A stretch of 64,000 bases of DNA from Vicinamibacterales bacterium. GTDB taxonomy: Bacteria; Acidobacteriota; Vicinamibacteria; Vicinamibacterales; UBA8438. Below are positions 1 through 64,000 of this stretch, piece by piece. The translations under genes were made by a program, and so were the position numbers. Below the pieces are notes generated by a model. That model saw nothing but the letters and a program-made list of their open reading frames with translations. It did no database searches and was not told the origin of the DNA. Where the stretch lies: positions 132,638 through 196,637 of the forward strand of contig CBDBOU010000003.1 in the NCBI GenBank assembly GCA_965208535.1. The letters run 5' to 3'. The number at the start of each line of letters is the position of its first letter. The first letter of the stretch is position 1.

Positions 1-349
1 CGCTCTTCGTCCTCGATCAGCTTCCCGCCGATTGCCAGCAGCGTGTCCTCGCCGTAGTGCTCGGGTCGGCGGTCGCGGTAGTCGCCCGGTCGGATGACGC
101 AGAAGACGCGTCGGCGTTCCGAACGGATCAATCGAAGGTGAGACGCACGTTCAGGCAGGCCGGGAGATCGGGTCGGTTCCGAATCGAATACAAGCACGCG
201 GTTCCTCGTGCGATCCAGTTCCGTTTTTTCCCATGACGCCAGGAAGATGTCTCCGGATGGGGCGACGGCTCCCCAGGACCACCGGGCCTGGAGCCGTGCG
301 CCCAAGTAATCGAAGAACTCCCTGAACTTCATCGTCAACTTCCGTCGGT

Positions 350-562
350 CTACAGTAAATCGCCCAGGATGCCCCGATCCAGCATGCGGGTGTCGTGGTT
401 GCGCTGCATCTCGTCGACAAGGGCATCCAGGGCGGCGGCGCAACGCGTCTTGTAGATCAGGCGCCATGAGTGCCCACCGTTGGGCAGCTTCTCGGCTCCC
501 TCGCGGATCAGCTTGCGTGCTTCGCAGGCCAGATCCATCAGGCGCTTGTCGAACTCGGACAT
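350..562 (-). CDS. Small hypothetical protein (70 aa), mobile-element-like
   Basis: ORF track; tightly packed (8-nt gap) behind 571-858 on the same strand; helical, charged composition. Confidence 0.45.
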   Translation of the reverse strand: MSEFDKRLMDLACEARKLIREGAEKLPNGGHSWRLIYKTRCAAALDALVDEMQRNHDTRMLDRGILGDLL

Positions 563-570
563 CGGCGTGG

Positions 571-858
571 TCAGTCGGTTGGCTCGTCGATCAGAAGATG
601 CTTCCGTCGATTCAGGAAGCTACTGATCTTGGATCGACTCTGTTGCAGATCGTAGACAAGGTCAGCGACTTCATCGGGCACTTCAAGTTGGTACTCGTCG
701 CCCTGTTTCGGTGTGACATCCAAGCCTGTCTCGGTCCGTCGTACCAAGGTTTCGATATCCTGCTTCAGGATCGCGACGGCTTTGGTCAGGTCCTCGGCCA
801 ACCGTGCGGCCTTCGATTCGAGGCAGGCCAAGTGCTTCCGCTCACTGAGCGTGCCCAT
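571..858 (-). CDS. Small hypothetical coiled-coil protein (95 aa)
   Basis: ORF track; heptad-like LESKAARLAEDLTKAVAILKQDIETL. Confidence 0.5.
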   Translation of the reverse strand: MGTLSERKHLACLESKAARLAEDLTKAVAILKQDIETLVRRTETGLDVTPKQGDEYQLEVPDEVADLVYDLQQSRSKISSFLNRRKHLLIDEPTD

Positions 859-958
859 GAATGACTTGCAGGATCTCCGCGTTTTGGTCCGCAGCCGTCA
901 TCAACCGGTCAGTGTAGCATGCGTCCTGACCGGCGCTCGGCATACTGGAGGAGACTCG

Positions 959-1126
959 ATGTCTGGACTGATCACGATCACCATCACGGAGCACCTGAAC
1001 GCAGATCAGGATCGGGACTGGCTGAAGCGCAAGGTCTTCCTGGAGCCGAAGGATCTGAGGAAGTTCATCACGGCTGTCAGCACCGTGATCGACCAAGCCG
1101 GAGAGGACGATCCTACCGAATCGTAG
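959..1126 (+). CDS. Small hypothetical protein (55 aa)
   Basis: ATG at 959 preceded by GGAGGAG ribosome-binding site; in frame with ORF 713-1126. Confidence 0.5.
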   Translation: MSGLITITITEHLNADQDRDWLKRKVFLEPKDLRKFITAVSTVIDQAGEDDPTES

Positions 1127-1337
1127 CCAGGAGTCGTTCGCCGCGCCCTGGTGTGCGCTGGTCCTTGGGCACGTCGAGTAGGGCGTCGAGCAGTTCCTCG
1201 AACGTGGCGTCGATGCCCAGGGGCTCCTCGAGTTCGGCCTGGGTCGGCTGGTACTCGGGGTCCATCTTCGACATCTGCGAGTTCTTGCTCGGAGGCCTCT
1301 GAGGCTTGGTTGCTGGCTCCTTCATGGCGACCAGCAT
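1113..1337 (-). CDS. Small acidic hypothetical protein (YQPTQAELEE...IDATFEELLDALL)
   Basis: ORF track; resembles short ORFs I recall beside IS1595-family elements (unverified). Confidence 0.45.
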   Translation of the reverse strand: MLVAMKEPATKPQRPPSKNSQMSKMDPEYQPTQAELEEPLGIDATFEELLDALLDVPKDQRTPGRGERLLATIR

Positions 1338-1396
1338 AGCACTTTTCTGCGTTCAACCGTTTGACGACAGAAGTTCGATCGGCGTAGCCTGAACTC

Positions 1397-1506
1397 GCCA
1401 GACAAGATGCGCGTGGCCCGACACCGGGCCGCCCGCTGACTACAACACCCGGCGCTCGTCGGGGAACAGGCGGGAGTCCGCACAGTACACGTGCGTCTTG
1501 TCTGGC
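1397..1506. repeat. 110-bp segment bounded by 19-bp inverted repeats
   Basis: GCCAGACAAGATGCGCGTG (1397-1415) vs reverse complement of 1488-1506 GCCAGACAAGACGCACGTG, 17/19 match. Confidence 0.7.
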
Positions 1507-1554
1507 AACCGGCCCGGTGACCACTTCAGGTCAGGGCCGATGGAGCCTGACACG

Positions 1555-2184
1555 ATGCACCGACAGATCCCATCACTGTCGAGGCGGACCGCGCTGATCT
1601 TCACCGTCGGTCTCGTCTGCACCGCCGGACTGATCTCCGGATGTTCGTCCGGAGAGTTCTCGTCGAGCAACAGCAGCAGATCCGGACGCCAGATGGATCT
1701 CGATCCTGCGGACCGCTGGCGTGCCGAGCTTGACCGGCGTCAGGCTGCAATAGAGCGAACGGCAACCAGGCGGTCAGAAGCAGTCCGGGAGTCGACGCCA
1801 GCCCCGTCGCCGGCCGTCTCGAGTCAGGATCCCCGAACGCGGTGGCAGAATCCGGAACCGGGAATGGCGGCGGCGTGCAGTCCGACGCATGTCGGAGTGC
1901 GAGCGTGCATCGGTGTCGTCGGCAATCCGCGGATGGTACTGATCGAGTCGAACCTGCATCTGCTGGCGGGCGACATCGTCAGGATGACGATCGACGCCAT
2001 CGGGTTCTTCACGGCCCGTGCCGAGCGGGATATGGGCAACGTCGCCTGGGTCGGTGTCGAAGCCGAACAGATGATTGCCGCCTTGCGCGCCGGCAACGAA
2101 GCCGTCATCACGCATGCCGACGGCGTCGAGTTCCGGGTCAGTCTGGGCGGATCGTCCGCCGCGATCGACCGGGCGCTGCGGTGA
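1555..2184 (+). CDS. Putative lipoprotein, hypothetical
   Basis: Hydrophobic signal and lipobox-like LISGC; C-terminal ALRAG...SLGGSSAAI pattern; start uncertain (1498 or 1555). Confidence 0.6.
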   Translation: MHRQIPSLSRRTALIFTVGLVCTAGLISGCSSGEFSSSNSSRSGRQMDLDPADRWRAELDRRQAAIERTATRRSEAVRESTPAPSPAVSSQDPRTRWQNPEPGMAAACSPTHVGVRACIGVVGNPRMVLIESNLHLLAGDIVRMTIDAIGFFTARAERDMGNVAWVGVEAEQMIAALRAGNEAVITHADGVEFRVSLGGSSAAIDRALR

Positions 2185-2425
2185 TCCGTCATGACTGGAG
2201 GCGCGGGAAACTCGACCCGCAATGTTGTGGGAGAAACCCGGATCAGACTGTTGAAATGGACAACATTCTGTTGAAGAGTCGAACGCCCGGCACGCACTGC
2301 GAGGGGCAGTGGCGCCGGGACCTCAAGGCAGGTGACAAGGCCGCTCGTGGAGATGAGGGTGACCGTCAGATGTGAACAGCCAAAAGCGTTGATCGAGCTT
2401 GCGCCTCGCGGAACCAGCTTGCGGA

Positions 2426-3550
2426 CTACCCAAGCGCCGCCGACCCGGCGGGGCTTTGCACGGTCAGTTCGCCGAAATCGTAAACGCTCCGGACTAGCGC
2501 CTGTACTTTGTCGAGCGCCGGCCGGTCTCCCGCCGCGAACGAGCACATCGCGTGAATCGTGTCGGCAACGCCTTCTCGCAGCGCCGGGAGTTCGTACGCA
2601 CGCGCTCCAACTGCCTGCGGTGCTGGAGGCTCCCCGGTCAGCATCTCGATCCAAGCCACGCCAAGACTGTAGATGTCAGACTCCGGCTCGGCCCCGTGAG
2701 CATGCTGCTGCTGCTCGGGGGCCACATAGTACCACGAGCCCAGCTGCAGTGACTGCCGAGTGATCGCGCCCGCGTGCGTCACGAGGGGATCGAAGTCATT
2801 CCACCTCACCACACCAAGGTCGCTCAGCTTGTACGTATCCGCGAACTCGAGGATGTTGGCCGGCTTTACGTCGCGGTGAACGTGGCCTCTGCCATGGATG
2901 TACCTGAGCCCCTCGATGCAGCAGTCAATGATCTCCGCGGCTTCTTCCTCTGGAACGGGGCTGTCGGACTTGAGGCGATCTGCCACAGATCGATCCGCAA
3001 GTTCCATGATCAGGAACGGGTGCTTCTCGGTCTGACCTCGGTCCAGGTACCGCACAATGTTCGGGTGCTGGAGAGTCTGCCCGTACTTGGACTCGTTGCG
3101 AAAGCGTTGACGGATGTCCGGCATCTTGGAGCCCTGCAAGAAATCGGTCTTGGGCAGCATGACCTTGGCTGCATACCGAACATTGTTGTTCGCCTTTGCG
3201 ACCCACACTTGGCCGATCGCGCCCGCGCCGATCTGCTGATCCAGGTAGTAGGTTTCGTGCTCACCAACGAACCTGTCGCCTGGCGCGATAACGATGGTTC
3301 GTGGCGCTTGCTGCGTGAAGGTCTCGTCGAAGAATTGCTCCTCAATGTCCGACCCATCTAATCTCACCTGTAGTCGCCGGTCCTTCAACCTGAGGAGGAA
3401 CGGGGCGATCTTATTCTTGTGAATGTACGTCACTAGCGAGGACTCGGACCAACCCGTGACCTGCTTCACGTGTTCGTACGTGACCACCGTTCCGGCAGTC
3501 TGCTGCCGGAGCCACTCAAACAAGCGCTGCGAACCCTTCGTGAGCACCAT
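2426..3550 (-). CDS. Soluble Hanks-type Ser/Thr protein kinase with N-terminal putative winged-helix domain
   Basis: GAGAIG, AAK, HPNIV, HRDVKPANIL, SDLG, YVAPE, SDIYSLG motifs; ATG 1 nt after the MTase stop; no transmembrane segment. Confidence 0.92.
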   Translation of the reverse strand: MVLTKGSQRLFEWLRQQTAGTVVTYEHVKQVTGWSESSLVTYIHKNKIAPFLLRLKDRRLQVRLDGSDIEEQFFDETFTQQAPRTIVIAPGDRFVGEHETYYLDQQIGAGAIGQVWVAKANNNVRYAAKVMLPKTDFLQGSKMPDIRQRFRNESKYGQTLQHPNIVRYLDRGQTEKHPFLIMELADRSVADRLKSDSPVPEEEAAEIIDCCIEGLRYIHGRGHVHRDVKPANILEFADTYKLSDLGVVRWNDFDPLVTHAGAITRQSLQLGSWYYVAPEQQQHAHGAEPESDIYSLGVAWIEMLTGEPPAPQAVGARAYELPALREGVADTIHAMCSFAAGDRPALDKVQALVRSVYDFGELTVQSPAGSAALG

Positions 3551-3551
3551 C

Positions 3552-4259
3552 TCACTGCCCCTCTTGTTGAAGCCTCTGGCGTGCGACCTCGATGGCCTTG
3601 CCGCAGACATCGTTCCCCAGGAATCTCCTGCCGTGCCGCAAGGCCGCGACGCCAGTCGATGCGGATCCCATAAACGGATCGATCACGGTTTCCTGTCGTT
3701 CCGTACTCTGACAGATCAAGACCTCGGCGACCTCCACGGGCTTTTCGGCCGGATAGCCGTTGTGCAGGCGCGGCACCTGGATGACATCCGGCACTCCGAG
3801 ATCGTTGAGCCTGCGCTTGCCCTTCTCGAAGAACAGGACGAACTCGTATCGCGCTCGGTAGTGATACCCCATGCCGATCTTCATCTTGTCCCAAACCAAG
3901 GGCTTCCAGAATCGAAAGCCGGCCTGCTCGGCTATCGGCTTCACGACGAACATGGTCTCCTGGTCGCAGAACAGGTAGAGATGGCGGTCGCGCCGCAAGA
4001 CCCTGTACAGCTCTTCGAGCAATTCCCGAAACCGCGCGTTGGGAAAAACGCGGAACCACTCGTTGCTTGAGGACTTGCTGACCTTTAGGCGCGTCGTTGT
4101 GCCGATGGCGCGGTGTTTCTCCAGGGACTCGTACGGCGGATCCGTTACGATGAGGTCTACCGATTCGTCAGAAAGTCCCCTGAGCCATTCGACAGCATCA
4201 GCGCGCGAGAGTTGGGCCGGCTCGGGCTTGACCTCTCGCAACAGCGGTGAACTTGCCAT
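3552..4259 (-). CDS. Site-specific DNA methyltransferase (N4-C/N6-A, beta class)
   Basis: Motif IV DPPY near the N-terminus and motif I DPFMGSAS near the C-terminus; PAEKP; start probably ATG 4259. Confidence 0.93.
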   Translation of the reverse strand: MASSPLLREVKPEPAQLSRADAVEWLRGLSDESVDLIVTDPPYESLEKHRAIGTTTRLKVSKSSSNEWFRVFPNARFRELLEELYRVLRRDRHLYLFCDQETMFVVKPIAEQAGFRFWKPLVWDKMKIGMGYHYRARYEFVLFFEKGKRRLNDLGVPDVIQVPRLHNGYPAEKPVEVAEVLICQSTERQETVIDPFMGSASTGVAALRHGRRFLGNDVCGKAIEVARQRLQQEGQ

Positions 4260-4579
4260 TACCGCGGGGACAATACTCCACAACCGGCGGTAAGTCAACG
4301 AGTTACGCAGATCAGCGCGAGGGGCTTCGGCCAACAGCTTGAGGCCGGCGGCCGGCACCGAGCCCCACGAGGCCGCCCATAACAGGCGCGCGATTCCCAT
4401 GCGGGCGAGCCCTGCGAGAGCGTGCGATCCGAGTGTTCCACGGCTCCACGTGGAACGCCGAACTGTTCCACGGTGCTGCCAAGCCTGCTGGAGGCTAACC
4501 CGGCGCGCTCGATCCGTGGCCGGAACTGCTCGACCTCGGACTCGGCCGCCTCGAGGCGATCGAGGCGACAGGCCGCAGG

Positions 4580-5128
4580 ATGAGCGCAGGCGCCATAACC
4601 CGACTCCCCATCACGCTCGATGTCCGCACGCTGGAGCGAGCTCGGGTCGCCGCCGCGGCTGAGGGACTGACGATCCCGGCCTTCATCTCCAAGTTCGTCG
4701 CGGACGCGCTGTCTCAGCAGCAGCCCGAGTCCCCCGGAGGGCGTAGCACGCCTCGTCGCTGGACACGTCGCGCGCCTGGCGCAATCGCCTGCAATGCGCC
4801 GGCCGCGCAAAGGGGCTCGACGTGCCAGCGTTTCCGCCGCGCTTCTCTTCGTCGGTCATCGTCACGACTCCTTCTTCTCCCGTCGCCGGTGTCTCCAGTG
4901 TACCGGCGGCTTCCAGCCAAGAGCGATCTTGGCGGCGCGCTGGCCGTGCTTGACGAGTTCAGCATAGGGCAGCACCCGACCGTCGGCACCCCGGACCATC
5001 AGGGCGATCTGTTCGATCGTGTCGAAGGGACGGCAGTTGTGCCTGGCTTCGAACTCGGTCACGTACCGGTGCAGATGCTCCCACGACATCCAGTGATACA
5101 CGCCGACGTAGCCACGCTTCACCATTGA
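4580..5128 (+). CDS. Possible ribbon-helix-helix protein (first ~46 aa); the rest of the ORF runs antisense into the transposase
   Basis: TRLPITLD-helix-GLTIPAFISKFVADAL pattern. Confidence 0.3.
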   Translation: MSAGAITRLPITLDVRTLERARVAAAAEGLTIPAFISKFVADALSQQQPESPGGRSTPRRWTRRAPGAIACNAPAAQRGSTCQRFRRASLRRSSSRLLLLPSPVSPVYRRLPAKSDLGGALAVLDEFSIGQHPTVGTPDHQGDLFDRVEGTAVVPGFELGHVPVQMLPRHPVIHADVATLHH

Positions 5129-5899
5129 CCAGAACGACTCGATGCCGTTCGTGTGGGCCTGACCGTTGACGTACTCTCGGGCGCGGTGCTTCACCGCGGC
5201 GTGGTTCGGCAGGTTCTCGTAGGCGGGGGATTCGTCGGTGTAGAGCGGCGTGTGTTCGTTCCGGAACCGTTCAACGAACTCGCGCAGGGCTTCGCCGTTC
5301 ACGGTGCCGACGACGTGGATTCGGACCTGCTTTGTGTGCCGATCCTTGACGCCGGCGATGGCGATCTTGTTCACGGTCGGCCCCTGGCCCTTGAACTGCT
5401 TGCGCCGGCTGGCGCTCATCTTGCTGAGCTTCCCGCCAATCCATGCTTCATCAGCTTCCAGAGGTCCATCGAAGACTTCGTCCTTGTCATGGTCGCGGCG
5501 CCACATCTCCCGGATCCGGTGCCCCATGAACCACGCCGACTTCTGCGAGATCCCAAGGTCGCGGTGGATTCTCAGGCTCGATACGCCCTTGATGCCGACC
5601 GAGTGCAGGTACATCGCGATCAACCAATCCTGAAGCGTGATCTTGCTGTTCTGCATCGGTGTGCCGGTGCGGACCGAGAAGAACTTCCGGCAGTCCCGAC
5701 ACTGGAACGGCATCTTCTTGTGCTTGGTCTTGGTCAGGACGTTCATCGATCCGCAGCCATCGCGCGGGCAGGCGATGCCGTTCGGCCACCGCCATCGGAT
5801 GAGGGTCTTTTCGGCCGCAGCGTCAGTAGGCCATCGCTTGAACAGCTTCTTCAGCGAGATCCCTTTGCGGTCCGCCCGGCCCGGTCCCTTGGAGGACAT
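4862..5899 (-). mobile_element. IS1595-family (ISXO2-like) DDE transposase
   Basis: Zn ribbon CPRDGCG...CRDC; EADEAWIGG, YTDESPAY, HTNGIESFWS; terminal inverted repeats not resolved. Confidence 0.92.
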
Positions 5900-6498
5900 A
5901 GGGATATGCTGAACGAGAGGCACTTCGTATGGCAAGCTGTAACTCACAGAAAAATAACGACTTATCCTCCTTGAACAGGTTTCGGAGCGAAAGGTCGATC
6001 CATGCTACTGGATCGATCGGACTCTGGACGGGCCGATGACGCGATCTAGGTCTGCGCGGACCTGGGCGAGCGCCGTCTGTGCGGCATGCGCGTTGCCTCG
6101 GGACTGGTGCTCGCGGGCGGCGTGCAGCAGTGCACCGGACGTGTGTCGGAACTCCTCGAGGCGGTCAGATGCCCACGTACAGAAGGCTGTCTGCGTCGAC
6201 TCCAGGATTTCGATCTGTTCGTTGAGTGACTGGCCGGTGGACACCGGCTGAGGCAGTGTGGCAGAATTCGAATGCGGCAACGCCGTATCTCCAGCGGGTC
6301 GCCTTCGGTTTTCAGCCTAGCCAAGACTTCGGCCGAGGGCGCCCGCGCCAATTCACCCCCACAACACGCGAGGATGCACCTACAGTACCGGCTCGGGCCG
6401 ACGCCGGTCAAGCGATCCGGATCAGGTTATTTTCAACTACCTGGCAGGGGCATGAATACGCCGAAACCGCCCGACTGGATTGATCTTTTCGCTCGCTC

Positions 6499-7056
6499 GT
6501 GATCACCCAGGGTTATAGTCCCCTTCTCGCTCACGCTCCCGTGACTCGTGAACAGCACGAGGCCTTTCGAACTTGGCTCGGGCGCTTCGCGGAGTGGCTG
6601 TTCAATACGGATCACATAGTGGTTAGGTATGGGATTACCTACGATGGTGTTGACATCGAAAAGCTGTCGCCTGGAACCCGCGGCATAGTTCTCTTGCTTC
6701 TCTATCTGGCGCTCGACGATGACGATGACAGGCCGCTGATTATCGACCAGCCTGAGGAGAACCTGGACCCCCAATCGGTGTTCGACGAACTGGTCCCGAC
6801 GTTCATGGAGGCTAAGGCAAGGCGGCAGGTTGTCATGGTGACGCACAACGGGAATCTGGTCATTAACACAGACGCAGATCAGGTCATCATTGCGGACGCG
6901 GAGCCGCAACCTCATGGTGGTCTCCCACGGCTCACATACCGCGCGGGCGGTCTAGACAATGCCGCGATTCGAAAAGCGGTCTGTGACATTCTCGAGGGCG
7001 GCGAACGTGCGTTCCAGGAACGTGCGCGGCGATTGCGCGTGCGCCTGGAGCGGTAG
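6499..7056 (+). pseudogene. C-terminal remnant of an ABC-type ATPase of the PHP-ATPase (Ppl/TrlF-like) kind
   Basis: Signature LSPGTRG, Walker B IIDQPE, H-loop VTH; Walker A and N-terminal domains absent; in-frame TGA at 6481-6483 just upstream. Confidence 0.7.
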
Positions 7057-7130
7057 GTATGGCGATTCGGATCCGGATGACATCTTGCTGGTGCGAGTCC
7101 CTGGCGGCTCAAACACGATCGTGAATCGAG

Positions 7131-8402
<1,272 letters not shown>

Positions 8403-8522
8403 CGCGCCCCCGCAAGGCAATCCAGACCGCGCTTCCGATGCGACGCTCGCCGAGGCGGAAGATTGGCTGCGCCGCGTTGGACTCCCGACACGGGCATCGC
8501 TGTCGTGCGGCTCATCCGTCCG

Positions 8523-10367
8523 TCAGTACGCCAGCGCGTAGCAGTCGCGCCGCGGGTCGCCCGCCGCCAGGCGGTTGCCGGTCGCCGGATCGATGAGCAC
8601 CGCGGTCGCGCAGCCGGACATCCCGAAGGGCCGCACCTCGTTGACGTGGTGCCCCCGGCGGCGCAGCTCGTTCGCCACCTCGGACGAGATGCGCGATTCG
8701 AGGTCCATCCGGTTGAAGCCGGCGGCATGCGGCCAGAACGACCCGTGCAGGTGCTGCGTCCGCACCCGCGGCCACGCGATCGCGTCGTGCAGGTTGGGGT
8801 ACCAGTCGTCCCAGAACTCGACGATGTTCAGGAACGCCTGCAGGATGGTCTGGTCCTGGTTGTCGCCGCCCGGCGTGCCGATGGCCATCAGCGGCTCGCC
8901 GTCCTTGAACACGATGCTCGGCGTCAGCGTGTAGCGCGGGCGGGCGCGCGGGCGGATCTGGTTGGCGCGGTCCGGATCGAGCCAGAACTGCTCGCCGCGG
9001 GTGCTGAGCCCGATGCCCGTGTTGCCGAGGATGACCCCGCCGCCGGTCCAGCCGCCGCTCGGCGTGGCGTCGAACACGTTGCCGTCCTCGTCGATGACCG
9101 CGATGTGCGTCGTGTCCTTCAGGCCGCCCGCCGACGGCACGAACGATCCGTCGGCGTCGCTGGCCGCCACGCCGTCCGCGATGTCGGCGACCCAGAACGG
9201 CCAGTCGTTCACGTTCGGGTCGTGCGGCAGCGGGTCGCCGGCCCGGAACGCGCGCGACGCCACGGCCGGGTCGATCTGTGCCGCGCGCTCCTGCGCATAG
9301 GTGGTGGAGAGCAGGCCCTCGGCCGGCACGTCGACGAAATCCGTGTCCGCGTAGTAGGTGTCGCGGTCCGCGTAGGCCAGCTTCATCGCCTCGACGACGG
9401 TGTGGATGTAGTCGGGGCTGTTGTGGCCCATCGCCTGCAGGTCGAACTCCTCCAGGATGTTCAGGGCCTGCAGCAGGACCGGGCCCTGGCTGTTGAAGCC
9501 GTGCTTGTAGATGGTGTAGCCGCGGTAGTCGGTGGTCGTCGGTTCCTCGACCCGCGAGTAAAACTCGGCGAAGTCGCTCAGCTCGAACGGCGCACCGTGC
9601 TCCTGCAGGAAGGCGACCATCTCCTCGGCGATGTCGCCCTTGTAGAATCGATCGCGGGCGGCGGCGATACCCTGCTCGCGGCCGAGATGGGCGTTGGCCC
9701 GCTCCGCCTCCACCATCTTCGTGAGCGTGGCGGCCAGGGTGGGGAACTTGATGGTCTCGCCCGCCGCGTAGAGCGAGCCGTCGGGCTTCAGCCAGAAGCG
9801 CTGGTTGTCCGGCCACGCCTCCATGAACTCGAGGTTCGCCTCGATGGCGCGCGCCGTGAGCGGGCGGAGCGGGAAGCCGTGCTCCGCGTACTCGATGGCG
9901 CGGGCCGACACCTGCTCGAAGCCCATCGTGCCCCAGCGCTCCAGCACGGTCAGCACGCCATGCAGCGCGCCGGGGACGACGGCCGGGTCGAGGCCTTCGC
10001 CGAACAGGTCGCGTTCCCGCGACTCGTACCACTCGATGCTGGCCCCCTTGGGCGCCCAGCCCTGGGCGACGACGGAGGTGACCTTGCCCTCGGCCGCGGG
10101 GTAGACCAGAACCAGCGACTCGCCGCCCAGCCCGTACAGGTCCTGCTCGATGACGCCGCCCACGAGCATCGCCGTCACGCCCGCGTCGAACGCGTTGCCG
10201 CCCTGGATCAGGATCTCGAACGCGGCGGCCGTGGTCAGCGGATGTCCCGTCGACAACCCCGCGCGCGGTCCGGACACGGCCGGGCGCTGGGCCTGCAGCG
10301 TCGACGTCGCCAGGGCCAGCAGCAGTCCGGCCAGAACGAGGTGGAATACGGTTCTGCGCTGCATCAT
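8523..10367 (-). CDS. ggt: Gamma-glutamyltransferase family protein (secreted)
   Basis: Signal peptide; GGNAFDA; nucleophile motif DTTH; GTPGGDNQ. Confidence 0.9.
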   Translation of the reverse strand: MMQRRTVFHLVLAGLLLALATSTLQAQRPAVSGPRAGLSTGHPLTTAAAFEILIQGGNAFDAGVTAMLVGGVIEQDLYGLGGESLVLVYPAAEGKVTSVVAQGWAPKGASIEWYESRERDLFGEGLDPAVVPGALHGVLTVLERWGTMGFEQVSARAIEYAEHGFPLRPLTARAIEANLEFMEAWPDNQRFWLKPDGSLYAAGETIKFPTLAATLTKMVEAERANAHLGREQGIAAARDRFYKGDIAEEMVAFLQEHGAPFELSDFAEFYSRVEEPTTTDYRGYTIYKHGFNSQGPVLLQALNILEEFDLQAMGHNSPDYIHTVVEAMKLAYADRDTYYADTDFVDVPAEGLLSTTYAQERAAQIDPAVASRAFRAGDPLPHDPNVNDWPFWVADIADGVAASDADGSFVPSAGGLKDTTHIAVIDEDGNVFDATPSGGWTGGGVILGNTGIGLSTRGEQFWLDPDRANQIRPRARPRYTLTPSIVFKDGEPLMAIGTPGGDNQDQTILQAFLNIVEFWDDWYPNLHDAIAWPRVRTQHLHGSFWPHAAGFNRMDLESRISSEVANELRRRGHHVNEVRPFGMSGCATAVLIDPATGNRLAAGDPRRDCYALAY

Positions 10368-10466
10368 GATGTCCACTCCCGATTCAGGACCGCGGTTGTC
10401 CGGGGTCCACGTCCGCCGCCGCACCGGCCTCGGTCCAACGACGAACCACTCGACTATCCGACGGAG

Positions 10467-10550
10467 TCCGCTTCACTCGCCGACCGCGGAAATCCATCTC
10501 ATTCGCCGACGGCGAAGTCCGCCTCATTCGCTGACGACGAAGTCCGCCGA
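10467..10550. repeat. ~25-bp degenerate tandem repeat x3 including the stop codon of the adjacent gene
   Basis: Units start at 10467, 10493, 10518 (TCCRYYTCAYTCGCYGAC...GAAR) with a partial unit at 10543. Confidence 0.75.
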
Positions 10551-11792
10551 CCACTCGTGCGGGCCCCAGTGCACGACCACTCGCCCCTGGTCGCGACCGG
10601 TCGGAACCAGCGTGGCCCCGAGCGGACGGAACGAGCCCGCCGTGCGCGTGTAATCGACCGCGATCTCGGCCACATCGAACGCCGAATCGTACTGGGTGCC
10701 CCAGGAATCCGCCTCGTGGTTGAACACGAACCGCCACCCGTCGTCCGCCTTCCGCAGCCAGATGCCGTAGAAGCCGGCGAAGCCGGGTGCGAGGTTGCCG
10801 GTCGGAATATCGGTCTTGCCGAAACGCAGCGAGACGTCGCTCTTGAGGCGCAGCACGGGCGCGCGAATCATCTCGATGATGTCGCCGTCGCGCGCCGCCG
10901 CGACGTTCGGGTAGTCCTCGTCCTCGACGTCGATGCTCTTCCAGTACACGACGGTGATGCCCGCACCGTTCGGCAACACGAGAGCGGTCTCGTTCCGCTC
11001 GGACAGCAGGTTGCCGCGCGCGATGGCCTCGTTGGAGTCCTCGGCCTCGCGGGCGGTGCCGCGTCCCGACACGCGCGCCTGGCGCGGCGTCTCGGGGAGC
11101 TCCTCGAACCGGAAGTCGGCGCTCCAGTCGTGGCGCCCCCAGCGCAGCGCGAGCCGGCCCGTCTCGGCTCCCGTTGCGTGAAGCGACGCGTTGAACGTCG
11201 GTGCCGCGGTTGCGGTTTCGCGATGGCTCAACGGGACGCTGCGGACGTCTCCACCGTCGGTCGGGTGGATCTCCAGTTGCCAGCCCGACGCGTCGCGCAC
11301 GAGCCAGAGGTCGGGGTCGGCCGGCGCCATCTCCTCGTCGGACTCGTCCGTTTCCTTGGCGTCCTCGTCTGATTCCGCTGCCTTGTCGGCCTCGGTCTCC
11401 GCCTGTCGCGCGGCGACGATGGCCGCGATCTCCGCCTCGATCGCTTCGATGTCCGGCTGCAGCGCACCGAGACGCAGGGCGCGATGTGCGTCCAGCGTGC
11501 CGACTCTCACCCGGGAGCCGACCGTTCCGGAGAGTAGCCACTGATAGGCATGGTGTTCCGCCCGCAGCTCGGGTGGAAACGCCACGGCGATTCCCTGGGT
11601 CTCCAGGGTGAGCGACGCGTGCACGAGGCCGTCCGCCTCGTGGCTGGGCTCCGGCGTCTGCGCGCCGGCGGCTGTAGCTGTCAGGCACCAGGCCGCACCC
11701 GCGGCAATCAATACGCGCCCAACGCTCCCGATGCCGCCTCGCGGGTGGGCGGCGCGGTCTCCGTTACCGGCTCCGAGCATGCGATATCCCAT
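10524..11792 (-). CDS. Secreted hypothetical protein with two DUF2911-like repeats
   Basis: Signal peptide; repeated WGRHDWSADF / WGPHEWSADF ends; acidic insert. Confidence 0.7.
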   Translation of the reverse strand: MGYRMLGAGNGDRAAHPRGGIGSVGRVLIAAGAAWCLTATAAGAQTPEPSHEADGLVHASLTLETQGIAVAFPPELRAEHHAYQWLLSGTVGSRVRVGTLDAHRALRLGALQPDIEAIEAEIAAIVAARQAETEADKAAESDEDAKETDESDEEMAPADPDLWLVRDASGWQLEIHPTDGGDVRSVPLSHRETATAAPTFNASLHATGAETGRLALRWGRHDWSADFRFEELPETPRQARVSGRGTAREAEDSNEAIARGNLLSERNETALVLPNGAGITVVYWKSIDVEDEDYPNVAAARDGDIIEMIRAPVLRLKSDVSLRFGKTDIPTGNLAPGFAGFYGIWLRKADDGWRFVFNHEADSWGTQYDSAFDVAEIAVDYTRTAGSFRPLGATLVPTGRDQGRVVVHWGPHEWSADFVVSE

Positions 11793-11862
11793 GGAGAAAA
11801 CAGAAAGGCGGGACCAAAGCGGCCCCGCCCTCTAAGAATGTCGAACCGCCGTTGCGGGTTCG

Positions 11863-13176
11863 TCAGTTGTTGTTGGTCGTGGCCGGCATCGCCTCGGTCT
11901 CTTCGATCTCGGCGTAGCCGATGAACCCGAGCGACATCTCGTCGTCGGTCCGCGGCCCGTGGCCCACGAAGCGGTTCGGGTTGAAACCCTGCCGCGAAGC
12001 GCGCTCCGGCGAGTTGTCGTACCAGAAGTCGACGTCGATGCGGGTGCCCTTCGGCAGCAGCTTCGGCTCCTTGTACTTGTAGGTCACCTGCCAGCCCTGG
12101 TCGTAGTGCGGCACGTCGAGAAGCAGCTCCTCGGTGCCGTCAGGATAGATCGCGGTGTAGCGCGACGCGGTCGCCCGCAGGTGCGCGTGCGGCCAGTAGG
12201 TCAGCACCAGGGTGTCCTTCTCGAGGACCCGCGACGACCCGATCCGGTAGTTTGGGTGGTTCGGCGGAATCTCGAACCCGCGGTTGGACAGCGAGTCGTT
12301 GATGACCTTGTACTTCACCGGCTCGTCGGCGACGAAGAATGCGATCTGCGGATTGCTCCACACGGCCGAGCCCTCGGCCGGCTCCTTGTGGTAGTGCAGG
12401 TTGAAGGAGATGCTCGACCCCGTCTTCAACAGGACGCCGAAGCCCTCCGGCAGCATGTCCGCCTCGCCGCCCTCGGCGACGCAGCTCAGCAACTGGCTGT
12501 CGTCGACGTCGGCGCCCTCCTCCTCGGCGGGGCCCTCGGGTATGAAGGCGCCCGGCTCGATGACGGAGGAGCACATGTGGTGGGTGATCTGGTTGTCGCC
12601 GACGCGGAACTCCCAGCCCTTGACCCAGGTGTCCTCCGGCAGGATGTCCTCGGTCAGCTTCGAGTAGAAGGTGATGTTCAGGTCGTAGATATCGTCCTCG
12701 ACCAGGTACGGCTCGGGCATGTTCACCACGAAGTCGGGGGTGCCCAGCGACCAGCCGTCGTTGGCGTCCTCGGCCCACTGTGCCGCGGGCGGCGCATCGG
12801 CCCTGTCGCCCGCCGGAGCGCCGGCATCGACCCACTGCAGGATGGTGTCGATCTCGGCGTCGGTCAGGCCGCGCTCGTTCTCGAACACACCCTTCGGCGC
12901 CGAGGCGAACCACGGCGGCATCTCGCGCGACTCGACCTTGCGGGCTATGGAGCGGGCCCAGGGACGCGTCTCCCGGTAGTCCATGAAGGACATCGGCGCG
13001 ATCAGGCCGCTGATGTTGTACCCGGACGGCCGATGGCACGTCTGGCAGTTCTCCTTCATGATCGGCAGGACGTCCTTGTAATAGGTCACCTCGGCGTCGT
13101 GCTGCGCGTAGCCGGGGGCGGCGGCCGCGACCATGCCGAGCACGAACAGGGCGACGAGCGTGCGCTGCAAGTTCAT
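11863..13176 (-). CDS. Secreted c-type cytochrome fused to a copper type II (PHM/DBH-like) monooxygenase domain
   Basis: Signal peptide; CQTCH; THH, HYH, HAH and DEM copper-ligand-like motifs. Confidence 0.8.
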   Translation of the reverse strand: MNLQRTLVALFVLGMVAAAAPGYAQHDAEVTYYKDVLPIMKENCQTCHRPSGYNISGLIAPMSFMDYRETRPWARSIARKVESREMPPWFASAPKGVFENERGLTDAEIDTILQWVDAGAPAGDRADAPPAAQWAEDANDGWSLGTPDFVVNMPEPYLVEDDIYDLNITFYSKLTEDILPEDTWVKGWEFRVGDNQITHHMCSSVIEPGAFIPEGPAEEEGADVDDSQLLSCVAEGGEADMLPEGFGVLLKTGSSISFNLHYHKEPAEGSAVWSNPQIAFFVADEPVKYKVINDSLSNRGFEIPPNHPNYRIGSSRVLEKDTLVLTYWPHAHLRATASRYTAIYPDGTEELLLDVPHYDQGWQVTYKYKEPKLLPKGTRIDVDFWYDNSPERASRQGFNPNRFVGHGPRTDDEMSLGFIGYAEIEETEAMPATTNNN

Positions 13177-13390
13177 CGATATCTCCTTGGCACCGAAACC
13201 GAACGCGTGCACGTATGTAGACGGATGCGTGAAAAAACGGTTGTACCACAGCACCGGGTGCGCCGCAAGAGAAACCTGCTCCAGCGTCGCGCGGGCGGGT
13301 CTCCCGGCGCTGGGCCGGCGTCGCCTGCGCGGTTGCCCGCGGTGCTGATGCCTGAGCGCCCCTGGCGCCGTGGCGTGTCTCCTCGGAACC

Positions 13391-16183
13391 TCAGGGGATC
13401 GGGACCCGCTCGGCGAGCTCCGTGAACCAGTTGCCGACGTAGACGAGCTCTGCCGCTCCCAGGCGCGGATCGCTCCCCGTCGGGTCTTCGTCCGTCTCCC
13501 GGAGCATGACGAAGCGCTCGCCGTCCGGCGCGACGTCCCACTCCCGGTAGGGGGTGCCGATCTGGATGCCGCCCGGTAACGCGAACAGCCGTTCCGGACG
13601 TGACGGCGTGAAGGTCGGATCGCCGGCGTACCCGACCGCCATCATCGCCCTCCCGTTCGGGCCGGCCGCCACGTAGAAGAGCTCCCGGCCGTCCCGCGAC
13701 CACACCGGCGAGAAGCCGGTGCCCGGCGACACCTGCCACTTCCCGTCGTCGACGTTCGGGAACGGCCGCACGTAGATGGCCCAGCGGCCGGACTCGTTGG
13801 ACTGGTAGGCGATCCAGCGGCCGTCCGGCGAGACTCCCGGCAGGGTCTCCACGACCGGGGTCGCAATCAGTGGTTGCGAGGCGCGGTCGCCGTCGAGCGG
13901 CAGCAGGTGGATGTCGGCGTTCGTCATGCCGGCCGCGTGCGTGACGACCAGCGTGTCCGGGCCGCCCGCCCAGTCGGAGACCATCCGCACCACGGGCTGG
14001 CTCCCGGTCAGTCGTTCCGCCTGTCCGGTGCCGTCCGCCGCCTTGCGGAACAGCCCGAAGCCGTCGTCTTCGACGGAGGTGAACACGACGCGGCGGCCGT
14101 CCGGCGACCAGAGCGGATTGATGTTCCATCCCTCGAAGGTCAGACGGTTCGAGACCTCGCGGGCGACATCGTAGACCACGATGTCGGCGCTGCCGCCGTC
14201 GTCGATGACGTCCAGCGCGATGCGATCGCCGGTGGGCGAGATGCGCGGGGTGCTGTACGCGCGCGGCGGGGTCGGGACCGGGTCCTCGCGCCCGTCGCGG
14301 TCGATCCACACCAGCCTCCTGCGGCTTTCGGACGCACCGTCGTCCGTGTCCGCCGAGTAGACGAGCGTGCCGTCGGCTGACCAGGCGCTGGAGCCGGCGT
14401 TCGGGACGACGGCTACCGGCGCGCGGGCAAGCTCCAGGCGTTCGGGGTCGAACGGCGCCGCCAGCAGCGTCGTGGTCCGGGACCCGGGCCGTCCGGCTGC
14501 CGGCCGGATCGACCGCTGGAGCAGCAGGTGGCCCGTCGGCGTGTAGGTCGCTCCCGCCACGTCGGACGCCACGATCCGCGATTTCGCGTTGGCCAGCGAC
14601 AGGGCTTTCAGTTGCGAGCCTCCGTCGGTCGAGAGCTCGGCGTACAGCAGCGCACGCGAACCGGGCAGCACATGGGGCGCCGAGCAGACGGTCACTTCCG
14701 GCACCGCGCCGGCCGGCAGCACCGCCTCGGGCGTCCCGCCGGCGGCAGGCACGCGCAGCAGGCCGCCGAGAGCGCCGAGCACGATGCCGTCGTCGTCGCC
14801 CCAGCTTCCGCGCAGCGCGGGGACGTTGTCGGCCAGCGTCACGGCCGCGCCCCCGCGAATCGGCACCCGCTTGAGCGTCCAGCGGTACTGGATCCGGTCC
14901 GATCCTCCAGCGGGGCCGGAGCCGGCGAAGAATCCAATCCAGGTCCCGTCCGGCGAGAAGAACGGATCGAGCGCGCCTTCCGTGCCGTCCAGCTCCCAGG
15001 CATCGCCCTCGTTCAGGTGCCGGACCATCAACTGTCGCGTCCGGCCGCCGGCAGTGCGACCGACGTAGGCCAGCGTCGAGCCGTCGGGCGAGAGGGCGAA
15101 CCCGGAGCCGCGCGCCATCGGAGACGGCAGGTCGAGGGTGAGGCGCCGGACCGCTGGCGGCTCGGGCGCGGGCGCGAGGGTCCAGAACGTGGCTGCGGCC
15201 GCGAGGCAGCCGAGCAACAGGCCGCCGGCCGCCCAGGCGGTCCGTGCCCGCCATCCGCGGAGCGGGGAGGGCGATGCGGCATCGCCGGCCGAGGCTTCCG
15301 GCAGCGCCTCGGAAGGGGAAGCGGCGGCTTCCAGGTCGCTGAGCGCCTCGCCCGCGTCGCGCATCCGCCGCCGCCGGTCGCGTTGGAGGCAGCGGCCGAG
15401 CAGCCGCCGGACGGGTCGCGGGGTCGGTGACGGCAGGGCCGACAGGTCGAGGTCGCGGTCGATGACGCGGGCCAGCACCTGCGCCACCGTCTCGCCGGAG
15501 AAGAGACGCTCGCCGGCGAGCATCTCGTAGAGCACGACGCCGAACGACCAGAGGTCCCCGCGGGTGTCGGTCGGCTGCCCTTCCGCCTGCTCGGGCGACA
15601 TGTAGGCCGGCGTCCCCAGGATCAGGCCGTCGCCCATCCGGGTCACCGAAGCGGTCAGCGTCGGCGACTGCAACGGGTCCGCGTCGGGGGGCGCCGGCGC
15701 CGTGTCCAGCGCCTTGGCCAGGCCGAAGTCGAGGACCTTCACGGTCCCGTCCTCGCGCACCTTGACGTTGGCGGGCTTCAGATCCCGGTGGATCACGCCC
15801 GCGTCGTGCGCGGCCTGCAGCGCCAGGGCGATCTGCCGCGCGATGGACAGCACCTCGTCGAGGGGAATCGGCCCCTGCTCGAGGCGGTCGGCGAGGGTCG
15901 GCCCTTCGACCAGCTCCAGGACCAGCGCGCGCGTGCCGCCGGTCTCCTCGATGCCGTGGATCTGGGCGATGTTCGGGTGGTTCAGCGAGGCGAGGACGCG
16001 GGCCTCCCGCTCGAAGCGCGCCAGCCGGTCCGGGTCGGCGGTGAACGCGGCGGGCAGCACCTTCAGCGCGATGTCGCGGTCGAGCTTCATGTCGCGGGCG
16101 CGGTACACCTCGCCCATGCCGCCGGCCCCGAGCGGGCCGGTGACGTCGTATGCGCCGATCCGTGTTCCGGGCGTCAACGGCAT
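13391..16183 (-). CDS. Membrane Ser/Thr kinase with C-terminal TolB-like (PD40) beta-propeller
   Basis: GAGGMG, HRDLKPAN, DFG, YMSPE; one transmembrane helix; repeated SPDG/SPTG motifs. Confidence 0.93.
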   Translation of the reverse strand: MPLTPGTRIGAYDVTGPLGAGGMGEVYRARDMKLDRDIALKVLPAAFTADPDRLARFEREARVLASLNHPNIAQIHGIEETGGTRALVLELVEGPTLADRLEQGPIPLDEVLSIARQIALALQAAHDAGVIHRDLKPANVKVREDGTVKVLDFGLAKALDTAPAPPDADPLQSPTLTASVTRMGDGLILGTPAYMSPEQAEGQPTDTRGDLWSFGVVLYEMLAGERLFSGETVAQVLARVIDRDLDLSALPSPTPRPVRRLLGRCLQRDRRRRMRDAGEALSDLEAAASPSEALPEASAGDAASPSPLRGWRARTAWAAGGLLLGCLAAAATFWTLAPAPEPPAVRRLTLDLPSPMARGSGFALSPDGSTLAYVGRTAGGRTRQLMVRHLNEGDAWELDGTEGALDPFFSPDGTWIGFFAGSGPAGGSDRIQYRWTLKRVPIRGGAAVTLADNVPALRGSWGDDDGIVLGALGGLLRVPAAGGTPEAVLPAGAVPEVTVCSAPHVLPGSRALLYAELSTDGGSQLKALSLANAKSRIVASDVAGATYTPTGHLLLQRSIRPAAGRPGSRTTTLLAAPFDPERLELARAPVAVVPNAGSSAWSADGTLVYSADTDDGASESRRRLVWIDRDGREDPVPTPPRAYSTPRISPTGDRIALDVIDDGGSADIVVYDVAREVSNRLTFEGWNINPLWSPDGRRVVFTSVEDDGFGLFRKAADGTGQAERLTGSQPVVRMVSDWAGGPDTLVVTHAAGMTNADIHLLPLDGDRASQPLIATPVVETLPGVSPDGRWIAYQSNESGRWAIYVRPFPNVDDGKWQVSPGTGFSPVWSRDGRELFYVAAGPNGRAMMAVGYAGDPTFTPSRPERLFALPGGIQIGTPYREWDVAPDGERFVMLRETDEDPTGSDPRLGAAELVYVGNWFTELAERVPIP

Positions 16184-16224
16184 TCCCTGTAATGGTAATC
16201 GGAGCCTTGGCGACGATTGTCGGG

Positions 16225-16653
16225 CTATGTGAGCGGGTTCAGCCATTCCAGGCCGTCGAAACGGGCGAAGTCGCCGTCCGTCGAGCACAGGACGAGCTCG
16301 TGCTCGATGGCCAGCGCCGCGAGGTGGGCGTCGGGCACCAGATTGGGCCGGCCCTCCACTTGCATCATGAGCGGAGCGAGAACGGTCTGGTGGCGTTCGG
16401 TCGGTTGCGGGATCCAGGTGGAGTCCACGTCCAGCCACGACTCGACCTGTCGCCAGGCGTCAGCGACCGGCGAGGGGTTCTCGAATACCCGCGGATTGCT
16501 CACGAGCCGCACGAAGCCCAGCAGGCTGGGCCAGGGGAGCCCGACCGGCTCGGCGCCGCCGATATGCGTGTCCAGCCACTCGCGGGCGGCGCCATGCTGT
16601 GGAAACGATGCCACGTGGGCGTACAGCAGCAGATTCACGTCGACCAGGATCAC
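16225..16653 (-). CDS. vapC: VapC PIN-domain toxin
   Basis: ILVDVNLL, DAHLAALA, STDGDF; GTG start overlapping the antitoxin stop. Confidence 0.9.
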   Translation of the reverse strand: MILVDVNLLLYAHVASFPQHGAAREWLDTHIGGAEPVGLPWPSLLGFVRLVSNPRVFENPSPVADAWRQVESWLDVDSTWIPQPTERHQTVLAPLMMQVEGRPNLVPDAHLAALAIEHELVLCSTDGDFARFDGLEWLNPLT

Positions 16654-17093
16654 CGGAAGTGTTCCCCTTCCGCCGCCGCCAGCGCGCCGGCGACATTGTC
16701 GACGTCGCCGACGAGGCATCGACCGAGATCGACGGAGCGTGTTCGGTAGCGAGTCGATCGAGCGGGCGGAGCGTTCATTTGCTGCAGGCCGAGCCGCAGG
16801 GCGTCGCTGACGACCATCCGGAGGCTGCGTCCGTCGCTTCGCTGCCGTTGCTGAAGCAGGGCCGCTACATCCGCCGGCAGCTTCAGGTCCTCCAGGGATG
16901 CCGGGAGGTCGCGATGCGGTTCGTCCGAGCGTGCGCCATCCGTGGCCGTGGCGCCGTCATCCTGCTCCAGGCTGCGCCGGACGGCGGTGTTCACCAGGTC
17001 GGAGATGCTGCGCTCGGCCTGCGCCGCCTTCAGCCGCAGAGTCATGTGGAGGCCCGGTTCGAAATAGACCGTCGCCCGCTTAGGAGCTGTCAT
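16650..17093 (-). CDS. vapB: Antitoxin with two tandem RHH modules (CopG-like + VapB-like)
   Basis: KRATVYFEPGLH...SISDLVNTAVRRSL, then LPADVAALL...SLRMVVSDALRLGL...RSVDLG; directly upstream of vapC. Confidence 0.75.
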   Translation of the reverse strand: MTAPKRATVYFEPGLHMTLRLKAAQAERSISDLVNTAVRRSLEQDDGATATDGARSDEPHRDLPASLEDLKLPADVAALLQQRQRSDGRSLRMVVSDALRLGLQQMNAPPARSTRYRTRSVDLGRCLVGDVDNVAGALAAAEGEHFR

Positions 17094-17099
17094 GCCTGA

Positions 17100-17134
17100 A
17101 GGATAGCGTTAAAACGTCAAAACGTCAAAACGTC
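17100..17134 (-). promoter_or_regulatory. Sigma70-type promoter of vapBC (leaderless) overlapped by three 8-bp direct repeats
   Basis: TTGACG (17128-17123), 17-nt spacer, TATCCT (17105-17100), 6 nt, then ATG; AAAACGTC x3 at 17111-17134. Confidence 0.75.
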
Positions 17135-17225
17135 GAGCCGCGTGGTCGCGGAAAAGGGCACTCCGGTCCAGGAGGGGCCGGAAGAGTCCTCCTTTCAGGT
17201 GAGAGAAGGTCACCAATCGAAAATA

Positions 17226-17249
17226 TGACATACAAATATATGTTATAGT
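17226..17249 (+). promoter_or_regulatory. lexA extended -10 promoter with overlapping palindrome (candidate SOS box)
   Basis: TGACATA-N6-TATGTTA (17226-17245); TGnTATAGT (17241-17249); AT-rich island in ~70% GC DNA. Confidence 0.6.
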
Positions 17250-17306
17250 CTGGACCCCGCGGCGGGGCGGCTCAGGCCCGTACGCATCGGGAGACGAGGA
17301 GGCGCG

Positions 17307-17936
17307 ATGGGACGCACACCGGCGGGCGAGACGCGCGAAAAGGTCTTCGCGTTCGTTCGGGATCGGCTGCTGGCGGGGCAGCCGCCGACGGTGCGCGAGG
17401 TGCAGGAGGCCCTCGGCTTCCGGGCGGTGCGGACGGCGCAGCAGCATCTGGAGCGGCTCGTCGAGGACGGCCGGCTGGTCGCCGGCCGGCACCGGGCGCG
17501 GGGCTACCGGCTGCCCGGATCGACCCCGGGGGCGCGCACCGTGCTCGCCCCGGTGCTCGGCCGCGTCCCGGCCGGGGCGCTCGACGAGGCCATCGAGGAT
17601 CCGGACGGCTACCTGCCGGTCGATGCCCGGGGCGGGGAGGCCGGCGACCTGTTCGCGCTGCGGGTGCGCGGCGAGAGCATGACCGGGGCGGGCATCCTGC
17701 CGGGCGATCTGGTGATCGTGCGGCGGCAGCCGACTGCGGCAACCGGCGATGTCGTCGTGGCGCGGGTCGGGGACGAGGCCACGGTCAAGACCTTCAGGCC
17801 GCGCGGGCGGCGGGTGGAGCTGCGTCCCGAGAACCCCGCGTTCGAGCCGCTCGTGCTCGACGCCGGGGAGGTCGCGATTCTCGGGAAGGTGATCGAGGTC
17901 CGGCGGATCCTGGACGCACGCGGCGTCACGGGCTGA
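17307..17936 (+). CDS. lexA: LexA repressor
   Basis: N-terminal wHTH (PPTVREVQ), Ala-Gly cleavage site VPAG, catalytic Ser (GESM) and Lys (TVK). Confidence 0.93.
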   Translation: MGRTPAGETREKVFAFVRDRLLAGQPPTVREVQEALGFRAVRTAQQHLERLVEDGRLVAGRHRARGYRLPGSTPGARTVLAPVLGRVPAGALDEAIEDPDGYLPVDARGGEAGDLFALRVRGESMTGAGILPGDLVIVRRQPTAATGDVVVARVGDEATVKTFRPRGRRVELRPENPAFEPLVLDAGEVAILGKVIEVRRILDARGVTG

Positions 17937-17956
17937 GCGGCCGCGGGCCTGGCAGC

Positions 17957-17998
17957 CCGCAGCAAGGCCCGGCGCGGGGTTTCACAACGGACTGCTGG
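17957..17998 (+). repeat. Internally deleted remnant of the 166-bp MITE family
   Basis: CGCAGCAAGGC core start followed by GGGGTTTCACAACGGACTGCTGG, resembling the terminus at 41807-41829. Confidence 0.5.
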
Positions 17999-18028
17999 AG
18001 GAACCGGGAGGAAGCGGGAGGAAAGACA

Positions 18029-18679
18029 GTGGCGGCGGCGATGGCGAACGCGGCACCGGACATGAACGCACTCGTCTCCGCGTCCCGGAGATGGGTGCGG
18101 CGCAGCCTGACGCAGCCGGGGCCGGCCGCCTGGAACCTGGCCGCGCTCGGCGGCTGCCTGGCGGAGCTGTCGGGCGCCGGTCCCGCGCCGGCGCTCACCC
18201 TGGCGTTCGGCCTGGTGCGCGAGGCGCAGCGGCGGGGCGAGCCGGTCGCCTGGATCAGCCGGATCGAGAGCACCTTCTTCCCGCCGGATGCGGCCGAGGG
18301 GGGCATAGACCTGGCGGCGCTGCCGGTGATCCTGCTCGGCGACGTGCGCCACCGCCTGCGGGCCGCCGACCGGCTCGCCCGTTCCGGCGCCTTCGGGCTG
18401 CTGGTGGTCGACCTGGGCGACCGCCTCGATCTGCCGCTCGCCGTGCAGACCCGCCTGGCCGAGCAGGCGCTCGCGCACGGCACGCTCATCCTCTGCCTGA
18501 CGGAGAAGACCGAGCGCCAGCCGTCGCTCGGGTCGCTCGTTGCGGTCCGCGGTCAGGCGCGGTGCATTCGTTACGGCCCCGATCGCTTCGCCTGCCGGGT
18601 GCACGCGCTCAAGGACAAGCGACGCGGTCCGGGCTGGACCGACCAGGAGTGGTGTCGTGGACCGGATGGCGTGCGTTGA
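18029..18679 (+). CDS. imuA: ImuA (RecA-like, degenerate Walker A)
   Basis: Position between lexA and imuB; ELSG, AWI, FFPPD...GIDL, LLVVD motifs. Confidence 0.8.
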   Translation: MAAAMANAAPDMNALVSASRRWVRRSLTQPGPAAWNLAALGGCLAELSGAGPAPALTLAFGLVREAQRRGEPVAWISRIESTFFPPDAAEGGIDLAALPVILLGDVRHRLRAADRLARSGAFGLLVVDLGDRLDLPLAVQTRLAEQALAHGTLILCLTEKTERQPSLGSLVAVRGQARCIRYGPDRFACRVHALKDKRRGPGWTDQEWCRGPDGVR

Positions 18680-20204
18680 GCTGCCGGCGTTTCCGCTCCA
18701 GCTCCTGCTGCAGCGGCACCCCGACTGGGCCGGCCGGCCGGTGGCGGTGGTCGACCGCGACAAGCCGCAGGGCGTGATCCTCTGGGTCAACGAGCACGCC
18801 CGCGCGTGCCGCATCCGCAGCGGGATGCGCTACGGCGCCGGGCTGTCGCTGGCGCGCTCGCTGCACGCCGGGGAGGTGCCGCCCGCCGAGATCGAACGGG
18901 GCGTCGCGGCGCTCGCCGACCGGTTGCGGCGCTTCAGTCCCGACGTCGAGCCCAGCCGCGACGAGCCGGGGATCTTCTGGCTGAACGCCTCCGGGCTGTC
19001 GCATCTGTATGCGTCGCCCCGCCGGTGGGCGGACGCGGTCGTCGACGCAATCCGGACGAGCGGGTTGCGGGGAGCGATCGCCGTCGGCTTCACTCGGTTC
19101 GGCACGTACGCCATCGCCAGGACCGCGACCACGAGCAGCCAGCCGGTGGCGGTGCTCCGGGATGCGGCCGCCGAGCGGGTGCTGGTGGGGGAGGCGCCGC
19201 TGGATCGACTGGGTCTCGATCCGGCGTTGCGCGACAGCCTGCAGAAGCTCGGTATCGAGACGTTGCGGGCCTTTCTGCGGCTGCCGCCCGCGGGGATCCG
19301 CCGGCGTTTCGGTCCGGACGCGGAACGCCTGCACCGGCTGGCGGCAGGCGACCTGTGGGTGCCGCTGCAGCCGCTACGGGTCCGGGATCCGCTCGTCGCG
19401 CGCCACGACTTCGACGACCCGGAACCCGACGTCTCGCGCCTGCTCTTCGCGGTCAAGCGGCTGCTGAACCGGCTGCTGGCCATGATCGCCGCGCGCAGCG
19501 AGATGCTGGGGACGCTGACGCTACACCTGCGGCTCGACCGGGCCGGCACGAAGAGCGAGCAAGTCCGTCCCGCCGCTCCGACGCTGGACGCCGCCCAACT
19601 GCTGGGCCTGGTACGGCTTCGGCTGGAGTCACTGGTCCTCGACGCCGGGGTCACCGGGTTGCGAGTGACCGCCCGCGCCGTCCGGACCGCCGCCGCGCAG
19701 CAGGGCTTGTTCGTCGAGCGGCCGCCCCGCGATCGGGCGGCGGCTAACCGCGCGCTCGCACGCGTTCGCGCCGAGTTCGGCGACGGCGCGGTGGTGCGGG
19801 CGCGTCTCGCCGAGGCGCATCTGCCGGAAGCGCAGTTCGCCTGGGAGCCACTGGCGTCGGCGCCGCGGCCTGCGCAGGCGCCGCGGGTCGTGCCGGCGCC
19901 GTGTTCCGCGCCGGCGCTGTCCGCGGCGGGCGACGTCGCACGCCGGACGCAGGTCAGGCGGATACATGCGCGCCCGATCCCGCTTCCTCCGCGCCCGCGC
20001 CACGAGCCGGACGGCTGGCTGCTGCGCGGCGGCGTGACCGGGCATGTCGAGCATCTCGCCGGCCCCTATCCGATCTCCGGCGGCTGGTGGCGGTCGGCGG
20101 TGCACCGCGAGTACTACTTCGCGCGGATGCGCGACGGCGACCTGCTCTGGATCTACTACGACCGGCCGCGCCGGCGCTGGTGCTGGCAGGGGCGGGTGGA
20201 ATAG
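18657..20204 (+). CDS. imuB: ImuB, catalytically inactive Y-family polymerase
   Basis: ACVELP, GMRYGAG, SPDVE, GGWW...REYYF...WIYYD C-terminus; cassette context. Confidence 0.88.
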   Translation: MDRMACVELPAFPLQLLLQRHPDWAGRPVAVVDRDKPQGVILWVNEHARACRIRSGMRYGAGLSLARSLHAGEVPPAEIERGVAALADRLRRFSPDVEPSRDEPGIFWLNASGLSHLYASPRRWADAVVDAIRTSGLRGAIAVGFTRFGTYAIARTATTSSQPVAVLRDAAAERVLVGEAPLDRLGLDPALRDSLQKLGIETLRAFLRLPPAGIRRRFGPDAERLHRLAAGDLWVPLQPLRVRDPLVARHDFDDPEPDVSRLLFAVKRLLNRLLAMIAARSEMLGTLTLHLRLDRAGTKSEQVRPAAPTLDAAQLLGLVRLRLESLVLDAGVTGLRVTARAVRTAAAQQGLFVERPPRDRAAANRALARVRAEFGDGAVVRARLAEAHLPEAQFAWEPLASAPRPAQAPRVVPAPCSAPALSAAGDVARRTQVRRIHARPIPLPPRPRHEPDGWLLRGGVTGHVEHLAGPYPISGGWWRSAVHREYYFARMRDGDLLWIYYDRPRRRWCWQGRVE

Positions 20205-20304
20205 CGAGCGCCGCTCGAGGACGCCGGCAAGTCATCGTCAGGTCGGCCGCCACCTGCACGCGGTCAACGTGGAATAGCGAGCGCCGCTTGAGGACGCCGG
20301 CAAG
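20196..20304 (+). repeat. 36-bp direct repeat pair separated by 37 bp; first copy contains the imuB stop
   Basis: GTGGAATAGCGAGCGCCGCTYGAGGACGCCGGCAAG at 20196-20231 and 20269-20304; degenerate third copy follows. Confidence 0.85.
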
Positions 20305-20393
20305 GGCCGGTGGAGCAGGGGCGCCTCTCGAGAACGGCGCGGCGCGCGGAGTTCCACCTCAAGGGCGGCGTGCCCGTCGATACGATGCAAGTG

Positions 20394-23702
<3,309 letters not shown>

Positions 23703-23816
23703 CGCTGCCCACCTTCGGTGTAGCGGTCGGACATGTTTCTGCGGCGCGGCCTCCCAGCCGCCCGTGTCGCCTTACTGGCGCGGGAATTGCTTCACACCCC
23801 AGCAGGACGAGGCATA

Positions 23817-24398
23817 ATGACTCACGAATCCGGAGCCCAAACAATGACGGTCCCAGGCCGGGTCATGACGGCGGAAGAGTTGATTCGCCTGCCCGACGAC
23901 AACTGTCGTTACGCCCTCGTCGGAGGGGAGTTGCAGCGGATGAACCCGGCAGGATTCGAACATGGCGCCGTCATCGTCAACCTGACCATTCCTCTGGGAC
24001 AGCATGTGAAGGCGCACCGGCTCGGCGTGGTTTGCGGCGCGGAGACCGGCTTCGTCCTGGCCAGGGACCCCGACACGGTGCTCGCGCCCGACATCGCGTT
24101 CGTCCGTCGCGACCGCGTGCCGGCGACCGGCCGCCCGACGTTCTTCTGGGAGGGCGCGCCGGATCTGGCGGTGGAGGTGACCTCGCCGGGGGATTCGCGC
24201 CCCGAGGTCGCCAGGAAGGTCGAGGCCTGGCTGTCGGCCGGAACCCTGGTTGTCTGGGTCGTGGATCCGAAGCATGCCTCGTTGGCGATTCACGAGCCCG
24301 GCCGGGCGGTCCGCCGCCTTGGCGAATCGGATACGCTGGACGGCGCCCCGTTGCTGCCGGGCTTCACCCTTCCGGTGCGCGAGATCTTCGCCCCCTAG
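23817..24398 (+). CDS. Uma2-family (PD-(D/E)xK-like) protein
   Basis: ELVGGEL, PDIAFV, PDLAVEVTSP, VWVVDP, LLPGF. Confidence 0.9.
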   Translation: MTHESGAQTMTVPGRVMTAEELIRLPDDNCRYALVGGELQRMNPAGFEHGAVIVNLTIPLGQHVKAHRLGVVCGAETGFVLARDPDTVLAPDIAFVRRDRVPATGRPTFFWEGAPDLAVEVTSPGDSRPEVARKVEAWLSAGTLVVWVVDPKHASLAIHEPGRAVRRLGESDTLDGAPLLPGFTLPVREIFAP

Positions 24399-24560
24399 GA
24401 GTCCGGGGTGAAACCCCGCGTAGCACCGAGAGCGGCGAGGCGCCCGCGTGGCAAGGCGCGACGAGGGACCATATTGGGCATATTCGACCGAGGAGCAACG
24501 CAGTCCACGCGGGATGCATCGCCGCTCGAATGCAGCGGGGCTTTTGCCACGGGCTCCTAG
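24395..24560 (+). mobile_element. 166-bp MITE with CTAG termini, starting at the Uma2 stop codon
   Basis: Imperfect TIRs CTAGGAGTCCGGGGTGAAACCCCG / CTAGGAGCCCGTGGCAAAAGCCCCG; close copy at 41664-41829. Confidence 0.85.
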
Positions 24561-24615
24561 ATGGTAGACGGGGTTGGCCCGCGCCCCGCGTGGTCTCGCT
24601 CGTGCGCCGAGCGGG

Positions 24616-25497
24616 CTACTCTTCCACGTCGTCCACGAACTCGAAGTCGCGCCACTGCCGGAACTCCGAGCGGCGCGTACGGCTGAAAATGACGCGCACG
24701 TCGCTGTAGCTCTCGAACTGGATGCGCGCCCAGATGTCGCCGAGCACGGGGCTCCGGTCGAGTGAGCCGCGGGCCTGCTGTATGGAGCCGAGCACGCCCC
24801 ACCAGAGCCGCACGCGGTCGATCAGCTCGAACTCGACGCGCGCCGGCTCGTGGGTGTCGCGGTCGATCCAGACCCGCCCGCGCGCCTTGTTGAGCGCGTA
24901 GTCGATGCGGCGGCGCACCGGGAGGCGGCCCGGACGGGGCTCGAACGCTATGCGGTAGCTCGGGCGGCCACGAAACAGCTCCTCGCCCTCGAGGGTGAAC
25001 AGGTACCGCGCCACAAGCTCCTCGTTGAAGATGATGGCGTTCTCGTCCTCCTCGGGCTCGTCTTCCTCCTCGCGCAGCCGGCGCAGCTCCTCGCGGAACT
25101 CCGCCTCGCGTTCGTCTTCCCAGTCGCGCTCCTCCCGACTGAGCGGCCGGCCGCCGATCGTCAGCCGCCGCTCGAAGGGCACGCCGTCGATGGGCACCAC
25201 CTCGTAGTCGCCGACGTCCCGGGTGCGCACGTCGCCGTTGCCGTCGAACCGCCGGACCTCCTTCGTCATCCGCGCCCGGAAGCGTGCGGCGACGTTCTGC
25301 TCGTCGTACCAGACGGCGCGTTCGAGCGCCTCGAAGATGAGCGCGCGGGCGGCATCGTCCCCGCCGGCCGGCGGCTGCGCAGCCGGATTCCCCCCTCCGA
25401 GCCAGACGCCGGCGAGTACCGGCAGCAATGCAAGGAGACCCCGGCAAAGGCCCTGCCGCAATCGACTCCGACGCCCTCCCGGCCACCATCGACCCAT
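24616..25497 (-). CDS. Secreted/periplasmic hypothetical protein (beta-rich, lipoprotein-sorting/MucB-like fold possible)
   Basis: Signal-like N-terminus; GRVWIDRDTHEPARVE motif. Confidence 0.65.
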   Translation of the reverse strand: MGRWWPGGRRSRLRQGLCRGLLALLPVLAGVWLGGGNPAAQPPAGGDDAARALIFEALERAVWYDEQNVAARFRARMTKEVRRFDGNGDVRTRDVGDYEVVPIDGVPFERRLTIGGRPLSREERDWEDEREAEFREELRRLREEEDEPEEDENAIIFNEELVARYLFTLEGEELFRGRPSYRIAFEPRPGRLPVRRRIDYALNKARGRVWIDRDTHEPARVEFELIDRVRLWWGVLGSIQQARGSLDRSPVLGDIWARIQFESYSDVRVIFSRTRRSEFRQWRDFEFVDDVEE

Positions 25498-25595
25498 CGG
25501 ATCATTTTGACCGATGCCGCTCGCGCGTGTCGTGCCGCTGGCCAGCGGGCGCTCGCACCGCCGTCGGCGAAGCGGACGCGGGACTCTGGCGGAAC

Positions 25596-25740
25596 ACCCG
25601 GTGGCCGGGTCGGCCCACCTTGCGGAAGGCGACCTTCCCCAGGCCCGGGACGTGCTCATCGTGAACCCGGTGGCCGGGTCAGCCCACCTTGCGAAAGGGG
25701 ACCTTCCAGGCCCGGGACGTGCTCATCGTGAACCCGGTGA
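25596..25740. repeat. ~67-69-bp tandem duplication of the 3' end of the serine hydrolase gene
   Basis: Units 25596-25664 and 25665-25731, near-identical. Confidence 0.85.
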
Positions 25741-27448
25741 CCGCTTCGCTCTCGCGGAGGAAGGTGAAGTACCACCCGCCCCCGTAGAAGCCGTCCTCGA
25801 ACGTGGGGAGGAGCCGGATGCGGCCCAGCTTGCGGTGCGAGAGCACCAGGCGCCGGTCTTCTTCCCGGAAGCGGTACTGCACGTCGAGGTCGTCGCTGTG
25901 GTACGACCCCGCGTACTCGGCCAGCCGCTCGGCGGGGAGCCGAACGATCGGCGCGGCGTGCGTGTAGACCCCGCGCAGGGGTCCGCTGAGGCGCAGCGTC
26001 GGTCCGCCGCGTGTGCCGCCCGATTCGAACGTCGCCAGACCGCTGGTACCGACAATCCGGAATCTTCCGTCGGCGGATGGACCCGCGGCCGGGAGCGGCC
26101 GGAGCGGCCGGCCGGCGCCGCCCTCGACCAGCAGCAGGTCGTCGCCGCGGGCCACGATCTGCAGGGGAACGTCGTGCTCCGCGCGCAGGTAGAACCCGGC
26201 CAGGGCGGCCAGCGCCGCGCGGTCGGGTACGGCGCGCGAAGCATCATCGCCCGCGGACCGCTCCGCCGGCGGGCTCGGCCGACTCGTCGTTCGTCGGCCC
26301 GCGTCCGGGCTCGGCGCCGGCGGCAGGAAGACGTCGGCCACGTCGCGCGCCAGACGGCCCGGGTCGGCCGTCCGGACGTTGCACAGCACCGCGACGCCGA
26401 GGTCCTCGTCGGGAAAGCGCAGGAACTCGCCGCGGTACCCGGCGTCGGTGCCGCCGTGCCCGATGGTCGACCGGCCGCGGTGCGCCCCGTGCACCAGCCC
26501 GAATCCGTAGGAGATGCGCGCCCCGCCGGCCAGGGTTCCCAGCTCCTGGAGCTGCCGGAGCACGTCGCGGCCGCCGACCTCTCCGGTGCGGAAGTTCCGG
26601 TTCCAGCGCGCGAGGTCCTGCACCGTGGTGAAGAGGCTCGAGGCCCCGACCACGGCGAAGTCCGGGATGCTCAGGCGATAGCCGCCCGCGCGGTCGGACT
26701 CGTAGGCGTAGGCGCGGTTCCTGACGAGCATCGTGTGATCGTCGCGGAACGTGGTCTGCGTCATGCCGAGCGGCTCGAACAGGCGCTCGGTGGTGAACTC
26801 CCGCAGCGTCCGGCCCGACACACGCTCGACGACGACGGCCAGCAGGGTATAGCCGGAGTTGCTGTACAGGTAGTCGCTGCCGGGACGGAAGTGGACGCCG
26901 GTCTGCCGCGAGAGCAGGTCGAGCACGTCGCCCTGGGTGATGACGTCGCCCTGCCAGCGCCACCCCGCCATCTGCAGCAGGCTCCACTGGTCGCGAATCC
27001 CGCTGGTATGGTGGGCGAGATGCCGGAGCATGATGGTGTCGCCGAAGTCCGGCAGCTCGGGCACGTAGTCCCGGATGTCGTCGTCCCACGAGACCCGGCC
27101 GTCGTCGACGAGCAGCGCCACCGCCAGGGCCGTGAACTGCTTGGACACGGAGGCGACGTGGAAGACTGACGACGGCGTGATCGGAACGTCGTACTCGAGG
27201 TTGGCGTCGCCGTAGCCCTTCGCGAGCAGGATCTCGCCGCCCTGCATGACGGACACGGCGCAGCCGGGCGCCGCGCGCGCGGACCAGGGCTCGAAGATCA
27301 GGTCGAGGCGGTCTTCCGGTGTGTTGCTCTGCCGGGCCAGCGGCACGATCGCCAGCGCGATTGCGAGGCAGGCCGCACCCGCAACGCAGACGGTGATGCG
27401 CGACCGCCGGTGCGGAGCTGGCATCTGGCTCAGTGTAGCAGCCCGCAT
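25679..27448 (-). CDS. Serine hydrolase, beta-lactamase class C/PBP family
   Basis: SVSK (SxxK), YSN, HGG; N-terminal transmembrane/signal segment. Confidence 0.9.
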   Translation of the reverse strand: MRAATLSQMPAPHRRSRITVCVAGAACLAIALAIVPLARQSNTPEDRLDLIFEPWSARAAPGCAVSVMQGGEILLAKGYGDANLEYDVPITPSSVFHVASVSKQFTALAVALLVDDGRVSWDDDIRDYVPELPDFGDTIMLRHLAHHTSGIRDQWSLLQMAGWRWQGDVITQGDVLDLLSRQTGVHFRPGSDYLYSNSGYTLLAVVVERVSGRTLREFTTERLFEPLGMTQTTFRDDHTMLVRNRAYAYESDRAGGYRLSIPDFAVVGASSLFTTVQDLARWNRNFRTGEVGGRDVLRQLQELGTLAGGARISYGFGLVHGAHRGRSTIGHGGTDAGYRGEFLRFPDEDLGVAVLCNVRTADPGRLARDVADVFLPPAPSPDAGRRTTSRPSPPAERSAGDDASRAVPDRAALAALAGFYLRAEHDVPLQIVARGDDLLLVEGGAGRPLRPLPAAGPSADGRFRIVGTSGLATFESGGTRGGPTLRLSGPLRGVYTHAAPIVRLPAERLAEYAGSYHSDDLDVQYRFREEDRRLVLSHRKLGRIRLLPTFEDGFYGGGWYFTFLRESEAVTGFTMSTSRAWKVPFRKVG

Positions 27449-27487
27449 CTTCGTGTCCTGTCCCTTGGCAGGCGTCTGGAATCTAAA

Positions 27488-27515
27488 TGTTAACGCCATG
27501 TAAAATTTTTGTTAA
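27488..27515. promoter_or_regulatory. Three hexamer direct repeats with 11-bp period (OmpR/PhoB-type box candidate)
   Basis: TGTTAA 27488, TGTAAA 27499, TGTTAA 27510 in a divergent intergenic region. Confidence 0.55.
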
Positions 27516-27619
27516 GAACGAGTTTACGGGTGGGGGACCGGAAGCCCGTTCCTGCGCCGCCCGGCGCAAGTCTTGAAGGCGGCGCGCGCGATTCGCTATC
27601 CTGTTCGACTGAACGAGCC

Positions 27620-28471
27620 ATGACTGCCGAGCCAATGCCGGTGATGATCGAGGCGAGCGGGCTTTCCAAGTACTACGGGGCCTTCGTCGCGGTTGAGGAC
27701 ATCTCTTTCTCCATACCCCAGGGGCAGGTCGTCGCGTTCCTCGGTCCGAACGGCGCCGGGAAGACGACGATGATGCGAATGCTGACCGGATACCTCGCGC
27801 CGAGTGCGGGGGAGGCCGCCATCGCCGGTCACGACCTCCGGCGGGATCGCATCGCCGCGTCGCAGCGTCTCGGTTACCTGCCGGAGAACGGCCCCATGTA
27901 TCCCGACATGACGCCGCTGGAGTTGCTGCGCTTCTTCGGGGAGGCGCGGCGAATGGCGCCGGCGACGCTGCAGGAGCGGGTGGAGGCGGTCGTCGAGCTG
28001 TGCGCGCTCGAGCTGGTGACCGAGAAGCCGATCGGCAAGCTGTCGCGGGGCTACCGGCAGCGCGTCGGCATGGCGCAGGCGCTGCTTCACGATCCGGACG
28101 TGCTGATAATGGACGAGCCGACCGCCGGTCTCGATCCCAATCAGATCCGGCAGTTCCGCGAGAACATCCAGCGCCTCGGGCGGACCAAGACGCTCTTGAT
28201 ATCGACCCACATCCTGCACGAGGCCGACGCGGTTGCCGATCGCGTGCTGCTGGTCAACAACGGTCGCCTGGTGTTCGACGGTCCGGTCGAGGAGCTGAAG
28301 GAGAACGGGTCGCTGGAGCAGCCGTTCTACCGCCTGACCGGCCACGGCGCCCTGCTGCCGGGCGACAACGGCGCGACGGAGCAGGACGGAAGCGACGCGG
28401 ACGCCGCCCCGAGCGCGGACTCGGGCGGGACCGGTGTTCAGGCCGAGGGGGAAAGTTCGTCGGAGACGTGA
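27620..28471 (+). CDS. ABC transporter ATP-binding protein (GldA-like)
   Basis: GPNGAGKT, LSRGYRQ, IMDEPT, STH. Confidence 0.93.
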   Translation: MTAEPMPVMIEASGLSKYYGAFVAVEDISFSIPQGQVVAFLGPNGAGKTTMMRMLTGYLAPSAGEAAIAGHDLRRDRIAASQRLGYLPENGPMYPDMTPLELLRFFGEARRMAPATLQERVEAVVELCALELVTEKPIGKLSRGYRQRVGMAQALLHDPDVLIMDEPTAGLDPNQIRQFRENIQRLGRTKTLLISTHILHEADAVADRVLLVNNGRLVFDGPVEELKENGSLEQPFYRLTGHGALLPGDNGATEQDGSDADAAPSADSGGTGVQAEGESSSET

Positions 28472-28478
28472 GGTGGCG

Positions 28479-31400
28479 ATGGGAGGCACACTCAACACGG
28501 CGGTCGTCAGCGCCCTGGCGCGCCGGGATCTGCGGATGTACTTCAGCAGTCCCAGCGGCTACGTCTTCATCACGCTGTTCATCTTCCTGAGCGCGGCGGC
28601 GGCGTTCTGGCAGGACCGGTTCTTCCTGCAGAACCTGGCCAACCTCGATCAGTTGAACGGGGTGTTCCCGTACCTGCTGCTCTTCTTCATTCCCGCCCTG
28701 ACCATGGGGGTCTGGTCGGAGGAGAAGAAGCTGGGAACGGACGAGCTGCTGCTCACGCTGCCGGGCACGGACCTGGAGGTGGTGCTCGGCAAGTACCTGG
28801 CGGTGCTCGGCATCTATACCGCGTCGCTGGTGCTGTCGCTCAGCTACGTCGCGGTGCTCTTCTACCTGGGCACGCCGGATCTCGGCCTGATGCTGAGCAA
28901 CTACGTGGGCTACTGGTTCGTCGGGGCCGCGCTCATCGCGGTCGGCATGCTCGCGTCGCTGCTGACCCGCAACGCCACGGTGGCGTTCATCGCCGCCGGT
29001 CTGTTATGCGCGGTGCTGGTCGTGGCCGGCCCGGCCGCCTCGGGCGTTGCGCCGGGCCTCGGACGGGCGGTGGAGGCGCTCGGCGTGTTCCTGCACTTCG
29101 ACGACTTCGCCAAGGGCATCATCAGCCTGAGCGCGCTGGTCTACTTCGTGTCGATAGGCGCGTTCTTCCTCTACCTGAACGTGCTGGTCCTGAGCCGCCG
29201 GCACTGGCCCGGCCGCGCGGACGGCTATCCGATGGGCCTGCACCACGCCGTGCGCGGCATCGCGGTGGCGGCCGCCCTGATCAGCGCGGGCGTGCTGGTG
29301 ACGAACCGCAGCGTGCGCATCGACGTCACCGCCGAGCAGTTGCACTCGCTCAGCGGCGAGACGCGCCGGCTGCTCGACGAGCTGCCCGCCGACCGGCCGG
29401 TCTTCATCCAGGCGTTCGTCAGTCCCGACGTGCCGGAGCCGTTCGTGCAGACGCGTTCCAATCTCATCAGCATCCTCGAGGAGATCGACGTCCTCGCGGG
29501 CCCGCGGGTGGAAGTGCTGATCCAGGACACGGAGCCGTTCAGCGACGCGGCGCGCGAGGCGCGCGAGACCTTCGGCATCCAGCCGCGGCCGGTCCGCAAC
29601 GTCAGCACCGCCCGGTCCGAGGTGGAGGACGTGTTCCTCGGGGTGGCGTTCACGTCCGGCGCCGAGGAGCAGGTGATCGGCTTCTTCGACGTGGGGCTGC
29701 CGGCCGAGTACGAGATCATGCGGAGCATCCGGGTGGTCGCCGGCACCGAGCGGAAGCGGGTCGGTGTCGTGACGACGATGGCCAACCTCTTCGGCGGAAC
29801 CAACTTCCAGCGCAACCAGTTCACGCCGCAGTGGTCCGTCGTCACCGAGCTGCGCAAGCAGTACGACGTCGTCGAGATCAGCCCGGAGATGGCGATCGGC
29901 CAGGACGTCGACGCGCTGCTCGTGCCGCTGCCCTCTTCGCTGCAGACCGACGAGCAGGGCTTCGTGGCCGACTACATCCGGTCCGGCAAGCCCGCGCTCG
30001 TCCTGGTCGATCCGCTGCCGGCGGTGAACCCGACGCTGTCGCCCTCGGAATGGGTCGGCGACGGGAACCCCTTCACCTACCCGCCCGGGCAGCCGCGGCC
30101 CGGCCCGCGCGGCAACGTGCGCGAGTGGATCCGGAACCTGGGGGTCGACTGGGAGCCGACCCGGATCGTCTGGGACGCCTACAACCCGCATCCCGAGCTG
30201 GCCCACATGCCGGAGGACGTCGTCTTCCTCGGGGCCGGCAACGAGAACCCGGCGACCTTCAACGCCGACGACCCCATGACGGCGCAGCTCCAGGAGCTGG
30301 TCCTCCTCTTTCCCGGGTTCCTGGCGGCCGTCGACGACCCGCGCTTCGAGTTCGAGCCGCTGCTGCGGTCGGGCATGGTGTCGGGCGCCAACGGCTACTT
30401 CTCGCTCGTGCGCGGCACGCCGTTCGGCCCGCAGGTGAATCCCAGCCCGCCGCGCCGGCAGGACGACGAGGACTACATCGTCGCGGCCCGGATCCGGTCG
30501 GTGCGCGGCGATGCCGCGGAGGACGTCCCGGCGGATGCGGATGATGCGGGCGCGGTGGATGGAGCGCAGGAGGAGGCCGGGGAGGCGCCTGCCGACGGTG
30601 CGGCCGACGCGGACGACGCCGGCGGCGAGACGACCGCGGCGGAGGAAGCGGTTGCCGAGCCGGAGCCCGGGACCGACGTCGCCGAGTCGCCGGAAGCGGC
30701 TGAAGCACCGGCTGACGAACCGTCTCCCGAGGGGGAGCCGGGCGCGGAGCCCGATTCCGAGGCGGAAGAGACCGAGTCAACCGAGCCGGCGGAACCGGCG
30801 GCCGAAGAAACCGAGGCGGAGCCCGGCGTGGAAGAGGCACTGGAGATAGCCGAGACAACCACGGACGAGGCAGAACCCTCCGAGCCGCCCGCCACGCAAC
30901 CGGACGAGGCGGCCGGGACCGAACAGGAGGAGCCGGAGGCCGCCGAGTCCACGGAGACAACCAGCGAGGCTTCGGCCTCCGAGACCGCGGAGTCCTCCGC
31001 GAGCCAGACCGCCGAGCCGGCCGAGTCGGCTGAGCCGCAGGAGTCGCAGCCTGAACCGGTCGAATCTGAGGCAACGCCCGCCGAGGCGCAGGAGCCTTCC
31101 GCCGCGGAAGCCGCCGCCGAGGAGGCGACCGAGCCGGAGTCCGCCGCCGCCGAGACTCCCGAGCCGGAGACGACCGGCGACATCGACATCATCGTCGTCG
31201 CCGACCTCGACTTCATCAGCGAGCAGTTCTTCCAGATCCGCGAGCAGGCGCCGGGCGGCCTGAACTTCGACAACATCACGTTCTTCCTGAACGCGATGGA
31301 CACGCTGCTCGGCGAGGACGCGTTCATCGACCTGCGCAGCCGGCGCGCCCGCCACCGGACCCTGGAGCGGGTCGAGGCGCAGACCGCCGAGTTCATAGAG

Positions 31401-31790
31401 CAGCGCACGGCCGAGGAGCAGCAGGCCGAGGCGGATGCCGAGCAGGCGCTGACCGAGGCGCAACAGCGCCTGAACGACCGCGTGGCGGAGCTGCAGGGCC
31501 GCGCCGACATCGACGCGCAGACCCGCCAGATCATGGTGCGCAACCTCGAAGAGGTGGAAAACCGGCGGCTCGAGGTGCTGTCGGCCAACATCGAGACCGA
31601 GAAGGACACCCGCATCCAGGCCAGCCGCGAGAACATGGAGGCGCAGATCCGCCGGATCCAGACCTCCATCAAGACGTTCGCGATCCTGCTGCCGCCGGTG
31701 CCGGTGGTCCTGCTGGGCATCGCCATCTTCGTCCGGCGGAACCGGCGCGAGCGCGAGGGCGCGGCGGCCGCCCACCGGTTGCGGGAATAG
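28479..31790 (+). CDS. ABC permease fused to GldG-like periplasmic domain, with long acidic low-complexity insert
   Basis: GldF-like N-terminus ([19 protein letters not shown]); GldG-like domain; E/A/P/T-rich insert at ~30500-31180; coiled coil and C-terminal transmembrane helix. Confidence 0.88.
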
Positions 31791-31807
31791 ACGGGAGCCG
31801 ACCGCAC

Positions 31808-33205
31808 ATGGGACAGACGCTTCTGCAGAAGGCCTGGGATCTGCACACCGTCCGGCGGCTCCCGTCGGGCCAGACGCAGCTCTTCATCGGGCTGCACCTG
31901 ATCCACGAGGTGACGACGCCGCAGGCGTTCGACATGCTGCGCCAGCGGGGCATCGGGGTGGCGTTTCCGGAGCGCACCTACGCCACCGTCGACCACATCG
32001 TGCCGACCCTCGATCAGACGCGGCCGTTCGCCGACGAGCTGGCCGAGCAGATGATGGCGGCGCTCGAGCGCAACTGCCGCGAGTTCGGCATCCGGTTCTC
32101 GGATCTGAGCACCGACCGGCAGGGCATCGTCCACGTCATCGGCCCCGAGCTCGGCCTGACCCAGCCGGGCATGACCATCGCCTGCGGCGACAGCCACACG
32201 TCGACCCACGGCGCGTTCGGGGCGGTGGCGTTCGGTATCGGGACCTCGCAGGTGCGCGACGTGCTGGCGTCGCAGTGCCTGGCCATCGATCCGCTGAAGG
32301 TCCGCCGGATCTCGGTTTCGGGGGCGCTGGGACCGGGCGTCTACGCCAAGGACGTCATTCTCGAGATCATCGCCCGGCTCGGCGTGCGCGGCGGCGTCGG
32401 CTTCGCCTACGAGTACGGCGGCGCGGCGGTCGAGCGGATGGCGATGGACGAGCGGATGACGATGTGCAACATGTCGATCGAGGGCGGCGCCCGGATCGGC
32501 TACGTCAATCCGGACGAGACCACCTTCGCGTACCTGGAGGGGCGCCCGTTCGCACCCTCCGGCGATGCGTTCGAGCGGGCGAAGGCGTGGTGGCGGTCGA
32601 TGGCCTCGGACACCGGCGCGGCCTACGACGACGTCGTCGAGCTCGACGGGGCGGCCATCGAGCCGCGGGTGACCTGGGGCATCAACCCGGGCCAGTCGGT
32701 CGGCGTCTCGGAACGGATTCCGGACCCCGCGGCCGCCGGGTCGGACGCGGGCGCCATCGGCGAGGCGCTCGATTTCATGGGCTTCACGGCCGGCGCGCCC
32801 ATCTCCGGGACCCGGGTCGACGTGGCGTTCGTCGGCTCGTGCACCAACTCGCGGCTGTCGGACCTGCGCGAGGCGGCGCGCATCGCCAGGGGCCACCAGG
32901 TGGCGTCTCACGTCAGGGCGCTCGTCGTTCCGGGCTCGAAGAACGTGCGCCGTGCGGCGGAGGCGGAAGGGCTGCACGAGATCTTCCGGGAGGCGGGCTT
33001 CGAGTGGCGCGGCGCGGGTTGCTCGATGTGCCTGGCGATGAACCCGGACCGCCTGAACGGGCGCGAGGTGTGCGCCTCGTCGTCGAACCGCAACTTCAAG
33101 GGACGGCAGGGAAGCCCGACCGGCCGCACGCTGCTGATGAGTCCGGCGATGGTCGCCGCCGCGGCGGTCAGCGGCGAGGTGACCGACGTGAGGAGCCTGC
33201 TGTGA
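31808..33205 (+). CDS. leuC: 3-isopropylmalate dehydratase large subunit
   Basis: [40 protein letters not shown]. Confidence 0.97.
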
Positions 33206-33798
33206 GCGAGCTGAGACCCATCGACCGGATAGAGGGGACCGCCATTCCGTTGCGTGGCAACAACATCGACACAGACCGCATCATCCCCGCCCGCTACCTG
33301 AAGGCGGTCACCTTCGACGGCCTCGGCGAGCACGCTTTCGAGGACGACCGGGCGTCCATGCCCAACCATCCATTCGCCAATCCGGCGTACGCCGGCGCGT
33401 CCATCCTGGTGGTCAACGAGAACTTCGGCTCCGGCTCGTCGCGCGAGCACGCGCCCCAGGCGCTCAAGCGCTGGGGCATCGACGCGTGCGTCGGCCAGTC
33501 GTTCTCCGAGATCTTCCTCGGCAACGCCACGACCATCGGCCTGCCGTGCGCGACGGCCGCACCGGAGGACATCGAGACGCTGATGGCGACCGTCGAGCAG
33601 TCGCCGGCTACGCCGATGGTCCTGAGCGTCGACGCCCAATCCATCGAGGCGGCGGGCCGGGCCGTGCCGCTCGGCATGCCCGCCGCCGTTCGCGATTCGC
33701 TGCTCACGGGGCAGTGGGACGCGACGGGCCTGCTGCTCGCCGACTTCGACGACGTCCGCCGCGTCGCGGCCGGCCTGCCGTACGTCGACGGTTTCTGA
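33202..33798 (+). CDS. leuD: 3-isopropylmalate dehydratase small subunit
   Basis: [21 protein letters not shown]; GTGA overlap with leuC. Confidence 0.96.
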
Positions 33799-33832
33799 GT
33801 CCGGCCGCCAGCCCGACAAGCGTCTCCGGACC

Positions 33833-34717
33833 CTACGCGGAGGCTACGGCCCGCGCGGCGTCCAGGAAGGCCGCGGCGGCATGGGACCGCTCCCCGGCGC
33901 GACGGTACACCAGGCGCACCTGGCGGGGCAGTCGCAACTGGGCGACCTTGACCGCGGCGAGCTGCCCGCGGGCGATCTCGGCCAGGGCGCAGCGTTTCGG
34001 CAGCAGTGCCACGCCGAGGCCCATCTCCACCGCGCGCTTGATGCCGTCGAGGCTCGGCAGCCCGATCTGGATGTTGATCGACGTGTGCCGCTGCTCGTAG
34101 AGCCGCAGCACCCGCTCGCGGGCGGGCGACGCCTCGTTGTGCGCGATGACGGTCTGGCGGCCGAACTCCTCCATCGTGATGCGCGAGCGCCCCGCCAGGG
34201 GATGCCCGGGTTCGATCAGCATTACCAGCTCGTCCTCGCCGAGCGAGAGCGACTGCAGGCCCCGTTCGCGCGGGGGAAAGGTCAGCACCCCGAAGTCCAA
34301 TGAGCGGCTGAGCACCTCCTTGGCCACCTGCCGGGCGGAGACACGGCGCACCTCCACCTGCGCGTGCGGATGGTCCGCGCGGAAGCGTTCGACGACCGGG
34401 AGCAGGACGTGCACCGCCCCTTCGTTGGCCCCGATCAGCACGCGGCCCCGGCGCAGGTCCTGCAATTCGCGGACGGCGCTCTCCGCCTCTTCCTTGAGGG
34501 CCGTGAGGCGCTGTGCGTAGTCGAGCAGCAGCTTGCCCGCCTCGGTCAACTGGCCGCCCTTCGACGAGCGGTCGAACAGCCGTTCGTCCAGCTCGTCTTC
34601 CAGCCGCCGGATCGCCTGGCTGACGGCCGGCTGCGTCCGGTGCAGCCGCTCGGCCGCGCGCGAGAAGCTGCGCTCGTGGGCGACGGTGAGGAAGACCTGC
34701 AGCTCGGCGAGATCCAT
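33833..34717 (-). CDS. LysR-family transcriptional regulator
   Basis: SFSRAAERLHRTQPAVSQAIRRLE HTH; substrate-binding domain. Confidence 0.95.
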   Translation of the reverse strand: MDLAELQVFLTVAHERSFSRAAERLHRTQPAVSQAIRRLEDELDERLFDRSSKGGQLTEAGKLLLDYAQRLTALKEEAESAVRELQDLRRGRVLIGANEGAVHVLLPVVERFRADHPHAQVEVRRVSARQVAKEVLSRSLDFGVLTFPPRERGLQSLSLGEDELVMLIEPGHPLAGRSRITMEEFGRQTVIAHNEASPARERVLRLYEQRHTSINIQIGLPSLDGIKRAVEMGLGVALLPKRCALAEIARGQLAAVKVAQLRLPRQVRLVYRRAGERSHAAAAFLDAARAVASA

Positions 34718-34844
34718 GGCGTGCGCCGGACAGCACCGCGACCGGGCGTGACCTGATGGCGCTCAAGCTCACGTCGGACGGGAGGCCCGGCGTCGGTTCG
34801 TGGGACGGCCCGCCCGCACGGACTCGGCCGCCCGCGCTTAACTA

Positions 34845-36630
34845 GTGTCCGGCAGAAAACCCCTCAAGTTGTTGATTCTACGGGATATCTCGCGGATTTC
34901 AGGTGGCGAAGATCGCCCGAATCCCGTATTCTTTGGGGGTGATTCCCCAAGAATCGGCCCATTTCGGGCAGATCTTCGCGACATTGACATCATGAGAGAA
35001 GTTCACAGGTCACAGCTCCAGCTCGGTGAGGTGTCCATCGACAAGATCCGGATCAACCCGAAGTCGCGGGACGATATTCCCGCGGTGCTGAAAGGGCTGC
35101 AACACATCTGGTCTGACGAGGCATTGCGCGAGCAGTTGTATGCGCTGCTGGACGAGCATATTCTGCCGGAGGCCGACCGCACGGTCGGGCGTCCGGGAAT
35201 GGACCTGTGGCAGATCCTTGTGTTGGGAGTCCTGAAGCAGGGGTTGGGCTGCGACTTCGACCGTCTTCATGAATTGACGAACCATCACGATACGATACGC
35301 GCATTCCTGGGCCACAGCGACTTCGGTGACGAGACGCATTACGAGTACCAGACGGTGGTTGACAACGTGTCGTTGTTGACGCCGGAGTTGTTGTCGGCGG
35401 TGGGGCGCCTGGTGGTGGAGAGTGGTCACAAGGTCGCTAAAAAAAAGCCTGGCGAGCCATTGCGCGGGCGGTGTGATTCGTTCGTGGTCGAAACCGACGT
35501 GCACTATCCCACGGATGTCAGCCTGTTGTGGGACGCGGTGCGTTGTCTGGTGCGGGAGACCGGACGGGCGGCTGCGCAGCACGGGGTGCGCGGTTGGCGT
35601 CAGTGGAGCCACCTGACGCGAGAGGTCAGGAACCTGTTCAACAGGGTGCGCTCGACGCGGCGAGCGAAGCGGCACCCGGAGCGGGTGGAGGCGTATGTGG
35701 AGCGCTGCCGGGGGCTGGTTGAGCGCGCGGATTCAACGCTGGACGCGTTGCGGGATCAGGGCGCGGCGGAAATCACCTGCTGCTCGATTGCCGGCTTTGT
35801 CGCGCATGCGCGCCGGCAGATGGATCAGGTGGAGCGGCGGCTTCTGCGTGACGAGACGATTCCTCACTCGGAGAAGGTCTTTTCGATTTTCCAGGAGCAC
35901 ACGCGATGGATTTCGAAAGGCAAGGCGGGGACGCCGGTTGAACTCGGAGTTCCTGTCGCCCTGATCGAAGACCAGTTTGGATTCATCCTTCACCATGAGG
36001 TTCTGTGGAAGGGCGAGGATGTGGACGTGGCGGTGCCGATGGTGCAGGAAGCGCAGGCGCGGTATCCGGAGTTGCGGGCGTGCAGTTTCGACCGGGGCTT
36101 TCACAGTCCTGACAACCGGGTCCGGCTCGATGGGCTGCTTGATGTCAACGCCTTGCCGGGCAAAGGATATCTTTCGAAGGCCAACCAGGAGCGGGAAGCG
36201 GAGGAGTCGTTTGTGGCGGCGCGGCGTGCGCATCCGGCGGTCGAGTCTGCCATCAATGGATTGGAGCATCGCGGACTCGACCGTGTTCGAAGCCATGGCG
36301 CGGATGGGTTTGCGCGCACGGTTTCCTTGTCGGTGCTGGCGGCCAACCTGCATCGCATCGGGTTGCTTCTGCAGAAGCGTGAGCGCAAACGACGACAACG
36401 CGTCGCCTGACTCAGCCGGTTCTTGCAAGTACCATCGGATTGCTGCCGCCGCAAGACGGCAGGGTGTTACTGTCCTTGGAATAGGGCATCCGGGCTGATC
36501 TCCTGCTCTTCGCTACCCGCAGTCTGGCCGGACTGCCTCCCTCGCGGCCGGATTCGCCCCCGAAATCACGTCCACGATCCACGAATTCGTCTCAGAATCT
36601 CGCTCGAAACGGGGGTTTTCTGGCTGCCAC
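34845..36630 (+). mobile_element. Complete insertion sequence (ISNCY/IS5-like) with TIRs and 6-bp target duplication
   Basis: TIRs GTGTCCGGCAGAAAACCCC / GTGGCAGCCAGAAAACCCC (16/19); TAACTA at 34839-34844 and 36631-36636. Confidence 0.9.
34992..36410 (+). CDS. Transposase (ISNCY/IS5-like DDE)
   Basis: KSRDDIP, GRPGMDLW, CDSFVVETDVHYPTD, SFDRGF, VESAIN. Confidence 0.9.
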   Translation: MREVHRSQLQLGEVSIDKIRINPKSRDDIPAVLKGLQHIWSDEALREQLYALLDEHILPEADRTVGRPGMDLWQILVLGVLKQGLGCDFDRLHELTNHHDTIRAFLGHSDFGDETHYEYQTVVDNVSLLTPELLSAVGRLVVESGHKVAKKKPGEPLRGRCDSFVVETDVHYPTDVSLLWDAVRCLVRETGRAAAQHGVRGWRQWSHLTREVRNLFNRVRSTRRAKRHPERVEAYVERCRGLVERADSTLDALRDQGAAEITCCSIAGFVAHARRQMDQVERRLLRDETIPHSEKVFSIFQEHTRWISKGKAGTPVELGVPVALIEDQFGFILHHEVLWKGEDVDVAVPMVQEAQARYPELRACSFDRGFHSPDNRVRLDGLLDVNALPGKGYLSKANQEREAEESFVAARRAHPAVESAINGLEHRGLDRVRSHGADGFARTVSLSVLAANLHRIGLLLQKRERKRRQRVA

Positions 36631-36635
36631 TAACT

Positions 36636-36650
36636 ATAGCTTGAGGTTAT
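36636..36650. promoter_or_regulatory. LysR-type T-N11-A dyad at the IS insertion site
   Basis: ATAGC-TTGAG-GTTAT abutting the right target duplication. Confidence 0.5.
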
Positions 36651-36691
36651 GAAAATGACGCGTCAATAATCTCGATGCGTCCAAGTGTCCG

Positions 36692-36748
36692 CCAGGAGCT
36701 TGCGCCGCAGAACGCGGTGCAGCGGGGTTCCGCGACGCAAGGTCATGG
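36692..36748. repeat. Short palindromic element (CCAGGAGC terminus), degenerate
   Basis: CCAGGAGCTTGCGCCGCAGAAC pairs imperfectly with GTTCCGCGACGCAAGGTCATGG; 22 bp identical to 37362-37383. Confidence 0.6.
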
Positions 36749-36796
36749 AGCGGGGGATGAGCCGAGACGCCGAGCCAGCGAGGCGTCTCGAGGCGG

Positions 36797-37504
36797 TCAG
36801 TCGACGACGAAGCTGAACAGCTTGAACTCCCCGTCGCGCTCGAGGATCGAGCCGAACAGGGCGAGTCGCACTTCCTCGCCTTCCTCGTCCAGCAGGTCGA
36901 GGAAGGTCTCCCGGTGCACCTTGTAGCTCCGGTACTGCGACGTCTCTCCCGCGAACCGCACCCCGACCAGCTCGTACCGGCGTCCGCCGTAGCGGGCGAC
37001 GAGGCGGCGAAAGGCGTTGTTGCTCTTCTGGTGGAGGTCGCCCCAGACGTAGTCGAACGGCACGTTGCGCTCGGGTCGGCTGGCTGGCAGGTCCGGCCAC
37101 ACGGCGTTGCGGAACTCGACCTCGTCGAGCGCCAGGGCGCGGAGCGTATCGGCGTCGTTGTCGGCCAGCGCGGTCAGCACCGCCCGGCTCAGGCCTTCCG
37201 GCGACGGGAACGTGTGGTGGAGCGGCGACAGAGGCGGATCGCCCTCGGCGCCGCCGGTGCACGCACCGCCCGCGAGGCAGAGCAATGCGACGGCGCAAGC
37301 AACAGAGACGGAGACCCCGCGCGATGCACGGCCTCCGATACGAGTCAGGTAGAGCGAATCGGCCAGGAGCTTGCGCCGCAGAAACGCAACGAAGCGAGTT
37401 CTGCAGCGCAAGCTCCCGGGGCGGTGGAGGTTGGGCCCGAACACGGCGCCTTGCGTCGGGTTTGGCGGCGCTAGTTGGCCGAGAAGTCGGTCCATCCCGT
37501 CCAC
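36797..37504 (-). CDS. Putative lipoprotein, hypothetical (true start uncertain)
   Basis: Hydrophobic stretch and LAGGAC lipobox; plausible globular C-terminus. Confidence 0.6.
   Translation of the reverse strand: MDGMDRLLGQLAPPNPTQGAVFGPNLHRPGSLRCRTRFVAFLRRKLLADSLYLTRIGGRASRGVSVSVACAVALLCLAGGACTGGAEGDPPLSPLHHTFPSPEGLSRAVLTALADNDADTLRALALDEVEFRNAVWPDLPASRPERNVPFDYVWGDLHQKSNNAFRRLVARYGGRRYELVGVRFAGETSQYRSYKVHRETFLDLLDEEGEEVRLALFGSILERDGEFKLFSFVVD
37363..37419. repeat. 57-bp palindromic element (CCAGGAGC...CTCCCGG)
   Basis: 21-bp arms CCAGGAGCTTGCGCCGCAGAA / CCGGGAGCTTGCGCTGCAGAA. Confidence 0.8.
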
Positions 37505-38865
37505 CAGTCGTCGTGGGTGTTGTCGTCGCTCTGCGGACCGACGGCGCCGATGAAGTCGGTCGTCTCGAAGAACCCGTCATGGGGGGGGAGCGCGGCGCGG
37601 ACGTAACCGGTGACCGCCGGCGAATCGTCGCTCGGCGTGGGGTCGGGGCTCTCCAGGTTGAACGGATCGGCCAGCTCGGGGTCGATCACGAAGACGAAGG
37701 GGCTGTCGGTCACGATGTCGCGCGTGGGGTACGTGGCGGCCATGTCGTCCTCGTCCGTCCGGTACTCGCCCGTGCAGCCGTCGACGGAGCAGTTGTCCCA
37801 TAGGATGCCGCTGGCCAGCGTCAGATGGCCATCGAGCGCCTGCGTGAAGGTGGCGTCGTGGTCGATGTCGATCGCATCTTCCTTGAAGCCCGTGACGATG
37901 AAGTTGCGGATCGTGCCCGCGGTGCCCTCGCGCAGCAGCATGCCGATGTCGCTCTCGTTGCCTTCGTCCGTGTCCGGGTCGCCGATCAGCGTCACGTTGT
38001 AGATGGTCGGGTTCGAGCGGGGCTCCAGGTTGTTGTTGTCGCCGTTGTTGTCGGACTCGAAGCCGTTGTCGGCGTCGTCGCTGCTCTGGATGGCGAGCCA
38101 GAACTGGCCCTTGCCCGTCCAGCCGTCGGTCCAGTCGAAGCTGTCGTCGGCGATGCCGAAGCAGATGACGTGCTTGGCCTCGACGGTGCCGCCGAAGAAC
38201 TCCACCCCGTCGTCCTTGTTGTACTTGACCATGATGTGGTCCACCGTGGTCCCGCTGCCGACGCCCTGGAACGCGATGCCGTTCAGCTCGTTGTCGGGGC
38301 TGAACTCGGTGCCGGCGAACTCGACGCGGACGTACTCGAGGATGCCGCTGCTGTCCTCCGGATCGTCGCCGCCGTAGGTGCCGGTGTCGCCTTCGCCCTC
38401 CGCCTCGCCGCCCTCGATGTTGAGCGGCGCCCTGCCGTTGATGATCAGGCCGCCCCAGTCGCCCCGGGCGCGCTCGCCGTCGAGCTGGTCGCTGGTCATG
38501 ACGATGGGCGCGTCGGCCGTGCCGTGGGCGTGAATCTCGGCGCCCTGCGCGATGACCAGAGTGCCGTTGGTCGCCGAATCGCCGTAGATCGTCGTGCCGG
38601 CCTCGATCTCCAGGATGGCCGGCTCTTCGATGAACACGGCGCCGATCAGCCGGTACTCGTTATCGGAGGTGAACTCCACGTCCGCCGTGAACGACCCCTT
38701 CACGGTGCAGATGTTGTCTTCGCAGTTTACGCCGTCCGCTATCTCCTGCGTGAACACCGGGTTGCTCCAGGCGATGGCCACGGCCATCACGGTCGCCATG
38801 AACACGCGCCCGGCCGACTGCCGGACTCGATGGCTTTCCAGCGTCATCAGTCCTGTTTCCTCCAC
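37471..38865 (-). CDS. Secreted acidic beta-helix-like protein, partner of the TonB-dependent receptor
   Basis: GDWGGLII, SGILEYVRVEFAG, DDGVEFFGG, DDSFDWTDGW, WWTGWT; directly downstream of the receptor. Confidence 0.75.
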   Translation of the reverse strand: MEETGLMTLESHRVRQSAGRVFMATVMAVAIAWSNPVFTQEIADGVNCEDNICTVKGSFTADVEFTSDNEYRLIGAVFIEEPAILEIEAGTTIYGDSATNGTLVIAQGAEIHAHGTADAPIVMTSDQLDGERARGDWGGLIINGRAPLNIEGGEAEGEGDTGTYGGDDPEDSSGILEYVRVEFAGTEFSPDNELNGIAFQGVGSGTTVDHIMVKYNKDDGVEFFGGTVEAKHVICFGIADDSFDWTDGWTGKGQFWLAIQSSDDADNGFESDNNGDNNNLEPRSNPTIYNVTLIGDPDTDEGNESDIGMLLREGTAGTIRNFIVTGFKEDAIDIDHDATFTQALDGHLTLASGILWDNCSVDGCTGEYRTDEDDMAATYPTRDIVTDSPFVFVIDPELADPFNLESPDPTPSDDSPAVTGYVRAALPPHDGFFETTDFIGAVGPQSDDNTHDDWWTGWTDFSAN

Positions 38866-38922
38866 TTGTGATTCGCGTGTGCAACGAATCGGTCCGTCAT
38901 CGCCCGGACGGCGTCCCGCCGG

Positions 38923-41841
38923 TCAGGGGCGCCAGGTGATTCCGAAGCTGATCGAGCGTCCCAGGTTGTAGGTGCGCTGGGTCGGGCCGTCCGCGCCCTG
39001 CGTGTACACGTAGTCCTGGTCGGTCAGGTTCGACAGGGCGACCTTCAGGCTCGCCTGGTCCCAGCGCGTCGAGAAGACGAGGTCGAGCGACTGGCGTCCC
39101 TTCTCGACGATGTCGGGCAGCCCCAGGGAGCCGACGTCGCTGATGCGGTCGTCGAAGTAGTTCCAGAGCAGGCGGCCGGAGAAGCCCGGGCCGCGAACTT
39201 CCAACAGCGCGTTGAGCAGGTTGGCCGAAGTGCCGGCAAGGGGCCGGACGAGCGAGGTTTGCACCTGGCGGGAGGCGGGCGACAGCGTCACCTCCGAATC
39301 GACGTAGGTGTAATTGGCGCCGACGAGGATGAACGGGCCGAGGAGGGAACGCACCTCCAGCTCGAGGCCGGCGTTCTGGGCGGTCTCGGCGTTGGTGAAC
39401 GACGTGCGCAACTGCGCGGTCGGCTCGACGATGCGCTCGATGGGGTCGTCGAACTGCTTGAAGAAGAAGCTCGCCGAGATGACCTCCTCGGCGCCCGGGA
39501 ACCACTCCCAGCGCGCGTCGAAGTTCTGGATCAGCGACTGCCGCAGGTTGGGGTTGCCGACCACGGCGCGTCCGCCGACCACGTCGGTGAACTCGAACGG
39601 CGAGACCTCGCGGAACTCGGGGCGGTTGACGGTCTGGCTGTAGCCGATCCGGATGTTCTGCTCGGTCGTCGCGGAGTAGACGAAGTTGACCGCGGGGAAG
39701 AGGTTCGTTTCGTCGAGCGACGCGGTCAGCACGTCGCCGGTCTGCTGGTCGAGCGTCCCCGCGAACGGATCGAGCGTCTCGACCTGCTGGGAGAACTGCT
39801 CGACGCGCGCGCCGGTGACAAGGCGGGTCCGCGCGGAGAGCGGCAGGTCGACCATGCCGTAGAACGCGCCGACGCGTTGCGCGGCGTCGTAGCGGTCGGT
39901 GCCGCGGGTCTCTTCCCGCAGCTCGAAGGCGCGGCCGATGTTGGCCGGAGCGAAGATCTCCTCGACCGGGGCCGACAGGTCGACGCCCGCGGCGTTGCGC
40001 GGCGTGAAGCGGAGGCGCCGCGACAGGAAATCGCGGTCCCGGTCCAGGTAGCTGCTGCCGAACTTCACCTGGGAGGCCAGGCCGTCCCACTGCTCGAACA
40101 GCGTGCTCCAGTTGCCCGAGGTCTCGACGGTGTTGTCGAGCAGGTCGTTGAACTGCCGCAGGCCGCTCTGCGACTCGTCCGCGAGGACGTAGGCCGAGCG
40201 GGCCGGGTCGAACTCGTAGAGCGCCTCGCGCAGGTCCGGCTCTTCCCGATCGGCGCGCGACAGGGCGATCTTCCAGTCGAGGCGGCTGTTCGAGAGCGTG
40301 GGGAAGAGGTGCTCGCCACCGAAGTGGTGGCTGCTGATCTGCTCCTCGACCCACCACAGCCGCTGGTTGCGGAGGTTCTCGCCGACGTCGTCGTTGTAGC
40401 CCTCGAAACGGCGGGTCTCGTTGGTGCCGACGTGGGTCAGGAAGTTCTCGAGCGACAGCCGCTGGTTCGGCGTGAACTGGTAGGCGATGTTGCCGACGCC
40501 GCCGATGACGCCCGACCGCTCGCTGATCTCGAAGTCGTACGGTCCGTTGAACGGCTCCACGCCACGCTGGCCCACCTTGTAGTACGTCTGCTGCTCGGTG
40601 TTGTACTGCGCGCTCTGCGCGTGGCGGAGGGTGGCGACGACCCCGAGCTTGCCGAAGCGGCCCCCGAACATCGCGCTGTACGACTGGTCGAGAGGCATGG
40701 TCTCCGGCCGGGGGTCCCACACGTTGTCGAACGACCGGCCGATCTCCCGCAGCTCGTCGGGCGTGAATCCGACGCCCGCGGGCGAGAAGCGCCCGCGGCG
40801 GGTCAACTTGTTGTCGGGGAAACCGGCCGGAAGCGACCGCGTGCCGTCGTCGAAGCCGGCCCAGTCGCGCCTGCCGCCGGGGTAGCCGAGGCCCAGCGCA
40901 CCGGTGGTCAGGCTGTTCCAGCCGCCCCCCGCCGACACCTCGAACGAGGTGGCGTCGGGCAGCTTCATCGGGACGATCTCGACCAGCCCGCCGGCGAATT
41001 GCGACGGCTTGTCGGGGGTGTAGGTCTTGCTCACCTGCACGCTGTCGATGAGGCCGGTGGGAAACAGGTCGAGGGGCACCACGCGGCGGTCCGGCTCGGT
41101 GGTCGGCAGGGTGACGCCGGCCAGCGTGGTGTTGCTGTAACGCTCGCCGAGGCCGCGGACGAAGACCGACTGGCCCTCGACGACCGAGATGCCGGTGACG
41201 CGCTGCATGGCGTCGGCGGCGTTCGAGTCGTCGTTGGCGGACATCTCGATGGCGCCGATGTTGTCCTGCACGGACGGGGCGCGCATGCGCATCATCATCT
41301 GGGCGGCGGCGGTGGACGAATCGGCCTCCAGGGTCGGGGCGCTGACCACCAGCTCCTCGGCGAACACGTTCGAGCCGAGGGCCACCTGCACGGGGGACAA
41401 CTGGCCCGCGACGACTTCGACGGTCACGTTCGTCTCGGCGTAGCCGGCCATCACGATGCGGATGTCGTAGGTGCCGGGGGGCAGCTCGAGGCGGTAGCGG
41501 CCGTCGATGTCCGTATAGGCGACCTGACCGCTGCCGACGGCCTCCACCGGGACGCCCGGGAGCGTGATCGCGAGGTTCGTGTCGATGACCTCGCCGGCGA
41601 CCCACCCCACCTCCTGGGCCTGCGCCGGCGCCGCGGCGACGACCGCCGACACCAGGACCGACCCCAGGAGCCCGTGGCAAAACCCCTGCTGCATTCGAGC
41701 GGCGCTGCATCCCGCGTGGACTGCGTTGGTTCTCGGGCGAATATGCCCAATATGCTCCCTCGTCGCGTCCTGCCACGCGGGCGCCTCCCAGCTTTCGGCG
41801 CCGCACCGGGGTTCACCACGGGCTCCTGGCTCTCTACGCAT
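38923..41841 (-). CDS. TonB-dependent receptor with N-terminal carboxypeptidase-regulatory-like domain
   Basis: TDIDGRYRL, plug (VRGLGERY, VPLDLFP), barrel, C-terminal Trp. Confidence 0.93.
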   Translation of the reverse strand: MRREPGARGEPRCGAESWEAPAWQDATREHIGHIRPRTNAVHAGCSAARMQQGFCHGLLGSVLVSAVVAAAPAQAQEVGWVAGEVIDTNLAITLPGVPVEAVGSGQVAYTDIDGRYRLELPPGTYDIRIVMAGYAETNVTVEVVAGQLSPVQVALGSNVFAEELVVSAPTLEADSSTAAAQMMMRMRAPSVQDNIGAIEMSANDDSNAADAMQRVTGISVVEGQSVFVRGLGERYSNTTLAGVTLPTTEPDRRVVPLDLFPTGLIDSVQVSKTYTPDKPSQFAGGLVEIVPMKLPDATSFEVSAGGGWNSLTTGALGLGYPGGRRDWAGFDDGTRSLPAGFPDNKLTRRGRFSPAGVGFTPDELREIGRSFDNVWDPRPETMPLDQSYSAMFGGRFGKLGVVATLRHAQSAQYNTEQQTYYKVGQRGVEPFNGPYDFEISERSGVIGGVGNIAYQFTPNQRLSLENFLTHVGTNETRRFEGYNDDVGENLRNQRLWWVEEQISSHHFGGEHLFPTLSNSRLDWKIALSRADREEPDLREALYEFDPARSAYVLADESQSGLRQFNDLLDNTVETSGNWSTLFEQWDGLASQVKFGSSYLDRDRDFLSRRLRFTPRNAAGVDLSAPVEEIFAPANIGRAFELREETRGTDRYDAAQRVGAFYGMVDLPLSARTRLVTGARVEQFSQQVETLDPFAGTLDQQTGDVLTASLDETNLFPAVNFVYSATTEQNIRIGYSQTVNRPEFREVSPFEFTDVVGGRAVVGNPNLRQSLIQNFDARWEWFPGAEEVISASFFFKQFDDPIERIVEPTAQLRTSFTNAETAQNAGLELEVRSLLGPFILVGANYTYVDSEVTLSPASRQVQTSLVRPLAGTSANLLNALLEVRGPGFSGRLLWNYFDDRISDVGSLGLPDIVEKGRQSLDLVFSTRWDQASLKVALSNLTDQDYVYTQGADGPTQRTYNLGRSISFGITWRP
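41664..41829 (-). mobile_element. 166-bp MITE inserted in frame in the receptor signal-peptide region
   Basis: TIRs CCAGGAGCCCGTGG at both ends; interior near-identical to 24395-24560. Confidence 0.88.
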
Positions 41842-42193
41842 GTGACTCCGTTCCCCGACATCGCATCCGGCGCGGCACGCGGCGCCGCCGCCGTCAAGGT
41901 TCCCTACACGATAGCGACGGGGTGTATCCGGTCGATGACCGTTCCGTTAAATCAACGTAAAACGTAGTGCGCGGGGCGCTGGCGGAGGCTGGCGGCTGCG
42001 CCGATAGGGATCCGAGGCGCCGGAGATCCGGCGCGTGCGTCCCGCGCTCGGTCGGCGCGTGCGGTCCGCTCGCGGCCGGCGCGGTCGACCGGCATAAAAT
42101 TGTGTGATTAAAGTGTAATGATTATAACTTTGACTTGCGGCATGCAAGCCGCGGTACAGTAAGAGGCATCGCATTCACTCACGCGGGAGCACC

Positions 42194-43381
42194 ATGTCCA
42201 AGGACCGATTGATCATCTTCGATACCACCTTGCGCGACGGCGAGCAGTCGCCCGGGTTCTCCATGAACACGGACGAGAAGATCCGGCTGGCGCGGCAACT
42301 CGAGGCGCTCGGCGCCGACATCGTCGAAGCCGGATTCCCGATTGCGTCGGACGACGATGCGCATGCCGTAGAGCTCATCGCCCAACAGATCCGGCGTCCG
42401 GTGATCGCCGCGCTCGCGCGCTGCAATCCGGCCGACATCGAGCGGGCCGGCGAATCGCTGCGGCCGGCCGAGCGCTCGCGCATCCACACCTTCATCGCCA
42501 CTTCCGACCTCCACCTGGAGCGCAAGCTGCGGATCGGCCGGGACCAGTGCCTGCAGGCGGTCACCGACGGCGTGACCCAGGCGCGGGGCTACACGGACGA
42601 CGTGGAGTTCTCGGCCGAGGACGCGACCCGCAGCGACATCGACTTCCTGTGCCGCGTCGTCGAGACGGCCATCGCGGCGGGGGCCACCACCATCAACCTG
42701 CCCGACACGGTCGGCTACTGCACGCCGGAGGAGATAGAGGAGTTCTTCACGGAGGTGCGCGGGCGGGTGCGCGGCGCCGACCGCGTCGTCTTCAGCGCGC
42801 ACTGTCACGACGACCTCGGGCTGGCGGTGGCCAACTCGCTGGCCGCGATGCGGGCCGGCGTGCGCCAGGTGGAGTGCACCATCAACGGCATCGGCGAGCG
42901 CGCGGGCAACGCGTCGCTCGAAGAGATCGTCATGGCGACGCGGGTCAAGCCCGACCGGCTGCCCTACACGACCGCCATCGACACGACCCGGCTCGTCCAG
43001 ACCAGCCGGCTGCTGTCGGAGCTGACGCAGGAGCCGGTGCAGGCCAACAAGGCCATCGTCGGCCGCAACGCGTTCGCGCACGAGGCGGGAATCCACCAGG
43101 ACGGCGTGATCAAGGACCGCCGCACCTACGAGATCATGACACCGGCGGACGTGGGCGTGGAGTCGACGCTCGTCCTCGGCAAGCATTCCGGACGGCACGC
43201 GGTGAAGAAGCGCTGCGAGGATCTGGGGCACGAGCTGAGCCGGTTCGAGCTCGATCGGGTCTACCGGGAGGTCATCGCGCTGGCCGACCGCCAGAAGTCC
43301 GTTAGCGACGACGACGTCGCGGCCATCGTCGGACGCCTGCAGGCCGCCGCGCCGGCCGTCGCCGGTGAAGGCGCCGCCTGA
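42194..43381 (+). CDS. leuA: 2-isopropylmalate synthase (short form without C-terminal regulatory domain)
   Basis: [34 protein letters not shown]; only 395 aa. Confidence 0.95.
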
Positions 43382-44454
43382 TGCGCGCCTCCATCGCACT
43401 GCTGCCCGGGGACGGTATCGGTCCGGAGGTAATCGACGCCGCGGCGGAGGTCCTGAAAGCCGTCGGCGCGCGTCACGGCCACGGGTTCGCCCTGACGCGC
43501 TCGCCGTTCGGGGCCGCCGCGCTACGCGCCGGCGGGCCGCCGTTGCCGCCGGCCACGCTCGACACGTGCCTGGCGGCCGACGCGGTGCTGCTCGGCGCGG
43601 TGGGCGATCCGGCTTTCAGCGAGGGACCGCGGGAGCGGCGGCCCGAGACCGGCCTGCTGGAGCTGCGCAAGGCGCTCGGCGTCTTCGCCAACCTGCGTCC
43701 GGCGCGGGTCTGGCCGGGGCTCGAGGAGGGCGGCTCGCTCAGGCCCGACACGCTGCGGGGCGTCGATCTGCTCATCGTCCGCGAGCTGATCGGCGGCATC
43801 TACTTCGGCGAGCCGCGCGGCCGTACCGAGGACGACCGCGAGGCGTTCGACACGATGCGCTACGCGGCGTACGAGATAGAGCGCATCGCTGCCGTCGCGT
43901 TCGAGAGCGCGCGCGGTCGGCGAAACCTGGTGACGTCGGTCGACAAGGCCAACGTGCTCGAGTCGTCGCGGCTGTGGCGCGAGGTGGTGTCCGAGGTCGC
44001 CTCCCGCTACCCGGACGTGAAGCTGGAGCACCAGCTCGTCGACTCGTGCGCGATGCGGCTGGTTTCGGATCCCGGCTCGTTCGACGTCATGCTGGCCGGC
44101 AACCTCTTCGGCGACATTCTCTCCGACGAGGCGGGCGCCGTGGTCGGCTCCCTCGGCCTGTTGCCGTCGGCCAGCGTGGGAGGCAGGGGAGGCCTGTTCG
44201 AGCCGGTCCACGGTTCCGCGCCGGACATCGCCGGCAGGAACCTTGCGAACCCGATCGGGGCCATCGCCTCGGCCGCCATGCTGCTGCGCCACGCGCTCGG
44301 CCTGGCCGCCGAGGCGGACGCCGTCGAAGGGGCGATCGGCGCGGCGCTCGACGCCGGCTGCCGGACCGCGGACCTGGCGCGGGAAGGGGAGTCTTCCCTG
44401 AGCTGCACGGAGATGACGCGGGCCATCGTCGAGCGGCTCGATCCCAACGGGTAA
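43381..44454 (+). CDS. leuB: 3-isopropylmalate dehydrogenase
   Basis: GDGIGPEV, NLRP, VDKANVL, NLFGDILSD, EPVHGSAPDIAG. Confidence 0.96.
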   Translation: MRASIALLPGDGIGPEVIDAAAEVLKAVGARHGHGFALTRSPFGAAALRAGGPPLPPATLDTCLAADAVLLGAVGDPAFSEGPRERRPETGLLELRKALGVFANLRPARVWPGLEEGGSLRPDTLRGVDLLIVRELIGGIYFGEPRGRTEDDREAFDTMRYAAYEIERIAAVAFESARGRRNLVTSVDKANVLESSRLWREVVSEVASRYPDVKLEHQLVDSCAMRLVSDPGSFDVMLAGNLFGDILSDEAGAVVGSLGLLPSASVGGRGGLFEPVHGSAPDIAGRNLANPIGAIASAAMLLRHALGLAAEADAVEGAIGAALDAGCRTADLAREGESSLSCTEMTRAIVERLDPNG

Positions 44455-44510
44455 ACGGTTGTCGGCGCTCGGGCGTCCGTTGAAGGTAGCGGGTCGATGG
44501 GGGGGGAGAC

Positions 44511-47500
44511 TTGCCGTACCACGTCGTGAGAGTCGTTGCCCGCCGCGCCGCGCCGGCGGGGCTGGCGCTGCTGGTCGCATCGTCCGTCCTGGCGATTCCG
44601 GCCGTCTCGTTCGCGCAGCTCGCGCGAGGCGCCGCCGCCGTGCTGGAGCAAGGCCCGCTGGCGCACGGCGCCCTGGCCGTGGCCCCTTTCGTCAACATTA
44701 CCGCGGAGCCGTCCGACGACTGGGTCGGCACCGGGATCGCGGAGACGGTGTCGGCCGATCTCGAGCGGCGCGACGAGCTGTCCGTCGTCGGGCGCGAGGC
44801 ACTGCTCGACGAGATCTCGGCGGCCGGCTTCGATCCCGACCGGGCCGCGGCCGGCGATGCGGAACGGACCGTGCGCGAAGCGAGCCGCCGGCTGGGCGCA
44901 GCCTGGCTCGTCACCGGCGGTTATCAGCGCATCGGCGATCGGATGCGCATCACCGCGCGGCTGATCGACACGGGGACCGGCGCCGTCGACCTGTTCGCCC
45001 TCCAGGACCAGGTCGTGCGCCAGCTCGACGCGGCATTCGACGCGGCGGCGAACGGCGGCATGTATCCGGCCGGCAACGGGAACGGCAACGGGAACGGCAA
45101 CGCCGGCAGGGCGTTCGGCGGGATCGCGCCGAGCGGGCCCGGCGCCCAGCCGCCGGCGGGGCGTGGCGGAGCGGCTCGCGCGCCCGGCCGGCTAGCGGGC
45201 CTTCCGCCGCGGACCGGGCGGGGCGGACCCGCGGGCGGACCGGGCGGACCCGCGGGTGGGCGCTTCGCGCCGGCCGCCGCCGCGGCGCGTCCGGTGCCGC
45301 TGCCGCCCGCCGAGGTGACCGGCAGCGTCGTGCTGGGGGCGCCGGCAGCGTCGGGCGGCGCCGCGCCGGCCGCCGGGCTCGCCGCCGCCGCCGGCATCCT
45401 CACCGGACGTCCGACGCTCCGCCCCACGCGCACGGAGGTGCGCCCCGACATCGACGGCCGCCTAGACGACCTGGTCTGGCGGGACGCGGTGCGCATCACC
45501 GAGTTCGTCCAGGAGTCGCCGCTCGAGGGCGCGCCGGCCACCGAGGACACCGAGGTCTGGATCAGCTACGACGACCAGAACCTGTACGTGGCGGTGCACG
45601 CGCACTACGAGGATCCCGGCATCATGCGGGCGACCCGGGTCGACCGCGACCAGTCGTGGCGCGACGACAACATCACGGTCTACTTCGACCCGTTCCTCGA
45701 CCAGCAGCGGGCCTATGCCCTGTCGGTCAACGGCTACAACGTGCAGGGCGACGAGATCGTCAACGCGCGCGGCCGCACCGGCAGAGGCGGGGGTGGCGGC
45801 GGCGGCCGCAGCGGCGGCGGCGGCGGGTTCCGGGCGCAGGGCATCCCGTGGGGCGACCGCTCGTGGGACGCCCTGTTCGACAGCGGCGCGCAGATCGTCG
45901 ACGACGGCTTCACGGCCGAGATGGCGATTCCGTTCAAGAGCCTGCGCTATCCGCAACGGGGCCGTGACGTCCCGCACCGCTGGGCGTTCCAGATCGTGCG
46001 CGAGATCCGGCACAAGGACGAGAACGTCGTCTGGGCGCCGATCTCGCGCGGCGTGGCCGGCTTCCTGCCCCAGATGGGGCTGCTCGAGGGGATGACGAAC
46101 CTCTCGCTGAGCCGCAACCTGGAGATCATGCCGGTGGCCACCGGCATCCAGCTCGGATCGCTCGACACGTCGAACGGGGCCTTCGTGACGGACAAGGCGC
46201 AGCCGGAAGCGGGCGTCAACGTCAAGTACGGCATCACGTCGAACCTGACCGCCGACTTCACGCTCAACCCGGACTTCTCGCAGATAGAGTCCGACCGCCC
46301 GCAGATCGAGATCAACCAGCGCTTCGCCCTCTTCTACCCGGAGTTGCGGCCGTTCTTCCTGGAGGGCGCCGAGATCTTCAACGTGTTCGGGCCGATCAAC
46401 TTCGTGCACACCCGAACCATCCGCGATCCCGACTGGGGCGCGAAGATCACCGGCAAGGTGGGCCGCACGTCGGTCGGCTTCCTCGCCGCGAACGACGCCG
46501 CGGCCGGCTCGGTGGCCGGACTCGGCGGGCCGCTCGGCGATTCCGCCGCGAACGTCGTCATCGGGCGGGCGCGGTACGACCTCTACGCCGAGTCGCACAT
46601 CGGCGCGATGGTGACCAACCGCGACTTCCTCGGCAGCTACAGCCGCATGGCGCTGGCCGACGGCGCCTTCCGGCTGGGCCGGACGCAGTCGGTCGGGTTC
46701 GCCGCGGTCCAGGCCGACAACCGCGACCTCGACGGCATCGACTCCCGCGGCACGCTGCTCGACGTCAACTACCGGCTGCAGGGCCGACACTGGAACATCT
46801 TCAACGGCACCTACCTGCTGTCGCCCGACTTCCGGACCGACGTGGGCTTCGTGCAGCGCACCGACCAGCAGCGCAACGTCACCACCCTCGGGTACCGGTT
46901 CTGGCCCGAGAGCTGGATCATCAACTGGGGGCCCAGCGTCACCTACGGCCGCAACTGGAACTTCGAGGACGTGCTCGAGGACGAGCAGTTCGAGGCCAGA
47001 CTCAGCACGACGTTCGCCAACAACATCAGCGGCAGCGTCAGCGTGACCCGCGACATGGAGCGCTTCCTCGGCGTGAATTTCCGGAAGTCCGGGTACCGCG
47101 CCTTCGGCCGCATCAGCAGCAGCCGCAAGTACTCCATCGGCGGGTTCTACCGCTACGGCGACGAGGTGCGGTACCAGGAGAACCCGTTCCTCGGGCGCGG
47201 CGGCAGCGGCGGGATGTTCATCACGCTGCGGCCGGTGTCGCGGTTCCAGTCGCAGATCAACCTGAACACGAGCCGGCTGATCGATCCGCGCGTCGACCCC
47301 AGCGTCGGGGACCCGCTGGTCTTCGACGTCACGATCGTGCGCGCCCTGAGCAACTACCAGTTCACCGACCGGCTGGCGTACCGGAACATCGTCGAGTTCA
47401 ACACGCTGCAGCGCACCGTCGGGCTCAACATGCTGGTGAGCTACCGGGTCAACGCGGGGACGGTGTTCTACATCGGCTACGACGACCGCTACCGGCAGGC

Positions 47501-47627
47501 CGACCGCATCCTGGGCGAGGACTTCGACGGCGACGGCATCGCCGACTACCTGTTCCCGTCGGTCGACACGCTGCAGCGCACCAACCGGGCGTTCTTCACG
47601 AAGTTCCAGTACCTGTTCCGGTATTGA
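44511..47627 (+). CDS. FlgO/TolB_N-like + CBM9-like + DUF5916 outer-membrane protein, paralogue 1
   Basis: DDWVGTGIAET, RITARLID, DGRLDD, EMAIPFKSLRY, NPDFSQIE, FFLEG, KFQYLFRY. Confidence 0.8.
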   Translation: MPYHVVRVVARRAAPAGLALLVASSVLAIPAVSFAQLARGAAAVLEQGPLAHGALAVAPFVNITAEPSDDWVGTGIAETVSADLERRDELSVVGREALLDEISAAGFDPDRAAAGDAERTVREASRRLGAAWLVTGGYQRIGDRMRITARLIDTGTGAVDLFALQDQVVRQLDAAFDAAANGGMYPAGNGNGNGNGNAGRAFGGIAPSGPGAQPPAGRGGAARAPGRLAGLPPRTGRGGPAGGPGGPAGGRFAPAAAAARPVPLPPAEVTGSVVLGAPAASGGAAPAAGLAAAAGILTGRPTLRPTRTEVRPDIDGRLDDLVWRDAVRITEFVQESPLEGAPATEDTEVWISYDDQNLYVAVHAHYEDPGIMRATRVDRDQSWRDDNITVYFDPFLDQQRAYALSVNGYNVQGDEIVNARGRTGRGGGGGGGRSGGGGGFRAQGIPWGDRSWDALFDSGAQIVDDGFTAEMAIPFKSLRYPQRGRDVPHRWAFQIVREIRHKDENVVWAPISRGVAGFLPQMGLLEGMTNLSLSRNLEIMPVATGIQLGSLDTSNGAFVTDKAQPEAGVNVKYGITSNLTADFTLNPDFSQIESDRPQIEINQRFALFYPELRPFFLEGAEIFNVFGPINFVHTRTIRDPDWGAKITGKVGRTSVGFLAANDAAAGSVAGLGGPLGDSAANVVIGRARYDLYAESHIGAMVTNRDFLGSYSRMALADGAFRLGRTQSVGFAAVQADNRDLDGIDSRGTLLDVNYRLQGRHWNIFNGTYLLSPDFRTDVGFVQRTDQQRNVTTLGYRFWPESWIINWGPSVTYGRNWNFEDVLEDEQFEARLSTTFANNISGSVSVTRDMERFLGVNFRKSGYRAFGRISSSRKYSIGGFYRYGDEVRYQENPFLGRGGSGGMFITLRPVSRFQSQINLNTSRLIDPRVDPSVGDPLVFDVTIVRALSNYQFTDRLAYRNIVEFNTLQRTVGLNMLVSYRVNAGTVFYIGYDDRYRQADRILGEDFDGDGIADYLFPSVDTLQRTNRAFFTKFQYLFRY

Positions 47628-47753
47628 GCGTCGTGGTCCGGCGCACGACTTCCGGGCGGGATGGATCGGAGGCGCCGTGTACGGGATACCCTCATCCGCT
47701 ATGATAGTGGGCTAAATGTCGTCGGCATCCGGCCCGCGAGCAAGGTGGTAGAT

Positions 47754-50732
47754 GTGCGCCATCTGATTGGCATTCTTGTCATCGTCACGGGCGCAAGCCT
47801 GTTTTCGGCGGTTGTCGGCGCCCAGGAAGGGTTGCCCGTCGTGTCCCCGTCCCGCTGGGCGCCGGTCGAGCCGGGTGCCGTGGCCGTCGTCCCGTTCACG
47901 AACATCTCCGCGCTGCCCGCCGACGACTGGGTCGGTGCCGGCATCGCCGAGACGCTGACCGCCGACCTGGAACGGCTCGACGCGGTGTCGGTGGTTCGCG
48001 GCGAGGGACTGATCGCCGAGGCGCGTGCACTCGGCGCGGGCATGGCATCGTCGGCGGCGGGCGACGCCGAGCGGTGGATGCGGGAGGTCAGCCGCCGGCG
48101 CGGGGCCGCCTGGCTGGTCACCGGCGGCTATCAGCGTCTCGGCGATCGGGTACGGATCACCGCCCGGCTGATCGACACCGCGAGCGGTACGGTTGCCGGC
48201 GGCGCCAGGGCGGATGGCGCCGCCGACGAAATCTTCACGCTCCAGGACCGCATCGGGGCCGAGCTCACGGGTGCGCTCGTCTCGCAGGCGGACGCCGGTC
48301 GGACCGCCGTGCAGGCGCTCCCCCCGCGCGCGTACCGCGCCAGCGAGTACGGCGCCGGTAACGGCAATGGGAACGGGAACGGGATGCTCCCGCCGCGCCG
48401 GATGCCATCCGCCGCCGCCGTCGCGCCGCCGGCCCGGCCCCGCCCCGCGCCCGTCGAGACGGACGTGAACGGCGAGATCGCCTTGGGCGGCGCACCGATG
48501 TCGGCCGGTTTCGGCGTGGCGGAGGGGGTTGGCATCCTGACCGGGCGTCCGACCATGCGCCCGCCGCGAGCCCGCCAGCAGCCGCGGGTAGACGGGCGAC
48601 TCGACGACGCGGTCTGGCGCAATGCGCTCCACATCACCGACTTCGTGCAGCAGAACCCGGTGGAGGGAGCGCCGGCGACCGAGGCCACCGACGTCTGGAT
48701 CGCCTACGACAGCCAGAACTTCTACCTCGCGGTGCACGCCCACTACTCGGATCCGAGCCTGATGCGCGCCAACCGCAACGACCGCGACCAGGCGTTCGAG
48801 GACGACAACATAGCGATCTACTTCGACACGTTCCTCGACCAGAACCGCGCCTACCGCTTCAGCGTCAACGGCTACGGCGTGCAGGGCGACGCCGTCGTCA
48901 ACGCGCGGGGGTACAGCCGCAGGGCGCGCGGCCGGCGAACCGGCAGCTACTCCATGTCCCGCAACCAGATCCCCACCGGAGACTCGTCCTGGGACGCGCT
49001 CTTCGACAGCGGTGGGCAGATCGTCGACGACGGCTTCACGGCCGAGATGGCGATCCCGTTCAAGAGCCTGCGCTATCCGGAGCGCGACCGGGACATTCCG
49101 CACCGCTGGGGTTTCCAGATCGTGCGGGAGGTGCGCGGCAAGGACGAGAACCAGGTCTGGGCGCCGGTGACGCGCAACATCTCGGGCTTCCTGACGCAGG
49201 TGGGGCTCCTGGAGGGGATGACCAACCTCTCGATGAGCCGCAACCTGGAGATCCTGCCGACGTTCACCGGCATTCAGCGCGGTTCTCTCGACAGCCGGGG
49301 CGACTTCGTGAACAAGGACCCGTCGCCCGAGGGCGGGCTCAACGTCAAGTACGGCATCACGTCGAACCTGACCGCGGACGTGACCGTCAACCCCGACTTC
49401 TCCCAGATCGAGTCGGATCTGCCGCAGATCGAGGTCAACCAGCGCTTCGCGCTCCGCTATCCGGAGTTGCGCCCGTTCTTCCTGGAGGGCGCCGAGATCT
49501 TCCAGATGCTCGGTCCGCTCACCTTCGTCCACACGCGGACCATCGTCGATCCGGAGTTCGGCGCGAAGCTGACCGGGAAGGTGGGCAATACGACCCTCGG
49601 CGTGATCGCGGCCAACGACGAGGCGCCGGGCCGGGTCGAGCCGGGCAACCTGGCGTACGGCCGCAAGGCGAACAACTTCGTCGGACGGGCGCGCTACGAC
49701 CTGTACGCCGAGTCCTACCTCGGGGCGATCTTCACGCACCGGGGCTTCATGGACAGCCACAGCACGCTGGGGGCCGTGGACGGCAACTTCCGCGTGGGGC
49801 AAACCCAGGGCGTCGGGTTCAAGCTCGCCCAGACGGACCACCGCGACATGGACGGCGTCAGCCGCCAGGGCCAGATGGTCGACCTCAGCTACCGGCTGAA
49901 CAGCCGGCACTGGAACAGCTTCGTGGCGGTATACACCCTGTCGCCCGACTTTCGGCACGACGTCGGCTTCGTGCGGCGGGTCGACACCAAGCGCCTCTAC
50001 AGTCGGCTCGGCTACAACTTCTGGCCCGAGAGCTGGATCGTCAACTGGGGGCCGAGCATCCAGTACGGCCGCAACCACAACTTCGCCAACGATCTGGACG
50101 ACGAAGACGTCCGGCTCGGGTTCAACGCCCGTTTTGCGCGGAACATCAGCTTCAATGCCGACGTGCGCGAGGAGATGGAACGCTACCGCGGCGTCAACTT
50201 CCACAAGCGCGCGGTGTCGGTCGGCGGGGAGGTCAACACGAACCGGATGCTGGTCTTCGGCGGTTACTACCGCCAGGGCGACGAGGTCAAGTACCAGGAG
50301 AACCCCTATCTCGGCAAGGGGGGCAGCGGCAGCTTCTTCGCCGCGTTGCGGCCGGTCTCGCGGTTCCAGTCCGAGCTGAATCTCAGCGTGAGCGACTTCA
50401 TCGACCTGCGCAACGGCGCGGACACGATCTTCGACGTGAAGATCCTCCGTACCCTGAGCACCTACCAGTTCACCGACCGCTTCATGCTGCGCAACATTGC
50501 CGAGTACAACACGTTCGATCGGAAGTTCGGCCTGAACTGGCTGCTCACGTACCGCGTGAACGCGGGGACCGCCTTCTATGTGGGCTACGACGACCACTAC
50601 CAGCAGGCGGATCGGCTGTACGGAGACGTCGACGGCGACGGGTTCGAAGATCAGTTGTTCCCGACGCTGACGTTCATGCAGCAGACCAACCGCGCCGTCT
50701 TCACGAAGGTCCAGTACCTGTTCCGCTACTGA
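47754..50732 (+). CDS. FlgO/TolB_N-like + CBM9-like + DUF5916 outer-membrane protein, paralogue 2
   Basis: Same motif series as paralogue 1; signal peptide. Confidence 0.8.
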   Translation: MRHLIGILVIVTGASLFSAVVGAQEGLPVVSPSRWAPVEPGAVAVVPFTNISALPADDWVGAGIAETLTADLERLDAVSVVRGEGLIAEARALGAGMASSAAGDAERWMREVSRRRGAAWLVTGGYQRLGDRVRITARLIDTASGTVAGGARADGAADEIFTLQDRIGAELTGALVSQADAGRTAVQALPPRAYRASEYGAGNGNGNGNGMLPPRRMPSAAAVAPPARPRPAPVETDVNGEIALGGAPMSAGFGVAEGVGILTGRPTMRPPRARQQPRVDGRLDDAVWRNALHITDFVQQNPVEGAPATEATDVWIAYDSQNFYLAVHAHYSDPSLMRANRNDRDQAFEDDNIAIYFDTFLDQNRAYRFSVNGYGVQGDAVVNARGYSRRARGRRTGSYSMSRNQIPTGDSSWDALFDSGGQIVDDGFTAEMAIPFKSLRYPERDRDIPHRWGFQIVREVRGKDENQVWAPVTRNISGFLTQVGLLEGMTNLSMSRNLEILPTFTGIQRGSLDSRGDFVNKDPSPEGGLNVKYGITSNLTADVTVNPDFSQIESDLPQIEVNQRFALRYPELRPFFLEGAEIFQMLGPLTFVHTRTIVDPEFGAKLTGKVGNTTLGVIAANDEAPGRVEPGNLAYGRKANNFVGRARYDLYAESYLGAIFTHRGFMDSHSTLGAVDGNFRVGQTQGVGFKLAQTDHRDMDGVSRQGQMVDLSYRLNSRHWNSFVAVYTLSPDFRHDVGFVRRVDTKRLYSRLGYNFWPESWIVNWGPSIQYGRNHNFANDLDDEDVRLGFNARFARNISFNADVREEMERYRGVNFHKRAVSVGGEVNTNRMLVFGGYYRQGDEVKYQENPYLGKGGSGSFFAALRPVSRFQSELNLSVSDFIDLRNGADTIFDVKILRTLSTYQFTDRFMLRNIAEYNTFDRKFGLNWLLTYRVNAGTAFYVGYDDHYQQADRLYGDVDGDGFEDQLFPTLTFMQQTNRAVFTKVQYLFRY

Positions 50733-50867
50733 CCTGCCTTGCTACGATTACCGGGCAGGACGCCGTTGCCGGGCGCGCCCCGCACCGTTCTTGCTGAACC
50801 CGGCACTGTCGTTCCGAACAATCGTCGCCATTTCGCGCCGGCCGGGTCGGCGCACCGAGGTTACGCC

Positions 50868-51998
50868 ATGAAGACTCGCTCTTGCTCGATCCTCTTCGCG
50901 CTCGCACTGGCGGCCGCGGCAGCGCCGGTCGCCGCCCAGGGCGATGGCCCGCAGCTCGACAAGCTGACCCTGCCGGACGGCTTCTCCATCGAGGTCTACG
51001 CGCCCGACGTGCCGAACGCGCGGCAACTGTCGCTCAGCCCGAACGGGACGCTCTTCGTCAGCACCCGCCGGCTCGGCAACGTCTACGCGGTGCGCGACGA
51101 CGACGGCGATCAGAAGGCCGACCGCGTGCTGACGCTCGACAGCGGCCTCAACATGCCGAACGGGGTCGCGTTCCGCGACGGCGATCTCTACGTCGCCGAG
51201 GTCAACCGCGTCCTGCGCTACGACGACATCGAGGCGCACCTCGAGGCGCCGCCCGAGCCGGTGGTCGTCAACGACGAGTTCCCGACCGACCGGGCCCACG
51301 GCTGGAAGTTCATCGCGTTCGGTCCCGACGGCCGCCTCTACGTGCCGGTCGGCGCGCCGTGCAACGTCTGCGACCACGAGGCGACCACGCCCATCTACTC
51401 CACCATCAACAGCATGAACGCGGACGGGAGCGACCTGCGGATCTACGCGCACGGCATCCGCAACACGGTCGGCTTCGCCTGGCACCCCGAGACCGACGAG
51501 CTCTGGTTCACCAACAACGGCCGCGACCGTCTGGGCGACACGCAGCCGGCCGACACGTTGCACCACGCGCCGGAGCCAGGCCTGCACTTCGGCTTCCCGT
51601 TCTGTCACCAGGGCGACATCCAGGATCCCGAGTTCAACACGCGCCCGTGCAGCGAGTTCCGCCCGCCGGCGCAGAAGCTGGGCCCCCACGTCGCCTCGCT
51701 CGGCATGCGGTTCTATACCGGCGACATGTTCCCGGCCGAGTACCACAACCAGATCATCATCGCGGAGCACGGTTCGTGGAACCGGACCCCGGAGGCGGGC
51801 CACACCGGCTACCGTCTGACGGTGGCGAAGCTCGACGGCGACCAGGTGACCGACTACGAGGTGTTCTCCGAGGGCTGGCTGGAGGAGGACAATACGTGGT
51901 GGGGGCGTCCGGTGGATGTGCAGGTTATGCCGGACGGGGCGCTGCTGGTCAGCGACGACACGGCGGGGGCGATCTACCGGATCACGTACTCGGAGTAG
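50868..51998 (+). CDS. Glucose/sorbosone dehydrogenase family (soluble PQQ-dependent-like) beta-propeller
   Basis: Signal peptide; HGWKFIAFGPDG, GAPCNVC, GIRN, HVASLGM, GRPVDV. Confidence 0.88.
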   Translation: MKTRSCSILFALALAAAAAPVAAQGDGPQLDKLTLPDGFSIEVYAPDVPNARQLSLSPNGTLFVSTRRLGNVYAVRDDDGDQKADRVLTLDSGLNMPNGVAFRDGDLYVAEVNRVLRYDDIEAHLEAPPEPVVVNDEFPTDRAHGWKFIAFGPDGRLYVPVGAPCNVCDHEATTPIYSTINSMNADGSDLRIYAHGIRNTVGFAWHPETDELWFTNNGRDRLGDTQPADTLHHAPEPGLHFGFPFCHQGDIQDPEFNTRPCSEFRPPAQKLGPHVASLGMRFYTGDMFPAEYHNQIIIAEHGSWNRTPEAGHTGYRLTVAKLDGDQVTDYEVFSEGWLEEDNTWWGRPVDVQVMPDGALLVSDDTAGAIYRITYSE

Positions 51999-52182
51999 CG
52001 ATGCCGAGGGGCGCGGCGGACGTGCCCCTCTCGACTTCCCTTGCGGAAGTGCAGAAGGGGATAGGAACCGCGGAGCACAAGGCGTTCGTCGCGCGGCTAG
52101 CGGAGACGCGGAGCACCACATGAGCCCTCGGGTCGGTTGCGGCGTCGTGAAATCCTGGACGAGGTGGACGAAGCGGACCGCG

Positions 52183-53541
52183 ATGCTCCGAGTCGTGGTG
52201 CTCGCCGCTCTCGTCGCAGCGTCCTCGGTAGAAGCGACGGCGACCGGTGAGCAGAGCGTCGGCGCCCAGGCTGCGGCGGCCGTCGGCGGCCAGCTCACGC
52301 CGGAGCTGATCCGCGCGCGGACCGAGCGCGAGTGGAGCGTCAAGGCCGAGAAGATGCGGCGCCACCTGCTGCCGCTGATGCGGGCGCACGAGATCGACCT
52401 CTGGATCATCATGAGCCGCGAGAACGCCCCGGACCCGGCCCTGGAGCTGTTCGGCGGCTACGGGATCACCGGCTGGTACGGCCACCGCAACGCCTATCTG
52501 TTCTTCGACGCCGGTGAGGAAGGGCTGCAGACGACGGTCCTCGGGACGCACCTGAGCGGCCACCTCGCGCCGTTCTACGACACGCGCACGCTGTACGGCG
52601 AGGAAGGGCTCGCGCCGCACCTGCGGCGCTATATCGAGGAGCGGGACCTGCGGCGAATCGCCATCAACCAGTCGCGGACCATCAGCATGGCGGACGGGCT
52701 GACGGCGGAGCTGAAGGAATACCTGCTCGACGCCCTGGGGCCGCGGTACCATGATCGTCTCGTCTCGTCCGAGCCGCTCCTCGTCGAGTACGTCTCCACG
52801 CGCACGCCGGCCGAAGATGCGATCCAGCGGGAGGCGTCCGCGGCGACCTTCGCCATCCTGCGGCGGGCGCTGTCGAACGAGGTGATCACGGCGGGCCGGA
52901 CCACCCTGCTCGACGTCCACTACTGGATCACCGCCGAGTGGAAACGGCAGGGCTTCGAGTTCAACTTCCCGGCGTCGGTCGATCTGCAGCGCGCCGGCGC
53001 CGAGCCGCGGGACAGCGACGACGCGGTCATCCTACCCGGCGACCTGCTGCACGTCGACTTCGGGGTGCGCACTTCCGGCATCGTGGCCGACCAGCAGAAG
53101 ATGGCCTACGTCGTGCGGCCGGGCGAGGAGGAGCCGCCGGCCGGATTGCGCGCCGCGTTCGAGCGCTCGAACCGGATGGCGGAGATCATCCTGGAAGAGT
53201 TCGTGCCCGGCCGCACCGGCGTCGCCATCAAGACGGCGGCGGAGGCGCGGGCGGCCGACGAGGGGATCGACGCGCTGGTCTACTCGCACGCCCAGGGCAA
53301 CTGGGTGCACGACGCCGGCGTCTGGATGGTCTTCGACTGGCCTGACCGCTACGGCGACCACCCCCGGTTCCCGCTGCGCGCCGGGGAGTGGATCTCGCTG
53401 GAGTTCTCGATCACCGCGCCGGCACCCGAGTGGGACGGGCAGGCAGTCACCATCATGCGCGAGGAGGACACCCTCGTGCACGGGGACGGCCGCGTCGAGT
53501 ACCTGTCCGGGCCGCAGACGGAACTCTGGCTCATTCGCTGA
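52183..53541 (+). CDS. Secreted M24 (Xaa-Pro) metallopeptidase
   Basis: LHVDFG, DQQ, HAQG.WVH, ISLE, REED metal ligands. Confidence 0.85.
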   Translation: MLRVVVLAALVAASSVEATATGEQSVGAQAAAAVGGQLTPELIRARTEREWSVKAEKMRRHLLPLMRAHEIDLWIIMSRENAPDPALELFGGYGITGWYGHRNAYLFFDAGEEGLQTTVLGTHLSGHLAPFYDTRTLYGEEGLAPHLRRYIEERDLRRIAINQSRTISMADGLTAELKEYLLDALGPRYHDRLVSSEPLLVEYVSTRTPAEDAIQREASAATFAILRRALSNEVITAGRTTLLDVHYWITAEWKRQGFEFNFPASVDLQRAGAEPRDSDDAVILPGDLLHVDFGVRTSGIVADQQKMAYVVRPGEEEPPAGLRAAFERSNRMAEIILEEFVPGRTGVAIKTAAEARAADEGIDALVYSHAQGNWVHDAGVWMVFDWPDRYGDHPRFPLRAGEWISLEFSITAPAPEWDGQAVTIMREEDTLVHGDGRVEYLSGPQTELWLIR

Positions 53542-53626
53542 TCCGGTCGCGCTCGGATGCCCCCTCCCTGAGGGATTCCCGGCAGTAGCGTCGACGCGCG
53601 GCGTCGTGAGCCGGAATGCGCCGGCG

Positions 53627-54805
53627 CTACGTCCAGTCGTCGAGGGCGTCCGGCGCATCGAGCGGCACGGCGCGCGCGCCGTCCCCCAGCGGATACGCGT
53701 TCGGGGCCCGGCAGAAAATCGACAGCGACCGGACCGAGCCGGGCGGCAGATCGCGGGCGATCCTGCGCAGTGGGCCGGCGTCGCGGGCGTCCGGGTGCTC
53801 GGTCCACTTCGCGTCGGCCAGTTGGAACGTTCCTGCACGGTGCAGGAGAAAGTCGGCCTCGCGCGCGCGGTCGGCCCGGAAATGGAAGTCCCAGCCGCCG
53901 CGCCGGTTCGACTGCGCGCGGCGAATTTCGGCGCAGACCAACGTCTCCCACAGCGCGCCGGCCAGCGGCGAGGAACGGAGCGCCTCGATCGTGTGCACAC
54001 CGCACAGGAACGCCGCCAGCCCGGCGTCGCGCAGGTACAACTTGGGCCGCTTGACGAGCCCCTTCGTGCGGTTCGCGAACCATGGCTCCAGCAGCATGAC
54101 CTGATGCGACGCGGCCAGCGCCGAGAGCCAGGCGGCGGCCGTGGACCCGCTGATACCGGCGTCGCGCGCGAGGTCGGCGCGGTTGAGCAACTGCGCCGAG
54201 CGCAGCGCCGCGGCGCGCAGGAAGCGCTCGAAGTCCCGGAGGCTCGTCACCTGCAGGAGCTGTCGCAGATCCCGCTCCAGGTAGGTCGCCACGTACGACC
54301 GCAGGAAGCCCTCCGCGTCGATGTCCCGGTTTTCGTACAGCTCCGGGAAGCCGCCGCGGACCAGGAACTGCTCGGCGGCCAGGTCGGGATGCCCCGTCTT
54401 GGCCTCGGCGAACGAGAGCGGCTCGAGCTCGATGACCGCGGCGCGGCCCGCCAGCGAGTCGGAGACCGATTTCATCAGGCCGAGTGGCTGCGACCCCGTC
54501 AGAAGGAAGGCGCCGTAGCGCCCGCGCTCACGATCGACCGCCGCCTTGAGGTGTCTGAACAGTCCGGGCGCATATTGCACCTCGTCCAGGATGACGGGCG
54601 GCGGGTGCCGCGCGAGAAACGTATCCGGATCGCGCTCGGCCTGTTCCGCCTCGCTCGGCAGGTCGAGGGTCACGAAAGCGTGGTCCGGGAACAGCCGCCG
54701 CATCAGACTGGTCTTCCCGGTCTGGCGGGCGCCGGTCAGCACCACCACCGGCCGCGTCGCAGCGCGCTGCAGCAGGAGCGGCTCGATGTGCCGGTCGATC
54801 CACAT
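53627..54805 (-). CDS. AAA_14 ATPase with DUF4143 domain
   Basis: GARQTGKT, ILDEVQ, LTGS, GGFP, YLERD, KRPKLY, READF. Confidence 0.92.
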   Translation of the reverse strand: MWIDRHIEPLLLQRAATRPVVVLTGARQTGKTSLMRRLFPDHAFVTLDLPSEAEQAERDPDTFLARHPPPVILDEVQYAPGLFRHLKAAVDRERGRYGAFLLTGSQPLGLMKSVSDSLAGRAAVIELEPLSFAEAKTGHPDLAAEQFLVRGGFPELYENRDIDAEGFLRSYVATYLERDLRQLLQVTSLRDFERFLRAAALRSAQLLNRADLARDAGISGSTAAAWLSALAASHQVMLLEPWFANRTKGLVKRPKLYLRDAGLAAFLCGVHTIEALRSSPLAGALWETLVCAEIRRAQSNRRGGWDFHFRADRAREADFLLHRAGTFQLADAKWTEHPDARDAGPLRRIARDLPPGSVRSLSIFCRAPNAYPLGDGARAVPLDAPDALDDWT

Positions 54806-54842
54806 CGTGCAAATTCTAGGATTACATAGAAGAATTTGCACG
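54806..54842. promoter_or_regulatory. Perfect 12-bp inverted repeat immediately upstream of the DUF4143 ATPase
   Basis: CGTGCAAATTCT-N13-AGAATTTGCACG. Confidence 0.6.
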
Positions 54843-54882
54843 TCGGATTGCGAGATCGCGACATCGTGGCTATTGTCTCGGG

Positions 54883-55767
54883 ATGCGCTGGCCTCGACCG
54901 TGCCGGATGTTGGTGCTGGGGGCCCTCCTGGTCGGCGGAGGACCGGTTTCGGCCCAGAGCGCGGGCGACCCCGATGTGGAAGCGGTTCTGCAGCGCATCC
55001 AGGCCTCCGTCGAGCGCTTCTATTCGCGGGCGCGGCACGTGCTGGCCGACGTGCGCGTCCGCGTGCGGCCGATGGCACGCGACTTTCGCTCCACCGGTCG
55101 TGCCAGAAACCTGCTGTACGAGATGCGGGTCGAGTGGGCGGAGGGGACCGGCACGACGACCGCCGAGCCCCTGGTGATAAGAAGACTCCTGGAGGCCAAT
55201 GGCCGGACGGCCGCACCGGAAGACGAGCCCCAGTGCGCCGATCCGGAACCATTTTCGGAGGAGCCCCTGGCAATCTTCCTTCCCGCGAAGCGGAAGGACT
55301 ACGTGTTCACCTGGTCCGGGCGCGATCGCGAGGCGGGCCGGGAGACGGACGTCCTCGAGTATCGGCTGCGGCAGGAAGAAGCACCGACCATCGAGTGGGA
55401 AGAACTCTGCGTCAGCATCGACCTGCCGGGACACACGCGGGGAAGGGTCTGGGCCGATGTGGAAAACGGAGACGTGCTGCGCGTGGACGAGCGCCTGAGC
55501 GGCATGTTCGAGTTCCGGGTGCCGCGCGAGCAGCGTCGCCGGGGCGTGCGGTCGACGATGACCATCGAGAGCTCCCACAGCACGGTCCGCTATCGCCGGG
55601 TGGCGTTCTCCGATCCGGACGAATCGTTGCTGCTGCCGGCCTCGATGGAGTCGATGACGGTGTGGCGCAACGCGGGCGTCGCGCGCCAGTTCATCACGCA
55701 CGAGATCTCGAACTACCGGCGGTTCGTCACCGGCGGGCGCATAGTCGGGATTCCGCGCCGTCCCTGA
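54883..55767 (+). CDS. Secreted hypothetical protein (beta-rich)
   Basis: Signal peptide; GRVWAD motif similar to 24616-25497. Confidence 0.7.
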   Translation: MRWPRPCRMLVLGALLVGGGPVSAQSAGDPDVEAVLQRIQASVERFYSRARHVLADVRVRVRPMARDFRSTGRARNLLYEMRVEWAEGTGTTTAEPLVIRRLLEANGRTAAPEDEPQCADPEPFSEEPLAIFLPAKRKDYVFTWSGRDREAGRETDVLEYRLRQEEAPTIEWEELCVSIDLPGHTRGRVWADVENGDVLRVDERLSGMFEFRVPREQRRRGVRSTMTIESSHSTVRYRRVAFSDPDESLLLPASMESMTVWRNAGVARQFITHEISNYRRFVTGGRIVGIPRRP

Positions 55768-55772
55768 TCGTC

Positions 55773-55880
55773 TCGGTCACGTTCCAGCCCACATCGTCCA
55801 TGCTCTCGCGGGATCAGCTCGCCCAGGTGCGGCGGGTTCAGCATGTGGCCGACGCGATCGCTTGCCATGTCGTTCATGGT
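55773..55880 (-). pseudogene. higA: Frameshifted 5' fragment of higA, a direct repeat of 59674-59780
   Basis: 108 vs 107 bp, near-identical, with a 1-bp insertion (CGCGGGA vs CGCGGA). Confidence 0.85.
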
Positions 55881-55930
55881 TACGGGTTATGCGATGATCT
55901 CGACCGGGAGTCCGGCTCCTGCGATGGGGA

Positions 55931-57694
55931 TTGATGGCCGTCAGTACGGACGACGTCCGGCGCCAGCTTGGCCTCGGTGAGGACAGCCGCTGGGAGTTCA
56001 AGCAGATCGAGTTCCGGGGCGATCGTCCCGTCAGCCCGCGCCGCGACGACCTGGCCGATGAACTCGCCGCCTTCGCCAACGCCCGTGGCGGCGTGCTGGT
56101 GTGCGGCGTCACCGACGATGGCGACGTACAGGGCATGTCGCGGGCGCAGATGAACGCCTTGGATCGCATCCTGTCCGACGCTTGCGCGGACTCGATCAAG
56201 CCGCCCATCGATGTTGAGATCACCCGTCACGAGATCGGCGACGGCAAGCCGTTGCTCGTGGTGGAGGTGGCGCCCGGCGAGGCCCAGCACGACAGTCCGG
56301 GAGGCAGCTACCGTCGTGTGGGCAGCTCCAAGCGCCAGATGACGCCCGACCAGCGTCTGCGTCTGGCGCAACAGCGCGGGCAGTCGCGGTTCTTGTGGTT
56401 CGACAGGCAGCCCGTGCCGGAAACCGGATTCGAGACCCTGAGCGAGCGTCTGTGGAAACCGCTCGTCAGCATCGCAGGCGCCGCCGATCCCCCGCGGGCG
56501 CTCCGGAACCTGCGCCTGCTGACACCGGACGATGGCGACGCGCTTCGCGCCACCGTCGCCGGCATCCTGTTGTGTACGGAGGCCCCCGAGCGGTGGTTCC
56601 CCAACGCCGCCATCACGGCGACCCGCTACCGCGGCGCCGACCGCGCTTCCGGCCAGCTCGACGCGCAGCAGATTGTCGGGCCGGTCCATCGGCAGATTGC
56701 CGACGCGGTCAGATTCGCCGTGCGCAACATGCGCGTCGCCGCCCGCAAGACACCCGGGCGTATCGACATGCCGCAGTACAGCCGGGAAGCGATATTCGAG
56801 GCGCTGGTCAATGCAGTGGCCCACCGGGACTACTCCATGTCCGGCCGCCGTATCAGGTTGTCGATGTTCGAGAACCGACTGGAGATCGATTCGCCCGGCG
56901 CGCTGCCCAACGGCATGACCATCGCCAATATGGAAGCCAGCCAGGCGACCCGGAACGAGGTCATCGCCTCCGTTTTCGGACGCCTGTCGGTCGGCGACAT
57001 TCCGGGATCGGAGAGTCGTCAGTTCCTGATGGAACGACGCGGCGACGGCGTCATGATCATCGTCAGGAAGACACGGGAGACAGCAGGAAGACCGCCGGTA
57101 TACGCGGTGATCGACGAATCGAACGTGCAGCTCACCATTCCCGCCGCGGATCTGGAGCTCACAGAGGCGCGAGCCGTCATCACCGTGCGGTCGGCAGGCC
57201 GGCCGCTCACCGGCGTCGAGATTCTGGCGCTGTTCCCGAACGGGGCTTGGAAGAGTAGCGCCACGGATGCAGCGGGCGAGGCAGCCATCGAGCTGCACAG
57301 CACGCATCTCCCGATGACCGTGTACGCCGCCGCGCCCGGACATGCCGCTCACGTCGAACGGGAGTGGACCCCGAGCCGCGGGGCTCTGGCCCTGGAGCTG
57401 CCCGCCTTGCCGCAGGGCGGCGCAGCCATCTTCTCCAAGGCGGTCGGTCACCTCCCGGGCCTCAGAGGACGGTTGAATCCGAAACTCGATGCGCTCGATC
57501 GCACGTATCTGTACGCCGACAACATCTCCATCAACGACGGCATGCAACAGCCCGTTCACTTCGTTCTCGGCGAGGATCTGCGGCTGACCGACGCCTGGGG
57601 CTACGAGCTGCTGGTGCGGATCGTCGATATCGTCGGCCGGTCCGCCCTCGTCGAGTATCGGGCGGTCCCGGAAGGGGCAGGCCCCGGACCATGA
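55931..57694 (+). CDS. Schlafen/AlbA_2 domain + RecG-C-like ATP-binding domain + uncharacterised beta-rich C-terminal extension
   Basis: GEDSRWEFK, AFANARGG.L..GV.D; EALVNAVAHRDY, SPG.LP, RNEVI, ERRGDG; aa ~413-587 replace the usual HTH. Confidence 0.85.
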   Translation: MMAVSTDDVRRQLGLGEDSRWEFKQIEFRGDRPVSPRRDDLADELAAFANARGGVLVCGVTDDGDVQGMSRAQMNALDRILSDACADSIKPPIDVEITRHEIGDGKPLLVVEVAPGEAQHDSPGGSYRRVGSSKRQMTPDQRLRLAQQRGQSRFLWFDRQPVPETGFETLSERLWKPLVSIAGAADPPRALRNLRLLTPDDGDALRATVAGILLCTEAPERWFPNAAITATRYRGADRASGQLDAQQIVGPVHRQIADAVRFAVRNMRVAARKTPGRIDMPQYSREAIFEALVNAVAHRDYSMSGRRIRLSMFENRLEIDSPGALPNGMTIANMEASQATRNEVIASVFGRLSVGDIPGSESRQFLMERRGDGVMIIVRKTRETAGRPPVYAVIDESNVQLTIPAADLELTEARAVITVRSAGRPLTGVEILALFPNGAWKSSATDAAGEAAIELHSTHLPMTVYAAAPGHAAHVEREWTPSRGALALELPALPQGGAAIFSKAVGHLPGLRGRLNPKLDALDRTYLYADNISINDGMQQPVHFVLGEDLRLTDAWGYELLVRIVDIVGRSALVEYRAVPEGAGPGP

Positions 57695-57811
57695 CGCCGG
57701 CCGGACTCCCGCGGGGTCCGCTCGCGCGCGGCAACCTCATCCCAGTGCCCCCACGGCAGTGACGGGAAGCGGTACACGGGAACGCAACGCAGGCCCCGAA
57801 GGAGCAGCGGC

Positions 57812-58603
57812 ATGGCTGACACACTGCACGACCTGCTTCGCGCGCTGCACATGGCGACCGGGTTCGTCGGCCTGGCCGCCTTCTGGATCCCTGCCCTCAC
57901 GCGCAAGGGGGGAAGGCTTCACGTCGCCGCCGGCTGGGTATTCGGCTCGTGCGCCTACGTCGTGGCGCTGACCGCCCTCGGCTCGACCTCGTGGGCGCTG
58001 CTGCATCCGTCGAGCTGGGCGGGGGAACCGGTCAGCCTGGGCCAGGTTCCGCCCGACGAGATCATGTTCGTCGCCATCCTCGGCTTCCTTGGCCTGCTGC
58101 TGCTGCACGGGGTCGAGACCGGCGTCCGCGCGATGCGGACGCGCCGCGAACCGGACCAGTTCGCCGGCTGGCGCCTGCGGGCCCTCAGCTTGGCCGTGCC
58201 CGCGGCCGGCCTGGGGCTCTTCGTCTTCGGCCTCTTCCACCTCGTCCAGGGCGGCGGCGGTCTCTTCTTGATCCCCGTGGCGCTGGGGACCCTCGGCATC
58301 GCCGACTACTTCGAGGAGCGCCGGTTTCTCGCCAATCCCCGCCCCACCCCGATGGCCTGGTGGTACAAGCACATGGAAGGGATGATCGGGTCCGGCATCG
58401 CCTTCCACACCGCCTTCCTCGTCTTCGGCGGGCAGCGTCTGTTCGGCGGCGCCCTCATGCTGGGCTCGTGGTCGTTCCTGCCCTGGATTCTGCCGGCCGC
58501 CCTCGGGCTTCCGGCGCTGCAGATCTGGACGCGCCACTACAAGCGCAGGTTCGGAGAGCTCCCGGAGCAGATCGCGAAGGGATCGACGGCCCGCGCAGAC
58601 TGA
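57812..58603 (+). CDS. Integral membrane protein (DUF2306-like)
   Basis: LHMATG, KGGRLH..AG, HMEGMIGSGIA..TAF; multiple transmembrane helices. Confidence 0.75.
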   Translation: MADTLHDLLRALHMATGFVGLAAFWIPALTRKGGRLHVAAGWVFGSCAYVVALTALGSTSWALLHPSSWAGEPVSLGQVPPDEIMFVAILGFLGLLLLHGVETGVRAMRTRREPDQFAGWRLRALSLAVPAAGLGLFVFGLFHLVQGGGGLFLIPVALGTLGIADYFEERRFLANPRPTPMAWWYKHMEGMIGSGIAFHTAFLVFGGQRLFGGALMLGSWSFLPWILPAALGLPALQIWTRHYKRRFGELPEQIAKGSTARAD

Positions 58604-58743
58604 ACAGGACCGGGACGTCGGCATGGTGTGAGGCCGTCGCGCGCACATGGAACCCGGGCTGTCCCTTGCCGGGCAGCGAGCGAGAGGTCTGGCCGCAAAG
58701 AGTGCCGCCCCCGCGTGATACCCTTGACACCCTCCACCCCGCC

Positions 58744-59403
58744 ATGCCCATTCCCGCCGGCCAACCCGCCCCCAACCTCAGCGTTTCCGCCTGGGTGCAG
58801 GGCGCCGCCACGAACCTGGATCAACAGCGCGGCAACGTGGTCCTGATCGAGGTCTTCCAGGTCAACTGCCCCGGCTGCTTCTTCAGCGCCATCCCCGAAG
58901 CGATCAAGGTCCACGACCGCTTCGCCGGCCAGCCGGTCACGGTTCTCGGCATCGCCACCGCCTTCGAGGACTGGGACAAGAACACCTTCGACAACCTGCA
59001 GCGGCTCGCGGAGACCGGCCAGGTGATCGGCGAGACCCGTCTGATGCTGGATCGGGCCGGCCTGCTCGACGACGGCAAGCTCCGCTATCGCATCCCGTTC
59101 CCGCTGGCCATGGACGAGTTGATTCCGGTCGCCGGTGACCCTACGCGGGAACAGGCCGTGGCCGCCATTCGCCCCCAGGTTCCCGTCTTCGATACGCTTC
59201 CCGAAGCGCACCAGAGCCAGTTGATCGACCGGGTGACAACGTACCTGAAGTCCCGCGAGTACGCGCCAACGACCTTCGATCGATACGCTCTCCAGGGCAC
59301 GCCGTCGACCATCGTCATCGACCAGCGGGGTACGCTTCGCGAGATCACCTATGGCCAGGTCGGCGATCTCGCCCCGACGGTCCAGGCCCTCCTCGACGAG
59401 TGA
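58744..59403 (+). CDS. TlpA/peroxiredoxin-like thioredoxin-fold protein
   Basis: EVFQVNCPGC, GTPSTIVID. Confidence 0.85.
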   Translation: MPIPAGQPAPNLSVSAWVQGAATNLDQQRGNVVLIEVFQVNCPGCFFSAIPEAIKVHDRFAGQPVTVLGIATAFEDWDKNTFDNLQRLAETGQVIGETRLMLDRAGLLDDGKLRYRIPFPLAMDELIPVAGDPTREQAVAAIRPQVPVFDTLPEAHQSQLIDRVTTYLKSREYAPTTFDRYALQGTPSTIVIDQRGTLREITYGQVGDLAPTVQALLDE

Positions 59404-59462
59404 AGACCGCGGAGCGGACATCAGCGCCGCCAACCTGCCGCGCGGTACAGGCTGTGCGATGA

Positions 59463-59786
59463 TCAAGCGTGCGATGCGTCCACGCGCCGCCCGGCAGCGG
59501 CCCGGTCCCGCCGCGCCTGGGCAAGCTCGTAACTCGCCTGCATTCGCATCCAGTGGTCGGCGGTGCCCCAGCCGATCTCCTCCAACGCCAGCGCCATTTT
59601 CGCCGACACCCCCGCTCTTCCGTTCAACACGCGCGACAGTGTTCCGCGCTCGCAACCGAGACGCGCTGCCGTATCGGTCACGTTCCAGCCCACGTCGTCC
59701 ATGCTCTCGCGGATCAGTTCGCCCAGGTGCGGCGGGTTCAGCATGGGGCCGACGCGATCGCGTTCCATGTCGTTCATGGTCAACAC
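59463..59786 (-). CDS. higA: HigA antitoxin
   Basis: PPHLGELIRE, HTH, WMRMQASYEL. Confidence 0.92.
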   Translation of the reverse strand: MLTMNDMERDRVGPMLNPPHLGELIRESMDDVGWNVTDTAARLGCERGTLSRVLNGRAGVSAKMALALEEIGWGTADHWMRMQASYELAQARRDRAAAGRRVDASHA

Positions 59787-59796
59787 TCCCTTACGG

Positions 59797-60069
59797 TCAG
59801 TGATAGTCGATCAGGTCCACGTCGACCGCCTCGCCGTCCTTGAAACGGAACACCACGCGCCAGTTGCCCGAGACGCGGACGCTCCACTGGCCCGAGCGGT
59901 CACCCTTGAGGGGATGCAGCCGGAAGCCGGGTGCGTCGGCGCTGCCCGGATGGGTTGCCTCTTGCAGCCGGAACAGAATGCGCCGGATCCGTGGCACCGA
60001 GCCCGCAGGCAGCCGCGCGGCATCGTCCCGCTCGTGCAGGGCGCGCAGACCCTTGTGCCTGATTCTCAT
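59797..60069 (-). CDS. higB: HigB (RelE-like) toxin
   Basis: IRHKGL, LHPLKGDR, SVRVSGNWRVVFRF, DLIDYH. Confidence 0.93.
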   Translation of the reverse strand: MRIRHKGLRALHERDDAARLPAGSVPRIRRILFRLQEATHPGSADAPGFRLHPLKGDRSGQWSVRVSGNWRVVFRFKDGEAVDVDLIDYH

Positions 60070-60122
60070 GGCTCACTGTGCCTGATTCTCATGGCTCACT
60101 GTGCCTGATTCTCATGGCTCAC
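60054..60122. repeat. Perfect 23-bp tandem repeat x3 containing the higB start codon
   Basis: TGTGCCTGATTCTCATGGCTCAC at 60054, 60077, 60100. Confidence 0.95.
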
Positions 60123-60302
60123 TGTAGCGCGCAGCGTTACGCGCCGCAAGACGGAGCACTTGTGCGTTGTCTAGGCGCGGTGCAATGACTGTCCGGCTAC
60201 ACCGCGCTGGTCGTGCGCCCTGCGGGTTGGCCGTCCGATGGAGGCAGGAGGCCGGTTTACCCATCCGCAAGCACGCGTGTAGAGTGGGGTTATGGAGGGC
60301 GT

Positions 60303-62057
60303 ATGTCTGCGATCCGTTGGGCGTTGGTAGTGTGTCTCGTGCTGACTGCGGACCAGGCGCCGGCGCAGTCGGGCAGCCCCTTCGTCCCGGTGACGGACGA
60401 GGTGTTGCAGGATCCCGATCCAGCCGACTGGCTCATGTGGCGGCGGACGCTCGACGGCTGGGGCTACAGTCCGCTGGATGAAATCGATCGCGACAACGTG
60501 GGCGACCTGCGAATGGTCTGGACGCGAGCTCTCGGGCCCGGTCTCCAGCAGGGAACGCCGCTCGTTCATGACGGCGTCCTGTACATGCCCAACCCGCGGG
60601 ACGTGATCCAGGCGCTCGACGGCGCCAGCGGCGATCTCCTGTGGGAATACCGGCGCTCGCTCCCCGACGACGTGGACGAGCACCTCATCACCGTCCTCGC
60701 CGAGATCAACCGCAATCTCGCCATCTACGAAAACCTCATCATCGACACCAGCGTCGACGACTACGTCTTCGCCCTCGATGCGGAGACGGGCCGGCTGGCC
60801 TGGGAGACCGAGATTCTCGACTACCGGACGCATCCCGCCAACCAGACCTCCGGACCGATCATCGCCGACGGCAAGGTGATCTCGGGACGGAGCTGCACCC
60901 CGCAGGGTGGACCGGACGCGTGCGTCATCACGGCGCACGACGCCCGGACCGGTGCGGAGCTGTGGCGGACGCGCACCATTCCCGCGCCCGGCGAACCGGG
61001 TGACGAGAGCTGGGGCGATGTGCCCTACGAGGAGCGCAAGCACGTGGGCGCCTGGATGGTGCCCAGCTACGACCCGGCCTTGAACCTCATCTACATCGGC
61101 ACGTCGGTGACGTCGCCCGCCCCGAAGTTCATGCTCGGCGGGACCGACAAGCAGCACCTGTACCACAACTCCACGCTGGCCCTCGACGCCGACACGGGCG
61201 AGATCGCGTGGTACTACCAGCACCTGAACGACCATTGGGATCTCGATCACCCGTTCGAACGCCTGTTGCTCGACACGGTCGTCGCGCCGGATCCGGCGGT
61301 CGTGCCCTGGATCAATCCGCGGCTGCGGCATGGCGAGGTGCGCAAGGTCGTCACCGGCATACCCGGCAAGACCGGTGTTGTCTACACGCTCGACCGCGAA
61401 ACCGGCGAGTTCCTGTGGGCGACGCCGACGGTCACGCAGAACGTGATCAGCGGCATCGACGGCGCCACCGGCGCGGTCACGGAGAACCCCGAGGTCGTCT
61501 TCACGGGCAACGGGCAGACCGTGCTGGCCTGCCCGACGCTGGTGGGCGGCAAGGACTGGGAGGCGGGGGCCTACAGCCCGCAGACGGAGCTGATGTACTT
61601 CCCGTTGCGCAACGCCTGCGCGCGGATGATGGCCACGGCCGGCAGCGACAGCGTGGCGACTTCGCTCTATGCGCTCGCCGTGCGGAGCGAGCTTGCGCCC
61701 GGCACCGAGCAGCTCGGCACGGTCCAGGCGATCTCCCCGGAGACCGGCGAGCTCGTCTGGAAGTACGAGCAGCGGGCCGCCACCACCTCGCTCGTCGCGA
61801 CCGGCGGCGGACTCGTGTTCGGCGGCGACCTCAACGGCCGGTTCCGCGCCCTGGACGCGGAGACCGGGGACGTGCTGTGGGAGGTGAACCTGGGCTCGCC
61901 GATCACCGGGTTTCCGATCACGTTCGCAGTCGACGGCCGGCAGTACGTCGCGGTCAGCACCGGCAGCTCGCGCACCCTGGTGTACTTCGCGCCCCTGACG
62001 CCCGAGCTGCGCCCGAGCATGGGCAACAACCTGTTTGTTTTCGCCTTGCCCGAGTAG
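60303..62057 (+). CDS. PQQ-binding beta-propeller protein (PQQ dehydrogenase-like)
   Basis: Signal peptide; WGYSPL..I, TG...W repeats, WDLD, GGKDW, GGLVFGGD..G.FRALDAETG. Confidence 0.88.
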   Translation: MSAIRWALVVCLVLTADQAPAQSGSPFVPVTDEVLQDPDPADWLMWRRTLDGWGYSPLDEIDRDNVGDLRMVWTRALGPGLQQGTPLVHDGVLYMPNPRDVIQALDGASGDLLWEYRRSLPDDVDEHLITVLAEINRNLAIYENLIIDTSVDDYVFALDAETGRLAWETEILDYRTHPANQTSGPIIADGKVISGRSCTPQGGPDACVITAHDARTGAELWRTRTIPAPGEPGDESWGDVPYEERKHVGAWMVPSYDPALNLIYIGTSVTSPAPKFMLGGTDKQHLYHNSTLALDADTGEIAWYYQHLNDHWDLDHPFERLLLDTVVAPDPAVVPWINPRLRHGEVRKVVTGIPGKTGVVYTLDRETGEFLWATPTVTQNVISGIDGATGAVTENPEVVFTGNGQTVLACPTLVGGKDWEAGAYSPQTELMYFPLRNACARMMATAGSDSVATSLYALAVRSELAPGTEQLGTVQAISPETGELVWKYEQRAATTSLVATGGGLVFGGDLNGRFRALDAETGDVLWEVNLGSPITGFPITFAVDGRQYVAVSTGSSRTLVYFAPLTPELRPSMGNNLFVFALPE

Positions 62058-62079
62058 TGGTCCGGCGAGCGGACTGGGC

Positions 62080-62196
62080 GAGGTGCTCTGCCTCGCCGGC
62101 CCGCCAGGCGTCGGCAGGTCCTCGCTGGCGCCGTGTACGGTCGAGGCGCTTGGGTGCGGGTTCGCGGGGGAGGTAAACAGGGGAGGATTGTGTGAT
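62080..62196 (+). pseudogene. Degenerate Lon-protease AAA+ fragment
   Basis: LCLAGPPGVGRSSLA...ALG...GG..D resembles the Lon Walker A region; no start or continuation. Confidence 0.45.
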
Positions 62197-62365
62197 TGCC
62201 GTCCTGCTGCCCATCCGGCACGACAAGCGCAAGACGGCGCGCCAAGTGCTGCAGCGGAACGGCGCCATCATGAAGTGGGCGAGCGCGCAGGGTCACCGGC
62301 AGGACAAATCCGGCCGGCGAGGCCATCGCGGGTCGGTGAGAACGCAAAGTCCTGGAGAGCCACAG

Positions 62366-62518
62366 ATGAACCCCCAGCGGGACACCGATGCGTTTGAGCA
62401 TGATGGCGAGTGGTGGGATCCGAGAAACGCGGGTCAGAGATGGAGCGGTACCCTCCGCTTCGACGAGGATGAAGGTGGCACTCTTCGCCTTACAGTACCG
62501 GTGGCTGTTGAAGTGTAG
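62366..62518 (+). pseudogene. Truncated N-terminus resembling ApeA-type HEPN proteins
   Basis: GEWWDP...WSGTLRFDEDEGGTLRL, then a premature stop (recognition from memory, unverified). Confidence 0.45.
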
Positions 62519-62690
62519 TAGCTACGACTTGATCTGACAGGGGCCCCTGGCCGGGACCGTCTGTCCGATTGACGTCTATGGGGCGTTGTCGATCACCTTC
62601 TCCTCAGCCAGCCGGCGTCCATCCTGGAGCACTACTGTCCCACATTTTTCAGCTCCACAGCAGCATCTGCGGGTTCGGGGCACGGGGGTA

Positions 62691-63196
62691 GAGTGTCTGG
62701 CCGGCAGTTGAAAGTCGGCGGCGAGAGTGCTACGTTATCCGACCTTCCGTGTCTCGGCAAGCGCCCCGTCGTCTTCCTCGTCGAGGTGCGCCTTCAGGAT
62801 CCAGAGGTGCTGATAGTCGAGGATGCGGCGATAGTGCTTCTCCGTCTCCCGGGACGCCACCGCGGCCCATCGCACCGCCATATCCTCGTTCCGTCACCGA
62901 CTCATCGACGCGTGTGCTGGCGGATTCCCGCATGCGACGAGTCAATGAGGTTGGTCGACGTCAGGCACCGACGCAGCTCCTTCGGCAGGCCCAGGCGATT
63001 GACCGTGAACATCTCCGCGAGCCCTTCGCGCAGGCTCGCCGCCGCCGACGGCCACTCCCGCTCCAGCCACGACGCATACTGCTCCAGCTTCTGGATGCCC
63101 GCGTCGGCCTCCAGCCTCCACGCCGCACGCAGCGTCGCGCGCGCCTGCTCGTGCTGTTCCTTCGGCAGGTGGCTCAAGACGTTCCGGACCTTGTGG
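62691..63196 (-). pseudogene. IS256-family transposase 3' fragment with right end
   Basis: HKVRNVLSHLP...STNLIDS; frameshift near 62900; RWAAVA...HYRRI C-terminus. Confidence 0.85.
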
Positions 63197-63199
63197 GAC

Positions 63200-63219
63200 T
63201 TATTCCGATATCGGAATAA
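63200..63219. repeat. Perfect 20-bp palindrome at the junction of two IS256 fragments
   Basis: TTATTCCGATATCGGAATAA. Confidence 0.9.
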
Positions 63220-63224
63220 AAAAT

Positions 63225-63557
63225 CACAAGTATAGGAACGTGCTGGGGCATCTGCCGGAGCGGCTGCACGCCAGCGTCGAGCGGGCGCTGCGCACGGCGT
63301 GGGACCTGCATTCGGAGGCCGGCGCGAAGCGGGCTCTGGAACGTCTGGCCCGCTCGCTCGAGAACGAGCATCCCGGCGCCGCGGCGTCCATCCGCGAGGG
63401 GCTGGACGAGACGCTGACCGTGCTGCGGCTGGGCCTGACGGGGCCGCTGCAGCGGACGCTGCGCACGACGAACATCATCGAGAACCTCAACTCCGGGGTG
63501 GAGCGTTACACGTGCAACGTGAAGCGCTGGCGCAGCGGTCAGATGATTCAACGCTAA
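63225..63557 (+). pseudogene. Second, divergent IS256-family transposase internal fragment
   Basis: HKYRNVLGHLP...LRTTNIIENLN...VKRW, truncated at both ends. Confidence 0.85.
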
Positions 63558-63849
63558 GCTAAGGACGGTGACGGAAACTACGTTGCCACGTTCGCGGGCG
63601 CGAGCCCCGGAATCACGGGCCTGGGGCGTCACGCCAGTTGGCAAAGTTGTATCGATCACTGTCCTAAGGGTCGGCGCAAAAATAACTTCCTAGAAGTGCC
63701 TGTAGTCTCGCTATAGAGCGCACTTGGTCCCGCAACGGTCTTGGCGTCGACCAGTCCCGTCAAAGCAAAGGCTCTCTGGGATTCCGGAGCAGAGGCCGGC
63801 CCAGACTTATGGCATAATTGCGGAAACATGGATCCGCAATGGTGCCACA

Positions 63850-64000
63850 ATGAGACCAACCGAGTTCTCCGTCGACACGATCATCGCCTTGCTCCGCAAG
63901 CAGACCATCGCCACGCTGCCCGAGGTGATGGTGGCTCTCGGCCCCCGCGCCAGCAGGCGCACCGCGTTTCGCAAGCTCAAGGACCTCGACGCCCGGACCA
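63850..64000 (+). CDS. Partial winged-helix protein, possibly the accessory ORF of an ISAzo13-like element
   Basis: QTIATLPEVMVALG...RTAFRKLK; runs off the window edge. Confidence 0.45.
   Translation, partial: MRPTEFSVDTIIALLRKQTIATLPEVMVALGPRASRRTAFRKLKDLDART

Follow-up and report, generated by a model that had tools for sequence, protein, structure and literature searches.

Type II restriction-modification (R-M) systems encode a cognate restriction endonuclease beside a DNA methyltransferase (MTase), and are also known to act as addiction cassettes. Other described systems tie modification genes to effectors of a different kind. In EcoprrI, a type I enzyme binds PrrC, an anticodon nuclease of ABC-ATPase/HEPN type; this suicide effector, which is not a DNA-cutting nuclease, is genetically tied to DNA modification genes. 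In BREX type 2 (PglW/PglX) and in MADS (MAD6/MAD2), methylation-based defence combines a Ser/Thr kinase with a DNA MTase. These systems comprise 6–8 genes, with kinases of 1400–1600 aa (PglW) or ~600 aa (MAD6). PD-T4-6 and Stk2 are single-gene systems whose defence effector is a soluble Hanks kinase. Winged-helix (wHTH) modules are also borne by PglW (PMC12839542), and Anantharaman et al. 2013 (PMC3710099) describe a wHTH fusion and an R-M operon context for the EC042_2821/DUF3644 HEPN family.

Here we describe a 1.9-kb pair of genes from an assembly of a Vicinamibacterales bacterium (GCA_965208535.1), located in a window of 64,000 nucleotides, the whole stretch of DNA that was analysed. Judged from its sequence, the pair looks like an R-M-style conflict module, in which an MTase is accompanied by a wHTH-kinase in the restriction enzyme's place. 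Our main reading, to which we assign a probability of roughly 0.45, is that of a mobile two-gene conflict module that would follow R-M logic with a kinase substituted for the restriction enzyme, and would serve methylation-coupled defence or addiction. A literature search for a described MTase plus wHTH-kinase system found none, and neither the pair nor the breadth of the wHTH module was found in the consulted passages of Anantharaman et al. 2013 (PMC3710099).

Gene order and boundaries of the cassette

Both genes lie on the reverse strand. Compared by blastn with its closest relative (locus L069), the window shows 87% nucleotide identity across exactly positions 2412–4325, and homology to L069 is absent from the flanks. 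Because homology ends at the cassette edges, this alignment identifies the two-gene cassette as the unit of inheritance. The MTase gene (3552–4259) encodes 235 aa and its stop codon ends at 3552, 1 nt from the ATG (3550–3548) of the 374-aa wHTH-kinase gene (2426–3550), as the first-pass annotation had described. The MTase start at ATG 4259 is backed by a conserved 'MASSPLL' start in L069 and by a promoter-like site at 4298–4270, and a longer MTase open reading frame, from 4400, is probably not the one used. The promoter-like site (TTGACT-17-TATTGT, 4270–4298, reverse strand, 5' of the MTase) is a sigma-70-like consensus match only. It falls within the block conserved with L069 and is the sole such match within 2000–5000, where shuffled sequences gave a mean of 0.4.

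The surroundings of the pair were much as first reported. Its GC content is lower (0.57–0.60 vs 0.68–0.72 in the flanking genome), and nearby lie an IS1595-family transposase gene (4862–5947, reverse strand; PF12762, PF12760; NF033547 at 7.4e-45) and a defence-ATPase remnant (6499–7056, forward strand). The transposase is present as a single copy in the source genome; at another locus (L070) the pair is likewise flanked by IS1595 copies. The remnant is the C-terminal part of a TrlF-family (Ppl-like) protein (NF045780 positions 789–944 of 944) and represents the third piece of a gene whose first two pieces (NF045780 1–365 and 381–785) are found upstream, at L046:9169–10356 and 12252–13610. An IS-rich insert of ~11.5 kb, with the cassette inside, thus splits a TrlF-family defence ATPase gene. 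No nuclease domain was found among the open reading frames of window positions 1–7100, which bears out the earlier remark that no nuclease adjoins the pair, and no cognate restriction endonuclease is encoded beside the MTase at this locus. The only PDDEXK_11 homologue of the source genome is on another contig (C2). The host genome was also checked for GATC avoidance, and the observed/expected ratio of 0.91 is unremarkable. A search for expression data turned up DNA sequencing runs of the source sample and no RNA runs.

The two encoded proteins

The MTase matches PF01555 (N6_N4_Mtase) at 3.8e-32 (model cut-off 26.7 bits) and the PADLOC model MTase_II at 5.9e-35. Motif IV, DPPY (aa 40–43), is N-terminal to motif I, DPFMGSAS (near aa 194), the order of a beta-class enzyme and in agreement with the original assignment. 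Its PDB relatives include the N4-cytosine MTase 8s9m, which is the best match (2e-12), the N6-adenine MTase DpnA (5hfj, 2.5e-10) and, distantly, CcrM. DPPY favours N6-adenine, and we consider the window enzyme to be probably an N6-adenine MTase.

The kinase partner carries the wHTH at aa 1–83, followed by an intact Hanks-type Ser/Thr kinase domain at aa 98–365 (2456–3259, reverse strand), with a Pkinase match of 1.4e-37 over aa 103–317 and PknB as best PDB match (2.6e-25). The claim that it retains every catalytic motif held up in an alignment of 33 homologues, where K129 (VAIK Lys), E153 (alpha-C Glu), H225-R226-D227 (HRD), N232 (catalytic Asn), D244-L245-G246 (DLG) and E279 are invariant and the complete motif set, which adds G108-G110 of the Gly-rich loop and P278 of the APE motif, is invariant or nearly so. 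No transmembrane segment or additional domain was detected in the protein. Relative to L069, dN/dS is 0.15 for the MTase and 0.27 for the whole wHTH-kinase gene, values indicating that purifying selection acts on both genes.

The pair was also compared with described kinase systems. With PADLOC, the kinase matched PD-T4-6 models at up to 1e-45 (PDLC04042) and Stk2 at 1.8e-19. The PDLC04042 match is limited to aa 99–311 against profile positions 9–213 of 292. The PD-T4-6 and Stk2 matches are confined to the kinase domain and leave the wHTH unmatched. Those models lack an N-terminal wHTH, and the systems that they describe have no counterpart of the MTase to which this kinase gene is always linked. 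Identity with PglW was rejected (NF033442, 45.8 bits against a cut-off of 990), and no PglX/Y/Z-like genes were found in the neighbourhood. Identity with MAD6 was rejected as well (NF047741, 97.8 bits against a cut-off of 460); the PADLOC mad6 and mad2 models match generic kinase and MTase cores only, and other mad genes are absent. In contrast to the Pgl and MADS enzymes, the window MTase is of another type, a 235-aa beta-class protein. The locus also differs from PrrC/EcoprrI in having a kinase and a type II-like MTase, with the restriction subunit absent.

Recurrence, partners and mobility of the pair

A gene-neighbourhood survey, which the first-pass annotation had called for, showed that the pair recurs. 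Among 37 genome loci, 21 have the kinase (38–66% identity) next to the same MTase (65–79%), the MTase being more strongly conserved than its partner across these 21 loci. The two genes are found with the MTase upstream or downstream, convergent or divergent, and the phyla represented are Acidobacteriota, Pseudomonadota, Cyanobacteriota and Myxococcota. In 5 more wHTH-kinase loci, and beside a kinase fragment (L032), the place of the beta-class enzyme is taken by a Dam-family MTase that passes the TIGR00571 cut-off, and one wHTH-kinase (L026) is accompanied by an MTS-domain protein. Contig ends cut all other wHTH-kinase loci that lack an MTase (L004, L016, L019, L022). Since the pairing recurs in dozens of independent assemblies, it is far beyond chance. 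MTase and wHTH-kinase have been inherited, conserved and moved together. The kinase is linked to no fewer than two MTase families that are unrelated to each other, which suggests that methylation itself is what matters and not a single partner protein.

This variety of partners bears on a guard arrangement like that of PrrC, in which the kinase would be held inactive by the MTase or an R-M enzyme and freed when a phage anti-restriction protein or SAM depletion disables that enzyme, leading to abortive infection, while the wHTH would only tether the complex to DNA. The genes are near enough for translational coupling (1-nt gap here, overlap in L069), the invariant wHTH helix described below suits a role other than site reading, and the EC042_2821/DUF3644 family treated by Anantharaman et al. 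(PMC3710099) has the same wHTH. A specific protein lock is nevertheless hard to reconcile with a kinase whose MTase partners have two or more unrelated folds (beta N6_N4 and D12 Dam) and stand in all orientations, with an IS between the two genes in L024. Most loci, the window included, also have no restriction enzyme to guard, and we regard such a guard as unlikely.

Some relatives of the cassette do carry a nuclease. At G383 the same MTase occurs with a 130-aa PDDEXK_11 (PD-(D/E)xK) protein and the kinase is absent, at L015, L017 and L028 the MTase, PDDEXK_11 protein and kinase occur together, and a further type combines Dam, a wHTH-X protein and PDDEXK_11. Because sister cassettes pair the same MTase with a PD-(D/E)xK protein, they lend indirect support to the original proposal that the kinase stands instead of a restriction enzyme. 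These sister loci are one likeness to type II R-M systems; others are that the cassette is compact and mobile, that the MTase is better conserved than its partner, that orientation varies and that horizontal spread is patchy. The difference is that the window pair has a wHTH-Hanks kinase and no nuclease, and any effect it has must be exerted through phosphorylation of proteins, not DNA cleavage.

Of 401 genomes of its phylum, 6 have the cassette; the 7 genomes of the same family all lack it. Kinase clades follow MTase type and orientation, with phyla mixed within clades, and decaying copies occur, one with a stop codon (L006) and two with frameshifts (L012, L034). Neighbours at other loci are unrelated housekeeping genes or IS/integrase genes, and most of these loci are not defence islands; the associated mobile genes are IS1595, IS66 and an integrase. 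No conserved third gene emerged when the open reading frames of the 37 loci were clustered all against all, or when Pfam domains were tallied for 103 neighbours. PDDEXK_11, a ~100-aa 'small' protein and a 146-aa HTH-like protein adjoin subsets only. Taken as a pattern across genomes, these comparisons support the view of the pair as an accessory element, patchy and horizontally moved. In plasmid and phage collections we obtained kinase-domain-only matches and no plasmid-borne family member. In IMG/VR a single full-length member was found; its contig, of 113,599 bp, is probably one of Leptolyngbya sp. FACHB-541 (protein P0061).

Mobility of this kind would also be expected of a purely selfish addiction cassette, with the kinase as toxin, DNA methylation as antidote and post-segregational killing stabilising a mobile element, without phage defence. 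The compact, autonomous 1.9-kb unit with its own putative promoter, its association with IS1595, IS66 and integrase genes, its insertion among housekeeping genes and its patchy distribution across phyla would all fit. Set against them are the absence of plasmid-borne family members, though addiction pays most on plasmids, and the presence of the same wHTH on TIR, HEPN, Schlafen/AlbA_2 and ABC-ATPase effectors typical of anti-phage systems. We give this explanation a low probability. Its mechanism overlaps that of the main reading, and the two are not exclusive.

A winged-helix head common to several effectors

The N-terminal domain of the kinase (aa 1–83; 3302–3550, reverse strand) was modelled by AlphaFold2 with a pLDDT of 82.6. 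The model gives the arrangement H(5-15)-S(22-24)-H(25-32)-H(36-44)-S(52-55)-S(59-62)-H(71-79), matching the pattern that had been noticed in the sequence, and in Foldseek all PDB structural neighbours are DNA-binding wHTH proteins, the top ones being ordinary transcriptional repressors. These matches have probabilities of 0.9–0.99 but weak E values (0.02–0.1) and a TM score of about 0.5. The domain is thus confidently predicted to fold as a winged helix of the DNA-binding type; winged helices are also able to bind RNA or protein. Its only Pfam match, DUF3489 at 1e-4, falls short of the cut-off, and sequence searches of the PDB and of PHROGs returned no match.

A profile of the domain retrieved 478 representative clusters. 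Its signature comprises W34, T/S38, T41, Y42, K45 and T/S79-Q80, and the recognition helix is near-invariant across all effector fusions and MTase partners (W34 96%, T41 91%, Y42 90%, K45 99%, counted over 146 representative clusters with the window protein as seed). The same wHTH is fused to TIR_2, to DUF3644-HEPN with EC042_2821, to SLFN_AlbA_2, AAA_14 and AAA_21, and to an 'X' domain of 200 aa without an assigned fold; the X effector was modelled with a pLDDT of 84.4, and its Foldseek PDB matches are owed to the wHTH part alone. Retrieval of wHTH+DUF3644+EC042_2821 proteins links the profile to the described HEPN family, whose effector is an RNase/REase, in contrast to the kinase of the window. 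Fusion proteins often adjoin Dam MTases and the 130-aa PD-(D/E)xK protein. An adjacent MTase is present for the window and for the kinase and X subfamilies and is not universal across the wider wHTH family; for example, wHTH-TIR and wHTH-AlbA_2 genes occur without one (L062, L063). TIR, HEPN, Schlafen/AlbA_2 and ATPase effectors recur in phage defence, and oligomerisation activates several of them. As a modular head, the wHTH is also found on other typical immune effectors, and this sharing with TIR, HEPN, Schlafen/AlbA_2 and ATPase proteins is, to our mind, the strongest argument for a predicted conflict-system role. The sharing was absent from the first-pass annotation.

A function in ordinary regulation, with the wHTH-kinase controlling an orphan epigenetic MTase, as transcription factor or signalling kinase, and having no part in conflict, would accord with the repressors among the structural neighbours. 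Orphan MTases with regulatory roles exist, and CcrM is a distant PDB relative of the window enzyme. A wHTH common to TIR and HEPN effectors argues otherwise, as do the occurrence in 6 of 401 phylum genomes with none of the same family, transfer across phyla, pseudogenised copies and an IS-embedded site within a broken defence gene. We find this explanation highly improbable.

DNA methylation might instead provide the signal. DpnI has a winged helix that reads Gm6ATC, and PUA-type sensors bind m6-dAMP. By analogy, the wHTH could bind m6A DNA or its breakdown products, the MTase supplying the signal and the kinase firing upon chromosome degradation by phage nucleases or upon displacement. An invariant recognition helix and an invariant Trp, whatever the MTase family, would suit one common ligand; every partner that could be identified is an MTase of adenine type (DPPY beta-class or Dam-family), and a host Dam could serve copies without an adjacent MTase. 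As a precedent, a 2026 preprint reports in its abstract an m6-dAMP-triggered defence module (10.64898/2026.01.15.699771). The domain nonetheless has no structural or sequence likeness to known methyl readers, Foldseek leading to repressors and the PDB sequence search to nothing. Moreover, constitutive binding of self DNA would demand an extra switch, and to our knowledge wHTH domains are not known to bind mononucleotides. A reader of the methyl mark therefore seems quite unlikely.

A possible mechanism and its implications

Under the main reading of a mobile conflict module, the MTase, probably through m6A, would mark the host genome, and the wHTH head would read a mark-dependent state of DNA, in the simplest case unmethylated sites in foreign DNA that has just entered or been newly replicated. 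Binding to DNA could gather kinase domains and allow trans-autophosphorylation on their activation loop, which is long and conserved (T258, T264, S267), after which the activated kinase would phosphorylate cellular and/or phage proteins, and the cell would stop growing or undergo abortive infection. So wired, the pair could also act as an addiction module, in which loss of the cassette would dilute methylation and kill the cell. The sensing step is complicated by the near-invariant recognition helix, because site-specific reading predicts variation unless the partner MTases share a target such as GATC, and also because wHTH-TIR and wHTH-AlbA_2 genes are found with no MTase next to them.

A wider reading is possible, though we hold it as tentative. 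The pair may belong to a large undescribed class of 'effector-swapped R-M systems', in which a conserved wHTH reader of adenine-methylation status would be combined with m6A MTases and interchangeable non-nuclease effectors (Hanks kinase, TIR NADase, HEPN RNase, Schlafen/AlbA_2, ATPases and the 200-aa X domain), and unmethylated foreign DNA would elicit abortive infection, not cutting.

Automated tools would probably label the window kinase PD-T4-6, and current pipelines would split the pair into an 'orphan MTase' and a 'PD-T4-6-like kinase', missing the system. If the main reading is true, no smaller case would be known in which methylation-based discrimination of self from non-self is wired to a signalling enzyme and not to a nuclease, the pair having 2 genes and 1.9 kb compared with the 6–8 genes of Pgl/BREX or MADS, and the path from reading of a methyl mark to an abortive response would become directly testable. 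In summary, the wHTH head offers a new and easily searchable marker that ties DNA MTases to effectors of the kinase, TIR, HEPN and Schlafen types and could uncover many unannotated immune genes.

A methyltransferase and a winged-helix kinase encoded as a pair

On the minus strand, a 235-aa beta-class DNA methyltransferase (MTase; 3552-4259; PF01555, 3.8e-32; DPPY N-terminal to DPFMGSAS) stops 1 nt short of the start codon (ATG at 3550) of a 374-aa kinase protein (2426-3550), whose Pkinase domain covers aa 103-317 (1.4e-37). Solved relatives of the MTase include an N4-cytosine enzyme (8s9m, 2e-12) as well as DpnA (5hfj, 2.5e-10) and CcrM, and its target base may be N6-adenine or N4-cytosine. 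In the kinase, K129, E153, HRD (225-227), N232, DLG (244-246) and E279 do not vary among the 33 full-length homologues aligned. Among solved structures PknB is its best relative, and we found no membrane segment and no domain beyond Pkinase and an N-terminal winged-helix domain (wHTH). The pair has a GC content of 0.57-0.60 versus 0.68-0.72 in the genome around it, and a promoter-like TTGACT-17-TATTGT (4298-4270, minus strand) is a consensus match only. The first-pass annotation, which had described an MTase abutting a soluble Hanks kinase with all catalytic motifs and a lowered GC content, is thus accurate.

The same annotation had read a helix-strand-helix-turn-helix-hairpin into the kinase N-terminus, and structure prediction agrees. 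From an alignment of 26 sequences (window and fetched loci), AlphaFold2 modeled H-S-H-H-S-S followed by a fourth helix, at a mean pLDDT of 82.6, a winged-helix topology. Of the 50 best Foldseek matches listed from PDB, almost all were winged-helix proteins, mostly DNA-binding regulators, with CymR/Rrf2, MarR, NadR, BirA, CRP and IclR among the families matched (probability 0.9-0.99, with weak E-values of 0.02-0.1 and TM ~0.5). None of the Pfam, PHROG or PDB sequence models matched significantly; the best Pfam entry, DUF3489 (1e-4), fell under its cut-off. The model supports a winged-helix fold, from which we infer DNA binding. That the pair serves ordinary regulation is very improbable.

Recurrence and transfer of the pair

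A search of a 5.8-billion-protein collection recovered a kinase family of ~360 aa (95% query coverage) with more than 100 clusters, 38-86% identical to the query. Recurrence of the pair in other genomes was borne out by its neighborhoods: the same beta-MTase, 65-79% identical, stood beside the kinase in 21 of 37 fetched loci. A Dam-family MTase passing the TIGR00571 cut-off took this place in 5 further wHTH-kinase loci and beside a kinase fragment (L032), and an MTS-domain protein in one (L026). No MTase was found at L004, L016, L019 and L022, all cut by a contig end. Two further kinases are without the wHTH, one with the beta-MTase (L028) and one with no MTase within reach (L029). The beta-MTase gene mostly lies upstream on the same strand, but is downstream in L008, convergent in L017, L018 and L025 and divergent in L027 and L031. 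Such diverse MTase folds and gene orientations speak against a specific protein-protein lock and make unlikely here the kind of PrrC-like guard that was put forward in 2013 for HEPN proteins linked to restriction-modification (R-M) systems (PMC3710099).

Across partner loci the MTase (65-79%) is better conserved than the kinase (38-66%). In a maximum-likelihood tree, kinase clades track MTase type and orientation while Acidobacteriota, Pseudomonadota, Cyanobacteriota and Myxococcota interleave, which indicates that the pair has moved as one module. Directly upstream of kinases in the Dam-associated clade lies a conserved protein of 146-151 aa that weakly resembles HTH/wHTH domains (L021:5529-5969; L022:311-751; L023:2729-3169; L030:1968-2423) and is possibly the third component of this subtype.

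Of the relatives with flanking sequence, L069 is the closest (kinase 83% identical in amino acids). It matches at 87% nucleotide identity over exactly 2412-4325, with no homology in the flanks; compared with L069, dN/dS comes to 0.15 (MTase) and 0.27 (kinase). The L069 pair adjoins an integrase and an IS66, and that of L070 two IS1595 copies. In 26 other loci no third gene recurs; the neighbors are unrelated and mostly housekeeping genes. Within the phylum, 6 of 401 genomes carry the wHTH and 3 a close homologue of the MTase. None of 7 genomes of the same family has the wHTH, and the 8.4-Mb host genome holds a single copy. Some kinases are decaying, through a stop codon in place of W14 (L006:6001-7080), one frameshift (L012:5980-7084) or several (L034:6001-7006), beside MTases that are intact or nearly so. 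A purely selfish addiction module is an improbable reading of this mobile pair. The wiring proposed below would also allow post-segregational killing.

Insertion into a TrlF-family gene

IS1595 adjoins the cassette, and the nearby defense-ATPase remnant noted earlier proved to be the last of three pieces of one TrlF-family (Ppl-like) ATPase gene. Pieces 1 (L046:9169-10356, profile positions 1-365) and 2 (L046:12252-13610, positions 381-785), upstream of the window at C3:123168-127609, are separated by an IS4-like transposase (L046:10448-12208). An ~11.5-kb low-GC insert with IS66, unknown ORFs, the kinase-MTase cassette and IS1595 separates piece 2 from piece 3 (6499-7056, positions 789-944). 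The cassette thus came in on a mobile insert that destroyed another defense gene. Several ORFs of the low-GC insert (1-2400 and 6005-6280), among them 1498-2184 (plus), 571-858, 3-467 and 6005-6280 (all minus), had no Pfam match, and those that were also run against NCBIfam, PADLOC or PHROGs matched nothing there. Another, unrelated Hanks kinase domain (~15506-16174, minus; C3:148143-148811) lies ~12 kb from the cassette in a 1022-aa open frame; its 36% identity is limited to the kinase core.

The winged helix as a shared module

The N-domain profile, searched against 1.84 billion representative proteins (E <= 1e-3), recovered 478 clusters. Besides the kinase, the wHTH is fused to TIR_2, to DUF3644(HEPN) with an EC042_2821 REase-like domain, to SLFN_AlbA_2 (once with an additional AHJR-like REase domain), to AAA_14/DUF4143, to AAA_21 and to an unknown ~200-aa domain, X. 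In three islands of Acidobacteriota (L006, L013, L034) a Dam MTase, the beta-MTase, wHTH-TIR and wHTH-kinase occur together, with wHTH-X additionally present in L006 and L034. No MTase is adjacent to wHTH-TIR in L062 or wHTH-AlbA_2 in L063.

Across 146 clusters of all architectures, W34, T/S38, T41, Y42, K45 and the T/S79-Q80 junction are 90-99% conserved, and the recognition-helix signature is kept whichever effector or MTase family is present. A wHTH reading each MTase's own site should vary; the invariant helix suggests one target shared by all partners or a common wHTH ligand. It also keeps alive a kinase that reads the methyl mark or an m6A product, a possibility we consider quite remote. 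Pairing of Dam-family and beta-class enzymes recalls DpnM/DpnA at GATC, a possible lead toward a shared target. Across the host genome, CTAG is strongly depleted (observed/expected 0.27), unlike GATC (0.91).

A second cassette family joins a Dam (or other) MTase and wHTH-X to a 130-aa PD-(D/E)xK protein (PDDEXK_11) and/or a ~100-aa small protein (L047:3883-6262; L058:6346-8652; L059:6193-8479; L061:5305-7687). X carries the motifs YEFLLPLT, GGYSIxHVxGRFR, DETTAxVRF and EIWLIE; its model is confident, yet without structural match in PDB. G383 pairs the beta-MTase with PDDEXK_11 alone, and L015, L017 and L028 hold MTase, PDDEXK_11 and kinase. This series, from MTase and nuclease through all three to MTase and kinase, is our best evidence that the kinase may take a restriction enzyme's functional place.

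Outside the window, the host encodes a Dam-family MTase together with a PDDEXK_11 protein that shares 86% identity with its L020 counterpart (C2:1169088-1170533, minus). The two form a putative type II R-M pair, away from any wHTH gene and followed by an ABC-type ATPase-like ORF (C2:1170952-1172076). A long ORF at C1:77575-79719 (plus) contains a segment resembling TIR, at 56% identity to that of the wHTH-TIR proteins; the ORF has no wHTH and ends in a long, unrelated C-terminus.

A candidate methylation-gated sensor kinase

The most economical model, to which we assign a probability of about 0.45, is a methylation-gated sensor kinase. The MTase would mark self DNA and the wHTH would bind DNA without the mark; kinases clustered there would trans-autophosphorylate, become active and arrest growth by phosphorylating proteins of the host or the phage.

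Identity with PglW (45.8 bits versus a cut-off of 990) or MAD6 (97.8 versus 460) was rejected, and PADLOC models for PD-T4-6 and Stk2 match only the kinase core. PglW too combines kinase and wHTH modules, but in a far larger protein (PMC12839542), and a 2013 paper had already listed wHTH-HEPN relatives encoded in R-M operons (PMC3710099). In the literature covered, which is incomplete, we found no account of the two-gene cassette, of which an earlier description is possible, or of the breadth of this wHTH module. The proposal of a new defense module stands in part: recurrence, mobility and a wHTH common to TIR, HEPN and SLFN_AlbA_2 fusions favor it. The invariant helix and the wHTH effectors without adjacent MTase complicate the proposed sensing of unmethylated sites. 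Overall, the pair is a real, recurrent and mobile two-gene module, a candidate variant of methylation-associated conflict systems, and the MTase and wHTH-kinase module is worth experimental study.

Follow-up and report, generated by a model that had tools for sequence, protein, structure and literature searches.

A miniature inverted-repeat element inserted in frame within the signal peptide of a TonB-dependent receptor of a soil acidobacterium

How can a gene for an exported protein stay open and under selection when a transposable element has landed within its signal peptide? The question is raised by a TonB-dependent receptor gene in a Vicinamibacterales MAG (a soil acidobacterium), located in the 64,000-nucleotide stretch of DNA that we analysed (hereafter, the window). 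The first-pass annotation of this locus proposed that a MITE splits the signal peptide of the receptor in frame, in a case of repeat exonisation, and the interval 41664-41829 is indeed one copy of a genus-wide MITE family (Table 1).

A TonB-dependent receptor is defined here by the presence of a Plug domain and 22-strand barrel domains. In the product of this gene, Plug, TonB_dep_Rec_b-barrel, OMP_b-brl_3 and an N-terminal CarboxypepD_reg domain all exceed the Pfam cut-offs, with CarboxypepD_reg at residues 81-155, Plug at 188-274 and the TonB_dep_Rec beta-barrel at 484-877. The same gene also holds a spurious second open frame, off the receptor frame. The spacer between the receptor and the divergent leuA contains a conserved block that is not MITE sequence and is a candidate promoter or operator; a scan of 41400-42250, this block included, for sigma-70 promoters and terminators gave zero matches.

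Table 1. Coordinates of the receptor gene, its export signal and the MITE copies in the window. A slash marks the predicted signal peptidase site.
Feature	Position	Strand	Remarks
TonB-dependent receptor ORF	38923..41841	minus	972 codons from ancestral ATG at 41841, stop at 38923; frame open
Original hydrophobic core and cleavage region	41617..41663	minus	predicted AQA/QE site at its end
Target-site duplication, copy 2	41664..41667		CCAG (+ strand), decayed CTAG
MITE body, 158 nt	41668..41825		perfect inverted ends of 13-14 bp, GAGCCCGTGG...CCACGGGCTC
MITE-internal in-frame ATG	41694-41692	minus	codon 50; product begins MQQGFCHGLLGSVLV...
Target-site duplication, copy 1	41826..41829		CTGG (+ strand), decayed CTAG
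Ancestral start and codons 2-4	41830..41841	minus	ATG CGT AGA GAG = MRRE; outside the MITE; start common to 35/35 element-free orthologues
Shine-Dalgarno-like GGAG	41846..41849	minus	4 nt 5' of ancestral ATG
Conserved upstream block	41907..41968	minus	ACGTTTTACGYTGATTTAACG.A.CGGTCAT...TATCGT; upstream of receptor; invariant columns over 8 genomes
Second full MITE copy	24395..24560	minus	upstream gene takes its TAG stop codon from the leading CTAG
Partial MITE copy	22881..22990	minus	profile positions 34-144; in DnaE2-like polymerase ORF 20310-23702, stretched HHH_6 domain

The identification of the element as a MITE stands on several independent features. Searches with blastn and nhmmer detected 73 or more full-length and >100 partial copies in the genome containing the window, and copies are present in all 15 genomes of the genus (15/15). 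The ends recur in 72 aligned copies, which form two subfamilies, GAG or CAG, and most copies are flanked by 4-bp direct repeats, usually CTAG, with the variants TTAA, CAAG and CCGG. At least 7 of the copies in genome G012 correspond to empty sites in its sister genome G000, where the flanks abut. An insertion sequence (IS) of 1.5 kb, with at least 9 copies in the genome of the window, matches the MITE at 16 of 17 terminal bases (CAGCCCGTGGCGAAAG), generates 4-bp duplications as well (CTAG, CTAA, GTAG, CAAG and others) and encodes a transposase with the Pfam domains DUF772, DDE_Tnp_1 and DDE_Tnp_1_6. The element is thus small and multi-copy, lacks a transposase of its own, and shares its ends and 4-bp duplication with an autonomous IS5/IS1182-type element, from which it differs in that its interior is unrelated to the 1.5-kb IS. 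An IS630/Tc1-mariner origin, with a 2-bp TA duplication within CTAG, was rejected: the MITE flanks CAAG, CCGG and CCAG lack TA, as do the IS duplications TTCA and CAAG, and the IS with matching ends is of the IS5/IS1182 type (DUF772/DDE_Tnp_1) rather than of the mariner type. An Rfam search gave no match above chance.

The ancestral state of the receptor gene is defined by 35 positional orthologues without the element (6 + 29), compared in the receptor frame. All 35 begin at the same upstream ATG and encode a 21-aa signal peptide, MRRTIGAILVSTLVAAAPAQA/QE; the alternative that would make the element purely 5' untranslated sequence, namely, that such orthologues start downstream of the site, does not apply. 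In a DNA alignment, the element-free orthologues are gapped by exactly 162 nt, that is, 54 codons inserted between codon 4 and the hydrophobic core, so that the n-region grows by the 54 residues that had been predicted and excision restores a compact 21-aa signal peptide matching the orthologous N-termini. By inspection and simple descriptors, the ancestral and orthologous signal peptides, with MRR., a 13-residue core with a mean Kyte-Doolittle hydropathy of 2.3, and AQA/Q, fit the pattern of a Sec (signal peptidase I) signal, in which a positively charged n-region and a hydrophobic core are followed by small residues at -3 and -1. Receptor codons 60-75 read (G)SVLVSAVVAAAPAQA, with the first base of the Gly codon (41664) lying within the target duplication. 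The insertion was found at the identical site in five independent assemblies and therefore is not an assembly artefact.

Two candidate start codons result. From the ancestral ATG, the long form would have a 58-residue n-region with 8 Arg and 6 Asp/Glu (net +2), which is unusual; predicted tryptic peptides within residues 1-49 include, for example, CGAESWEAPAWQDATR and TNAVHAGCSAAR. The in-frame alternative ATG that the first-pass annotation placed within the MITE is present, and a start there would yield MQQGFCHGLL followed by the core, 26 residues in total, with an n-region of net charge 0. The mature receptor is predicted to be the same whichever start codon serves. As RNA, the MITE body folds into a long hairpin of about -94 kcal/mol, with the ancestral ATG 12 nt 5' of the stem and the internal ATG, which has no Shine-Dalgarno (SD) sequence, at the top of a 22-bp basal stem that includes its codons 2-10.

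Most differences between the receptor copy and the family consensus are amino-acid-changing substitutions. About 20 differences are private to this copy, and a search for a source subfamily of these variants in the 15 genomes found no copy >88% identical. Compensatory paired changes at the ends of the receptor copy (CTAGCAG to CCAGGAG) were rejected in favour of membership in the GAG-type subfamily combined with the common decay of CTAG to CCAG or CTGG, seen in many copies. Removal of stop codons from the insert by selection need not be invoked because the family consensus is already open in the receptor frame, and three of the six consensus frames are open, about what is expected by chance at 69% G+C. 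Weakening of the hairpin by selection for translation is unsupported: the receptor copy has a value of -94 kcal/mol, the consensus has -100.6, and the median is -99. Among the five carriers, the six changes in the hairpin give no clear signal for or against covariation: three are unpaired, one improves a pair and two break pairs.

An insertion 12 nt past the start codon that forms a hairpin of this stability could block expression, and the receptor might then be a decaying pseudogene. This is highly improbable given the coding sequences: all five carrier ORFs of 2919 nt are open, free of stops and frameshifts, with zero indels, and dN/dS is 0.10 between two MITE-carrying genomes (20 synonymous and 6 nonsynonymous changes) and 0.14-0.18 when either of the more distant carriers, L133 or L132, is compared; since the insertion, the synonymous tree has reached a length of ~0.27. 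These comparisons indicate that the receptor gene has been kept under purifying selection since the insertion.

The insert itself is also strongly conserved. Among the five carriers, three of which are nearly identical, 6 of its 166 sites vary, compared with ~35 expected at the rate of fourfold sites (21%; P ~2e-9), and the 27 nt from the SD to codon 4 contain one variable site compared with 5.7 expected, whereas the upstream spacer is 17% variable with many gaps. The insert is conserved to the same degree as the second codon positions of the mature receptor. Because its third codon positions are conserved too, the constraint is not simply on the peptide. As a control, 12 other orthologous MITE copies, all taken from G000 and G012, differ by 2.4% between these genomes, with 0.97% in their flanks, and evolve near-neutrally. 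The insert thus appears to be under nucleotide-level purifying selection at present, with the likely cause being its coding role and/or a part played by the mRNA hairpin in expression. The claim of exonisation is supported indirectly by the purifying selection, the frame open in five lineages, and conservation of the insert and the old SD/ATG far above the neutral level.

The same numbers could in principle be read as those of a neutral passenger, tolerated because the signal peptide is cleaved, whose low variation reflects a recent recombinational spread of the 5' segment or local rate variation. The tract of low variation extends only from about -27 to +158, there are only five sequences with their three near-duplicates, and the mostly amino-acid-changing differences from the consensus resemble earlier neutral drift. 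Against this, the deficit of variable sites is large, the 12 control copies drift near-neutrally, and the two variable sites common to L132 and L133 agree with the gene tree, as fits vertical descent. Moreover, the adjacent flanks are variable, so that a recombination tract would need to match the insert almost exactly. We consider such a passenger quite doubtful.

The choice of start codon is informed by three more full MITE copies located within signal peptides of other exported proteins in the same genome (cases A, B and D). All three have the orientation and frame of the receptor copy, with the MITE ATG (MQRGF.HGLL) adjoining the hydrophobic core; one of the sites, case A, is intact and empty in G012 (GCG CTA GTG) and occupied in G000 (CTAG-MITE-CTAG). 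In each of the four full insertions into signal peptides, and in one remnant, the ATG-bearing end of the element faces the core. The opposite orientation in that phase would be equally stop-free but lacks the ATG, and this single orientation therefore suggests that the internal ATG has a role.

In the strongest form of this idea, the internal ATG is the sole productive start, a portable start codon with an n-region (MQRGF.HGLL) that replaced MRRE, and a structured 5' leader comprises the old SD/ATG plus the initial 135 nt of the MITE. The 26-aa signal peptide has the canonical length, the internal N-termini of cases A, B and D retain 2-3 Arg, and variation rises directly after the ATG (3/31 and 5/47 sites compared with 3/135 in the insert 5' of it), as expected if a loosely constrained signal-peptide coding region starts there. 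Gene callers also choose this start, producing public products of 923 aa compared with 918 aa in the orthologues. Several observations nevertheless make exclusive use of the internal ATG unlikely. No SD precedes it, and the stem sequesters its codons 2-10. In the receptor copy, the only Arg of the internal N-terminus is gone (MQRG to MQQG) in all five carriers, leaving zero positive charge in this n-region. The old SD and ATG have been retained intact in 5/5 and are conserved, so that ribosomes should load there. Finally, the upstream frame is still open without an indel, and of the three changes that precede the internal ATG, two are synonymous when read in the receptor frame. We therefore favour the upstream SD/ATG as the start, possibly along with the internal ATG.

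The explanation that we prefer, with a probability of roughly 55%, is that the MITE entered the signal peptide and that the receptor is translated from the ancestral SD/ATG through the insert, which is then cleaved off with the presequence. Under this scenario, an IS5/IS1182-type transposase, which duplicates 4 bp at CTAG-like targets, moved the element into a CTA-G site of the receptor gene, where the charged MRRE meets the hydrophobic core of the Sec signal peptide. The gene remained open because the consensus element has no stop codon in that orientation and frame. Ribosomes initiating at the conserved ancestral ATG would traverse the hairpin-forming insert to produce a 75-residue presequence with the core and the AQA/QE site unchanged, and signal peptidase would cut away the part encoded by the MITE, with no change to the mature receptor. 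The internal ATG, with MQQGFCHGLL and the core, may be a second start.

A more far-reaching proposal is that the MITE family as a whole is a portable start-codon and n-region cassette for exported proteins, and that the receptor insert has been domesticated as a selected element controlling expression or export. The last 30 nt of the MITE encode MQRGF(R/C)HGLL, and an insertion at a CTA-G site on the n/h boundary would regenerate a working signal peptide. If true, domestication would explain why the insert is as conserved as the second codon positions of the mature receptor. We regard this proposal as speculative and rather improbable.

To our knowledge, most known cases of mobile repeats in frame within bacterial genes come from Rickettsia, where the fate of the inserted peptide is unclear. 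Rickettsia palindromic elements (RPEs) are ~150-bp palindromic mobile repeats found in frame within protein-coding genes, with the ORF open and the gene retained (Ogata et al. 2000, via PMC10969869); as described there, the proteins affected have metabolic and housekeeping functions and keep the insert in their mature form. The receptor MITE resembles RPEs in being palindromic and in frame, with the ORF open and the host gene retained: the insert is a multiple of 3 and stop-free, and the host ORF is continuous and under purifying selection (dN/dS 0.10-0.18 across the five carriers). Unlike RPEs, the MITE family can be paired with a clear transposase, duplicates 4 bp of its target and has been active recently. 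Its host is a free-living soil acidobacterium, and four of its copies are in cleavable signal peptides, where removal or bypass of the insert is expected. Intragenic ERIC, BOX and other MITEs are likewise small non-autonomous open-frame repeats fused in frame to host ORFs (Delihas 2007 and others, cited in PMC10969869), and that review mentions no signal-peptide case (zero occurrences of 'signal peptide'). The present case differs from these: the insertions recur at one type of site and in a single orientation, the element brings its own ATG, and purifying selection was measured for one insert. In-frame MITE insertion is a known, RPE-like phenomenon, and the signal-peptide setting is new.

Extended signal peptides as such have precedents. 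The Sec signal peptides of some autotransporters carry ~25-30 additional N-terminal residues ahead of a normal n/h/c core, and these proteins are still exported. Those extensions are conserved, family-specific sequences rather than a transposon insert, whereas the receptor extension is 54 residues long and of recent origin.

The setting suggests a simple explanation of why the insertion is tolerated: the insert falls in a part of the protein that would be cut off, or it may be bypassed through the ATG of the element. The case also comes with natural replicates: in one genome, four signal peptides carry the element, and for one of them the sister species retains the intact empty site. One old insertion is traceable over five lineages, with the host gene and, apparently, the insert under selection. 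For annotation, genes hit in this way are given a start inside the repeat by gene callers. More broadly, the finding bears on the n-region length tolerated by the Sec pathway and on the remodelling of 5' coding regions by transposons without gene death.

The gene for a TonB-dependent receptor in this genome (G000; 8.4 Mb, G+C 68.7%; the window is G000:C3:132638-196637) carries a full-length MITE in the region encoding the predicted signal peptide. Orthologues lacking the element were found in six genomes of the same genus, by DNA alignment, and in 29 further cases in a wider scan; the divergent leuA gene upstream, together with the DNA alignment, identifies these loci as positional orthologues. 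Every MITE-free orthologue starts at a shared ATG preceded by a conserved GGAG-containing stretch and has a 21-residue signal peptide, such as MRRTIGAILVSTLVAAAPAQA/QEV. The receptor copy consists of CCAG, 158 nt and CTGG, the two tetranucleotides being common decay products of CTAG that are each seen singly in many aligned copies, so that the gene gained 162 nt (54 codons) through the insertion. The alignment gap in the MITE-free orthologues is exactly 162 nt, in agreement with the 54-aa N-terminal extension proposed in the first-pass annotation. Its proposal that excision restores a compact signal peptide also holds: the reconstructed empty site, ATG CGT AGA GAG CTA GGG TCG..., gives MRRELGSVLVSAVVAAAPAQA. 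Had MITE-free orthologues started downstream of the site, the element would have been purely 5' UTR; all 35 start at the upstream ATG, and this comparison places the insertion site within the ancestral coding sequence. The interval assigned to the element, 41664-41841, is correct for 41664-41829, but the last 12 nt (41830-41841) are the original ATG CGT AGA GAG and contain no repeat.

Coordinates of the features discussed (window positions unless a genome or contig of G000 is named)
Feature	Position	Strand or orientation	Remarks
Receptor ORF	38923-41841	minus	972 codons; CarboxypepD_reg, Plug and TonB-dependent receptor barrel domains
MITE in receptor	41664-41829		CCAG + 158-nt body + CTGG
Second open frame	38897-41806	minus	969 codons; spurious, Arg/Gly/Pro-rich
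Conserved block	41907-41968	minus	~60 nt, ACGTTTTACGYTGATTTAACG..CGGTCAT....GATACA....TATCGT
Second MITE in window	24395-24560		leading CTAG ends upstream gene (...REIFAP-stop)
Partial MITE	22881-22990		profile positions 34-144; inside DnaE2-like DNA polymerase III alpha ORF 20310-23702 (+)
Case A	C2:315219-315384	as receptor	MYPPSSLRRSAL-MITE-VAAVLLVPAGSFA/QDE; 706-aa protein, Big_1/LVIVD domains
Case B	C3:343250-343415	as receptor	MKK-MITE-PLAIICAS...; DUF5916/CBM9 domain protein
Case D	C3:3812839-3813004	as receptor	MIRARLSARRTTGT-MITE-ALLLVAFGC; lipoprotein
57-nt MITE remnant	C3:3682918-3682974	as receptor, same frame	MQRGHFRGLS directly before MACAVLLAFVAGC; lipoprotein
MITE in AAA-type ATPase	C1:49343-49508	opposite	full; in frame within 587-codon ORF, ~28 residues after Walker A motif (GGNASGKST)
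IS, example copy	C2:1587756-1589254		at least 8 other places
Independent MITE, another species of the genus	G003:C171:4074-4229		~65 nt from 3' end of match to receptor orthologue (C171:4295-7279)

The second open frame in the receptor gene still retrieves orthologous loci at high 'identity' when used as a query; in genomes of high G+C content, such frames can mislead automated searches. In the spacer shared with leuA, a block with hardly any variation among eight genomes of the genus is a candidate promoter or operator; it matches neither Rfam nor the sigma-70 consensus.

The repeat was identified as a MITE by its inverted ends, 4-bp direct repeats, 73 full copies in G000 (in addition to more than 100 partial ones) and an IS with the same ends. 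Each of the 15 genomes of the genus contains copies. Those that were aligned have inverted ends of 13-14 bp and form two subfamilies, beginning with GAG or CAG. The flanking 4 nt are usually CTAG on both sides, and otherwise direct repeats of TTAA, CAAG, CCGG or CCAG. The likely mobiliser is a 1.5-kb IS, found as pairs of MITE-type termini ~1.5 kb apart in nine to ten copies, each bounded by direct repeats of 4 bp (CTAG, CTAC, GTAG, GTAA, CTAA, ATAA, CAAG, TTCA). Its end has CAGCCCGTGGCGAAAG in common with that of the MITE, the terminal 16 nt being identical, and it encodes a 480-aa transposase with DUF772, DDE_Tnp_1 and DDE_Tnp_1_6 domains. The 4-bp duplications and DUF772/DDE_Tnp_1 transposase of this IS rule out an IS630/TA origin of the MITE. 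The family is evidently active, given that some G000 copies are identical to the consensus and that some sites occupied in the closest sister genome, G012, are cleanly empty in G000. Turnover between the two is high: of 40 G012 loci compared, only 13 are shared and at least seven have clean empty sites, at a receptor dS of only ~0.03.

In a genome of 69% G+C, CTAG occurs mostly at stop codons or in the phase CTA-G. The TAG of the leading CTAG is the stop codon of the gene in 25 of the 29 full copies into which a gene reads, so that roughly one in three of the 73 full copies lies exactly on a stop codon.

In-frame fusion of a mobile repeat, the feature that the receptor MITE shares with earlier examples, is established: a 2024 review (PMC10969869) cites Rickettsia RPEs, intragenic ERIC and BOX elements, and does not mention signal peptides. 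A non-exhaustive full-text literature search found no MITE insertion in a signal peptide. Therefore, it is the signal-peptide setting that appears new.

The receptor insertion is shared by five independent assemblies, G000, G012 and the ENA metagenome contigs L134, L133 and L132, all with an open, indel-free ORF of 2919 nt. Comparison of G000 with G012, L133 and L132 yielded dN/dS of 0.10 (20 synonymous and 6 nonsynonymous substitutions), 0.14 (dS 0.11) and 0.17 (dS 0.18), respectively. All substitutions among carriers are younger than the insertion, which indicates that the receptor has remained functional since.

Variable sites at the receptor locus among the five carriers
Partition	Variable/total	Percentage
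Fourfold degenerate sites	103/485	21%
Spacer upstream of SD (many indels)	37/213	17%
Mature codon position 1	47/897	5.2%
Mature codon position 2	27/897	3.0%
Mature codon position 3	149/897	16.6%
Whole MITE	6/166	3.6%
MITE before internal ATG	3/135	2.2%
MITE from internal ATG on	3/31	9.7%
SD + codons 1-4	1/27	3.7%
Remaining signal peptide	5/47	10.6%

By these counts, the insert itself is constrained at the nucleotide level: ~35 variable sites would be expected at the fourfold rate, against the six observed (Poisson P ~2e-9). The receptor copy shows 0/166 differences between G000 and G012, whereas 12 other orthologous copies differ at 46/1949 positions (2.4%, compared to 0.97% in their flanks) and thus drift near neutrally. 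Three of the six changes are synonymous in the receptor frame and three fall at unpaired positions of a predicted RNA hairpin (maintained across all five carriers at -94 to -96 kcal/mol; consensus, -100.6); with so few changes, coding and structural constraint are inseparable. Compared with copies in 15 genomes of the genus, the receptor copy has ~20 differences from the consensus that are private to this locus, and no other copy exceeds 88% identity to it. These include a cluster of four 1-nt indels (two deletions and two insertions, as aligned) in a stretch of 13 nt. Most of the private differences appear to predate the split of L132 from the other carriers. Such a pace looks hard to reconcile with neutral drift, since the G002 lineage, which lacks the MITE, is only a little farther away (dS 0.21 vs 0.18 for L132).

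The consensus MITE, in the receptor orientation and frame, is stop-free and has, 30 nt from its end, an in-frame ATG (MQRGFCHGLL), which bears out the earlier suggestion that the element supplies an alternative ATG. We consider it probable (roughly 0.7) that the upstream ATG is used at all. The SD and first codons have been conserved after the insertion (one of 27 sites variable in the five carriers), and the frame 5' of the internal ATG is still open, with two of three changes there synonymous. A predicted 22-bp stem begins 12 nt after the upstream ATG; the internal ATG lacks an SD, its first ten codons lie in that stem, and the sole Arg of the N-terminus it would generate is lost in all carriers. 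Nevertheless, the chances that initiation at the internal ATG contributes appear evenly balanced: it would produce a signal peptide of canonical length (26 residues), the sequence becomes more variable directly 3' of it, and gene calls place the start there (923 aa vs 918 aa in empty-site orthologues). The most telling point in its favour is the orientation bias of signal-peptide insertions described below. With either start, the mature receptor is predicted to begin, unchanged, at QEVGW.

In the census of the 73 full G000 copies, with frame calls based on GC3, three more lie within signal-peptide coding regions, in the orientation and frame of the receptor copy (Cases A, B and D). G012 has an intact empty site, GCG CTA GTG, for Case A; G012, G002, G006 and G003 lack the Case B element, which adjoins a ~45-nt deletion; and the Case D insertion is common to G000 and G012 and missing from eight other orthologues. 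The remaining in-frame coding insertions are those in the AAA-type ATPase and the DnaE2-like gene; in the latter, the Pfam HHH_6 match extends over 132 residues although the profile has only 90 positions, which indicates a ~40-aa insert read in frame. All four full signal-peptide insertions are in one orientation (one-sided P ~0.06), although the opposite one, which contains no ATG, is also stop-free in the CTA-G phase; this bias is a hint that the ATG and Arg-rich end of the MITE improve tolerance of such insertions. Signal peptides account for an estimated 1% or so of coding sequence, yet hold four of the ~6 in-frame coding insertions seen. We read this excess as survivorship, the region that is cleaved off being the safest coding target.

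Follow-up and report, generated by a model that had tools for sequence, protein, structure and literature searches.

A Schlafen-GHKL protein with a C-terminal beta module common to many immune-type effectors: a candidate abortive-infection nuclease

Prokaryotic Schlafens were demonstrated to be anti-phage tRNases only in 2025-2026, and the only form in which their commonest class, with the Schlafen domain joined to a GHKL ATPase, has been dissected to date is a pAgo fusion. The slfn gene analyzed here lies in a 64-kb window (the whole stretch of DNA that was studied) and belongs to a family with a compact version of this architecture, of 580 amino acids, whose putative portable beta sensor is common to TIR, caspase, PIN, and other effectors. 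Is slfn an immune nuclease, and what is the function of its beta-rich tail? The original prediction proposed a phage-sensing RNase with a novel C-terminal module.

The slfn ORF, 55931-57694(+), is uninterrupted and comprises 587 aa when counted from TTG. The likely start is ATG 55934, and the corresponding methionine (M2) is kept in all homologs, the full-length ones having 579-587 aa. The alignment to the 91% identical ortholog begins at 55923, and GC3 periodicity favors the slfn frame over a 559-aa antisense ORF. The gene is under purifying selection (dN/dS of 0.16 against the 91% ortholog), and metatranscriptome contigs of 95-97% identity span most of the ORF. We consider it moderately probable that the product is a single-protein cytoplasmic nuclease of the abortive-infection type, with predicted catalysis, belonging to the prokaryotic Schlafen-GHKL ('Schlatpase') class. 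The features of the gene and of its surroundings are collected in Table 1.

Table 1. Coordinates of the slfn gene, its domains and motifs, and neighboring genes in the 64-kb window
Feature	Coordinates	Strand	Remarks
Schlafen-GHKL-betaCTD gene (slfn)	55934..57694	+	intact; 586 aa from ATG 55934, 587 aa from TTG 55931
Schlafen/AlbA_2 nuclease domain (aa 17-138)	55979..56344	+	Pfam SLFN_AlbA_2 PF04326, E=3.7e-20
Catalytic motif E17-x4-E22-x-K24 (GEDSRWEFK)	55979..56002	+	conservation in 41 homologs
D62 of CGVTD, putative third acidic catalytic residue	56114..56116	+	conservation; alignment to SLFN13
Middle/linker domain (aa 139-304)	56345..56842	+	most conserved part of slfn; aligns with 3LMM middle domain
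N-box E290-x3-N294 (FEALVNAV), predicted Mg-ATP ligands	56798..56812	+	both residues invariant
GHKL (Bergerat) ATP-binding domain HATPase_c_4 (aa 305-402)	56843..57136	+	Pfam PF13749, E=9.5e-19
betaCTD domain 1 (aa 413-479), transthyretin-like/CarboxypepD_reg beta sandwich	57167..57367	+	AF2 pLDDT about 90; Foldseek
betaCTD domain 2 (aa 486-578), beta domain	57386..57664	+	no Pfam or PDB match; conserved core
AAA_14 + DUF4143 ATPase (392 aa), no beta module	53627..54805	-	PF13173 6.8e-26, PF13635 8.8e-35; GC3 frame
Frameshifted higA 5' fragment	55769..55880	-	51 nt upstream of slfn; direct repeat of 59670-59780
HigB-like toxin (59797-60069) and HTH antitoxin (59463-59786)	59463..60069	-	Pfam HigB-like_toxin 1.6e-12, HTH_31 1.8e-07

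The nuclease domain is clearly recognizable. SLFN_AlbA_2 scores 73.1 bits at aa 17-138, against a gathering cut-off of 25.3; the Foldseek matches of the domain are the N-domains of SLFN13/11/5/12/14 and the SAMD9 tRNase, and the PDB profile search matches SLFN13 and SLFN12 sequences. The acidic motif reported at the outset as intact (E-x4-EFK ... GV.D) is present and conserved in 41 homologs: E22 is invariant, whereas E17 and K24, as well as C58-G59-V60-x-D62, are nearly invariant (>=90%). E17-x4-E22-x-K24 agrees with Ex4(E/D)xK, the motif of prokaryotic Schlafens (PMC13056530). The downstream D62 falls within the segment that pairs with SLFN13 residues 212-275, and all four residues are in the part of the protein aligned to the SLFN13/12 catalytic region. 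By these sequence features, the predicted active site E17/E22/K24/D62 is intact. Its substrate may be tRNA, other RNA, or DNA, tRNA being suggested by the relatives. A point against the abortive-infection reading is that two HisKinase-type pSlfns in E. coli gave no defense against the phage panel used (PMC13056530).

The Schlafen domain is followed, in the same polypeptide, by a middle domain with a mean pairwise identity of 0.71 and by the ATPase domain PF13749 (67.6 bits at aa 305-402), which is the architecture of Schlatpases. PADLOC yields weak matches of aa 39-330 to the SLFN-pAgo and Aga models, SLFN-pAgo being the best. The proposed RecG-C-like ATP-binding domain corresponds to HATPase_c_4, and its E-x3-N signature is intact, with E290 and N294 invariant in slfn homologs. 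In RzAgo, E314 and N318 coordinate the gamma-phosphate and Mg2+ (bioRxiv 10.64898/2026.05.29.728809). E290/N294 probably correspond to this pair, an assignment based on the motif and its equal spacing. The GHKL domain also contains a G2-like RGDG at aa 370-373, within the conserved MERRGDGV, where M367, E368, and R370-G373 are invariant and R369 and V374 nearly so. The low-pLDDT loop at aa 325-340 of the model would fit a flexible ATP lid. ATP binding by this domain is plausible but unproven, because the G1-box Asp, in EI(D/Q)SPG, is either D or Q across the homologs.

Among the closest known systems are the Schlatpases, RzAgo included, which share with slfn the order SLFN_AlbA_2-PF13749 of the core and the Ex4ExK and E-x3-N residues, and in which a variable C-terminal module comes after the ATPase. 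The slfn tail differs both from the pAgo core of RzAgo (about 700 aa) and from the HTH of more than 90% of Schlatpases, and, unlike in RzAgo, no guide RNA/target DNA logic is expected. The best structural match of aa 1-~410 is 3LMM (DIP2311 of Corynebacterium diphtheriae; AlbA_2-middle-HATPase_c_4-wHTH), with a Foldseek E of 1e-16 and a profile E of 1.3e-8, but the C-terminus of 3LMM is a winged HTH, and the beta module is absent from it.

The replacement of the HTH by a two-domain beta module, as originally suggested, is borne out by the AlphaFold2 model (mean pLDDT of 82 for the full-length protein and 88 for the tail alone). The module, hereafter betaCTD, is all-beta and occupies aa 403-580 (~170 aa) in place of the HTH usual for the class; the model divides it into a first beta domain at aa 413-479 and a second one at aa 486-578. 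Aa 403-587 have no significant Pfam match, and none to an HTH such as the winged helix-turn-helix of the 3LMM-type 'RecG-like' regulators. A variant HTH was rejected as an explanation of the tail, because the latter is all-beta in AF2. The segment initially described as carboxypeptidase-regulatory, VITVRSAGRPLTGVEI...TDAAGEA, is aa 416-451 of the product and belongs to domain 1, which matches transthyretin-like/CarboxypepD_reg folds: the SusC NTE 9hfj (TMt 0.71) and the TTL domain of carboxypeptidase D 5aq0 (TMt 0.79). PF13620 is found in homologs of this domain.

Domain 2 has a conserved core, GGxxIF...PGLxGRLNPxxDxxxRTYLYAxNIxIxxGxxQPVxF, that is retained in all fusion types, and its dN/dS is 0.13. 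The G/P/D/R residues of the core are invariant, and D520, R524, Y526, Y528, N531, and Q540 would make up a conserved surface. Profile searches of Pfam, NCBIfam, and PDB return nothing for it. With the tail alone, Pfam, NCBIfam, and PADLOC give nothing above noise (best Big_1, E=0.1), and the PDB sequence-profile search gives nothing, its best match, to barnase (E=1.7), being noise. The Foldseek comparison of the tail, suggested as a check together with the original prediction, was informative for domain 1 only: against PDB and BFVD, domain 2 and the module as a whole are uncovered (TMq <=0.40).

The census of architectures, also suggested at that stage, demonstrates that the module is neither rare nor accidental. 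BetaCTD is contained in 564 clusters at 50% identity, and the match almost always reaches the C-terminus; slfn conforms to the family pattern, in which the protein ends with a transthyretin-like domain and, after it, the beta domain that carries the core. An accidental fusion lacking homologs is ruled out by these clusters together with the hundreds of full-length slfn homologs. Nor is the combination novel, as first claimed: Schlafen-GHKL proteins with Ig-like tails were catalogued in 2026 (bioRxiv 10.64898/2026.05.29.728809; PMC13056530), 'Ig-like' being in the Schlatpase preprint a mere category given without analysis (bioRxiv 10.64898/2026.05.29.728809).

Among the best 150 of the 564 representatives, betaCTD is joined to HATPase_c_4/SLFN in 28, TIR in 16, DUF4143/AAA_14 in 7, a kinase in 3, and SEFIR, caspase, trypsin, PIN, and DUF4062 in 2 each. 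It is also present as a standalone protein. From residue 403 onward, a TIR-betaCTD protein aligns with slfn at 60% identity and with no gaps. BetaCTD is swapped as a unit among many immune-type effectors, which is the mark of a sensor or regulatory domain in immunity. The initial suggestion that the tail is a sensor is strengthened by the fusions to TIR, SEFIR, caspase, trypsin, PIN, kinase, and DUF4143-ATPase proteins. Tentatively, and with a probability that we place below even, we propose that betaCTD is a portable domain, not described before, that serves as an immune sensor or regulator on at least 10 effector classes (Schlafen-GHKL, TIR, SEFIR, caspase, trypsin, PIN, kinase, M48, DUF4062, and AAA_14-DUF4143) and recognizes one conserved infection cue, and that its Schlafen form, traded across >14 phyla, acts within the type I R-M operons of sponge symbionts as a second line of the PrrC kind. 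The betaCTD ligand, once found, would define a new sensing principle applicable to many systems.

Other Schlafen effectors with sensor domains can be compared with slfn. RorSlfn5 and its pSlfn5 relatives resemble slfn in combining, in a single-gene system, a Schlafen tRNase with a C-terminal beta-sandwich that is a proposed or demonstrated phage sensor (PMC13056530). However, pSlfn5 proteins have no GHKL ATPase, and their Ig-like domain is integrin/complement-like and diverges fast between homologs (PMC13056530). In slfn, the GHKL and middle domains intervene, the tail is of the transthyretin/CarboxypepD_reg rather than the integrin Ig type, and it is conserved (64-70%) and common to TIR, caspase, and PIN proteins. 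Mean pairwise identity is similar for the beta module (64-70%) and for the enzyme domains (64-71%), unlike the diverging RorSlfn5 sensor; thus, a hypervariable sensor of phage proteins is not indicated. Cash (Csx15-Schlafen) likewise places a Schlafen tRNase under a fused sensor domain (PMC13462974). In Cash, sensing is by a Rossmann-like receptor for cA4 that belongs with type III CRISPR (PMC13462974), whereas slfn has no linked signal-making enzyme. A second-messenger receptor was ruled out for betaCTD, as no cyclase, Cas10, or TIR-synthase partner recurs at slfn loci.

A working scheme can be drawn from two precedents. In RzAgo, ATP binding by PF13749 drives tetramerization and activates tRNA cleavage by SLFN, the C-terminal module being the sensor (bioRxiv 10.64898/2026.05.29.728809). 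In RorSlfn5, the Ig-like C-terminal domain recognizes a tail-assembly chaperone of phages, and when the domain is transferred the specificity goes with it (PMC13056530). By analogy with both, the Schlafen domains of slfn would be apart or inactive in the resting state. The beta module would bind an infection cue, which could be a protein of the phage or else a conserved ligand derived from phage or host, and binding would lead to ATP-dependent dimerization or tetramerization via the GHKL domain. The assembly would form a bilobed Schlafen nuclease, and tRNA cleavage would then stop translation and abort the infection.

The homology search for slfn gave >6000 matches, with hundreds of full-length homologs (~580 aa) at 60-92% identity. 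They come from >14 phyla, mostly from sponge and marine symbionts. The gene tree mixes phyla, and cross-phylum sister pairs are well supported; the family is horizontally traded, spreading among these symbionts as a bare gene cassette. It illustrates heavy cross-phylum exchange of defense cassettes within sponge microbiomes. Many truncated copies are found in other genomes. The neighborhoods contain TA, OLD-like AAA_15/DUF4276, Mrr, and HEPN/MNT genes and integrases.

The strongest context signal, which the original prediction had missed, is found elsewhere in the family and not in the window: slfn homologs stand in type I R-M operons. Components of these systems lie within 10 kb of slfn in 35 of 80 species representatives (~44%), on the same strand and in the order hsdM-slfn-hsdS-hsdR, vs. 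0 of 20 HTH-type paralogs (Fisher p=1e-4; counts by non-iterated tblastn). The hsdM gene is located immediately 5' of slfn in 24 of 81 loci, and it is the only recurrent upstream neighbor (14/76 loci), the remaining ones being singletons. In the L003-L005 operons, hsdM (6337-8004) and slfn (from 8001) overlap by 4 nt, and a same-strand N6_Mtase-type ORF ends at the same 4-nt offset in 20 of 81 loci. L003 is a Nitrospira locus with the arrangement hsdM-slfn-orf81-...-hsdS-hsdR. A type I R-M link in Poribacteria, as well as horizontal transfer, was noted in the Schlatpase preprint (bioRxiv 10.64898/2026.05.29.728809).

This arrangement recalls PrrC and RloC, NTPase-regulated tRNA nucleases inside type I hsd operons (PMC2610378, PMC3458546), and such a placement suggests a back-up to restriction; within an hsd operon, slfn would be a second defense layer. 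With its insertion between hsdM and hsdS, slfn provides a Schlafen analog of the classic PrrC-EcoprrI pair that can be put to the test. The folds are unrelated: PrrC and RloC consist of an ABC ATPase and a HEPN-like ACNase, whereas the Pfam domains of slfn are SLFN_AlbA_2 and HATPase_c_4 only. An alternative to sensing of an infection cue is that the beta module docks the nuclease on the Hsd complex of the same operon and thereby keeps it latent until a phage anti-restriction protein, by disabling or altering the R-M complex, frees the tRNase; the orphan copy in the window, having lost its partner, could then be uncontrolled, silent, or re-wired. PrrC itself is held silent by the linked type I R-M enzyme, and an anti-restriction factor of the phage activates it (PMC2610378, PMC3458546). 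The restriction of the R-M linkage to Schlatpases of the betaCTD type, the fixed gene order with its overlap, the occurrence by Pfam of N6_Mtase and HSDR_N in one betaCTD-bearing representative each, and the strong conservation of the tail, as expected for a conserved host partner, all fit. Nevertheless, we regard such a guard as rather unlikely. While prrC is always R-M-linked, Hsd genes are absent near 45 of 80 slfn family members, near the window copy, and at the examined TIR, caspase, DUF4143, and standalone betaCTD loci. Moreover, the slfn tree implies at least 20 gains or losses of the R-M context, which is also consistent with simple hitch-hiking in a defense-island scaffold.

It is also unlikely, in our estimate, that the module is a structural oligomerization or scaffold domain, with sensing left to the GHKL or middle domain, e.g., of the nucleotide pool or nucleic-acid status. 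The fold of domain 1 is transthyretin-like, and transthyretin-like domains frequently dimerize. Conservation of the tail is high and there is no sign of diversifying selection in it, a caspase-betaCTD fusion contains an additional copy of domain 2, and Schlafen effectors are oligomeric (the RzAgo tetramer and the RorSlfn5 hexamer). However, one module on more than 10 unrelated effector types and in standalone form is the pattern of a sensor or regulator, and in the Schlatpase precedent oligomerization already comes from the GHKL domain. Sensing of an infection cue by betaCTD remains our preferred function for the tail.

The copy in the window is an orphan, placed in a rearranged region rich in TA genes, with no conserved neighbor and no R-M partner; the search of the 64 kb found neither an Hsd homolog nor a remnant of an R-M system. 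The TA genes (HigB/HigA-like by Pfam) and the DUF4143 ATPase named initially as neighbors are present, and the defense remnants amount to the higA fragment and IS fragments. The adjacent orf294 (54883-55767) and orf263 (57812-58603) are not conserved partners and do not belong to the system: both are absent beside all 85 homologous loci, including that of the 91% ortholog, and they have no Pfam or PDB matches. A role outside defense, as an AlbA_2/'RecG-like' nucleic-acid-binding regulator or nucleoid-associated protein, or else as a decaying functionless orphan, accords with the NCBI name of the homologs ('putative DNA binding domain-containing protein'), the 30% of prokaryotic Schlafen genes lying outside defense islands (PMC13056530), the rearranged region lacking R-M, and the truncated copies elsewhere, but it is very unlikely, given that the DNA-binding HTH is exactly the missing part, that Ex4ExK and the Asp, a low dN/dS, an intact ORF, and transcripts of close relatives are all retained, and that patchy cross-phylum transfer with TA, R-M, and integrase companions is typical of defense genes.

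The higA fragment shares 94-95% identity with the beginning of the intact HigA-like gene, and the two higA copies flank a 3.9-kb slfn-orf263-redoxin segment. The Rfam scan upstream of slfn gave nothing, and the high RNA depth observed there corresponds to the higA fragment.

Long spurious ORFs are common in the window because of its high G+C content (68.5%). GC3 periodicity favours the ORF 55931-57694(+), translated without an internal stop, and gives no support to a 559-aa antisense ORF. In the alignment, ATG 55934 takes the position of the starting Met of all homologues. The original observation of a Schlafen-ATPase gene is confirmed by an uninterrupted reading frame and two Pfam domains (see table), with no significant Pfam match for aa 403-587 and no NCBIfam model matching the protein. 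The top PADLOC match is the Schlafen-containing pAgo model (aa 39-325). The acidic motif predicted together with the gene (E-x4-EFK ... GV.D) is formed by GEDSRWEFK (E17-x4-E22-x-K24) and by CGVTD, which supplies D62; E22 is the same in all 41 homologues aligned, and E17, K24, and D62 in nearly all (>=90%). In the homologue alignment, the GHKL N-box (E290-x3-N294) is likewise invariant, and the G1-box position is D or Q, varying within the window-type family. The N-box has the E-x3-N spacing of E314/N318 of RzAgo, which bind gamma-phosphate and Mg2+ (bioRxiv 10.64898/2026.05.29.728809), the comparison being one of spacing and not of aligned proteins. The active sites are intact.

The full-length AlphaFold2 model (mean pLDDT 82, alignment of 41 sequences) has as its best Foldseek match in the PDB 3LMM (DIP2311, E=1e-16), the prototype of the AlbA_2-HATPase_c_4-wHTH architecture. 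It is followed, in this order, by the nuclease domains of SLFN13/11/5/12/14 with the SAMD9 tRNase, by histidine-kinase ATP domains, and by the carboxypeptidase D transthyretin-like domain, aligned to part of the C-terminal tail. The family sequence profile also recovers 3LMM, 2KYY, and SLFN13/SLFN12 from the PDB, the last two over their catalytic stretch. Modelled alone (pLDDT 88, pTM 0.82), the tail consists of two beta domains, aa 413-479 and aa 486-578. The first resembles the SusC NTE and carboxypeptidase-D transthyretin-like domains (Foldseek, TM 0.7-0.8), in agreement with the carboxypeptidase-regulatory-like segment proposed from the sequence. Foldseek found no counterpart of domain 2 or of the whole tail among PDB or predicted viral structures, and the tail sequence profile had no matches in the PDB.

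The tail (betaCTD) is portable. When aa 403-587 were compared exhaustively with 1.84 billion cluster representatives by phmmer, 564 clusters were found to carry it, and the match almost always ended at the protein C-terminus. The N-terminal partners, read by Pfam on the top 150 representatives, are HATPase_c_4 (28), SLFN (10), TIR_2 (12), TIR (4), SEFIR (2), DUF4143 (7), AAA_14 (3), protein kinase (3), caspase, trypsin-like protease, and DUF4062 (2 each), and PIN_8, PIN_12, HSDR_N, N6_Mtase, and M48 (1 each); the 41 non-Schlafen carriers form at least 22 unrelated N-terminal clusters. All fusion types share the core GGxxIF...PGLxGRLNPxxDxxxRTYLYAxNIxIxxGxxQPVxF. One TIR-tail protein aligns with the window protein between residues 403 (IPAA...) and 579 at 60% identity and with no gaps, the caspase fusion contains an additional copy of domain 2, and standalone tail proteins of 170 aa also occur. 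AAA_14-DUF4143-tail proteins are found in congeners of the window's organism and belong to the same ATPase family as the tail-less enzyme in the window. Presence of one tail on many effectors can be read as a hallmark of domains that serve sensing or regulation in conflict systems. The Schlafen protein has >6000 matches among 5.8 billion proteins searched, hundreds of them of ~580 aa with 60-92% identity and 98-100% length coverage. Hence the module predicted to be novel is real as an undescribed domain, yet it is common and not singular. Schlatpase tails, that is, those behind a Schlafen-GHKL ATPase supradomain, already include an 'Ig-like' category (bioRxiv 10.64898/2026.05.29.728809); in the literature searched we found no description of the two-domain tail as a unit, of its occurrence on TIR, caspase, PIN, kinase, and DUF4143 proteins, or of experiments on the tail-type Schlafen family.

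The window protein has all testable features of prokaryotic Schlafens and of the Schlatpase supradomain, and does not belong to the wHTH class or pSlfn5 or show PrrC homology. SLFN with HisKinase/GHKL is the commonest prokaryotic Schlafen architecture in the 2026 literature (PMC13056530; bioRxiv 10.64898/2026.05.29.728809). In RzAgo, which has the same SLFN + PF13749 core, ATP binding by GHKL leads to a tetramer with a mammalian-like bilobed Schlafen nuclease cutting tRNA, the oligomeric state is decided by the C-terminal pAgo core acting as the sensor, and defence requires both ATPase and nuclease activities (bioRxiv 10.64898/2026.05.29.728809). RorSlfn5 binds a phage tail-assembly chaperone through its C-terminal Ig-like domain, and its specificity can be transferred along with this domain (PMC13056530). 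By analogy, the beta tail of the window protein occupies the sensor position behind the Schlatpase core, and we propose a scheme in which the tail would bind a cue, cue binding would cause ATP-dependent GHKL oligomerisation, and the oligomer would activate the Schlafen tRNase, resulting in translational arrest. Because the tail is as conserved in the family alignment as the enzyme domains, the cue is likely to be either a conserved one or part of the host; a hypervariable protein sensor is disfavoured, in which the window family differs from RorSlfn5.

Another scenario is PrrC-like guarding, with the tail docked on a type I restriction-modification complex and the nuclease released by anti-restriction factors, for which there is precedent (PMC2610378, PMC3458546). 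Conservation of the tail keeps it alive, and genomic linkage supports it. Among 80 full-length loci, one genome per species, a type I component lies within 10 kb of slfn in 35, at least two components in 27, and all three in 19. The order is regular, with hsdM upstream (28/31), hsdS downstream (23/28), and hsdR downstream (22/22), all on the same strand; hsdM is also the sole recurrent upstream neighbour by Pfam (14/76 loci), all others being singletons. In Nitrospira, the operon comprises hsdM, slfn and orf81 (each with a 4-nt overlap), a HEPN-like gene, an MNT-HsdS fusion, a 640-aa ORF, and hsdR. The linkage is specific to the tail-type subfamily: HTH-type Schlatpase paralogues of the same genus lie near type I genes in 0/20 cases (Fisher p=1e-4 against 35/80), tail-type copies of the genus or family in 3/8, and loci with other tail fusions contain hsd genes in 0/7. 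However, 56% of copies stand alone, including that of the window, where no hsd genes occur anywhere in the 64 kb, and the context was gained or lost at least 20 times on the Schlafen tree. Schlatpase genes had been noted in Poribacterial type I operons (bioRxiv 10.64898/2026.05.29.728809); the literature searched contains no description of the specific hsdM-slfn-hsdS placement. Other companions give the loci a defence-type context: PIN/Phd, PemK, OLD-like AAA_15 with DUF4276, Mrr, HEPN/MNT, integrases, and IS66.

Several features of homologous loci deserve separate mention. In 15 R-M-embedded loci (L003, L008, L009, L023, L026, L028, and L049 among them), the slfn stop is overlapped by 4 nt by a conserved ORF of 81 aa that has no Pfam match. 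The window lacks this ORF, which could encode a small regulator or an immunity partner. The type I R-M operons of these symbionts (L003 in the table) have a HEPN-like NTase_sub_bind gene and, after it, HsdS fused to NTP_transf_2/Polbeta and DUF559 domains, in effect an MNT/HEPN module incorporated in the specificity subunit. The L098 region, from a related genome, looks like another defence cluster, and the L102 region, with many small ORFs, a GpA-type terminase, and BrnT/BrnA, may be a prophage.

Features of the window and of numbered homologous loci in other genomes (L, local coordinates)
Feature	Position	Strand	Remarks
AAA_14-DUF4143 ATPase	53627-54805	-	392 aa, without tail; longer plus-strand ORFs rejected
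higA 5'-end copy	55769-55880		112 bp, minus strand, frameshifted; 51 nt upstream of Schlafen gene
Schlafen gene	55931-57694	+	587 aa
SLFN_AlbA_2	aa 17-138	+	Pfam E=3.7e-20
HATPase_c_4	aa 305-402	+	Pfam E=9.5e-19
CPGC redoxin-like gene	58744-59403
HigB/HigA-like genes	59463-60069	-
higA 5' end	59670-59780	-	codons 1-37, HigA-like antitoxin
23-nt tandem repeats	60054-60125		three perfect copies (TGTGCCTGATTCTCATGGCTCAC...); higB start at 60069
PQQ dehydrogenase
Mutator-family transposase fragment
AAA_14-DUF4143 ATPases with tail	L098 7507-9219; L099 8706-10382; L100 7115-8839; L101 7645-9078
DUF4143-betaCTD region	L098 6092-14543		gene between AAA_15/AAA_21 ATPase and pair of 1149-aa helicase and 609-aa MZB (MrfA Zn-binding) protein
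TIR-betaCTD region	L102 507-9071		356-aa protein, tail 60% identical to that of the window
81-aa ORF	L003 9749-9994
HEPN-like NTase_sub_bind gene, then HsdS fused to NTP_transf_2/Polbeta + DUF559	L003 10020-12628

The 80 full-length loci are spread over Acidobacteriota, Poribacteria, Nitrospirota, Chloroflexota, Latescibacterota, Gemmatimonadota, Alpha- and Gammaproteobacteria, Actinomycetota, Bacteroidota, Cyanobacteriota, Thermodesulfobacteriota, Verrucomicrobiota, Binatota, Spirochaetia, and others, mostly in sponge or marine MAGs, and the sequencing runs in which the gene of the window occurs are metagenomes from sponges, coral reefs, and the sea. On the gene tree phyla are intermingled, with well-supported cross-phylum sister pairs and 24 label changes needed against a minimum of 13. 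Presence in the window's genus is patchy, congeneric copies (47-65% identical) being as distant as those from other phyla. Nucleotide homology to a 91% orthologue spans only 55923-57684, essentially the ORF without flanks; the gene therefore travels horizontally as a bare cassette. The dN/dS of 0.16 (0.37 in domain 1, 0.13 in domain 2) in a single sequence pair indicates purifying selection. Metatranscriptome contigs of 95-97% identity spanning most of the ORF suggest expression in close relatives, subject to contig and DNA carry-over caveats. Complete genomes contain numerous shortened copies, with GHKL and tail or the tail only, a sign that the family often decays; many of these proteins (150-320 aa, 57-73% identity) are probably truncated remnants. 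The window's own genome (8.4 Mb, 3 contigs) encodes eight Schlafen-GHKL paralogues, with the beta tail in the window copy only, and congeners have 5-25 matches per genome; the class is greatly expanded in this genus.

In the window, orf294 and orf263 also adjoin the Schlafen gene; they were rejected as partners because both are missing from every other homologous locus. The two higA 5' stretches form a direct repeat (94-95% identical) flanking a 3.9-kb segment with slfn, orf263, and the redoxin-like gene. This arrangement is evidence that the surroundings of the gene were rearranged, and suggests that the higBA locus is a site of insertion or recombination. The higA repeat stretch has very high metatranscriptome contig depth. 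The 23-nt repeats cover the first higB codons and the region directly upstream, and may be operator or promoter repeats.
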